From a virus (taxonomy: Duplodnaviria > Caudoviricetes), in the IMG/VR virus record IMGVR_UViG_3300011338_000268, positions 1 to 37,360 of that record: a DNA stretch of 37,360 nt; one strand, given 5' to 3'. The notes under the pieces were generated by a model. The model saw only the letters and a program-made list of their open reading frames with translations, did not search any database and had not been told where the DNA came from. Shown piece by piece: positions 1 through 37,360 of this stretch; the stretch's first letter is position 1, and each line of letters opens with the position of its first letter. The translations under genes and the position numbers were made by a program.

Positions 1-127
1 TCTGGCACGACCAATAACGCGCCGAGGTCTTATCGGTCGCGGTGTCGCAAGAGTGCCGCGAGCGGAAATTAGCGCGGGCTTTGGGGTCGTCGCGGCGGAT
101 CTCCATCTTGGGATCGCCAAATGTCAC
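1..127. repeat. Terminal 127-bp direct repeat (identical to 37234-37360); circular assembly overlap
   Basis: TCTGGCACGACC...CCAAATGTCAC occurs at both ends. A reading frame continues through the junction. Confidence 0.95.
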
Positions 128-745
128 CTTCTTGGTCTTGTCGCCGTCCTTGACGTAAACGCCGAACTTCTTGCTCGCGCCAGCTGGGAGGCGGAACGGC
201 TGATCTAGTTCGACCTCGCGCCCCTGATAATCGGCCTTCTTGACGCCACGGGTCGACATAGGGTGTTTCTCTGGCAACAGATCCGTGTCGTGTTTTCCCG
301 ACCGGAACCGACCATTGCGGATCGCGCGCAGGAAATTGTTGACCCGCGCCATTGCCCACTGTTCTGGAGAACTGACGCTTGGCCGCACGCTGCCCGGGTT
401 GGTGCGGTATGCGCCGATCCCCCGGTCATAGACCTGCCGCAGCATATCGACAGTCACGCGACCCTTGTCGCCGTCCTCTGCGTTGTGCGCCTCGACCTTG
501 GCGCGCAGCGTGTCCGTCGACACCTTCTCGAGTTCTTCGTCGATCTTCTCGATGTAAACGCCGTCCTTGCCCTTGGTGTAGCCCGCGCTTTCAATCGCAG
601 CATAGGCCGCGCCGAATGCCCGGCCCTCCTGATAGCCCTGATCGATGCTGTCGTTGAACACGCCGCGCCAGATCGAGCGCGCCTTATCGGTGGGCAGGAC
701 GCGCTTCACCGCGCCCGGTAGATCGTCGTTCGTTTGATAGGGCAT
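1..745 (-). CDS. N-terminal part of a ~483-aa multidomain head protein (ChaB domain + small phage domains + XkdF-like protease); continues at 36527-37360 via the circular junction
   Basis: Hand translation from ATG 745 gives MPYQTNDDLPGAVKRVLPTDKARSIWRGVFNDS...AFGAAYAAIESAGYTKGKDG (ChaB-like), then LRQVYDRGIGAYRTNPGSVRP..EQWAMARVNNFL, then KKFGVYVKDGDKTKKVTFGDP. It is in frame with ORF 36527..37360. The ORF track misses it because it runs off the edge. Confidence 0.85.
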   Translation of the reverse strand, partial: MPYQTNDDLPGAVKRVLPTDKARSIWRGVFNDSIDQGYQEGRAFGAAYAAIESAGYTKGKDGVYIEKIDEELEKVSTDTLRAKVEAHNAEDGDKGRVTVDMLRQVYDRGIGAYRTNPGSVRPSVSSPEQWAMARVNNFLRAIRNGRFRSGKHDTDLLPEKHPMSTRGVKKADYQGREVELDQPFRLPAGASKKFGVYVKDGDKTKKVTFGDPKMEIRRDDPKARANFRSRHSCDTATDKTSARYWSCQ

Positions 746-790
746 ATTAGATCCTACTCATGGGAGGACAGAGATTTGAAGAGGGCGCAA

Positions 791-933
791 AATCGGCCAG
801 AACCCCGGAGGTGCGACCCTGCGCTAGCAGGTCTCCCCTTCGGGTTCCATCCGCAGGTTCACAGGGAGGAGTAGTAGAGAATACACTATAGGGAAGTCTG
901 TCCCCTACTCTCCCCTCTCCACCCAGTTTTTGA
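791..933. repeat. Structured non-coding element, copy 1 (paralog of 8639-8783)
   Basis: Shares AATCGGCCAGAACCC, TCCCCTTnGGGTTC, ACTATAGGG and GTTTTT with 8639-8783 at near-identical spacing. Contains two inverted repeats. Confidence 0.85.
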
Positions 934-939
934 GCGCGA

Positions 940-1758
940 TCAATCAGCATCTTCGATCCACCCAAAGAACCCGCCGGTGATGGTCGCGCTCTTGTCCGTC
1001 GTTGCCCTTAGCGCGATGATCTCGCCCGCAGGGACGGCATAGAGCGCGCCATCCGATAGGATCGCTGACCCGTCTTGCAGCCCGACCGAACCCTGCGTGA
1101 GAAGCAGCCCAGCATCTGCAAAACTATCCCCGTCGATGCGAGACACCACGATGTCAACTGTGACGCGCGCAGCGGCTGACCCTGATGTCGACGCGGCATA
1201 GATCGTGTGAACGATCAGCCGCTTGCCCGCTGGGACGCGGTAAGCCGAGCTGCGCGTCGTGCGGTTCCCCGTTGGGATAAACTTGTAGCGCGTCCCCGCA
1301 TTCGTGACTGTGATGTCCCCGGCAAACGCCTTGCCGCTGCCGTAGGTCAGCAGGTGGATCTCGCCGACCCAGCGAATGTTGGTCGCGGTCGTCAGCACAG
1401 GCGTTGTGCCGTTCAGCACGACTGTTTCAGTGCGCTGCACCAGATCAGCATCGAGATAGGTCATGACGATTGAGCGCACGCCTGTGCCGCCGGCCCCATC
1501 CTGCGCGCTGGTCGACACGATGGACATCTGCAAGCCGGTGGACGGCGCGACCGACGGATCCTTGATTGCAGACCCGTCAAGCACCAGCACACCCGTCACC
1601 GCGCCGCTGGCGGTGAGATGCCCGTCGATGACGACGGGATACGCGCCCTCGACGCGCCCCCGGGCGATCTCGACCTGCTGCGTGAACATCAGCCGCCAGA
1701 TCCGCTGCGACCAATCGCGCACGGGTTTGATCGTCTTGGTGTAGCCGACTTCTGTCAT
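940..1758 (-). CDS. Hypothetical protein, probably virion structural (272 aa, beta-rich, T/G/S/V-rich)
   Basis: Long ORF coupled by an ATGA overlap within the late operon. EIARGRVEG N-terminal motif. Composition resembles phage structural proteins. Confidence 0.6.
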   Translation of the reverse strand: MTEVGYTKTIKPVRDWSQRIWRLMFTQQVEIARGRVEGAYPVVIDGHLTASGAVTGVLVLDGSAIKDPSVAPSTGLQMSIVSTSAQDGAGGTGVRSIVMTYLDADLVQRTETVVLNGTTPVLTTATNIRWVGEIHLLTYGSGKAFAGDITVTNAGTRYKFIPTGNRTTRSSAYRVPAGKRLIVHTIYAASTSGSAAARVTVDIVVSRIDGDSFADAGLLLTQGSVGLQDGSAILSDGALYAVPAGEIIALRATTDKSATITGGFFGWIEDAD

Positions 1759-1928
1759 AGCAAGAACACCTGCGCGGTGTCATCTGCCGCCGTGATCGCT
1801 TCATAGATCCATTGTTCGACCAGATCTTTGTCTGGCCCGATGTATGCTTTCAGCAGTTCGTCTGCCGCCGCGTCTCTCTGGTTTGCGGGCAAGGCAAAGA
1901 TCTGATCTGCCATCTCCTGATACGTCAT
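1755..1928 (-). CDS. Small acidic protein (57 aa), candidate MuF immunity protein
   Basis: MTYQEMADQIFALPANQRDAAADELLKAYIGPDKDLVEQWIYEAITAADDTAQVFLL. ATGA overlaps with both neighbours. Below the ORF-track cutoff. Confidence 0.7.
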   Translation of the reverse strand: MTYQEMADQIFALPANQRDAAADELLKAYIGPDKDLVEQWIYEAITAADDTAQVFLL

Positions 1929-3826
1929 GGGGTCACCTTCTTGTCCAGTTTGCGGTAAATCGCCAGCAACGCAGGATGGATACGGAAGTGTTCGCTCTCT
2001 GGTAGTTCCATATAGATTGCGAACGTCTCCGCGATATATTCTTTGTCATTGGTGTTGCCGTAGACTGACACGAGCAGATCCCACCCAGTGCTGCGCGGCC
2101 GCTCCCGCAAAAGAAATGCGTCGAGTTCTGGGCCGATCCGGCTGTCTTGCAGGTGGATATAATGCCCGTATTCATGGAATACAGTTGAGCGCGTCCTAAA
2201 CACGTTATCGGTCGACGTGCTGTCCATACACCAGTTATAGGGGAACCGCCCTAGGGCATCCATCTGTTTGACGCGATCCCGCACGCGCTGATCAATCACG
2301 ATCCCGGGCTTTGGATTAGTCAAAGCGTCATCCCGTTGTTTTATATAACGAGCAGCACTTCTATTTTCACTCGCCGCTAATTTATCCGCACCTTCCCCGA
2401 AGCCAGATGCTGGGATATTGAACAACCCTTTGTTTCCGGTTGTTACATCTGTAACGCGAAACATAGAAGCAATCACGTTTCGCTTGGCCTTAGCCGTAGG
2501 GTTGAACCGCTTGACGTAACCGAAGGCGGCAAGGGGTGTAAGACCAAACCGCTCAACGACTTCTTGCATGGCAGGCAGCGCGGCGTTGAGGGCCGCTAAG
2601 GTCGTGCCCTTCAGATCCACCTTGCCCGCAATGCCGCTGGTTTTTACATATTCTTCTATCCGCGCCAGCGATTTGAGCGGCTGGTAGGTCTCATAGGCGA
2701 ACACCGGTGCCGGTGTCCCCCGCCCCGCCTCTGGAACCGCCGCCGGGAGACTAACAGCAGCAGGGCGCAATGGGGGCGGCGGCGGGGGCGGCGCGATCAC
2801 CGCTCCCGGGGAGGGCGGAAGCAGATCGCGAGAGATGATGCGCGCGAAGACGGCGCACCGACATTGAATTGTGTTTGCGGCAAGCGCGCTGGGATCGCCG
2901 GGGTAGAGGATCGGGCCAAGCGGGCTCGTGAACGCTTCGGCTTGCCCGACGCCGCGCGGGTTGATCTGCGGGATCTGGACGTGCGAGTTCCGAACGTGCC
3001 CGTCGTTGGTGTTAATCCACGTTCTGCGCACCTGCCGGGCGTCGATCTGCCCTTTGTTGATCATGTCCTGAAAGAGCTCCCACTGCGCGCCCTGCACGGC
3101 GCGGATGCTCTCTGTGCGCGCGATGACGTTTGCCCGGTATTTGACATAGCGGTCACGATACCGATCGACCAGCGAGCGGATCTGCGCGTCGGTCAGCGCC
3201 TTGTCGTTGGCGATTGCGCGCCCGACGGATGCGTCGCTGCGCCGGTCGCGCAGCTTGCGCTCCAGCGCCTCTGGGTCGAGGGCGCGCAGCATCCGCTCAT
3301 AGTTCGAAACCGCCGCCTCCTGACGCCGCGTCAAGCCGATCGACCCCCTGATCTGGCGCGCAATGGCGAACGGGTCATCGCCCGCTGTCAGCCCGCGCTG
3401 GAGCACTTGCCGGATCGTGTCGCGCGTCGTCTGGTCGATCTCGCGGATCCGCGTCGATGTCATTGTGAGGGCGAACTGTTCAAGGCGCGGGTTCAGCCCG
3501 ACGGCGATTTCGAAGTCAGCCTGCGCGCCGTTGATCACGCCCTGCGTGCTGCTCGTGGCCTTGACCCCCGCCAGCACCGCCTGCTCGATTGCCTTGCCGT
3601 AGGGTTGCCATTCGGTCGAGGTGAAATGCCCGGCGAACGCCGCCTCCAGCGAGGTGAAGTCGCGCCGCTCAATCATCCGCGCGATCGTCTCCGCAGGAAC
3701 GCGGGTGCGGATCGCTTCGATGGCCGAGATGAACGCCTTTGCAATCTTCGGATCCATGCCTTCTGCCGCCCGCAAAAACACGGCCACGGCGTCGGACGCG
3801 GTGATCTTGCGGATGGCGGCGTTCAT
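1925..3826 (-). CDS. MuF/SPP1 gp7-like minor head protein with C-terminal HExxH zinc-metallopeptidase extension
   Basis: RANVIARTE, W..TNDGHVRNSH and YPGDP...IQCRC (MuF core). Pro-rich linker, then HEYGHYIH...YGNTNDKEYIAETF. Confidence 0.85.
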   Translation of the reverse strand: MNAAIRKITASDAVAVFLRAAEGMDPKIAKAFISAIEAIRTRVPAETIARMIERRDFTSLEAAFAGHFTSTEWQPYGKAIEQAVLAGVKATSSTQGVINGAQADFEIAVGLNPRLEQFALTMTSTRIREIDQTTRDTIRQVLQRGLTAGDDPFAIARQIRGSIGLTRRQEAAVSNYERMLRALDPEALERKLRDRRSDASVGRAIANDKALTDAQIRSLVDRYRDRYVKYRANVIARTESIRAVQGAQWELFQDMINKGQIDARQVRRTWINTNDGHVRNSHVQIPQINPRGVGQAEAFTSPLGPILYPGDPSALAANTIQCRCAVFARIISRDLLPPSPGAVIAPPPPPPPLRPAAVSLPAAVPEAGRGTPAPVFAYETYQPLKSLARIEEYVKTSGIAGKVDLKGTTLAALNAALPAMQEVVERFGLTPLAAFGYVKRFNPTAKAKRNVIASMFRVTDVTTGNKGLFNIPASGFGEGADKLAASENRSAARYIKQRDDALTNPKPGIVIDQRVRDRVKQMDALGRFPYNWCMDSTSTDNVFRTRSTVFHEYGHYIHLQDSRIGPELDAFLLRERPRSTGWDLLVSVYGNTNDKEYIAETFAIYMELPESEHFRIHPALLAIYRKLDKKVTP

Positions 3827-4209
3827 CAGATGCTTTCCAGTTCTGCAAACGCGGGTGCGCCGAGCGGCAGTTTCACGCGAAACGCCTGATAGACTTCGAA
3901 CAGGTCGTTGTCGCCGGGAAAGATGTCAAAACATTGCCGCACATCTTGCAGCATAACGCGCGCATATTCGTCGCCGAACCGCTTGATCGACGCGATCGCC
4001 GAGGTGCGGATCCACCGCTGCGGGCTCATCTCGATAAAGTCGCGCGCGAATGCGTCGGTCTCGATGAACTCCGCGCCGTTGGTCACGGCGAACTGCAAGC
4101 CCGGCGCGTGCACGATCAGCGTTTCGCCCGACATCGACGCTTCGATAGCGGCCACAGTAAAGTCATCGATCGCGATCCATATGCCGCGTGGGTAAACTTG
4201 GAACCTCAT
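3826..4209 (-). CDS. Hypothetical protein (127 aa), weakly LytTR-like
   Basis: Coupled to the portal and MuF genes. The patterns VAAIEA..ETLIVH and FIEM..RWIRTSAIASIKRF..YARVMLQD resemble the LytTR beta fold. Confidence 0.6.
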   Translation of the reverse strand: MRFQVYPRGIWIAIDDFTVAAIEASMSGETLIVHAPGLQFAVTNGAEFIETDAFARDFIEMSPQRWIRTSAIASIKRFGDEYARVMLQDVRQCFDIFPGDNDLFEVYQAFRVKLPLGAPAFAELESI

Positions 4210-5564
4210 GCTGGAACCCCTTCGTCCATCTGCGTGTCTGGCGACCCGAGCAGATCCGGGTCGATTGTCTTCTCTGGGAAACCTGCGGCGCGGCGCAGCG
4301 TGTTTTCTGTGTCGTCGTCTGGGAACAGCGGCATCCCCGCGCCTGAGATGTCGCGCACGAACGAGCCCAGTTCGGCCAGATCCACCGGCGCGATCTCGCC
4401 AAAGCCGACCTTGGGCATGACTGCCGGGTCGAACCCGTTGATCTCCCAGAGGCGCGGCAAAAGCTGGCGGTTTAGCACCGATGCAATCGCTTCAGTATAA
4501 CCGCTTGCTGCCGCTAGAAATAGGTCTGTCTTGCTTTTGGATAGGGCGAACGACCCAGTGTCGCCGCCGCCCAGCATCAGGAAATCGGCCAGCACGGAGC
4601 GCGCGATGTTTTGCTGGTGGCGCAGGATCACATCCCCCGTCGGGATTGCGCGCGATCCTTGGGCAGTCACCAGCCCGAACTCGACCATCGGGATCGACGT
4701 CTTTGTGCCGTCGTCGTTCTCGTAAACGTCGGACGGGATCAAAATGAACCCTTGATCGTTGAATTTGACGTCGCGCAGGATCTTCTTGAACGCATTGGTG
4801 AAGCCCTGCTGCGCGGCGCTCGCGCTCTCGCCCAGATATTCGGATGGGATCTTACCTACCGGGATCCCGTTCATCTCGCGTTCGACCGCGATCGCCTCGA
4901 TCATCTGAATGTGCGACGCATAGTGATACGAGGTGAAGGCGTTGCGCAGGATGGATCGCCCGCTGGGATCGTTGTTCACAGTCGAGGTGCGGAAGTGCAG
5001 CATTTTCCATAACGGGATGTCGGCTGATCCGAGTTTGAGCGACAGCGCGCTCTGCCGCACGCCCGTGATCGTGCCGTTCTCGTCGGTCAGGAACTTATCA
5101 ATAGTCCATTGGGCACGCGGCGCGAGCTTGCGGATGCCATATCGGCCATCATCAAACTGCGAATAGAGCGTCGGATCGTCGGTCATGCGCCCGGATCTGG
5201 TCTTATAGACCACTTCGAAGACCGAGAAGCCGAACGGGAGGAACGTCAGCACTTCGGCGAGGAAATCGTCAACAGTCCCTTCCATGTCGTTGAAGCATTG
5301 CTCGACGAACAGCTTTGCCTCCTCCGCCTCTGGGCTGGTGTCGGCTGCATCGACGCGGAACTCCGCCGCGCGCAGCAGCATTTCAAACGCCATCAGGATC
5401 GCGCCGATCGTCGGGTCGTTGTCTTTCATCTCGCGGAATGTCCGCGTCGCGTTTAGCCCGCGCAGCTTCGGCAGGAACTCATCGGGGCGCAGCTGATCGT
5501 CGCGCCCGTAATTGCCCGCCGCGCCCAGTTCGCGCGTTGCCGTTGACTTTGTTGGTGCTTTCAT
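4206..5564 (-). CDS. Portal protein (DUF935/Mu gp29-like)
   Basis: 452 aa directly after terL. GFSVFEVVY, NDPSGRSILR and IARSVLADFLMLG..GSFALS motifs. Confidence 0.9.
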   Translation of the reverse strand: MKAPTKSTATRELGAAGNYGRDDQLRPDEFLPKLRGLNATRTFREMKDNDPTIGAILMAFEMLLRAAEFRVDAADTSPEAEEAKLFVEQCFNDMEGTVDDFLAEVLTFLPFGFSVFEVVYKTRSGRMTDDPTLYSQFDDGRYGIRKLAPRAQWTIDKFLTDENGTITGVRQSALSLKLGSADIPLWKMLHFRTSTVNNDPSGRSILRNAFTSYHYASHIQMIEAIAVEREMNGIPVGKIPSEYLGESASAAQQGFTNAFKKILRDVKFNDQGFILIPSDVYENDDGTKTSIPMVEFGLVTAQGSRAIPTGDVILRHQQNIARSVLADFLMLGGGDTGSFALSKSKTDLFLAAASGYTEAIASVLNRQLLPRLWEINGFDPAVMPKVGFGEIAPVDLAELGSFVRDISGAGMPLFPDDDTENTLRRAAGFPEKTIDPDLLGSPDTQMDEGVPA

Positions 5565-7030
5565 CAGACCGGCCTCGCTTTGTTGCCCACATGATCACCG
5601 ATCACGAATAGACCGGTCTTCTTCTGCTTCTTCGGCGAGACGGCGTTGAAGCCCGAGCTCGCGGCGTCCGCTTGGTCTTTATACACTGATCTGGGGAAAT
5701 GTCGAAGCTCTTCTATGAAGTCGCGGTTCCATGCACCGGTCACAATGTCGACGTTGCCCGCCTCCATCTGCGCCGCCAGCGGTTCGGCGCGCGTCTCCTT
5801 GGATCCGCTCTGCGGTTCGATCCGCACGCGATACCCAGCCAGACGCACCACGAAGTCGCGCGCCTGCGCCTTGCCCGCCTGCCCGGGATCCTGCGGGAGC
5901 GAGATCGGCACGTCGTCGCCGTCGAAGTCTGCGGCGTCCGCGACCATCTTGCGCACGCCGTCTGGCCCCATACGGGCGCGCCGCACGTCCGCGATGATCA
6001 CCCGGCGCGCTTCGACGCGCCAGCCGACCAGCACGCCTGCGGTATAGGCTCCGCCCCCGTCGGTCGCCGCGAGATCCCATGCCCTGCACCAGTTGATCTC
6101 CTCGTCAGGGATGGCGTCGATTGTCTGGATCTTGTCGACCTTGAACAGCCCGCCTTCGCGCGGCGTTGGCCGCTGCTCCAGCTGGGCCGCCGATGCGTAG
6201 GGGCCGAGCGTCTGCACCAGTTCTGCCACCGCCTGCGCAGAGAAGCGCGCGGGCCACATCAATTCGTTGGGCTGCGTGCGCGGATCCCGCCAGCCTATTG
6301 ATGTCGTGCGCGCTCTGGATAGGTCGTAGTGCATCGGGATCAACAGGTGCTCATAACCCTGTTCTATGGCCGCTGCGGCCACGTCCTCGTGATGCACGCG
6401 CTGCATGATGCAGACGAACGCGCTGAGGTCTAGGTCGTTCACGCGGCTGGGCACGACCTCGCGGAACCATTGCAGCGTTTCGCCCCTGATCGCCTCGCTC
6501 TCCGCCTCTAGCACGTTGTGCGGGTCATCGATCACGAATACATCCCCGCGCTCGCCCGTCGCGCGTCCGCGCACCGATGTCGCCATCATCGAGCCGGTCG
6601 CGGTGTTCGCGAAGTTCACTTTCTGCGCTTGGTCATCAGACAGCCGCACGCGCGGGAATAGCCGCTGGTAAAGCGGGCTCTCGACGATCATCTTGGCGCG
6701 CCTGTTGTCGCGCGCTGCTAGCGCCTCTGCGTAGGACGCGCCGATGTATCGCAGCGACGGGTTCGACACCCAACTCCACGTCGGCCAGAACGCGCGCGTC
6801 AGCAGCGACTTCATCGACCCGGGCGGAACAGTGATCAACAGTTTGCGGATCTCGCCGCGCGTCACCGCTTCGAGGTGCTCCGCGATCGCCTCAATCGGCC
6901 AACCAGTGACCAGCTTGCGGCCGGGTTCGAGCACGGGCCAGAACGTCTGCGCGAAGTAAAGCACCGACCGGCGGCAAAGCTCCGCTTCAATTAAGTCGCG
7001 ATCTGCCGTCGTGATCTGCGGGAGTTGCAT
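5564..7030 (-). CDS. terL: Terminase large subunit
   Basis: Walker A-like VPPGSMKS, Walker B VFVIDDPH, nuclease motifs AWDLA and KDQADA. Likely ATG start at 7030. Confidence 0.95.
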   Translation of the reverse strand: MQLPQITTADRDLIEAELCRRSVLYFAQTFWPVLEPGRKLVTGWPIEAIAEHLEAVTRGEIRKLLITVPPGSMKSLLTRAFWPTWSWVSNPSLRYIGASYAEALAARDNRRAKMIVESPLYQRLFPRVRLSDDQAQKVNFANTATGSMMATSVRGRATGERGDVFVIDDPHNVLEAESEAIRGETLQWFREVVPSRVNDLDLSAFVCIMQRVHHEDVAAAAIEQGYEHLLIPMHYDLSRARTTSIGWRDPRTQPNELMWPARFSAQAVAELVQTLGPYASAAQLEQRPTPREGGLFKVDKIQTIDAIPDEEINWCRAWDLAATDGGGAYTAGVLVGWRVEARRVIIADVRRARMGPDGVRKMVADAADFDGDDVPISLPQDPGQAGKAQARDFVVRLAGYRVRIEPQSGSKETRAEPLAAQMEAGNVDIVTGAWNRDFIEELRHFPRSVYKDQADAASSGFNAVSPKKQKKTGLFVIGDHVGNKARPV

Positions 7031-7469
7031 CTGCAATGGCCTTTGACAGTTCAAGGAGGGCTTCGGTCGACACCTTCGATAGATCGACAGTTTGGATCGG
7101 CCCGCCGTCCGCGCCGCTAATCTCGACCTTCTGCGTTTCCGACCAGCGCATCTGCGTCTTTGTCCACCAGATCATGGCGGTCGTGTCGCCCTTCAGCGCC
7201 TTGTTGAACAGCGCGTTCGCGATCTTCCAGTTGGCGGATGCCTTGCCCTCATCAAGTTCGACGCGGAAGTGCTCAAGTAGGGTCTCCAACGCGATGCCGC
7301 CCCGCACGAGCATACGGATCTGGTTCTGCGGGAGCCCGAGCCCTGATAACTTCTGCACCAGTTCGCGCTCTGCCGAAGTAGGCACAAACGCGGGTCGACC
7401 GGCTCCGGGCTGTGCCCCACCAAACTTGCGCTTCTTTTCTGATGTCGGTTTTTCTGCGCTGTCTGCCAT
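6987..7469 (-). CDS. terS: Terminase small subunit
   Basis: GGAQPGAGRP, an HTH-like segment, GDTTAMIWWTKTQMRW and EISGADGGPI. Immediately upstream of terL. SD GAGGGA precedes ATG 7469. Confidence 0.85.
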   Translation of the reverse strand: MADSAEKPTSEKKRKFGGAQPGAGRPAFVPTSAERELVQKLSGLGLPQNQIRMLVRGGIALETLLEHFRVELDEGKASANWKIANALFNKALKGDTTAMIWWTKTQMRWSETQKVEISGADGGPIQTVDLSKVSTEALLELSKAIADATPADHDGRSRLN

Positions 7470-7477
7470 GATGTCCC

Positions 7478-7957
7478 TCACCGGTATCCTGCCGCATGAT
7501 ACGCTAAAAGCGCAGCTTCCGCCACTCCGTCGTCAGCCAGCGCGCGGAACTGCGACGTGAACGCCTCACCGAACCGCAGGCGACACAGATCTAGGCTGCC
7601 CTGCTTTTCTTTGCCCAGCCCGAGGTCGCGCTTCCAGACCGCAGGCGTCACCCAGATCACAGTGTCGGCCATCAGCTGCGCAATCGCTTCGACCGCGCCG
7701 GTTGCCCGGCCAAAGGTGAACGCGGAGACAGTGCCCTGTCCGGGACGGGATCCGACCTGCTCAATCACCGCTTGGTCAATCTGGCCCAGCTGCGTCATCC
7801 ACACCACCAGCCCGCGCGCATCGATCAAGTTCTTGCCCCGGCTCTTGATCGTCGGGACGCGCATCCCGGCGATGAACACCGGGGGCGCGCCTTCTTTTGT
7901 TTCGATCAGTGCGAGCCCGCCGCTTAGTCCGGGGTCGATGCCTAAATATCGCGCCAT
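7478..7957 (-). CDS. RuvC-like Holliday junction resolvase
   Basis: YLGIDPG, VIEQV, AFTFG, VTPAVWK and DGVAEAALLA motifs. Start at ATG 7957. Confidence 0.85.
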   Translation of the reverse strand: MARYLGIDPGLSGGLALIETKEGAPPVFIAGMRVPTIKSRGKNLIDARGLVVWMTQLGQIDQAVIEQVGSRPGQGTVSAFTFGRATGAVEAIAQLMADTVIWVTPAVWKRDLGLGKEKQGSLDLCRLRFGEAFTSQFRALADDGVAEAALLAYHAAGYR

Positions 7958-7976
7958 CTGGATGCCTTTTATATGA

Positions 7977-8477
7977 TCAGCGGATGGGCTTACGTTTGTA
8001 AGCCGTCTCCGCCTCGATGCGAGCAAAGACCGCCTCTTTGAAGGTAGGAAAGGAGCCGAGCCGATGTATGATACCACGCGCTTGAAGCTGGGCACACCAT
8101 TGACCTTTGATCTTATCAAAGCTGACCCCGACAAAGCCACTTGTGTTCCTGCCTCGTCTTTGCACGTCGCGCTCATCAGGAACCCGCAAGTTCTCGATCC
8201 GGTTGTCGGTGAATACCCTGTTCGCGTGAATAATCCTCCCGACCGGCCATTCCCCGTAATGCAGCGCCCAGATCACCCGGTGCGCGACAAAAGTGCGGCC
8301 ATTTATTTTTCCTTGCAGGTAGCCTGCGCCGCCACGCGAGGTGAACGCCTCGTCATATGAGGAGCGCAGCTGGGTTGGCATCGCGCCTAAATTCAGCCAA
8401 AACAGTTTTCCCGTATCTGGATCATACCGCAGGCGTTGACGCAAATAGTCGATTGAGGGTAAGTCTTGCTTAGTCAT
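7977..8477 (-). CDS. HNH-AP2 homing-endonuclease-like protein, apparently with a degenerate active site
   Basis: LRYDPDTGKLFW, AHRVIWALHYGEWP, DNRIENLR, NTSGFVGV and an AP2-like C-terminus WCAQL...LGSF..EAVFAR. Confidence 0.85.
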   Translation of the reverse strand: MTKQDLPSIDYLRQRLRYDPDTGKLFWLNLGAMPTQLRSSYDEAFTSRGGAGYLQGKINGRTFVAHRVIWALHYGEWPVGRIIHANRVFTDNRIENLRVPDERDVQRRGRNTSGFVGVSFDKIKGQWCAQLQARGIIHRLGSFPTFKEAVFARIEAETAYKRKPIR

Positions 8478-8506
8478 GTCGCACCTCTGGTTTAGGTCGA
8501 TTGATA

Positions 8507-8542
8507 GGGGCAGGGATTGACGTTGTAGCGTCTCCTTGCCCC
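8507..8542 (-). other. Leader hairpin upstream of the HNH gene
   Basis: On the minus strand: GGGGCAAGGA-GACG-CTACAA-CGTC-AA-TCCCTGCCCC. Confidence 0.6.
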
Positions 8543-8545
8543 GCG

Positions 8546-8575
8546 TTCTTAACTTATTATCCTCACCTTTGTCAA
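8546..8575 (-). promoter_or_regulatory. Sigma70-like promoter for the HNH/packaging operon
   Basis: Perfect TTGACA (8575-8570), 18-nt spacer, TAAGAA, in an AT-rich context. Confidence 0.55.
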
Positions 8576-8638
8576 CCGCGCCCAGCGCGCTGTAAATTTG
8601 TTCCCGCGCTCTTTATTTTGAGAAATGCCGGGGCCCAG

Positions 8639-8783
8639 AATCGGCCAGAACCCGAACGGGGTAACCCCCGCTTTAGCGGGGTTTCCCCTTGGGGTTCATA
8701 CCGGCAACGGACATGGAGAGTAGGACGGAGGAATACTATAGGGCGGCGAGTCCTCCCCCTCCCCTCCCTTCCCATGTTTTTAA
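8639..8783. repeat. Structured non-coding element, copy 2; candidate replication origin
   Basis: Paralog of 791-933. Long hairpin GAACCC...CCCCGC-TTTA-GCGGGG...GGGTTC. Purine-rich and pyrimidine-rich arms flank ACTATAGGG. Lies downstream of the primase-helicase/MTase genes. Confidence 0.8.
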
Positions 8784-8813
8784 GGGTTTCTGGCGCGCCC
8801 AAAAAGCGCGCTG

Positions 8814-8853
8814 GGAGGAGACAGTTTTCTGTCCTCCTTCTGTCCTCCTTCTG
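8814..8853. repeat. Iteron-like 11-bp tandem repeat (TTCTGTCCTCC x2.5) with an inverted near-copy
   Basis: TTCTGTCCTCC at 8827 and 8838, TTCTG at 8849, inverted GGAGGAGACAG at 8814. A further inverted copy GGAGGACAGA lies at 763-772, next to element copy 1. Confidence 0.7.
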
Positions 8854-8887
8854 CACTCCAGAAGGATCAAACGCGCGCATCTGGGCG

Positions 8888-10213
8888 TCATAAATGCACC
8901 GCGCAGACTGTGGTGCATATGCCTGTTCCGCTTTCTGCGAACGCCCCGACGGGCAAGTCAGCCCATGTTGGCCTTAGGTCATCAAGTTCGCCGTGATCAT
9001 ACCGCGCTGTCGCCGGCAGGATCGCCACCAACTTCCCTTTTGGCTTCAGAAACCGCAGCGCATGGCGAACGTGCTTTGCATAATGCCGCCCATAGAAAGG
9101 CGGGTTCATAACAACCAAATCAAAATCTCCCGTTGGCACTGTCTCAAGAAAATTGCCGGTCAACACGGCGTGTCCCTTGGCGCGACACTGCGCCGCCCGT
9201 GATGCGTCAAACTCTACGCCGTAGCAATCGGCCCCGGCACTGCGTAAAGCGTCTAAGAACCGCCCGCAGCCGCAAGACGGCTCTAACACGCGCAGCCCTG
9301 TAATGTTGCCCAACCCTACCACGACTTTAGCAACCACCGCGCGGGGCGTCGGGTAATATTGCAGATCCTTGCTGACTTCAGTGCTGGCCTGCTTTTTTGC
9401 GCCCGGTTCGGGGGCGTCTGGCAAAACCGCGCCGTAATATTCTGCAAGCGCGCGGTTTACATCCTTCAGCGTGTCCGGTTCAAAGAACAGGTGGCCGTTG
9501 CCGTTTTGAAACCGTTTCAGCCACACACCGCGCGCCGGGTAGTGCTGCTCTTCTCCTTTAAAATTGACTGCGCTCCACGGCTCTATGAGCGCCTGCCCGC
9601 CTGTGAGCAACTCATCTAGTTCAGCATATTCAACCAGCGGCTTGCGCTGATACGCGGCTAGGGCGTTCAAGATGTCGCGCAGACGATCACGCCCCCATGC
9701 CCCATACCCAGAAACATTTGACAATATAACGCGCTTTGGTAGCCCTGCGACGCCGATCTTAACCTTTTCATGCGACTTGAACGCCGGATCTAAGTTCGCA
9801 AACGTCTCAGCCAGCCCGCGCAAAATTGCCGCCCACGGGTCTGCAAAATAATCACCAAACTCAATCCGGATATTGTCCACAGTAAACGCGGGTGGCTGTT
9901 CAAACATCATGTCAACCCTGCGTTTATCTGCGGCGGGTAGTATATCGGCTAGATTATAAAGGGCGTAAATATGCCGCCACGCCGACTTTAGCAAAACACG
10001 GCGCGCATCTGTCTTAGACACGCGTCCAGTTTCTAGTCGGTCATTTGGAAACGTGCCGCCAATGCAGCAGGCGGCTTTCAAATCAGTTTGCGCCTGTTCA
10101 AACGTGGCGAGGGCGTCATCTAACAAGTCAATCTTTGCGTTATACTCTGCCACGATGTCGCTTGGTTTTCGGCGGCCAGTGGTAACTTCAGTCCCGTGCA
10201 TTATGTAAGACAT
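8888..10213 (-). CDS. N6-adenine DNA methyltransferase with a large N-terminal domain (DUF4942-like)
   Basis: QYYPTP (motif X), VLEPSCGCG (motif I), MNPPF (motif IV). Visibly more AT-rich than its neighbours. Confidence 0.85.
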   Translation of the reverse strand: MSYIMHGTEVTTGRRKPSDIVAEYNAKIDLLDDALATFEQAQTDLKAACCIGGTFPNDRLETGRVSKTDARRVLLKSAWRHIYALYNLADILPAADKRRVDMMFEQPPAFTVDNIRIEFGDYFADPWAAILRGLAETFANLDPAFKSHEKVKIGVAGLPKRVILSNVSGYGAWGRDRLRDILNALAAYQRKPLVEYAELDELLTGGQALIEPWSAVNFKGEEQHYPARGVWLKRFQNGNGHLFFEPDTLKDVNRALAEYYGAVLPDAPEPGAKKQASTEVSKDLQYYPTPRAVVAKVVVGLGNITGLRVLEPSCGCGRFLDALRSAGADCYGVEFDASRAAQCRAKGHAVLTGNFLETVPTGDFDLVVMNPPFYGRHYAKHVRHALRFLKPKGKLVAILPATARYDHGELDDLRPTWADLPVGAFAESGTGICTTVCAVHL

Positions 10214-12399
10214 TATACCGCCTCCCCCCCGTCGATCATATTTTCGACCAGCGCGACCCCGCCTTTGGTCACCGCGTAGGCCTTGCCGCTGTTCTTGCTT
10301 GGGCCTGTATCTTTGAAGTCCACCACCTCCAGCGCGCCCATGCCGACCAGCTGCGACAGCACGCTCAACACGCGGCCACGCGCCGCGCTTTCCTCCTTCG
10401 TCAGCTGCGACTTGACCTTTTCATAGCCCAGATCTAGGCCCAGCGCTTTGGCGACGGGATAGTCAGCACGCGATGCGCCCTTCGTGCGGCGCTCCTGCGG
10501 GGGCAGATCCTGCAACACCTGCACCGCGACCACCAGATCCCCCATGCGCTCCGCCTGCGACGCTGGCGACGGCTTCCACTGCGTCGCGACCGCCACTGTG
10601 TCCTCGTCGTTGTCTGCGTCGCCATTGCCGAACGACACGACCTCGACCTTGAGGTAATCACCACCGAAACTGCGCGGGCCCATGTTCGCCTTTGGACGCG
10701 TCAACTCGCCGTAAAGCGGGCGCTCGCTCTCTGGGATGCCCAGATCCTCCGCATCCTTCGCCGTCATCTCGTTAAGCACCATCGACACGCGCGCCGAGTT
10801 GACGATCGCGCCAGCGCCCCGGGTCGCTGTTGCGGCGCGCGACTTGCCAGCATCGACCGACGCTTTGGATGCGTGATGCAGCAGCAGGATCGCCGCCTTT
10901 GTCTCGCGCGCCACCGATCGAACCATGCCCATCAGCTTTGCCATCTGCACGTTATCGTTTTCTTCGAGTTCGTGCAGTTCCGCGATCGGGTCGAGCATCA
11001 CGACGTCGAGCCTGTTCGCGACGATGATTTTCTTGAGCACGTCGATGTCGACCGGGATCACCTCGCGCAGTTCCTGCGAAAACCGCGCGATCGTGATTTT
11101 GAGTTCATCAATCGATACCACGATCAGCCGGTCTTCAATGTCGGCGCGGGTCAGCCCGTGGATCTGCATTGCCGCGTCGACGCGCTTCGCAAGCTCTTCG
11201 GGCGGATCTTCCGACCAGATCAGCACCCGGCGCGGCTTGCCGACGCGCTCGCCCATCACCGGCTTGCCCGACGCGAGCGACAGCGCCCAGCCAATGGCGA
11301 GCGATGTCTTGCCGCCGCCGCCCGACCCAGCCAAAACTGTAACATATTGACGGATCAGCACATTGCCGAGCAGCCAGCGGCGCGGTTCATACTGATCGAG
11401 CGGGCGCGGGATGTGCCCTGCGACGGGATCCTGCGGCGGCTCGTCCTCCTCGATCGGCAGTTCTGGGTCATCATCCGCCCCAAGCAGCCCGACCAAGGCG
11501 TCGAGCACGGCGCGCTCATCGCGGGGCTTGAACCTGCGCATGGCCCCGTCGAGCGCACGGTCTGCGTCCTTGCGCGCCTTCTGCCACCTGCCCAGCGCCG
11601 CGCCGCCTGTTGGCCGCGCTTCATCGTAAAGCGCCATCAGCGCCGCGAGCGCCGCGTCCTGTTCCACCCCCGCCAGCGCCCACCGCTTGGTCAATTCCAG
11701 CGTCGTATAGTGGAAATCGGTTCCGCTGCGGATCCGCTGTTCCAGATCCTCGACATCGACGCCCGACAGATCCGCGCCAGCATCTGCCGCGCCGCTGACG
11801 CGGTAGGCTGTTTGCATCCGCAGCAGATCCGCGAGCAGCGCGCGCGACATCTCCGGCGGTTCGACATCGTGCATCACCGAATAGCCCAGCGACGGGGGCC
11901 AGACGACAAAGCCGCTCGCGCCCCTGATGTCGATCGCGTCGGCAGTCTTGCGCGATGACACGACGGCCCCAGCGGCTGCAAAGATGAAATGTTTCCCGCC
12001 GCTGGTCGTGCGGTGGATCCGCGCCTGCGCCAGTTCTGCCGCATGGCGCTCAAAAAACGCTTCGGCCACTGGGTCGTCTTTCTTCGCGCGATCGTCATCA
12101 ATCACGACCAGACCCGCTGCACCGGTCGCAACACCGATCGCTGTTGCGCGCTCTCCCGCCTCGATCATCATCGCCTCTATGACGGATCGGTCGCGCGTTG
12201 CCGCATAAAACCCGGCTTTGAAATCATCGCCTGCGCCATGCCCCCAGCAGTGGCGCGCGCAAATATCGCGGTTCAACGCAGGGATCTTGTGCTTTGACCC
12301 CTCTTTATCGGTATAGACATTCACCCAGAAAATCGGGTATTTAGTGCTTGCGGTGATCGCGTCCGCTAGGAGTTGTGTTCGGTCAGTGTTCTGGCTCAT
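10213..12399 (-). CDS. Bifunctional primase-polymerase (Prim-Pol) / RepA-like AAA helicase
   Basis: GVATG..GLVVIDDD, RTTSGGKHFIF and DIRGASGFVVWPPS (Prim-Pol). GSGGGGKT, VVMLDP, LLHHASK and RGAGAI (AAA_25/SF4-like). Confidence 0.9.
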   Translation of the reverse strand: MSQNTDRTQLLADAITASTKYPIFWVNVYTDKEGSKHKIPALNRDICARHCWGHGAGDDFKAGFYAATRDRSVIEAMMIEAGERATAIGVATGAAGLVVIDDDRAKKDDPVAEAFFERHAAELAQARIHRTTSGGKHFIFAAAGAVVSSRKTADAIDIRGASGFVVWPPSLGYSVMHDVEPPEMSRALLADLLRMQTAYRVSGAADAGADLSGVDVEDLEQRIRSGTDFHYTTLELTKRWALAGVEQDAALAALMALYDEARPTGGAALGRWQKARKDADRALDGAMRRFKPRDERAVLDALVGLLGADDDPELPIEEDEPPQDPVAGHIPRPLDQYEPRRWLLGNVLIRQYVTVLAGSGGGGKTSLAIGWALSLASGKPVMGERVGKPRRVLIWSEDPPEELAKRVDAAMQIHGLTRADIEDRLIVVSIDELKITIARFSQELREVIPVDIDVLKKIIVANRLDVVMLDPIAELHELEENDNVQMAKLMGMVRSVARETKAAILLLHHASKASVDAGKSRAATATRGAGAIVNSARVSMVLNEMTAKDAEDLGIPESERPLYGELTRPKANMGPRSFGGDYLKVEVVSFGNGDADNDEDTVAVATQWKPSPASQAERMGDLVVAVQVLQDLPPQERRTKGASRADYPVAKALGLDLGYEKVKSQLTKEESAARGRVLSVLSQLVGMGALEVVDFKDTGPSKNSGKAYAVTKGGVALVENMIDGGEAV

Positions 12400-12402
12400 A
12401 AT
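12373..12402 (+). promoter_or_regulatory. Candidate promoter for the antisense sRNA
   Basis: TTGTGT-N18-CATAAT, overlapping the primase start codon on the opposite strand. Confidence 0.4.
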
Positions 12403-12473
12403 ATCCTCGCTGTTGTGTATCCTTGGCAGGTCTGCACAATAAACCCAAGACTGCGATCACCGCAAGCCTGCAT
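12396..12473 (-). CDS. Candidate 25-aa leader peptide translationally coupled to the primase-helicase
   Basis: Strong SD GGGAGGT 8 nt before ATG 12473. MQACGDRSLGFIVQTCQGYTTARIL*. The stop overlaps the primase ATG (ATGA). Confidence 0.4.
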   Translation of the reverse strand: MQACGDRSLGFIVQTCQGYTTARIL

Positions 12474-12523
12474 GGATCTCTACCTCCCTGACTAATCACC
12501 CGCTCCGGCGGGTGATCTTTTTT
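12409..12523 (+). ncRNA. Predicted antisense/trans-acting small RNA with a suhB/MmgR-like 3' end
   Basis: 5' hairpin 12411-12441 with a UGGC loop, anti-SD CCTCCC-tg-ACT at 12483, and an intrinsic terminator. No plus-strand gene lies upstream to need that terminator. Confidence 0.55.
12495..12523 (+). terminator. Rho-independent terminator
   Basis: ATCACCCGC-TCCG-GCGGGTGAT-CTTTTTT. Confidence 0.8.
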
Positions 12524-12527
12524 CGTT

Positions 12528-12574
12528 GACCGGTCTTGCGGGGGTTGACGGCGCGTTTGATCTGAGCGTATGAC
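12528..12574 (+). promoter_or_regulatory. Early promoter with an upstream GACCGGTC palindrome
   Basis: GACCGGTCTT at 12528, then TTGACG(12545)-N18-TATGAC. Confidence 0.55.
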
Positions 12575-12627
12575 TGAGACCGGGCCGAATGGGCCCACGT
12601 AGCAACGTAAACCGAAAGCGACCTGCC

Positions 12628-13974
12628 ATGATCTTACTACCTCACCAAATCGAAGACGCCGCTTTTCTCGCATCCCGCAAGTTCGCCGGGTGCTTCAGCG
12701 GCATGGGTTCGGGCAAGACCAGAACCGCGCTCGAAGCCGCGCGCCTCGTCGGCGCGGAGTGCGTCGTCATCATCGCGCCGCCCATTGCGCTGCGGATGTG
12801 GGCACGCGAGGCGCGCGACCACCTGATGCTGCCCGCGCAGGTGATCAAGACCGGCGCGAGCAAGATCGACCCGCTCGCCCAGATCCTGATCATGTCCTAC
12901 GAGATCGCCACCAAACGGACGGAGGAGCTCAAGCGCATCGCATCCCCGCTGGCAAAATCGGTCTTGATCTGCGACGAGAGCCACGCGCTCAAGAGCATCA
13001 AAGCCAAACGCACAAAGGCGATCCTTGGGTTCGGTGGGCTGTGCTCCGCGTTCGCCCATTCGTGGATGCTGACGGGCACGCCATCGACGCGCTGGAACGA
13101 CGACCTGATCCCGTTCCTGTTCCGCGCCGCTCCCGAAGCGATGAAGGCGAAACTGGGCGGGCTGTCGATCGAGCGGTTCGAGATCCGCTATACGATCCGC
13201 CAGCAGAAAACATTCCAAGGCGCGCGGTTTCCGGTGTCAATGACTGTCGGATCCCGCAACACTGAGGAACTGCGCGAAATCCTGTATTCTGGCCCGGGCC
13301 GGGTCGCCGTTCGGCGCGAGTTGGCCGACGTCTGGGCTGCTATGCCGCCGATCACGCACAATCGCTATTCGATCCCGCTGTCAGCATCGCCAGAAGTCAC
13401 GGCTGCGCTGGCGGATCTGCGCGCGATGTCGCAGCATCAGGTCGAGGAAAAGCTGGCATCGAAAGACCCGGCGCTATCGACCATCCGCCGCCTGATCGGG
13501 CTGGGCAAAGTTGCTGCTGCTGTCGAGGTGATCGCCGAGCGCGCAAGCGGATTGACCGCTGACGCTGTTCTCGTCGGGGCGTGGCACACCGAAGTCATCG
13601 ACCAGCTGTGCGCCGCTGTGCGCGCCAAGGGGCTGGTCTGCGAGATCCTCGACGGGCGCACATCGATGGCGCGCAAGGCTGAACTGGAAGCCAAGTTCAA
13701 CGCTGGCGAACTCGACGTTCTCGTCGGCCAGATCGGCGCGATGGGCGTTTCGCTGAACCTCCAGCGCGGCGGAAACTGCATCATCGTCGTCGAAGAGGAT
13801 TGGAGCCCTGCTATCATGGATCAGTTTTACGCGCGCCTGCACCGTATGGGGCAGGAGAAGCACGTTCACGTCGACACGCTGGAAAGCGAAACCAAAATCG
13901 ACGACGCGATCCACAAGATCAGCAGCGAGAAGGCCCGCCATCACGCGAAATTGAACGCGGGGGCCACATCGTGA
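12628..13974 (+). CDS. SNF2-like superfamily 2 helicase
   Basis: LPHQ, GMGSGKT, LICDESH, LTGTP, GVSLNLQ and QFYARLHRMGQ motifs. ATG 12628 follows GACCTGCC. Confidence 0.9.
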   Translation: MILLPHQIEDAAFLASRKFAGCFSGMGSGKTRTALEAARLVGAECVVIIAPPIALRMWAREARDHLMLPAQVIKTGASKIDPLAQILIMSYEIATKRTEELKRIASPLAKSVLICDESHALKSIKAKRTKAILGFGGLCSAFAHSWMLTGTPSTRWNDDLIPFLFRAAPEAMKAKLGGLSIERFEIRYTIRQQKTFQGARFPVSMTVGSRNTEELREILYSGPGRVAVRRELADVWAAMPPITHNRYSIPLSASPEVTAALADLRAMSQHQVEEKLASKDPALSTIRRLIGLGKVAAAVEVIAERASGLTADAVLVGAWHTEVIDQLCAAVRAKGLVCEILDGRTSMARKAELEAKFNAGELDVLVGQIGAMGVSLNLQRGGNCIIVVEEDWSPAIMDQFYARLHRMGQEKHVHVDTLESETKIDDAIHKISSEKARHHAKLNAGATS

Positions 13975-14090
13975 GAGATTGGATTGACTTGCTGCTCCCG
14001 CCTGTTCTTGGGATCGCCACCGGTTGCGCCATCATCATATTTGCAAACTGGATCCACCTAGGAACGATTGTTTTGCAGATGTTTAAATGA
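13971..14090 (+). CDS. Small membrane protein (39 aa)
   Basis: GTGA overlap with the helicase stop. MRDWIDLLLPPVLGIATGCAIIIFANWIHLGTIVLQMFK is hydrophobic. Confidence 0.5.
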   Translation: MRDWIDLLLPPVLGIATGCAIIIFANWIHLGTIVLQMFK

Positions 14091-14122
14091 TCACGAAGTA
14101 TTCCAACAAAGGAGACCTGCCC

Positions 14123-14287
14123 ATGACACCTGAAGATTTCAAAAACTGCCCCGGCTGCGAAGGGGGAAAAAACTGGCCTTGGGATCAAACCGCTTGGACG
14201 TGCCCAGTTTGCGCCCTGATTTATCTCGACGACGAAGATGCTGAACTGAACGCAATCAAAAACCAGAACGAGGAGACCTGCCTATGA
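14123..14287 (+). CDS. Small zinc-finger protein (54 aa)
   Basis: CPGC...CPVC. SD GGAG within the GGAGACCTGCC motif. Confidence 0.65.
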   Translation: MTPEDFKNCPGCEGGKNWPWDQTAWTCPVCALIYLDDEDAELNAIKNQNEETCL

Positions 14288-15273
14288 CACCCGAAGACCT
14301 AAAGAACGCGATCCTGCGCGGCGCGGATGTGATCGACGCGCGCAAAACATTTAGCGTTGATCGATCAAAATATCTAAACGCCAGCGAGGCACTGTCGTGC
14401 ATCCGCAAGCAGTGGTTCTCGAAGCACGAACCCAGCGACGCGCCGCAGGATTGGGGCTTTGCCCGGCGCGGAAATCACGGCGAGAAATACGTCGTCGAGA
14501 TGCTGCGCGCATCTGGCGTCGAGTTGATGCTGGCGGGCGATGATCAGGAGAGCGTCGCAGATAACGAACTGCGGATCTCTGCCACGCCCGACGGCGTGCT
14601 GTTCAACGCCTCTGGCGCGCACGTCGCGCTGGAGATCAAGACCATTGATCCGCGCACGAACCGCGCAAACCTGCCGCGCCGCGAACACCTCGCGCAGATC
14701 CAAATCGCGATGGAGCTACTGATCAAAGTCGCGAAACTGGACATATCTCACGGCCTGATCGTTTACATGGACGCATCAAACTACAATCAGCTCGACGTTT
14801 ATGCAATCGGGCGGAACCCGGGGCTGATGGACGATATGGCGCTGCGCGCCAATCAGGTGCTCAAGACCCGAAACGTCGAACGGCTCGACCGGGAGGGCCG
14901 CACGACCGGCGCGTGCAAGACTTGCCCTTACGCGGAACGCTGCGGCGTGGATCTGTCGGAGACAAAGGCGTTCACGCGCTCAAATCGCGGCTCGCAGCTT
15001 GACACAATCGTGCAGCGCTATGTCGAGATCAAGGAGGCGCAGGACGCGCTCTCTGGCGAGAAAGACGCGCTCGCCGAAGAAATCAAGGAGGAACTGCGCA
15101 AGCGCAACACCTCGTCGACCATCGTCGGCGACATTGAGGTCGAACTCGCGAGCGTCGCTGGGCGTTCTAGTCTCGACCAGAAAGCAATGGAGAAGGCCGG
15201 GATTGACCTTGCGCCCTTCAAAAAGATCGGTCTGCCGTCAGAACGGCTGACTGTAAAGTCGCTGGCGAACTGA
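14284..15273 (+). CDS. Cas4-like PD-(D/E)xK exonuclease
   Basis: SCIRKQWF, ATPDG, LEIKT, QIQ and CKTCPYAERC (four Cys, Fe-S-type arrangement). Confidence 0.85.
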   Translation: MTPEDLKNAILRGADVIDARKTFSVDRSKYLNASEALSCIRKQWFSKHEPSDAPQDWGFARRGNHGEKYVVEMLRASGVELMLAGDDQESVADNELRISATPDGVLFNASGAHVALEIKTIDPRTNRANLPRREHLAQIQIAMELLIKVAKLDISHGLIVYMDASNYNQLDVYAIGRNPGLMDDMALRANQVLKTRNVERLDREGRTTGACKTCPYAERCGVDLSETKAFTRSNRGSQLDTIVQRYVEIKEAQDALSGEKDALAEEIKEELRKRNTSSTIVGDIEVELASVAGRSSLDQKAMEKAGIDLAPFKKIGLPSERLTVKSLAN

Positions 15274-15311
15274 TCGCCAGAACGTAGCAACGTGCAAAAT
15301 AGGAGCACAAT

Positions 15312-16010
15312 ATGACCACCTCTTTGACCGCCTATCTATCCTCCGCTGATCTGCCGGACATCTCCGACGACCAGATGATCGCCGCGCTGTCCGACACGAC
15401 CGAAGAGCAACGCACCGGCACTGGGCTGAATGTCCAATATCTCGCCTTCTCTGGCAAAACCGGATCTTACGCGCTGGGCCGTGATCGCACCGACGTCCAC
15501 GACCAGCTGTTCGTCATCGAACCAAAATCAGTGGTCGAAGGCTGGATCTGCTGGAAAGCGAGCAAGCCCGTCGACCGCGTGGAGTGGTCGATCTTTAACA
15601 AGCGCGCCGCCGTGGCGGAGCCAGATCTTCCCGATCACGCGCCCTATAACACGAAGACCGGGGAGGGTTGGCATCGCGCGCTAGGTTTCGGCTGCGTCTC
15701 GATGGACGGCGCGCAGACCAGCGTCAAGTTCGTGACAAACTCTGTCAGCGGCCGCAATGCGATCAGCGACCTGTTGAGCGAGATCGTGCGGCGCATGACA
15801 TCGGGCGCGCCGTCTATGCCGGTGTTTGAGTTCGCTGCGGAACAGTTCACGGCGCAGGGCGCAGTGAACTATAAGCCGAAGTTCGCCATTCACGGCTGGG
15901 TGGCGCGCCAAGAAGTCGAGGCGTTCTTTGCTGGCTCGACTGATCTCAACGCGCTCCTGTATGGTGAAGCTGGCGACACCAACAAGCCCGCAACGCGCGC
16001 TCGCCGCTAA
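15312..16010 (+). CDS. Putative ssDNA-binding/annealing protein
   Basis: Strong SD AGGAG. Sits between the nuclease and the polymerase. Aromatic-rich (GWICWK, YKPKFAIHGW). Confidence 0.6.
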   Translation: MTTSLTAYLSSADLPDISDDQMIAALSDTTEEQRTGTGLNVQYLAFSGKTGSYALGRDRTDVHDQLFVIEPKSVVEGWICWKASKPVDRVEWSIFNKRAAVAEPDLPDHAPYNTKTGEGWHRALGFGCVSMDGAQTSVKFVTNSVSGRNAISDLLSEIVRRMTSGAPSMPVFEFAAEQFTAQGAVNYKPKFAIHGWVARQEVEAFFAGSTDLNALLYGEAGDTNKPATRARR

Positions 16011-16018
16011 AACACCAC

Positions 16019-16043
16019 GGAGGGCGCGCCAGACGCGCCCTCT
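16019..16043 (+). other. GC-rich intergenic hairpin (mRNA stabiliser or attenuator)
   Basis: GGAGGGCGCG-CCAGA-CGCGCCCTCT with no U-tract. Confidence 0.55.
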
Positions 16044-16065
16044 GCCATCATTTAAGGCCTGCCCC

Positions 16066-17868
16066 ATGACATATGACCTGATCACCGACAAAGCCGCTCT
16101 GTGGCGCGCTCTGACGCTGTGCCATACCGCGACCGCGCTCGACTTCGAGACGACCTCGCTGCGCCCGATAGACGGCCGCGTGCGGCTCGCCCAGCTGCGG
16201 AACGAAAAGCTGCGCTGCATCATCGACTTTGACCAGATCCCCGGCGGCTTCGCGGGCTGCGCGAAACTGTTCGAACAGCGTGGCCCTTGGGTCGTGTTCA
16301 ATTCTGGCTTCGAAATGCGCTGGTTCGTCGCTGCCAATGCCCGCCCCGATATTGTCGACGTCGGGCATCTGCGCCGGGCGCGCATGGGCGGGGGCCGCTT
16401 CTCGCTCGCTGATATGGTGCTCTGGGATCTGGAACAGAAGCTCGCCAAAGACGAGCAAGTTTCGAACTGGGCCGCGCCCGAACTCTCGCAGCAGCAATTC
16501 GAATATGCGATCCGCGACGCTGATGTCACGTTTGAACTCTGGGAGCATTGGGAGGCCAAGACCACCGCAGCGCATGATCGCGCGGCGCAGATCCTCGACG
16601 ATATGACCCTAGGTGTCATTGAGATGGAAGAAGCCGGAATGTTGCTTGATCGGCGCGCGCATCGCGATCTAGTGGCGCGCTGGGAACAGATCCGCGACGA
16701 GCTCGCGGCGCAAGTGCGCGCGCTGATCCCCGAAACGGATGTCATGAACCTCAATTCGAACCCGCAGTTCTCCGATTATTTCGCGCGGATCTTCCCTGAT
16801 CGCGTGCTGGCAGTCTGGCCGAAAACCGAAAAGACGAACCAGCTAGAGATTTCCGGCGATGCGCTGTCGAAGATGGCGGGGCTGTTCCCCGGCACGCCGA
16901 TCGAGGCGGCGCTCGACGCCCTGTCGCGATACCGCAAAATCCAAAAATATATCTCCAGTTTTGGGCAGACTGTGATCGATACCGCGACCAGATCGCCAGA
17001 CGGGCGCGTGCGCGCGCGGTTCAACGTCGGAGCGGCGCGCACCTGTCGGTTCTCCAGTTCCAGCCCAAACTTGCAGCAAGTGCCGCGCGACAAGAAACTG
17101 TTCGCATCTGATGACGATCAGACCCGCGTGCGCAAATCATTCATCGCGCCGCCCGGGTCGTTGTTGGTGTCCTATGACTATTCGGCGATCGAGATGCGCG
17201 TGCTCGCGCTGCTGTCTGGTGATGACCAGTTGCTTGAGGATGTGGTGTTCGGAGATGTGCACTCCGAAGTCGCGGCGGTGATCGCCGGGCATAGGATCGA
17301 CAAGAAGACGCCGGAGGGCAAGAACGCCCGCAGCGCCGCAAAGGGCGTTTCGTTCGGCATCATTTACGGATCCGGCGCGGGCGGGCTGGCGCTCACGATG
17401 CGCACGTCGATGGAGAAGGCGCAGACTTATATCGACTTCTGGGCCGACCGATACAAGCGCGCCTTTGCCTACCGGTTTCAGATGCAGGAGGAGGCGCAGG
17501 CGACCGGCTATTTGACCATGAACGACGGCGGAACGATCTACCTGGGCAAGCGAAACGCTGATCTGCCGAAGTGCGCAAACTATCCCGTCCAGCGCGCCGC
17601 GCTGTCAGTGATGGCGCGGGCGATCACGCGGCACAAGGCGACGCTCGATCGCCTGCGCGGATCTGGCGCGCTCGACCCGCAGCGCACGCTGCTGCTTGCC
17701 ACGATCCACGACGCGCTGATCGATGAGGCGCTGGATACGCAGGCGGAGATCGTCAAGCAGGCGATGGCCGAAGATATGACCGCCGGTTATCTTGATTTTT
17801 TCCCCGGCGCTCCGACGGACAATCTGATCGAAGGCGGCGTCGGGCCGAACTGGGCGGATCTGGGCTGA
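16066..17868 (+). CDS. polA: Family A DNA polymerase with 3'-5' exonuclease
   Basis: ExoI ALDFETT, RFSSSSPNLQQVPR, motif A DYSAIEMR, motif B RSAAKGVSFGIIYG, motif C IHDA. Confidence 0.95.
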   Translation: MTYDLITDKAALWRALTLCHTATALDFETTSLRPIDGRVRLAQLRNEKLRCIIDFDQIPGGFAGCAKLFEQRGPWVVFNSGFEMRWFVAANARPDIVDVGHLRRARMGGGRFSLADMVLWDLEQKLAKDEQVSNWAAPELSQQQFEYAIRDADVTFELWEHWEAKTTAAHDRAAQILDDMTLGVIEMEEAGMLLDRRAHRDLVARWEQIRDELAAQVRALIPETDVMNLNSNPQFSDYFARIFPDRVLAVWPKTEKTNQLEISGDALSKMAGLFPGTPIEAALDALSRYRKIQKYISSFGQTVIDTATRSPDGRVRARFNVGAARTCRFSSSSPNLQQVPRDKKLFASDDDQTRVRKSFIAPPGSLLVSYDYSAIEMRVLALLSGDDQLLEDVVFGDVHSEVAAVIAGHRIDKKTPEGKNARSAAKGVSFGIIYGSGAGGLALTMRTSMEKAQTYIDFWADRYKRAFAYRFQMQEEAQATGYLTMNDGGTIYLGKRNADLPKCANYPVQRAALSVMARAITRHKATLDRLRGSGALDPQRTLLLATIHDALIDEALDTQAEIVKQAMAEDMTAGYLDFFPGAPTDNLIEGGVGPNWADLG

Positions 17869-17876
17869 TTATTTTT

Positions 17877-17915
17877 AAGACCGGTCTTGACGCCGCTTGC
17901 GACCGGTCTTATATA
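17877..17915 (+). promoter_or_regulatory. Strong sigma70-like early promoter overlapped by two GACCGGTC operators
   Basis: TTGACG(17887)-N17-TATATA(17910). AAGACCGGTCTT at 17877-17888 and GACCGGTCTT at 17901-17910. Confidence 0.75.
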
Positions 17916-17950
17916 GGTGATACGAAACGACGCAACGAAGGAACTCGCAG

Positions 17951-18133
17951 ATGATGCTCACGATCAACAAACCCCACAAAATCTTTAACTCGGTAGACGA
18001 CGCCGCCGCTGCTATTGTTTTGATGGGTTTTGAAGACGGCGAGACCCGCATCAGCGTTGACCCCAAGGGCTCGGGCCGCTGCTTTGTCGAAGTCCTTGAT
18101 TTGGATGACGGCGAAGTGATCGGCCGCATCTAA
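17951..18133 (+). CDS. Hypothetical early protein (60 aa)
   Basis: SD AAGGA. First ORF after the promoter. Confidence 0.7.
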   Translation: MMLTINKPHKIFNSVDDAAAAIVLMGFEDGETRISVDPKGSGRCFVEVLDLDDGEVIGRI

Positions 18134-18155
18134 ACCAAAACCACGGAGACCTGCC

Positions 18156-18617
18156 ATGACCAGCCATTTCGAACCAGACCACATCCCAGAACCCGTGCCG
18201 GGCGCGCTTGCTTCGGCGAACGACGCGCTGCGTTTCATGTTTGGCGGAAACGCCACCTTCACGATCCGCAGCGAAAAGACCAGCACGCGATACACCTACA
18301 AGATCCGCCAGCAAAACGAAGGCGCGCCGTTTTTCGTTTCGGTGCTGCGCGGATCCAATAATGATCGCGACTATCAATATATCGGCTGCATTTTTGGCGA
18401 TGATCGCGGCACGCTCAAAGCTGGGGCCAAGGGTATGATCGGCGCGCCCAGCTTCAAAGCATTGTCTTGGACGCTGGCGCAGCTGGCCGCGCACGCGCGG
18501 ATCCCGGATAAGCTGTCGATCTTTCACGATGGCCGCTGCTGCGCCTGCGGCCGCAAACTGACGACACCCGAAAGCGTGATCTCTGGCATTGGGCCAGAGT
18601 GCGCGAAAAAAGCATAA
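18156..18617 (+). CDS. DUF6011-like zinc-finger protein
   Basis: C-terminal GRCCACGRKLTTPESVISGIGPECAKK. Confidence 0.8.
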   Translation: MTSHFEPDHIPEPVPGALASANDALRFMFGGNATFTIRSEKTSTRYTYKIRQQNEGAPFFVSVLRGSNNDRDYQYIGCIFGDDRGTLKAGAKGMIGAPSFKALSWTLAQLAAHARIPDKLSIFHDGRCCACGRKLTTPESVISGIGPECAKKA

Positions 18618-18628
18618 GGGGACCTGCC

Positions 18629-19243
18629 ATGACTGACTTTTCTATCGCACTAAACGCCGGCATTTTGCGCGCTGCGCTGATCTGCACAAGCGACGAGGAG
18701 ACGCGCTATTATTTGCAAGGCGTCAGCATTGAGCCGAACCCGCGCGACCTGCGCGTCGTCAGCACCGACGGCCATCGGCTGTTCTGCGCGCGCGTCGATG
18801 TCGTGGTTGATGTCGATAAGTTCCTGATCCCCAAAGACGCGCTGGCGCGGGCGCTGAAGGGGTATAAGCACAGCGTCCTTTACATATCCCGCGAGGGCAA
18901 TCTGTGGCGCGCTGGCGACGTTGTTTTCACGCCCATTGACGGCGTCTTCCCCGACAACTGGCCGCGCATAATTCCACAAGACCCGCCGGCGACGCTGACT
19001 GCCGCGCAGTTTAACCCCGCGTATCTGGCCGATATGAAAAAGGTCGCGGAAGCATTGGACGGAAAAGGTTCGGTTGCATCCGTTTATGCTGACGGCGAAA
19101 ACCCCGCGCTGGTGACTTTTGGCGCGCGCGAAGACTGCTGCGCAGTGGTCATGCCAATGCGCAACAAAGCATTCAATCTGCTAGAGCCGCAGGCGCGGCG
19201 CTCGCTCGTCCATTCCCTGATCACCATCCCCACCACCGCATAA
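18629..19243 (+). CDS. Truncated DNA polymerase III beta-clamp-like protein (204 aa)
   Basis: SDEETRYYLQGV, VSTDGHRL, IDGVFP, FNPAYLAD and VVMPMR motifs. Confidence 0.8.
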   Translation: MTDFSIALNAGILRAALICTSDEETRYYLQGVSIEPNPRDLRVVSTDGHRLFCARVDVVVDVDKFLIPKDALARALKGYKHSVLYISREGNLWRAGDVVFTPIDGVFPDNWPRIIPQDPPATLTAAQFNPAYLADMKKVAEALDGKGSVASVYADGENPALVTFGAREDCCAVVMPMRNKAFNLLEPQARRSLVHSLITIPTTA

Positions 19244-19254
19244 GGAGACCTGCC

Positions 19255-19374
19255 ATGCTGAAAGAAATCCGCCGCACCTTTTCCACGCTGACCCTCGCCG
19301 AGATCGCGGAGGCGATCCTTGGCGCGGCGTGCCTCTGCGCGCTGCTCGTCTTGTTCTTAATCGTCACGCCATAA
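19255..19374 (+). CDS. Small membrane protein (39 aa)
   Basis: TAAGGAGACCTGCC-ATG start. MLKEIRRTFSTLTLAEIAEAILGAACLCALLVLFLIVTP. Confidence 0.65.
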   Translation: MLKEIRRTFSTLTLAEIAEAILGAACLCALLVLFLIVTP

Positions 19375-19385
19375 GGAGACCCAAA

Positions 19386-19724
19386 ATGCAAGTTCCACTG
19401 TCCTACCATCTGCCCGCCATGTTCGGATCCGCCGCAGAGCGCGCCGCGCTATTCGACGACATCAGCGCGCGCGGGATCCTCGAAACGTCCGACCTGACCG
19501 ACTTTGTATCCATGACCGCGCGCGTGATCGAAGACGCTGAAACGCGCGCCGAAGCTGCGCGCGCGGAAGCGCGGCACGGCTTCAGGTCTTCGATGTCCGC
19601 CGCAGAACTCGCTTCCGTCGAGGCGAAAATCACGGCGGCGTTCGACGAATTGATTTGCCGGCATCCGAAACTGTCGGATGAATTGCGCGACACCTGCCTG
19701 CTTTTGATCTTGGAGGTGCGCTGA
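19386..19724 (+). CDS. Hypothetical protein (112 aa, helical)
   Basis: SD AAGGAG before ATG 19386. Confidence 0.7.
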   Translation: MQVPLSYHLPAMFGSAAERAALFDDISARGILETSDLTDFVSMTARVIEDAETRAEAARAEARHGFRSSMSAAELASVEAKITAAFDELICRHPKLSDELRDTCLLLILEVR

Positions 19725-19903
19725 TGGAAGACGCAGTCAATGAGCGCCGCCGCAAAGCCCGGGAGCGCAAGCGCGCCGAGCGCGCCCAGTTCGCAGATCG
19801 CGGGCTGGCGCGGGTGGAGGTCGTCGTCCCGGCGACCAAATCCGACCAGATCCGCGCGCTGGCGGAAATGTTGAACGAACCGAAACCAGAAGGGGGCGAA
19901 TGA
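19724..19903 (+). CDS. Small basic protein, ribbon-helix-helix-like DNA binder (59 aa)
   Basis: SD GGAGG. MEDAVNERRRKARERKRAERAQFADRGLARVEVVVPATKSDQIRALAEMLNE: basic helix, G+.RVEV.VP strand, helix. Confidence 0.65.
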   Translation: MEDAVNERRRKARERKRAERAQFADRGLARVEVVVPATKSDQIRALAEMLNEPKPEGGE

Positions 19904-20079
19904 TGAGTGTCGAAAAGATCGCCGAAGACATCACCTTGCGCGCGACGCTGCTTCGCATCAAGCGCAAGGCGGACATCATGGCGCTGGACGCGCCGCGCGG
20001 GACGCTTGCCGCGCAGAACGCTGTCGAATTTCAGTTGCTCGCGGGTATCGCCCTGCGCTGCATTGGGGGCGAGAAATGA
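19903..20079 (+). CDS. Hypothetical protein (58 aa)
   Basis: TGATG and ATGA overlaps with its neighbours. MSVEKIAEDITLRATLLRIKRKAD... Confidence 0.6.
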   Translation: MSVEKIAEDITLRATLLRIKRKADIMALDAPRGTLAAQNAVEFQLLAGIALRCIGGEK

Positions 20080-20291
20080 CCCAAGACGACACCGCAAGCC
20101 GCCGCCGCAAGCACATGGCGGTGATGGACGATAAACGAAAGATCGAAGACCTAGAGGCCAAGCTGGCCAAGGCCGTGGATGTTATTAAGCACCTAATCAA
20201 TATTGCACCAGAAGGTGATGAGGATGAGTGGCACATTGCTCTGGATGACGCCGCTGAAGCGTTGGCCAAAATCAAAGGAAAAACAAAATGA
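20076..20291 (+). CDS. Hypothetical protein (71 aa, coiled coil)
   Basis: ATGA-coupled. KIEDLEAKLAKAV heptads. Confidence 0.6.
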   Translation: MTQDDTASRRRKHMAVMDDKRKIEDLEAKLAKAVDVIKHLINIAPEGDEDEWHIALDDAAEALAKIKGKTK

Positions 20292-20512
20292 GCATTCCAA
20301 CATGGACAATCATGGCCCTGTCACTTGGCGGGCCGTTCGAAGGGGATCCTCCGCTGACGGCTCTAATCTTTCCGTCCTATGAGGCGTGCAGCGCGAGCAT
20401 CAACACGCTGCGTGACGTGTTCGAAGCGCAGGGGCTGGACGTGGTGGGCGTGCACTGCAAGGGCACGAGCGCGCCAAGCGCGTCGCCTTTTCCGAAGGCG
20501 CGGCCAAAGTGA
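20288..20512 (+). CDS. Hypothetical protein (74 aa)
   Basis: SD AAGGA, ATGA-coupled. FPSYEAC...C pattern. Confidence 0.6.
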   Translation: MSIPTWTIMALSLGGPFEGDPPLTALIFPSYEACSASINTLRDVFEAQGLDVVGVHCKGTSAPSASPFPKARPK

Positions 20513-20694
20513 GGGTGAGCAAGCAGAAGATGCCGCCGGGCGGATCCGACAGCGACACGCCCAGCATGTATGCCGTTCGGGATGCGATCAGCGCGCCGCG
20601 CAAGAAAATCGAGGTTTCGGTGATGTCCGCGCATACAATGGAGCGGCGCGTCGCAATCGTCACAGTGCCGCGCGCGCCTTGGGATCGCGACTAA
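20509..20694 (+). CDS. Hypothetical protein (61 aa)
   Basis: GTGA-coupled. Ends just before the terminator. Confidence 0.5.
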   Translation: MRVSKQKMPPGGSDSDTPSMYAVRDAISAPRKKIEVSVMSAHTMERRVAIVTVPRAPWDRD

Positions 20695-20695
20695 T

Positions 20696-20721
20696 AAGAC
20701 GCCCGCCTTGCGCGGGCGTTT
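20696..20721. terminator. Probable bidirectional terminator between the convergent early and late arms
   Basis: GACGCCCGC-CTTGC-GCGGGCGTT with short A/T flanks. Confidence 0.65.
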
Positions 20722-20917
20722 ACCAATCAGCGAACGCCGCAAGCTGCGCCAGTAGGGCGAGGCCCGTCTCGCGCGCCGCAGGCATACTTGAGCCTGCCAG
20801 CGCGTCCGCGTGATCCGCTGCGGCTGGCTTTAGCCGATCAATCGCGGAGTTGGTCTGCCATTTCGCGCAACCGCTTAATGCGCTCGCCATCAGTAGCACC
20901 GCCGCCAGTGTCCGCAT
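20720..20917 (-). CDS. Outer-membrane spanin (Rz1-like lipoprotein)
   Basis: MRTLAAVLLMASALSGC lipobox. Overlaps the i-spanin gene in another frame. Confidence 0.75.
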   Translation of the reverse strand: MRTLAAVLLMASALSGCAKWQTNSAIDRLKPAAADHADALAGSSMPAARETGLALLAQLAAFADW

Positions 20918-21065
20918 CGTTGATCCGTTCATGTGCGTCAATCTCCGCTTTGAGTTTCTGGGTTTCTGCCCGGGCCGCGCTGTCGCCGCGCCCTTTCAAA
21001 TAAGCCGCGACGAACGCTGCGATCAGCGCACCCAGCGCGGCGAGCCAGAGTTTGAACCGCATCAT
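20838..21065 (-). CDS. Inner-membrane spanin (Rz-like)
   Basis: N-terminal TM helix followed by a charged helical domain. Follows the endolysin. Confidence 0.75.
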   Translation of the reverse strand: MMRFKLWLAALGALIAAFVAAYLKGRGDSAARAETQKLKAEIDAHERINDADTGGGATDGERIKRLREMADQLRD

Positions 21066-21688
21066 CAGCGATCCCCGTCAGCCCAGCTGCGCAGGCGCTG
21101 GCGCAAGATCCACATTGCCGACAGCATGACGATGCCCGCAAACACGATAGCCACGATCTGCGCGTGCCCGTCGAGCGCAGCGACGGCGGCGACGCCCGCG
21201 CCCGCGCCCGATACGATCTGCACGGCAGATGCCTGTACGGTACTGGACTGCGCGGCGCTGCTGCGTTCTTCTGGCGGTTTGGCTTTTGTCTCCCATTCGC
21301 CTGCGGGATATACGTTCCGGTCAAGTTCGAAATGCGGCCCGTCTCTGAATTTCTTCCAATCGCCGCCCCAAACAATCGCCACGCCCTCTGCGTCCGCTGC
21401 CGCTTTCACGGCGGGCCCAAGCTGATCATACAAGGGCCAATCAAACGCGCCCTTCCCATTGGGGCCGATGGGCAGCAGATCGACTGCGTGACCCGTCAGG
21501 TGGCGGCTGTTCATGGTCTGGGATGCGCCGCTGGCGACAAGCTGCTTTTGCCGCTCAAGGGTGCGCAGCCCCTCGATCACAGAGAAGTCGAGCGGGCTGT
21601 CTTGCAGCGCGCGATCAAGCGCGCGCCGCAGATCCGGGTGAATGCCGACCATGTTCTTTAGACTGCGTGATCCAAATTTGCGTGTCAT
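21065..21688 (-). CDS. Endolysin, M15 (L-Ala-D-Glu type) peptidase with a hydrophobic C-terminus
   Basis: EGLRTLERQ, SRHLTGHAVD, WGGDW and DGPHFEL motifs. C-terminal hydrophobic segments. Confidence 0.9.
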   Translation of the reverse strand: MTRKFGSRSLKNMVGIHPDLRRALDRALQDSPLDFSVIEGLRTLERQKQLVASGASQTMNSRHLTGHAVDLLPIGPNGKGAFDWPLYDQLGPAVKAAADAEGVAIVWGGDWKKFRDGPHFELDRNVYPAGEWETKAKPPEERSSAAQSSTVQASAVQIVSGAGAGVAAVAALDGHAQIVAIVFAGIVMLSAMWILRQRLRSWADGDR

Positions 21689-21915
21689 TTTCCCACCTTT
21701 GAAATCAGAGCTTTGATGTCGTCGCGGATCTCCGCGAGCATACTGTTTGTCTCGCTGCGCGAACGTTGCGCCGCGTCCATATCTTCGCGCCGCTGGTTCC
21801 AGAGCCGCTTGATCTCTTTGGTGTTCTCCGCGCTGCCCGCCTCAAGGCGAACCAGCCAGACCACCACTGCAACGAAGCTGGCGGCGATAGGCCAGTATTT
21901 GATGATCCCTTCCAT
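21685..21915 (-). CDS. Putative holin/antiholin-like membrane protein (76 aa)
   Basis: One N-terminal TM helix plus a coiled coil. ATGA-coupled to the endolysin. Confidence 0.55.
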   Translation of the reverse strand: MEGIIKYWPIAASFVAVVVWLVRLEAGSAENTKEIKRLWNQRREDMDAAQRSRSETNSMLAEIRDDIKALISKVGK

Positions 21916-21925
21916 CGTCGGCTCC

Positions 21926-22243
21926 TCACTTCACTGGGTATGGATAGCGCGCCTTGATCTCGTCGACCTTAGCCAGCCATTCGGCTTTGGTTGCATCGTC
22001 CCGTAGCATTTGCATGGCGAGGGGGTCAGCTTCGGCGGCGTAGGCCCGTTGGCGATTTGCCTCTTGTTCGGCGCGCGTGGGCGGCGGTTCTGGCGCTTTG
22101 GATGGGGGCGCAAAATCCACCCCATCAAAATACCATCCGATTTGCGCGGTGTCGTGCTCCTGCCACCCGTCAGGCGCGGCGTCCAAATCGTCATCAGTTG
22201 CAAAATTGACAACAAGGTTGTCCTGAACCTGAATAAATCTCAT
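21926..22243 (-). CDS. Putative tail fibre assembly protein
   Basis: AQIGWYFDG, RQRAYAAEADPL and IKARYPYP. Follows the fibre gene. Confidence 0.6.
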   Translation of the reverse strand: MRFIQVQDNLVVNFATDDDLDAAPDGWQEHDTAQIGWYFDGVDFAPPSKAPEPPPTRAEQEANRQRAYAAEADPLAMQMLRDDATKAEWLAKVDEIKARYPYPVK

Positions 22244-23766
22244 GCCAATTCCTCCACGATGATTAGACCCGCGCCGCCAGCGCCGCCCGCTACGTTATCG
22301 GCCACGGCAATAGAAGTCGCGCCCCCGCCACCTGCATTAAACCCAGTTGCGGCTGCGCCTGCTGCGCTACCAGAGCTGCCCACGCCGCCGCCTCTCCCCA
22401 TACCCCCATAAACACTAGGCCCGCCATTTCCAACTGATCCGGGCTGAATACTGGTAAACCCATCAGTGCCAGAGGCTCCCGACACATTTAAGTCCCCTCC
22501 AGTTGCCGTTCCGCCCGCGCCGCCTGCCCCACGAGCGCCAGAACCAGCCACGCCCGTTCTGCCAGCGCCGCCCCCGCCACCAGTTGCAGATAAAGAAACG
22601 CCTGTCCCAGAAAATGTAGTCGTGCCGCCCGCAGCGCCGGCATTATCCCCCGCCGCGCCGCCTGCTCCACCAGTAGAACTAACTGTGTAGGTATAAGATG
22701 CCGCTACGGATGAAATAAATTCGTATGCAACACCCCCCGCACCGCCGCCACCAGCAGCCCCGCCCGTTCCAGCGCCTTGACCATCAACACCGCCGCCACC
22801 ACCGCCTCCGCCCACGCAAGTTACGCGGATGGCTTTTGTGCCTGCAGTCGGAGTATAGGTGGCCGCTGTGCCCGTTGTCAGGTAAACCACATTTCGCAGC
22901 GAATAAAGTTCACCGATGCTGTTTTTGACGCTGCCAGCCACTTCAAGTTTAGCTGTGGGGTTGTTAGTCGTTCCAATACCTACGTTGCCTGCGTTGGTAA
23001 TGCGCATAGCTTCACTTGCTAGTTTTATGTTTGTGGATGCGTCTCCATATAGAAAGGCTAAAGCATTTCCGTCTCCGTATAGCTGGAAGTCTGTAGCTGA
23101 GCTACCAGATGTATCCTCAAAAACAATGTTTGGCCTAAGTGACGACAGTAGTAGCTGATAATCATCTGCTAATATGATGGATGTAAGGTCAAGACTTGCT
23201 CGAGGGCTGGCCGTGCCGATACCTACGCCCCCATCGCCCTTAGGCGTCAGCGCGATTGATATGTTCGTATCGGATCCTACCGCCGATAGATTGACCGCGC
23301 CGCCTGTTGCCGCGTTCGCAATGTCGATCTGATTGACCGCGCTCGCCGTCGTCGTGAATGAAACCAGTTCGTTGCTGTTGTTGTCTGTGATCGTAGGCGA
23401 TGCAAGGTTGAATTGGATCCCGGTCGAACGGGTAGTGAAGATGTTTGTGCTGGCGATCACATGGCGGATCTGCGCGCTGGTCGTGGATGTGATATAGCTC
23501 GTCTCCGCAGGATCGACTGCGACCCGCGCCACGTTGTTCGTCGCGTCGATGATCGCGACAGTGATCGACTGCGCGCCGTCATAGAGTTTGACCTCATAGT
23601 TCGCCGATGTCGTGTCGACCCACATCATCCCTGCCGTGATATAGCTGGGCGCGGCTGATCCGCTGTGCATTGAGTTGACCGCGTTGCGGTAAGAGTTCAG
23701 ATCCGAAGCGAGCGCGGTTCCGCTCTTGGTGTTCGGGTCGATCGTGCCGAAATCATATTGAGCCAT
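22240..23766 (-). CDS. Tail fibre / receptor-binding protein with a glycine-rich C-terminal domain
   Basis: G(N/G)VGIGT repeats, VGGGGGGG...GGAGGAGLIIVEE. Follows the tail tip gene. Confidence 0.8.
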   Translation of the reverse strand: MAQYDFGTIDPNTKSGTALASDLNSYRNAVNSMHSGSAAPSYITAGMMWVDTTSANYEVKLYDGAQSITVAIIDATNNVARVAVDPAETSYITSTTSAQIRHVIASTNIFTTRSTGIQFNLASPTITDNNSNELVSFTTTASAVNQIDIANAATGGAVNLSAVGSDTNISIALTPKGDGGVGIGTASPRASLDLTSIILADDYQLLLSSLRPNIVFEDTSGSSATDFQLYGDGNALAFLYGDASTNIKLASEAMRITNAGNVGIGTTNNPTAKLEVAGSVKNSIGELYSLRNVVYLTTGTAATYTPTAGTKAIRVTCVGGGGGGGGVDGQGAGTGGAAGGGGAGGVAYEFISSVAASYTYTVSSTGGAGGAAGDNAGAAGGTTTFSGTGVSLSATGGGGGAGRTGVAGSGARGAGGAGGTATGGDLNVSGASGTDGFTSIQPGSVGNGGPSVYGGMGRGGGVGSSGSAAGAAATGFNAGGGGATSIAVADNVAGGAGGAGLIIVEELA

Positions 23767-26700
23767 CAAGTGCCCCTTTCTCTGCCAAAGCCGATTGCTT
23801 GATAATCGAACGAACGACTAACCGCAGCCCCGGCGCTATTGCGGAATATAACATCGAAGCCCGTTCGCGTCTTGTTCGAAATAACGTAATAGTCGCCCGT
23901 GTTCATGTTCTGCGCAGCGATGGTGATTGAGCGCAGCTGCCTAAATTTAGGGGCGAACACGACGGAATAGGTTCCCGCGCCAGATACAATGTCGTTCCCT
24001 TTGGCGACGCGATCCGGCATATCGATCGTCACGCTCAAGGATGTCAGCGTCGGGCTCAAAGTGGGCGACAGCGTGTTCATATAGACGCGAAACTTGAGGT
24101 GGCGCGCGGTGTAATCCCCGACCACAAAGCGCCGGTAGCCCTGATAAACTGGGGTCACGCTGTCAACGATTGAATAGTTGACCTGCAACTCTGTGAACAC
24201 ATCGTCGCCGGTATCGCCGTTCACCAGATCTGCGAGTTGGGCGAGTGTCGCCCATGTCGACATCGTGAACAGGTTTGCGGCTGTCCCGACCACGGCGTCA
24301 AACGTCACGCGCGAACTGTAAACTTCGGATAGATCCGTTTCCCCGAACTCATAATAACCTTCAGATCCGTATCCCGTGTCTGCGGTGAACCCGATATATT
24401 CCACGGCGGCGAGCGTCACCCAGCTTGCCATGAAGTTCTGGCTCTCAAGTTGGAGTTTGTTGTCATAGACTTCCAGCCCGGTCTTTGTGCCGGCCCACGG
24501 CGGGCTTTCTGTGATCGTGATCACCACATTCTGCGCGGCGGGATCTTCCAGCGATGCGTTGATGTATTTGGCCGCGACGGATCGGTTTTGCAGCACGTCG
24601 ATAGGTTTGATTGCATACGACCCTGATCTGCTGGGCACAGTGAACGAGCGCGCCTCGCGGGGAAGACTGTTCCCCATTGCCGTCATGCTCTTCCAATCAG
24701 TGTTGCTCTGGTTCGCGGAATACCGGATCTCATATCCGATCACGTCGACTGGGATCGATGGGTATGTCCACTGGACGTAGGTGTGTTCTCCGATTGTGTT
24801 GATGGTGAAAGTGTCGACGGCTGGTGGCTTTGCGGAAGCGCCGATGACTGTATGGTTTGCGATTTCCGCGAACGCGCTGGTCGTTGCTTCATCTGGGCCG
24901 ATGGCGCGCACGGCAATGTCATAGTTGATGCCACTTTCGACGGGGAAGATTTCGACATATGGGCTGTCGACCACCGAATAGGGCATATAGGTGAACGGGT
25001 CATCTGTACCGGATCTGCGGAAGCGCGCTTGAAAAAACGCGGTTCTGGTGACTGTCCCGTCGCTTGGCTTAACAGTTTTGCCCGCCTGCACATAAAGGAA
25101 GATCGACGGCACGATCGCGCCGCTCGACGTGACTTGCAGCGCGGCTTCGTCCGACACGACGCTGGAGATGAATGGACGCGGGGGGCCGTTGAAAGATGCT
25201 GAGACGGGATCCGACAGAATAGTGGTGTATTCTGGGATCGTCGTTGCCGCGTTGTAAATCGCGGCAGAATACGGAACGCAGGTCACAGCCGCCGCGAGGT
25301 CATCTAGGTATTCGATCCCCGCGATCAGCACTTCGAGGCTTTCAAGGTTCTGCTCCCCGAACTGGAACAGATCGCCCGCATTGACATTCGACCCGCCGCT
25401 CGTCACCTCGACAGTGTCGCTGGTCACAGTCGTGCCCGATGATGCGACTGTCAGCGCGCGGGTCGTGCCCGTCGCCGTCTCGCGGATCCGCAAAGTGTAG
25501 GTCTTGCCCGCTTCTCGCGTGACCGGCTCATCGAGCACAATCGTGTTTGATGCGCGCGATACCACGCGTCCCGACATCTGGCCGATCCCCGGCACATCGT
25601 GCGTCAGGCGGCACAGATCGCCGCGCATCGCGACCAGATGCTCGATGTCGAGTTCGAAGGTGAACACCTCCGGCCGAAGGCGCGCCGACGCGATGTAGTG
25701 CCGGCCCAGTTTGTAGACGTTTCGCGCGTCGGTCTGCCCGGGCAAGTCGATCAGCTGAAATGTCGCCGCGTTTGTCTCATCAAAACCTTCGTCATAGACC
25801 ACGCGCTCGTCCTCGCGGTAGCCCCTGTTCTTGTTAAAGAACCGGATCCGCAGCGCATCTGGGATTTCGTTATATATGATCTGCCCGGCGAAATTGCGGG
25901 TATTGCGCGGCGTGAAGTGCTGGATGACTGTCGAGCGCGGTTTCTCAATGATCACTGTCCATTTGTCATCGACGTATGCCGGGCTGGCCTTGCCTGCGTT
26001 CGCGACGTCTTGCAGCAGATCGCGCACTGACAGTTGGAAGTCGATCACCTGATCAAAAGCAAAGCCGTTCGTTTCGCAGAACTCATACCATGCGCCCAGT
26101 TCCGCGTCGTTGATGTTCGCGCTCGCGACTGGCTTCTTGTTCGGCGCGCCCTTCAGGACATAGCGGAAGATCGCGGCTGGGTTGGACGTCGCAGCCACGG
26201 GCGTGACCCACGCGGAGCCATTCCACGTCGGGATCTTGAGCGACACGATCGCGTTTAGTTGGTCGATGACGCCGTTAAGTTGGTCTGTCGCTTTGATACG
26301 AAACGCGCTTTTCGCAATGCCCGACAGGAGCACGGGTTCGGATGCCGTATTGAACGACCGCAGATCCGTCCAGATGCAGCTGTCGCTGATCTTGGCGCTG
26401 TTAGACTGCGCGACTTGGCGCTTGATCCGCACCTCGTATTGCCCGGACGTGAGCCCGCGCTCGCGCTGTGACACGCGTTTCACCTGCGCGGTGTCATCTG
26501 TGTAGGTCTGGTCGAACCATGATGTCCATGACCCCGCGCCGACCAGCCGGTAATCCCCAATGATGCGCGCGGAGGTATTCACACGCTGGCCCTTATCATT
26601 CTGTTTGAACAGCCCGGCGGGGAATGTGAATGTCACGCCGATCTCCGTCGTGGAGAGGGGCGTCGTGCGTTCGGCAAAACTGGTCGTCAGGCGGATTGAT

Positions 26701-27449
26701 AGATCTTCTTGGCTGGCATCCGCCGGGTAGAGGTCAAGTTGGGTCGCGTTGCCGTTAAAGTCGTGTTCGGTTTCGACATCTGCGTAATCTCCAATGGGCG
26801 TGTTTCCGATCTTGATGTCGGAGACTTCGACCGGGCCGTAGCCCCAAATCAGCACGAAGCGCAAATACTGCGCATTGCCGACGACTTCGGTGTAAGGGGT
26901 CGCGCCATAGGGCGGAACCATCCGGTGCGTGCCCAGCACGACCGGCACAGTTTGAAACGGGCTGATGCTGTTGCGCGCCGAAGCGATCCCATATGTCGGG
27001 CTTTCGTTGCGGTTCTGCGTCTGACGCGGGCCAATCAGGGCTGACGCTGCGTAGGTGATCGCCATTGAGACGGCCGCTCCAGCGACGGCTGCCCCGAATG
27101 ACCCGGCGGCGAAACCCAGCGCGGTTGTGATTGTCGGAGCGAAAGACGTTGCGAGGATTGAGATCAGCGTGACAGGATCCTGCGGCACGATGCGCAGATA
27201 GACTGAAGACCCAGACTTCGGGCGGATCTTTGCCCACAGGTCTGGCTCGATATAATCGCCGCCGATGAACGCGCTGATATGGTCGCGGTCAAGCTCATCT
27301 GGAACGAGCGCCGCGATCAGATCCGCAAGCGTGCCGACGGGCGCGACGCGCACAATCAGGCGATCCCCCTGCGATAGCGGGTTCAGAACCAGCGTGATCT
27401 CGATATATTCTGCGAGCGCGCTCTGTTTTGGGTGGGTGAGATCATTCAA
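23766..27449 (-). CDS. Tail tip / central fibre protein (lambda gpJ-like, with a fused gpI-like N-terminus)
   Basis: 1227 aa. VPVVLGTHRM, WGYGP, SNPAAIFRYVL and fibronectin-III-like C-terminal repeats. Confidence 0.85.
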   Translation of the reverse strand: MNDLTHPKQSALAEYIEITLVLNPLSQGDRLIVRVAPVGTLADLIAALVPDELDRDHISAFIGGDYIEPDLWAKIRPKSGSSVYLRIVPQDPVTLISILATSFAPTITTALGFAAGSFGAAVAGAAVSMAITYAASALIGPRQTQNRNESPTYGIASARNSISPFQTVPVVLGTHRMVPPYGATPYTEVVGNAQYLRFVLIWGYGPVEVSDIKIGNTPIGDYADVETEHDFNGNATQLDLYPADASQEDLSIRLTTSFAERTTPLSTTEIGVTFTFPAGLFKQNDKGQRVNTSARIIGDYRLVGAGSWTSWFDQTYTDDTAQVKRVSQRERGLTSGQYEVRIKRQVAQSNSAKISDSCIWTDLRSFNTASEPVLLSGIAKSAFRIKATDQLNGVIDQLNAIVSLKIPTWNGSAWVTPVAATSNPAAIFRYVLKGAPNKKPVASANINDAELGAWYEFCETNGFAFDQVIDFQLSVRDLLQDVANAGKASPAYVDDKWTVIIEKPRSTVIQHFTPRNTRNFAGQIIYNEIPDALRIRFFNKNRGYREDERVVYDEGFDETNAATFQLIDLPGQTDARNVYKLGRHYIASARLRPEVFTFELDIEHLVAMRGDLCRLTHDVPGIGQMSGRVVSRASNTIVLDEPVTREAGKTYTLRIRETATGTTRALTVASSGTTVTSDTVEVTSGGSNVNAGDLFQFGEQNLESLEVLIAGIEYLDDLAAAVTCVPYSAAIYNAATTIPEYTTILSDPVSASFNGPPRPFISSVVSDEAALQVTSSGAIVPSIFLYVQAGKTVKPSDGTVTRTAFFQARFRRSGTDDPFTYMPYSVVDSPYVEIFPVESGINYDIAVRAIGPDEATTSAFAEIANHTVIGASAKPPAVDTFTINTIGEHTYVQWTYPSIPVDVIGYEIRYSANQSNTDWKSMTAMGNSLPREARSFTVPSRSGSYAIKPIDVLQNRSVAAKYINASLEDPAAQNVVITITESPPWAGTKTGLEVYDNKLQLESQNFMASWVTLAAVEYIGFTADTGYGSEGYYEFGETDLSEVYSSRVTFDAVVGTAANLFTMSTWATLAQLADLVNGDTGDDVFTELQVNYSIVDSVTPVYQGYRRFVVGDYTARHLKFRVYMNTLSPTLSPTLTSLSVTIDMPDRVAKGNDIVSGAGTYSVVFAPKFRQLRSITIAAQNMNTGDYYVISNKTRTGFDVIFRNSAGAAVSRSFDYQAIGFGRERGT

Positions 27450-27879
27450 GGCGATATGCTCCGATCACGCGCTGCAAGAACCGATTGTCGCCTCTATAGC
27501 GCGAAACGCAAGATCCGATAACCTCTTCTGCATGGAGCACAAAGCCCGGCTCCGTCACGATCCCGCAATGCGTCGCGCGCCGCTTGCCCTTATAGAACCC
27601 CCACATATGCAAAACATCGCCAGCGCGCACATCCGCGAGATCGACCTGCACGCCTGTTGCGGCGAAATCCGCGAAGGATCCCATGCCGCGCTCGATCTGG
27701 CTCTCCATTTCGTTGTGGCGCGGCAGTTTGATCTTATAGACTTCTTTGTAAACCAAGCAGACAAGCCCCCAGCACGACGCGCCTTCGCGCGTCGACCCGT
27801 TCCATTGAAACGGGATCCCGACATAATTGTTCCACCAGTTAGAAGATGCCGGGGAAAGTGGACGGCGAGAAGGTTGCAC
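27442..27879 (-). CDS. NlpC/P60 tail tip peptidase (gpK-like)
   Basis: YVGIPF, SCWGLV, HCGI and VLHA (Cys-His-His). Confidence 0.85.
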   Translation of the reverse strand: MQPSRRPLSPASSNWWNNYVGIPFQWNGSTREGASCWGLVCLVYKEVYKIKLPRHNEMESQIERGMGSFADFAATGVQVDLADVRAGDVLHMWGFYKGKRRATHCGIVTEPGFVLHAEEVIGSCVSRYRGDNRFLQRVIGAYRLE

Positions 27880-28315
27880 TTGGGAAGGGCTCCGTGAGAA
27901 AATTGTCGATCGTGAGGTCGATGTTCATCGCGTCTGCGTTATAGGTGACGGAAGCCGCGACCAGCCCCGACACGCTCTGCAAAATGGTATTCGGCGCGCT
28001 CGCGTCGATAACTTCGAGTTTGAACGCGGGCCGCTCGCGCTGCCCGGCGAGCGTGCGCAGGATGTTGAGTTCGGTCGTGACGTGCGACAGCGTGAGGCGC
28101 GCGCGCACTTGCAGCGCGGGATCGTCTGGCGGGAGCGTCACGGCGAACGGAAAGGCGATATAGGTGTTTCCGCCGGATGTGATGTTCTCTGTGTTGTTGA
28201 CCAGATAAAACGTGTCCAGATCGCTGTGCGTGATCTCGAGCAGCACCAGAAACGCGCGCGTCGTCGTCTGCGAGTTCACGGCGGTGATAACAGCGGTGGG
28301 AAGCGTGCGCGCCAT
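27839..28315 (-). CDS. Minor tail protein (DUF1833/gpL-like)
   Basis: LLEITH, YLVNNTENI, YIAFPF..TLP and FSPSTFPGIF. Confidence 0.8.
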   Translation of the reverse strand: MARTLPTAVITAVNSQTTTRAFLVLLEITHSDLDTFYLVNNTENITSGGNTYIAFPFAVTLPPDDPALQVRARLTLSHVTTELNILRTLAGQRERPAFKLEVIDASAPNTILQSVSGLVAASVTYNADAMNIDLTIDNFLTEPFPSATFSPSTFPGIF

Positions 28316-28680
28316 TAGGGGAGCACCTCTAGAACGATCTCAATGCGCCATTGCCCCGTGCCCGCCGTGCCCCCGCCAGAGACGGCGGAAAGAGAAGGCG
28401 GCGACACGAAGCGCGCTGAGATGGTCGAGAAATCAGCCGGGTCGGTGAAATCGAACTCGCTGGTTCCTTCGGAGAGCGTCGTCTTGTAAAACGTGTCAAA
28501 CGTCGCGCGCTCCGTGCCCGTCAACAGCATCGTGCCCGACAGAAAGCGCGAGGTCGCGGTGAACCGCTTGCGCTGCTTATAGGGGCCGGTTTCGGTCTGC
28601 GAGCGAATGAAGCCCTGCTGCCGCGTGTCCTGCACGCCGACTTCGAAATATTGCGGAAGTGATCCCGGCCATGTCGGCAT
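28315..28680 (-). CDS. Distal tail protein (gpM-like)
   Basis: WPGSLP, IRSQTETGPYKQRKRFT and FDTFY..TL.EG..EFDF.DP. Follows the tape measure gene. Confidence 0.8.
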   Translation of the reverse strand: MPTWPGSLPQYFEVGVQDTRQQGFIRSQTETGPYKQRKRFTATSRFLSGTMLLTGTERATFDTFYKTTLSEGTSEFDFTDPADFSTISARFVSPPSLSAVSGGGTAGTGQWRIEIVLEVLP

Positions 28681-28683
28681 GAT

Positions 28684-30717
28684 CTAGCCCCTTTGCTGCA
28701 AACGGCTGCCAAGCCCGAACGTCGTGCGGATCGCGCGATAGCTGGGGCCGCCCGAAGTGATGTCCTGCGCGATGGCGCGGCCGATCTCGATGACGAGGTT
28801 CCCCGCGCTGTCCGATGACGCCGTGGCGTCCTGCCCGCTGTAATTGTTGATGATGACATTCGGCGCGCTATTGCCATTGGCTGCGGCCACGCCCAGCTTG
28901 CCATCCGCGCCGCGCGCCAGCGGCATGATCGCCTCCGGCCCTGCTTCGCCCATCAGCCCGACGCCGTTTGCGAACGGGAAGATCGTAGGCCCGCCCACGA
29001 CGCCGCCTTTGGCAAAGGCGGTCACGCCCGCGCTGTTAAACACGCGCCCGTCCGCTGCGAATATCCCCGCGATCCCAGCCGCGATGGGCTTGGAGAATTG
29101 CTGCGCAAATAGATCCTGCGCGACTTGTGCGAGCACGTTTGACGCAAAGTCGAGCAATGCCTCGCCAAGCGTCTTCGTCCCGTCCAATACGGATGCGAAG
29201 GCGCTGTTGAGTTCGCTCTCGATTGTGCCTGCAACGCCTTTAACCAACTCTTGAAATGGGTCAAGGGTTTCAGTCAGCTTCGCCATCTCTTGGTCGACTT
29301 TTGCGGCCGCCCCACCGCTGCTGCGCATGGTTTCGTTAAAGGTCGCAAGCTGGGCCTGCGCTTCTGCCGTGGCCGCAGCACTGTCGACAGTCTCTTGCCG
29401 CAGTGCTTCAAATTGCATCCGCAGGCCCATGTCTTGCGACCCCCGCAAAGCTCCTGCTTCTAGGTCAAACATCGCGCCAGCTTGCCCGACTGGGTCGCCC
29501 GCAAACTTGAGCCTGATCTCTGCTTCGCGGCGCGCCCGATTAGCGTTGGCCGCCATTGCGATAGCGTTCGATGCCGCGCGTCCCATCTCATCTGCTAGGG
29601 CGGTGGCGTTAGACGTCGCCGCGCTGATGTTGCCCGCCGCTGCTGCGGTTCCGTCTGCCAAATCTAGCCCGGCAAGAGCAGCGTTGACCATTTGCTGTGT
29701 GAGCTCTCGCTGCGCCGCCGTCATGTTTTCCGTGCCGCCAGTGATCTCAAGCATTAGCCGCTTGACCTCTGCAAGTGCAGCGACCTGCTCGTCGACAGTC
29801 AGCGCCGTTTGTAAGTCTGCAAGAGCGGCGGAGAACGTGACGGCCTCTTCTTGCGTCGAACCCAGCGCGACCTTGACGCGCTCAATTCCCGCCCGGTATC
29901 CGTCCAAGTCGTCGATCTGTGTCTGCAACCCCATAATGCGGCCAGATAGGAAGCCCGCCTGCGCGTCGCCGGCTGTCTCTGCTTGCTTCTGGAGATCCGC
30001 CATCTGCGCGCGCAAGACTTCGACCCGTTCTCCCGTGGCGATTAGCTGCTCGCCTGTCTGCCCTTCGAAGTCACCAAACGCGCCGACGAGTGCTTCAGCA
30101 GATGCCGAGAGCGCGTCTAGGGCGTTAAGTTTGGCGAGTTCTTGGTTGATCTGTAGGAGTTCGCGCGCCTTGCCGGATGCTGCGCCATACTGCTCGATCA
30201 GCTTATCGGTAGGTGAAGCAGCGGCAGCTGATGCGGATGCGTAGGCGTCGACAGCATCCGCGAGTTCTTCGACCGCCTTCGTGAGCGTATCCGCGCTGTC
30301 AGCAGCGCCGATTAAGGAAGGCGCAAAGGTCAGCAGAGCACCGACTGCAACGCCGATAACAGCGCCCAGAGGCCCGAAGCCCCCAAGCATCTGCGGGAGT
30401 TGCTGCCCGAGCGCCCGGGACGCCGGGACGCCCATTTCCATTTGAACGATAAGGTCAGAAAGCTGGAAGCTGGTGTTTTGGATGCGCGACGAATTGTTAT
30501 TAAATGCAGCCCCGATGCGATCCATCGCGCCCGGAAGCGGGCGCGCAGTGGTGGCAATCTTAGCCTGCGCGGCCGAGGTCGCGTTAAGCTGGTTCTCCAA
30601 GCTGTCGGCTGCGGTCGCCGCGCCCTTGGCCGCGTTCGTGAACTGTCCAAGCTGCTGCGCAGATTGCGCTGCGCCTTTGGTCTGAACTTCGACGCCGAGA
30701 GTTACTAGACTGGTCAT
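28684..30717 (-). CDS. Tape measure protein (677 aa)
   Basis: Ala-rich helical. QLSDLIVQ...QQLPQ and a C-terminal GEAGPEAIMPL. Confidence 0.9.
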   Translation of the reverse strand: MTSLVTLGVEVQTKGAAQSAQQLGQFTNAAKGAATAADSLENQLNATSAAQAKIATTARPLPGAMDRIGAAFNNNSSRIQNTSFQLSDLIVQMEMGVPASRALGQQLPQMLGGFGPLGAVIGVAVGALLTFAPSLIGAADSADTLTKAVEELADAVDAYASASAAAASPTDKLIEQYGAASGKARELLQINQELAKLNALDALSASAEALVGAFGDFEGQTGEQLIATGERVEVLRAQMADLQKQAETAGDAQAGFLSGRIMGLQTQIDDLDGYRAGIERVKVALGSTQEEAVTFSAALADLQTALTVDEQVAALAEVKRLMLEITGGTENMTAAQRELTQQMVNAALAGLDLADGTAAAAGNISAATSNATALADEMGRAASNAIAMAANANRARREAEIRLKFAGDPVGQAGAMFDLEAGALRGSQDMGLRMQFEALRQETVDSAAATAEAQAQLATFNETMRSSGGAAAKVDQEMAKLTETLDPFQELVKGVAGTIESELNSAFASVLDGTKTLGEALLDFASNVLAQVAQDLFAQQFSKPIAAGIAGIFAADGRVFNSAGVTAFAKGGVVGGPTIFPFANGVGLMGEAGPEAIMPLARGADGKLGVAAANGNSAPNVIINNYSGQDATASSDSAGNLVIEIGRAIAQDITSGGPSYRAIRTTFGLGSRLQQRG

Positions 30718-31058
30718 TTCTTCGCCCTCTCTGCGTGCCACAAGCCATCGAGTTCTGCGATCGCGTCGACTTCTAGGGGCGTGAAGACCCGCCCGGTGAG
30801 CTTACTATATGCTAACACCTCCGAAAATGCTATGGGCGCGTCAGCCGGTCTGGCACGATGCAGGCGCAGGAACACCGACCAGAACTCGCCCATCGTCTGC
30901 GGCAGTGGGGTGATGTCCAGTTCGTGCGGCCGGATCCCCGTTGCCTTTTCGACTTGTTCGTAATGCTCTCGCAGCGAGATGCCATCTTTGTCCCGTTGCG
31001 CGAGCCGAAAGACGCCCTCAGCGTGCTTTATGAGCTCGCCGAGGGCTCCTCGAAAAAA
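30714..31058 (-). CDS. Tail assembly chaperone, frameshifted extension (gpT-like)
   Basis: The -1 frame is open from the slippery site to a TGA overlapping the tape measure ATG: RGALGELIKHAEGVF...FWSVFLRLHRAR..PIAFSEVLAY..EVDAIAELD. Confidence 0.85.
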   Translation of the reverse strand, partial: FFRGALGELIKHAEGVFRLAQRDKDGISLREHYEQVEKATGIRPHELDITPLPQTMGEFWSVFLRLHRARPADAPIAFSEVLAYSKLTGRVFTPLEVDAIAELDGLWHAERAKK

Positions 31059-31396
31059 TTGGCACGGGTCGACGCGGCTGCGAATACATCATCGCGCAGC
31101 CACGCGGGAAACTTGGCATAAATCGCCGCAGCGTCTTCCACGCGCGGGCGATCCTTGCCTGCGGTGATATCCCAGCGCGCTGTGATCCGTCCAAGAAACG
31201 CGACCAGCTTTTCCGTCGGATCCTCTAGACCCATCCGCCCGACTTCTGCCAGCGCGTTGCGATATTGCGGGGTGTCCGCCCCATAGATCTCGATCCACTG
31301 AGGCGACCCGTCTTTGTTCAAGACGGGCTCCTTTTTGATCGGGTGCAAAACAGTGTAGGTATAGGTTTCGCGGAATGTGAGGTCGTAAAGATCCAT
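31028..31396 (-). CDS. Tail assembly chaperone (gpG-like)
   Basis: Lies between the tail tube and tape measure genes. Ends ..RANFFEEPSASS. Confidence 0.85.
   Translation of the reverse strand: MDLYDLTFRETYTYTVLHPIKKEPVLNKDGSPQWIEIYGADTPQYRNALAEVGRMGLEDPTEKLVAFLGRITARWDITAGKDRPRVEDAAAIYAKFPAWLRDDVFAAASTRANFFEEPSASS
31052..31058 (-). other. Programmed -1 ribosomal frameshift site T TTT TTC
   Basis: AAT TTT TTC in frame, an X XXY YYZ heptamer. The -1 frame stays open for about 110 codons. Confidence 0.85.
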
Positions 31397-31406
31397 CGGC
31401 TGCCCT

Positions 31407-32318
31407 TTATGATGTCGTGCGCGTGATGCGCAGTTGCGTGCCCGTCGAACTGTCGCGCAGCGCGACAAACGGGATGGTCAGCAGGCGGGATGCCGGGCTG
31501 GCGACAGGAACGGCCGCGCCGTTGATCTTGATGCGCGGCATCAGCAGCGTGTAGTTTAGGCCTGCCACGCGGTCGTCCAGCACGATCGAAAGCGAGCTTT
31601 CGGTCTCGTTCAGGAACTTGGTGATCAGCGCCGCGTCTTGATAGAACACAGTCATCGTGCCCTCTAGAGACGACATACCAAACTCCATCTGGGGCGTCGA
31701 GACCGCGCCGAGCGCGAAGGTCGGGTTAAGGTTGTTGTTGAGTGTGAAGTCGATCGAGTTGACATAGGCGATCGAAGATCCGCCCTCGGTGATCGTCCCC
31801 GAGAAGCTGTCGAAGGGCTCATTTCCGGAGGCTGCGGTTAAACTCGCGTCGAGCGGGCTCGTGCTCTGCGTCATGTTCTTGCCGATGATCCCGAAGGTCG
31901 CGGTCGTCATCTGGTTCGGCGCGATCGACATCTGCATCGTGTTGACCATGCAGCCAGTGAAGGCGCGATACTGCGTGATGTCGAGAGCGCCGTCCTCGAG
32001 CGTGAACGACTTCACAGTCGTGCCGGTGTTGAGGACGTTCGTCGAGAAAGCGCCGAATAGCGCGCCTTCGAGAAGGAAGTCATAATCCGCCGGGCGCATC
32101 TCGACGGCAATGTCGCCTGCGACAGTGCGCTGCCCGTGGCGATCAATGCGCGGCATGCGATCCGGCGTGATTTCCGCCGACTGCACGCGGGTCTTGCTGA
32201 GATCGACCGCGTGCGTGTTGAACGGGAGCGAAACCATCGCGGGCGTCGCGGGTGTCGTGCCATAAGTGCTCTCCACCACATAGGCGAGCTGCGTTCTGGA
32301 ACCTTGTGAAAACGGCAT
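31407..32318 (-). CDS. Major tail tube protein
   Basis: YVVESTYGTTP, SFTLE, YRAFTGCMVN, IDFTLNNNL and LMPRIKING. Confidence 0.85.
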   Translation of the reverse strand: MPFSQGSRTQLAYVVESTYGTTPATPAMVSLPFNTHAVDLSKTRVQSAEITPDRMPRIDRHGQRTVAGDIAVEMRPADYDFLLEGALFGAFSTNVLNTGTTVKSFTLEDGALDITQYRAFTGCMVNTMQMSIAPNQMTTATFGIIGKNMTQSTSPLDASLTAASGNEPFDSFSGTITEGGSSIAYVNSIDFTLNNNLNPTFALGAVSTPQMEFGMSSLEGTMTVFYQDAALITKFLNETESSLSIVLDDRVAGLNYTLLMPRIKINGAAVPVASPASRLLTIPFVALRDSSTGTQLRITRTTS

Positions 32319-32333
32319 CTTCGAGCCCTCCTT

Positions 32334-32753
32334 TTATGAGCTGGTGTAACTATACCATGAAATGGACACAGTGACGATATACCACGGCGCATCGAGCACG
32401 GCGACCCCGCGCTCTGCGTAATTGAACCGCACATTCACGCCGTTAGACGTCAGCCCGGTGTCGACTGTAAAGGCGGCGCGGATCGCGTCTGCCAGCGCGT
32501 CTGCGGCCGCTGGGCCTGCGCCCTCTGGCAAGTGCGCGGTGACAAGAAAGCTGCCATCGTGCCGGATCTGCGGGCTGGGCCCGCGCACGGCTGGGCGGCT
32601 CGTCACGGGCACAAGCGCCATGCGAACCCATGCGGTGTTGGTTGTTGGGGTGAACCGCACGTTCTCCCACGCGCGATTGCTCGATGACGGGATCCCCGAA
32701 ACATTGGCGATCTGCTGTTCAAGAGCCGCGCGGATGTCTTGCATCACTGTCAT
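32334..32753 (-). CDS. Tail terminator protein
   Basis: AWENVRFTP..WVR, GPAAADALADAIRAAF and WYIVTVSISW. Gene position fits. Confidence 0.75.
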   Translation of the reverse strand: MTVMQDIRAALEQQIANVSGIPSSSNRAWENVRFTPTTNTAWVRMALVPVTSRPAVRGPSPQIRHDGSFLVTAHLPEGAGPAAADALADAIRAAFTVDTGLTSNGVNVRFNYAERGVAVLDAPWYIVTVSISWYSYTSS

Positions 32754-33187
32754 GGGATCCCCGCCGCTTTGATGTTCCGGATCTCGACCACGACATCTGC
32801 GGCAATCGCTGAAGCGCGCGCCAGCACCTTTGCCAGGAACTGCGTGCGCGCTTCAACAAAGATCGCATAGTTCGCGCCATTCAGCAGATAGAGCGACCCG
32901 TCGAGGCTTGCCAGCGCGCCAGCCTGCCCAGAGAGGCGCGCAAGTGTTGCCCCCGGCGCGCCTGCGGTGACTTCGCCCTGCCCAGCGCCGGGCGACCCTG
33001 TGAGTGTGGGGGAGAGGAACCACGATGCACGGAGCCGCCCGGTCTTCACCGGCGTGCCGCGCACGACCTCAAGCGCAAGCCGGTTTGCAAACTCGTTGCG
33101 CGCCTGCGCGACAGTCGCCCCTGCGTCAGCGGCGAGCTTGTCGAGGTCGACTGTGATTTTCTGGAGGAGCTGGCCCTGCGCCATCAT
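32750..33187 (-). CDS. Neck/tail completion protein (HK97 gp10-like)
   Basis: TPVKTGRLRASW and NGANYAIFVE. Confidence 0.75.
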   Translation of the reverse strand: MMAQGQLLQKITVDLDKLAADAGATVAQARNEFANRLALEVVRGTPVKTGRLRASWFLSPTLTGSPGAGQGEVTAGAPGATLARLSGQAGALASLDGSLYLLNGANYAIFVEARTQFLAKVLARASAIAADVVVEIRNIKAAGIP

Positions 33188-33561
33188 TCCCTCACTTGGC
33201 AGATATAGGCGAGGATCGACGCGCCGCTCTTGATCGTCTGGACGGAGACGACCCGCACCGCGTCGCCTTCGCCCCGCAGTTCGTCATCAATCTGCGGCGT
33301 CTTGGTCAGCGCCGTGCCGTTATAGGTCGCGGCCATGACTGCCTTGCGGTCGCCGCGCTGCACCAGCGTGCCGTCAATGTCGCGCGCGGTATAACTGAGG
33401 AAGACGACGCGCGCCGTTTCGTCGGCATTGGAACCGCCCGAGACCGCGCCGGTCGCTGGGTTGTAGGATCCGCCATTGCTCGGGCGGCGAAAGGTAAGAT
33501 CGTAACCGTGCTCCCGGAGAAGCGCGACGACGTCCTTCTGCATCTGCGCGCCGGTTGCCAT
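33184..33561 (-). CDS. Head closure protein
   Basis: YNPATG, IDGTLVQRGD and LAYICQVR. Confidence 0.75.
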   Translation of the reverse strand: MATGAQMQKDVVALLREHGYDLTFRRPSNGGSYNPATGAVSGGSNADETARVVFLSYTARDIDGTLVQRGDRKAVMAATYNGTALTKTPQIDDELRGEGDAVRVVSVQTIKSGASILAYICQVRE

Positions 33562-33566
33562 TGTGT

Positions 33567-34025
33567 TTAGTCCTCGTCAAGCATGGGGTCGAAGCGCGGC
33601 GGGTTGCTGAACTGATCGACCCGGAAGGCTGACGGCACGCGGTCGCTGTCGTCCTCGACGCCCTGCATCTCCGATATCGACATCCCGCCTGCGACGGGCA
33701 CGCCCAGCCCGACGGAACCCAGCCGCTTGCCTTCTTTGATTAGGCGAACGGCTAGTTCGGCGTATTGCGTCGCGCGCTGGGAGTAGGACGACGAAACGCT
33801 TTCGATGCTGGTGTCCACCAGCCGCGCATATTTGCCAGACAGCGCGCGGCAGATGAGCGCGCTCGCGTTGTAAATGTCATCAGCGGCCTGCGAGAGCCCG
33901 AAGGCGATCTCTTCGTCGCTGACTTGCTGATCGGTCGTGTCGGTGTCGCCTACGAGGAGGCGCACGGCATCACGCCGCGTTGTTGCGCTCGTTGTGCCGG
34001 GCGCTCCCCCGTAAGTCCACGTCAT
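33567..34025 (-). CDS. Head-tail adaptor protein
   Basis: RDAVRLLVGDTD...SDEEI. Gene position fits. Confidence 0.75.
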   Translation of the reverse strand: MTWTYGGAPGTTSATTRRDAVRLLVGDTDTTDQQVSDEEIAFGLSQAADDIYNASALICRALSGKYARLVDTSIESVSSSYSQRATQYAELAVRLIKEGKRLGSVGLGVPVAGGMSISEMQGVEDDSDRVPSAFRVDQFSNPPRFDPMLDED

Positions 34026-34312
34026 TAGATCACCTTTTTGGCTCGCGTCGGTTTAGCCGGCGCGGGATCTGGGACATCTTCGGCGATCTCTTCGCCGAGG
34101 CCGTTTTCGCTGAGGTCGACCTCAAGGTTTCCGGGCGCGTAATGGCGAACCTTGCCCGCCCGGAATAGGAGCTCGACCTTCTCTGCGGCAATACCAAGGG
34201 CTTGCCAATCGAATGCCGCGCCGCGATTGAACCGGCGTCCGTGAGCCACGAACGCGCGGAACGCGAACAGCGGATCCGACTTCTGGAAAGATCGTTGCTC
34301 GAGCTTTATCAT
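34025..34312 (-). CDS. Hypothetical protein (95 aa) following the major capsid protein
   Basis: Coupled by overlaps on both sides. Confidence 0.7.
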   Translation of the reverse strand: MIKLEQRSFQKSDPLFAFRAFVAHGRRFNRGAAFDWQALGIAAEKVELLFRAGKVRHYAPGNLEVDLSENGLGEEIAEDVPDPAPAKPTRAKKVI

Positions 34313-35301
34313 GCGACGATTGCGTCCCAGAAATAGCCCAGCGACGAGGATACCACCTTGTGATCGTAGTGCGAGCGGGCGCGCACGACGTCGGTGTCTT
34401 CTTCATCACGGCGCTTGGTGTCGATCACGAAGCCATACTCGTTCGTGCCGCCCAGATAGCCAGACCACGAGAACGTGTAGCCTGCTGCGGGCGTCATGAT
34501 GCCGGGCGATGGTGGGCGATAGGTCAGCAAGCACTTCTTGCCCAGAATGAACGAGTGAGCGGCGGTGTCGCCCTCTGCTGCGGTGTTCTGGATGGCCTCG
34601 CCTACCATGACCTCATCAACTTCGAAGATCTGCGCAAGCAGGTTCAGCGAAGCGATCGAAGGCTGCGAAGTGGTCGCGCCGCCGTTGATCCGGCCTTGGA
34701 TGTCTGGGTGATCGATCAATGCCGAATAGACCGGGCGGCCCATCGCCATGACGTTTGGCTTGATGCCGGTCGAACCTAGGATGTAATCGATCCCGGTGCG
34801 CACGTTGCCGATAGGGTCGCCGTTGGTCGTGTCCGACCAGCGAATGACCTGATCAGTCGAAGGCGAGGACGCGACGCCGGTGATGTCCTTGCTCCAGATG
34901 CCGGTCGAGAAGAACGACGACGAGAAGTCGACTTCTTTTTGGATCAGCATCTGGTGGGTCGCCAGTTCTGCGGCTGCGCGTGCAGGATCCGCAGCGGGAT
35001 CTGCGTTAGCGCGCACCTGATCTGGGATTGGGATCGCGACGCCGTATTCTTCGCAGAAATAGCTGTCGTTTGAGACGGCATAGCCGACTTCGGACACGCG
35101 AGCGCCAGCGGCGCGCTTCTTAGCGCCGTTGCGGTTGAAGAACGAGCGGTCGAACGTGAAGAATTTGTCCGACTGCTTCTGCACTGGCACGTTCTGGAAA
35201 ACGCGCGAGGAGATGAACGACCCCGGGTTTTGCAGCAGCGCGACAGAGATGTTAGTAAGGGCTGCGTCGATATGGAACGCGCCGACGTTAGGTTGTGGCA
35301 T
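34309..35301 (-). CDS. Major capsid protein (330 aa)
   Basis: IDAALTNISV, VPVQKQS, KPNVMAMG, LIDHPDI and PAAGYTFSW. Gene position fits. Confidence 0.9.
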   Translation of the reverse strand: MPQPNVGAFHIDAALTNISVALLQNPGSFISSRVFQNVPVQKQSDKFFTFDRSFFNRNGAKKRAAGARVSEVGYAVSNDSYFCEEYGVAIPIPDQVRANADPAADPARAAAELATHQMLIQKEVDFSSSFFSTGIWSKDITGVASSPSTDQVIRWSDTTNGDPIGNVRTGIDYILGSTGIKPNVMAMGRPVYSALIDHPDIQGRINGGATTSQPSIASLNLLAQIFEVDEVMVGEAIQNTAAEGDTAAHSFILGKKCLLTYRPPSPGIMTPAAGYTFSWSGYLGGTNEYGFVIDTKRRDEEDTDVVRARSHYDHKVVSSSLGYFWDAIVA

Positions 35302-35317
35302 GATTTATCCCCCTGCC

Positions 35318-35686
35318 TTATGCTGATGCGCCGCGAGGCTGGAATAGGATCTCGATGATCCGCCCAGCCGCGCCAGTTTCAAGAGCCGTGCCGAGGACGA
35401 TATCCCCGGTCGCTGGATTTACTGCGGTTCCGCTGGCATCAGAAGCCACGGGCCCGCCACGGGTGACGACGCCACCGCAAACGACCTTGACCTTGCCAGC
35501 GATCGCCACGAGCGCAGCACGCCCAGCGGCTGCGGGAGCGTCTTGCAGAACGCCGTCCGCGTCGAGCCCGTCACCGGTGGGGTCAATTTGACCATCCGCT
35601 GCGACGGAAACGAAGTAGAACTGCTTCGTCGAGAGGTCTGCACCAGCCTCGAGCGTGACGCAGAGCATGTTGTCTTGAGTTGCCAT
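35318..35686 (-). CDS. Head decoration/cement protein
   Basis: LEAGADLS.KQFYFV, GVLQDAP and GTALETGAAGRIIEI. Strong SD AAGGAGG. Confidence 0.75.
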   Translation of the reverse strand: MATQDNMLCVTLEAGADLSTKQFYFVSVAADGQIDPTGDGLDADGVLQDAPAAAGRAALVAIAGKVKVVCGGVVTRGGPVASDASGTAVNPATGDIVLGTALETGAAGRIIEILFQPRGASA

Positions 35687-35697
35687 TCGAGGCCTCC

Positions 35698-36537
35698 TTA
35701 CTGCGCGTGATTGCGTTTAGCGAACAATTCCGCGCCGCGTCCGGTCTTGGTCACTTCGGCGAATGCCTTGGCGAACGTGACCTTCTTTTCGGCGGCGAAA
35801 TCTTCTGCCATCTTGTTGAGTTCGGTCATGGCGTCGGTCTCTTGCGGAGCGACGCTGCCGAACTCGCGGGTCAGCTTCGAGGCGAGAGCGTTCGCGCCTT
35901 TCAGCATAGCATGGGCTGCCTTGCGGACAGCTTCATCAGCGATCGCGTCGACCGCTTTGAGAACTTCGCCCTTGGTCACGGCGTCGCCTGCCAAGTGCGG
36001 GATTTCGGCGCTCACGCGCTTGACCAGTTCTTCGGCTTCCAGCTTCTTTGTGACGGCTGCGAGTTCGTCAGCCTGCTTTGAGATCACCGACAGGACGCTC
36101 GCAGGGAGCGCGCTTTTCAGGATCGTCTCGCCACCGACTTCGATGTAATCTTCAGCCTTGCGCTTTTCGACAGTCACCGCTTCGTCCGCGATCTGGACGA
36201 CATAGCCTTCGGTCTCAAGCGATTTTACAAGCGCGTCGACAGAACCTTCGAGGCGCTTGTTTGCCGCCTCGAGTTCCACGAGGCGCTTCTCTTGATCGGA
36301 CATAGATTGACCCCCTTTGCCCTGATCGCCGGACGGGCCGGCCCCCTTGCTGCGCCTCATCTGCGCAACCTGCTTGCGGGCGTCGTCCTCTGACATCCCC
36401 CCCGCAATCAGTTCCTTGATTTTGTCTTCGTCTGGCATCATGTCGCGCTTGAACATCACGACGCGCGCAGCCGGGTTTGCGGGTTCGTCGACCAGCGAGA
36501 GCTCGATCAGCTCCAGATCCGTCACGTTATATGGCAT
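35698..36537 (-). CDS. Scaffold-like protein with an N-terminal protease-type ELSLVDEPAN peptide
   Basis: MPYNVTDLELIELSLVDEPANPAARVVMFKR, followed by a K/E/A-rich coiled coil. Possible internal start MSDQEKR at 36303. Confidence 0.8.
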   Translation of the reverse strand: MPYNVTDLELIELSLVDEPANPAARVVMFKRDMMPDEDKIKELIAGGMSEDDARKQVAQMRRSKGAGPSGDQGKGGQSMSDQEKRLVELEAANKRLEGSVDALVKSLETEGYVVQIADEAVTVEKRKAEDYIEVGGETILKSALPASVLSVISKQADELAAVTKKLEAEELVKRVSAEIPHLAGDAVTKGEVLKAVDAIADEAVRKAAHAMLKGANALASKLTREFGSVAPQETDAMTELNKMAEDFAAEKKVTFAKAFAEVTKTGRGAELFAKRNHAQ

Positions 36538-37360
36538 TGCGTTTCCCCATGCCTCCGATGCTAAAGGCGGCGAGTTCGCCGTTCTTAACTCTGCTCCATA
36601 CACTATCATCGTGCACTTTCATAGCCACGATCCATCCTTCGAGTGCAGAGTGCACGCCCAGCGCCTCGCCCAGCGCCTTTGTGAGCGGGAAGGAGTGAAT
36701 AACCTCCCCGATCTTGCCGCCTTCGTGCATTGCTTTGGCGGTGCGAACGTCGGCCATGAAGTTATCGGCGGCCTTGGTCATCACCTCCGCCGAGATGATG
36801 TCGCCCTGCCGATCAATCATTGGCTTGCCATCGACCGACACGACCGACGCCCAGCCCCAAACGATGCGCGCTTCGTCGTCGATCTTGATGATCTTAGCCG
36901 CGCGCTTTTCCATCGTGGCGTCAATAATCGCGCTGATCGCGGCGTCGATCACGGCTTCGATCATCTCGCCCGTCGGATCCTCGACCTCTTCGCCTGCGGG
37001 CGAGATCATGCCCGCCTCACCGACCATGTCGATGTAGTCCTCATGCGTCGCCCCGGGCATATAGAACACCTGCCCGTCTGGCCCTTCGGTCATATGCGCA
37101 ACGAGCCCTAGCCCGAGTTGCTGCGCGCGCTGCACTGCCTCGATCGACGTTGTGAAGACGTCATCCGAGATCTGCCGTTTTTCCATCTTGTCCATCTTCG
37201 TCATCTCCGAGACTGAGGTTCCGCTTTCCCACATCTGGCACGACCAATAACGCGCCGAGGTCTTATCGGTCGCGGTGTCGCAAGAGTGCCGCGAGCGGAA
37301 ATTAGCGCGGGCTTTGGGGTCGTCGCGGCGGATCTCCATCTTGGGATCGCCAAATGTCAC
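36527..37360 (-). CDS. C-terminal part of the junction-spanning head protein, containing the XkdF-like serine protease domain
   Basis: RIVWGWASV..DRQGDII..KAADNFM..MH..IHSFP..GWIVAMKVHDDSVWSRVKNGELAAFSIGG. Confidence 0.85.
   Translation of the reverse strand: MTFGDPKMEIRRDDPKARANFRSRHSCDTATDKTSARYWSCQMWESGTSVSEMTKMDKMEKRQISDDVFTTSIEAVQRAQQLGLGLVAHMTEGPDGQVFYMPGATHEDYIDMVGEAGMISPAGEEVEDPTGEMIEAVIDAAISAIIDATMEKRAAKIIKIDDEARIVWGWASVVSVDGKPMIDRQGDIISAEVMTKAADNFMADVRTAKAMHEGGKIGEVIHSFPLTKALGEALGVHSALEGWIVAMKVHDDSVWSRVKNGELAAFSIGGMGKRNAI
37234..37360. repeat. Terminal 127-bp direct repeat (copy of 1-127)
   Basis: Exact identity with the window start. Confidence 0.95.

Follow-up and report, generated by a model that had tools for sequence, protein, structure and literature searches.

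The replication genes of a freshwater, uncultured phage are probably repressed by one antisense RNA encoded by the phage itself, which is predicted to act in cis on the primase mRNA and in trans on early genes whose start codons carry a short complementary tag. The window analyzed here is the complete phage record of 37,360 bp, with terminal repeats (IMGVR_UViG_3300011338_000268). A sequence-only reading had already proposed a plus-strand RNA of ~115 nt that silences the primase in cis and other early genes in trans. Conservation, covariation, strand asymmetry, and the different but matching loop and tag of a sister lineage all favor that general scheme, whereas the promoter and the 115-nt length given with it cannot account for the whole structured element.

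The phage and its relatives

The gene for a primase-helicase lies on the minus strand and diverges from a plus-strand early block encoding an SNF2 helicase, a PD-(D/E)XK nuclease, a DNA polymerase, a DUF6011 protein, a clamp-like protein, and small ORFs, with the leader region situated between primase and helicase. The structural and lysis genes are on the minus strand (PHROGs, Pfam). No integrase, repressor, or antirepressor family was matched when 50 ORFs were searched against PHROGs and 27 against Pfam; the phage appears to be lytic, and lysogeny control as the main role of the RNA was rejected. A DNA-level match to cultured phages is absent, and the best cultured-phage proteins among the matches listed are 28% identical for the helicase and 42% for the capsid, the latter from a Roseobacter phage. 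This capsid match, together with what we take to be the alphaproteobacterial promoter consensus, suggests an alphaproteobacterial host. The bacterial genome contigs searched contained neither the element nor a primase of the clade described below, and yielded no prophage relative or host.

Relatives were collected as a clade of 15 loci whose helicases are at least 75% identical; 10 of these reach the primase leader, and 5 are contigs that end earlier. The clade stands without intermediates, since a protein search was empty between 77% and 47% identity.

A tag at the starts of the replication genes

Eight copies of the sequence GACCTGCC are present in the genome: seven on the plus strand, six of them at gene starts, and a sole minus-strand copy at 12425-12432, inside the primase leader. 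For one strand of this 228-bp intergenic stretch, 0.007 tag copies are expected by chance. Counted as GACCTGCC-N0-3-ATG, the tag was found 6 times where 0.16 would be expected, a number that none of 100 shuffles attained, always on the plus strand and always at the start of an early gene. The complementarity from which the idea arose was verified in the sequence: the reverse complement of 12424-12433 matches AGACCTGCCA exactly at 18147 and 19246, and 9-nt matches occur at 12620, 14113, 14274, and 18621. A wobble variant at the DNA polymerase start had been overlooked. The predicted cis target and the tagged starts are as follows.

10213-12399, minus strand: Prim-Pol/AAA_25 primase-helicase (Pfam PF09250, PF13481), predicted cis target
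12620-12627, plus strand: tag at the SNF2-type helicase start, without a canonical SD; exact in 11 of 11 distinct upstream sequences
14114-14121, plus strand: tag at the start of a 54-aa ORF (sequence match)
14275-14282, plus strand: tag at the start of a PD-(D/E)XK/Cas4-like exonuclease (sequence match; profile-based gene call)
16056-16063, plus strand: wobble variant GGCCTGCC at the DNA polymerase start (ATG 16066)
18148-18155, plus strand: tag at the start of a DUF6011 protein (sequence match)
18621-18628, plus strand: tag at the start of a sliding-clamp-like protein (PF02767)
19247-19254, plus strand: tag at the start of a 39-aa ORF (sequence match)

An exact or wobble tag is present at the polymerase start in 12 of 15 distinct upstream sequences; this start, like that of the helicase, is without a canonical SD yet keeps the tag. 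Genes newly inserted beside the RNA locus in relatives are also tagged. In most relatives, the terminator and the helicase promoter are separated by one or two small genes with a tag, which the window and L001 lack (window 12524-12545 compared with L002-L012). A scan with the tag pattern returned 14 viral loci, 7 of them new; two of these, L100 and L102, are clade members, and the other 5, all single-copy matches, were taken as chance.

An antisense RNA predicted over the primase leader

Leader sequences were available from the window and 12 relatives; 12 of the 13 entered the alignment, with L070 left out. The predicted elements of the locus, in order along the plus strand, are these.

12314-12343, plus strand: predicted RNA promoter, TAGACA (12314-12319), N18, TATTTA (12338-12343), within primase codons 19-29
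12349-12523, plus strand: predicted antisense RNA of ~175 nt, comprising closing stem P1, inner hairpins P2 and P3, a linker, and a terminator
12349-12363, plus strand: P1 5' arm (13 pairs), antisense to primase codons 13-17
12365-12410, plus strand: P2 hairpin, containing the complement of the primase SD and start codon
12373-12402, plus strand: promoter of the sequence-only reading, which may act as a nested promoter of a shorter RNA and shares bases with the primase start codon
12411-12441, plus strand: P3 seed hairpin, with loop UGGC (12424-12427) and seed UGGCAGGUCU (12424-12433)
12436-12465, minus strand: predicted primase promoter TTGCGG-N18-TATTGT, with the mRNA start at about the tag copy (12432)
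12449-12464, plus strand: P1 3' arm; on the minus strand these bases form the -35 box and spacer of the predicted primase promoter
12495-12523, plus strand: intrinsic terminator, with a U-run on the plus strand only (fold z = -3.98)

Several of these elements had been recognized from the outset, and the hairpin at 12411-12441, the CCTCCC motif at 12483-12488, and the terminator at 12495-12523, which has no plus-strand gene upstream, were all found in the sequence as described. The structured element, however, starts ~60 nt farther upstream than the ~115-nt RNA that had been proposed, within the primase gene, and the modeled RNA is probably about 175 nt long (12349-12523) rather than 115. The ~175-nt form made from an upstream promoter is the more likely because the covarying stem, which begins at 12349, cannot be explained by a 115-nt form; a shorter, nested RNA may also exist. 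Fully complementary to the first ~85 nt of the primase mRNA, the predicted RNA recurs in 13 of 13 clade sequences at 171-177 nt, with a similar fold and a closed 5' end, and its consensus fold energy is -55.3 kcal/mol on the plus strand versus -45.5 on the minus strand. The contigs of four RNA-labelled runs, three of which are probably DNA, gave negligible cover, and the single true metatranscriptome has no contig over 12150-12750; these data speak neither for nor against the RNA.

The upstream promoter, TAGACA-N18-TATTTA, is found in 13 of 13 clade sequences, and the transcription start predicted from it is the first base of P1. Codon usage in 11 primase genes (L070 and L081 left out) bears on whether this promoter is maintained as such. 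Under it, Thr is encoded by ACT in 11/11 cases versus 2/198 elsewhere, Lys by AAA in 11/11 versus 38/275, and Asn by AAT in 11/11 versus 19/121, while codon invariance there is barely above that in the rest of the gene (5/11 versus 121/465). The putative promoter signal thus appears to reside in A/T-ending codons otherwise avoided by the phage, rather than in general codon invariance. The promoter named in the sequence-only reading, TTGTGT-N18-CATAAT at 12373-12402, does exist in the sequence and is partly kept (TTG in 12/13, CATnnT in 13/13), a conservation confounded by coding and by the start codon, as the CAT within its CATAAT box doubles as that codon of the primase. As the sole promoter it was rejected, the covarying stem beginning upstream of it at 12349. 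On the minus strand, the primase promoter has the form TTGCRG-N18-TATnnT in 13/13, and the tag always lies 3 nt past its -10 box; because this promoter would start the primase mRNA at about the tag copy, the predicted RNA and primase promoters converge.

A second promoter class, CTTGAC...TTATAT, drives small-gene cassettes, and its -35 and -10 boxes are flanked by the palindrome GACCGGTC (four copies versus 0.8 expected), located at 12528-12535, 17879-17886, and 17901-17908 and at the same place in relatives (e.g. L002 9270-9300). This palindrome is likely an operator for a phage protein, and a candidate repressor that might bind these sites is the basic, 59-aa product of ORF 19724-19903, for which a MazE-like feature match is weak (14% of one cluster). 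Another leader motif, GTAGCAACGT, is found at 12599-12608 before the helicase and at 15284-15293 before an untagged 232-aa gene; it is kept in relatives, its count by itself being not significant.

Conservation and covariation of the predicted RNA

The reverse copy of the tag is present exactly once in each of the 10 loci that reach the primase leader. In all 13 leader sequences the seed stays in the UGGC loop and the terminator on the plus strand. Fold predictions leave the UGGC loop unpaired at P ≥ 0.89 in 13/13, and UUGG, which fits the YUNR motif as had been noticed initially, is invariant, its first U being predicted as paired. Across the 12 aligned sequences, 36 of 100 leader columns are invariant, and the longest invariant run is the 12-nt CCTTGGCAGGTC.

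The stem P1 (12349-12363 with 12449-12464) carries a record of paired change. Its 13 pairs are paired in 99.4% of cells, and 3 of them have changed on both sides through at least four separate events on the primase tree, including a U-A to U-G to C-G series; the shuffle controls for P1 ignored the relatedness of the sequences. An intermediate that forms a G-U pair on the plus strand is an A-C mismatch on the minus strand, so the intermediates, read as predicted pairs, fit an RNA from the plus strand only. The terminator adds 2 pairs with changes on both sides. P2 folds in single-sequence predictions, with pairing that varies between subgroups, and is absent from the consensus structure. Compensatory changes are absent from P3, and the seed is invariant throughout the window's clade, which therefore offers no covariation of seed and tag in support of trans pairing.

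Pairing in trans

An accessibility-corrected pairing scan of 45 start regions, with the DNA polymerase start left out, placed the primase and the six exact-tag genes at ranks 1-7, a ranking with some circularity, since the seed itself served to define the tag. Next came a tail-completion gene at -7.3 kcal/mol, with its site within the coding sequence. Variation among the tags themselves supplies further evidence. At homologous clade starts, 13 distinct upstream sequences carry a tag with a single mismatch, A2G in 4, C3U in 8, and C7U in 1, and all 13 still pair with the seed through G-U. The occurrence of these three wobble types alone has a p of about 0.005 against all substitutions and of about 0.18 against transitions alone, and the wobble-compatible variants thus offer modest, sequence-level evidence for trans pairing. 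The exceptions are the non-wobble polymerase tags GACGCGCC (two sequences) and GGCATGCC, the non-wobble helicase tag GCCCTGCC on one depth-6.5 contig that also has the seed region, one exonuclease start with three tag changes, and the DUF6011 starts of one subgroup, which are tagless.

Beyond the tag set, ATCTGCCAAG lies 7-16 nt upstream of the gene at 33187-32750 (minus strand; 32750-33187) and has potential for 10-bp pairing with the seed. It is kept in three of four whole relatives checked, a conservation explained by the protein-coding sequence of the gene before it.

A sister lineage with a different loop and tag

In a sister lineage, with helicases about 55% identical, the RNA locus has the same layout as in the window. 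Thirty-one distant loci were scanned, and primase N-termini were located in 19. An antisense promoter of the form TTGATY-N18-TATAAW lies in the first primase codons of 12 of these, with a looser match in 1 and none in 6; the strict pattern is absent from 24,447 nt of primase body. The predicted sister RNA consists of a 5' hairpin, a second hairpin, and then a terminator over the primase promoter, and 9 of the 30 predicted pairs of hairpins and terminator changed on both sides (9 aligned sequences). A covariance model (R1) recovered clade members and class-II promoters only and did not detect the sister-lineage RNA. The window and sister RNAs are positional counterparts, with homology by position and layout, not by sequence.

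The loop of the sister 5' hairpin is complementary to the RBS of the primase. This loop (UGGUCUCC or UAGUCUCC) also matches, in 8 of 14 phages, the phage's own, different tag at several other gene starts. L035 has the A-containing loop UAGUCUCC and GGAGACU at four genes, where its relatives have the loop UGGUCUCC and GGAGACC; the comparison, made with homologous genes from L025, L027, or L029, points to the loop and four tags having changed together. As an alternative for this lineage, shared RBS drift could have moved loop and tags together, since the primase's own RBS, read on the reverse strand, makes up the loop. A good match of loop and tag is absent from the remaining 6 of 14 (L030, L033, L038, L043, L013, L053), of which L030, L043, L013, and L053 have multi-copy tags despite the poor match, and the complete genome G001 has its own tag in 5 forward and 0 reverse copies. 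Pairing predictions separate the two lineages: seeds of the window's clade reach -16 to -19 kcal/mol with starts of their own clade versus -4 to -10 with sister starts. The reverse control, with sister loops giving -10 to -18 kcal/mol against window-clade starts, is weaker because sister loops contain an anti-SD.

A third lineage (L013 3920-4100, L108 17500-17650; G005, G001) carries the tag GGAGGTCAC/GGAGGTCGC and a leader segment, GCGACCUU, with 8-nt pairing to its own helicase and polymerase starts; its antisense promoter is weak or absent.

Proposed mechanism and alternatives

We propose that host polymerase would make the RNA from the onset of infection, off a promoter hidden in the early primase codons, and that the closed 5' stem would stabilize it. 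The UGGC loop would pair with the GCCA beside the AUG, the weak 3-bp CCU/AGG stem would open, and an 8-10-bp duplex with the GACCUGCC tag would form under the 30S site, occluding it at the helicase, exonuclease, polymerase, clamp, and small early genes. On the primase mRNA, pairing would extend over the SD and AUG, and full complementarity would block translation. As the stable RNA accumulates after infection, the replication module would be turned down, by negative feedback or as an early-to-late timer. Such a feedback shut-down is the outcome that we judge to be likely, and superinfection exclusion is a possible side effect.

The main competing explanation, which we consider improbable although not negligible, is that the RNA acts in cis on the primase only and that the tag is a sense-strand site for a protein (a translational repressor or nuclease), the leader copy being a further site of this kind at the 5' end of the primase mRNA. 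T4 RegA and RegB offer a model for such a protein-read tag. With the 5' end of the primase mRNA predicted at the leader copy of the tag, the invariance of this copy might reflect a function on the sense strand, and the distant phages that are tagged without a matching loop are what this explanation would lead one to expect; protein binding was also left open by the authors who described a comparable tag in mycobacteriophages, in the part of their account available (PMC3203893). Against it, a gap of 33-34 nt separates the leader copy from the primase AUG downstream, whereas the copies at tagged genes lie 0-3 nt from theirs, the complement of the leader copy sits exactly in the exposed loop, single-mismatch tags are wobble-compatible, and loop and tag co-change in L035. 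The ORFs scanned (PHROGs, Pfam) likewise matched no RNA-binding protein family.

A second explanation accepts the pairing and differs over its effect: the RNA would activate or stabilize the tagged mRNAs, or these mRNAs would titrate the RNA and so free the primase. The SD-less helicase and polymerase starts do keep the tag, and titration is to be expected where many sites share a single seed. A duplex formed between SD and AUG falls, however, under the 30S footprint, the classic repressive position, and we regard this explanation as very unlikely. Slightly less probable still is that there is no regulatory RNA, the inverted repeats being a DNA element (origin, primase-loading hairpin, or operator) and the tag a shared RBS style spread by the exchange of small-gene cassettes, for although the primase and helicase genes diverge from this region and relatives swap in cassettes with the same promoter and tag directly after the terminator, this would leave unexplained the plus-strand promoter held on rare codons, the one-sided terminator without an upstream gene, the antisense promoters close to consensus in the sister lineage, and the tags at SD-less helicase and polymerase starts.

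Relation to known regulatory systems

For the antisense RNA acting in cis and trans, which remains the reading that we prefer, partial parallels exist among plasmids, bacteria, and phages. CopA/CopT and Inc are antisense RNAs that control plasmid replication, made from a convergent promoter and with one target each. The present RNA resembles them in its convergent promoter, its antisense position over the leader of a replication initiator, the loop-initiated pairing, and the fit of UUGG to YUNR; at the sequence level, the convergent promoter and terminator span the primase RBS. It differs in that its promoter is within coding sequence and its loop also matches unlinked genes. YUNR U-turn loops are described in the accessible part of PMC4152353.

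A CCUCCC-type anti-SD motif is a feature of the suhB/MmgR (alpha-r8) sRNAs, to which the RNA had initially been likened. The likeness amounts to a C/U-rich linker before the terminator in 9 of 13 sequences, the CCUCCC motif being absent in the other 4, and here it is the seed and stems that are conserved rather than the linker. The resemblance was not borne out in Rfam, where suhB/MmgR, C4, and other families all went unmatched (window at E ≤ 1; L058 at E ≤ 10).

In P1/P7, the c4 antisense RNA uses a loop-displayed complement to pair near the RBS and block translation of a phage mRNA, as set out in the available text of PMC12197685. The RNA described here similarly displays, in a predicted loop, a complement aimed at an RBS region. 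The two differ in that the target of c4 is the ant mRNA, in a temperate phage, whereas seven replication genes and the cis target are predicted here, in a phage whose scanned ORFs gave no antirepressor, integrase, or repressor match.

The closest parallel to the tag is the start-associated sequence (SAS) of Cluster K mycobacteriophages, which, in the accessible portions of the two reports, is an asymmetric tag just before the ATG of non-structural genes only, has a single opposite-orientation copy in four K1 phages, and was described as having no known function in 2011 and again in 2024 (PMC3203893, PMC11373665). The window tag is likewise found in one orientation, a few nt from the ATG, at non-structural genes only, and with a single reverse copy; its sequence and host are different, making it analogous to SAS rather than a member. 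Those portions of the reports propose no RNA for the reverse SAS (PMC3203893, PMC11373665), in contrast to the promoter-to-terminator unit with covariation found here. In Anaya, SAS occurs 16 times forward and once in reverse in 32.8 kb, and the reverse copy is intergenic and, in 2 of the 3 segments folded, is predicted to lie in a loop of 10 nt. This copy (L128 31871-31883; JF704106, about 59870-59882) places CCUCCUAUCC in a predicted hairpin loop and lies downstream of a promoter-like TTGGCG...TAGACT. The reverse SAS of Angelica is inside annotated gene 92, none is present in the TM4 and Pixie stretches (31 and 36 kb of the genomes), and a BLAST search with the SAS motif found nothing.

No description of the present RNA, or of a one-RNA regulon for phage replication, was found in the literature searched, a scope outside which most subscription papers fall. 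The 6 supplementary files of Fremin 2023 (PMC10690425) that were searched lack the seed; 3 others may contain this RNA.

Implications

To our knowledge, the phage antisense RNAs described so far mostly control one phage mRNA each. We would put at about even chances a broader reading, taken as a whole, in which some phages use a single RNA of their own to read a private tag that evolved between the SD and the AUG of every replication gene; this RNA began as an antisense to the primase RBS, as in the sister lineage, with the seed later separated in the window's clade; and the same logic explains the Cluster K1 SAS tags, including the Anaya reverse copy in its predicted 10-nt loop. In the phage studied here, one RNA is predicted to address a whole set of replication genes by means of a private tag and without a repressor protein, which would give an apparently lytic phage a compact means to time or cap its DNA replication and would constitute a small, orthogonal multi-gene switch. 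The model also suggests a function for the start-associated sequences of mycobacteriophages, one that would be testable in cultured Cluster K1 phages.
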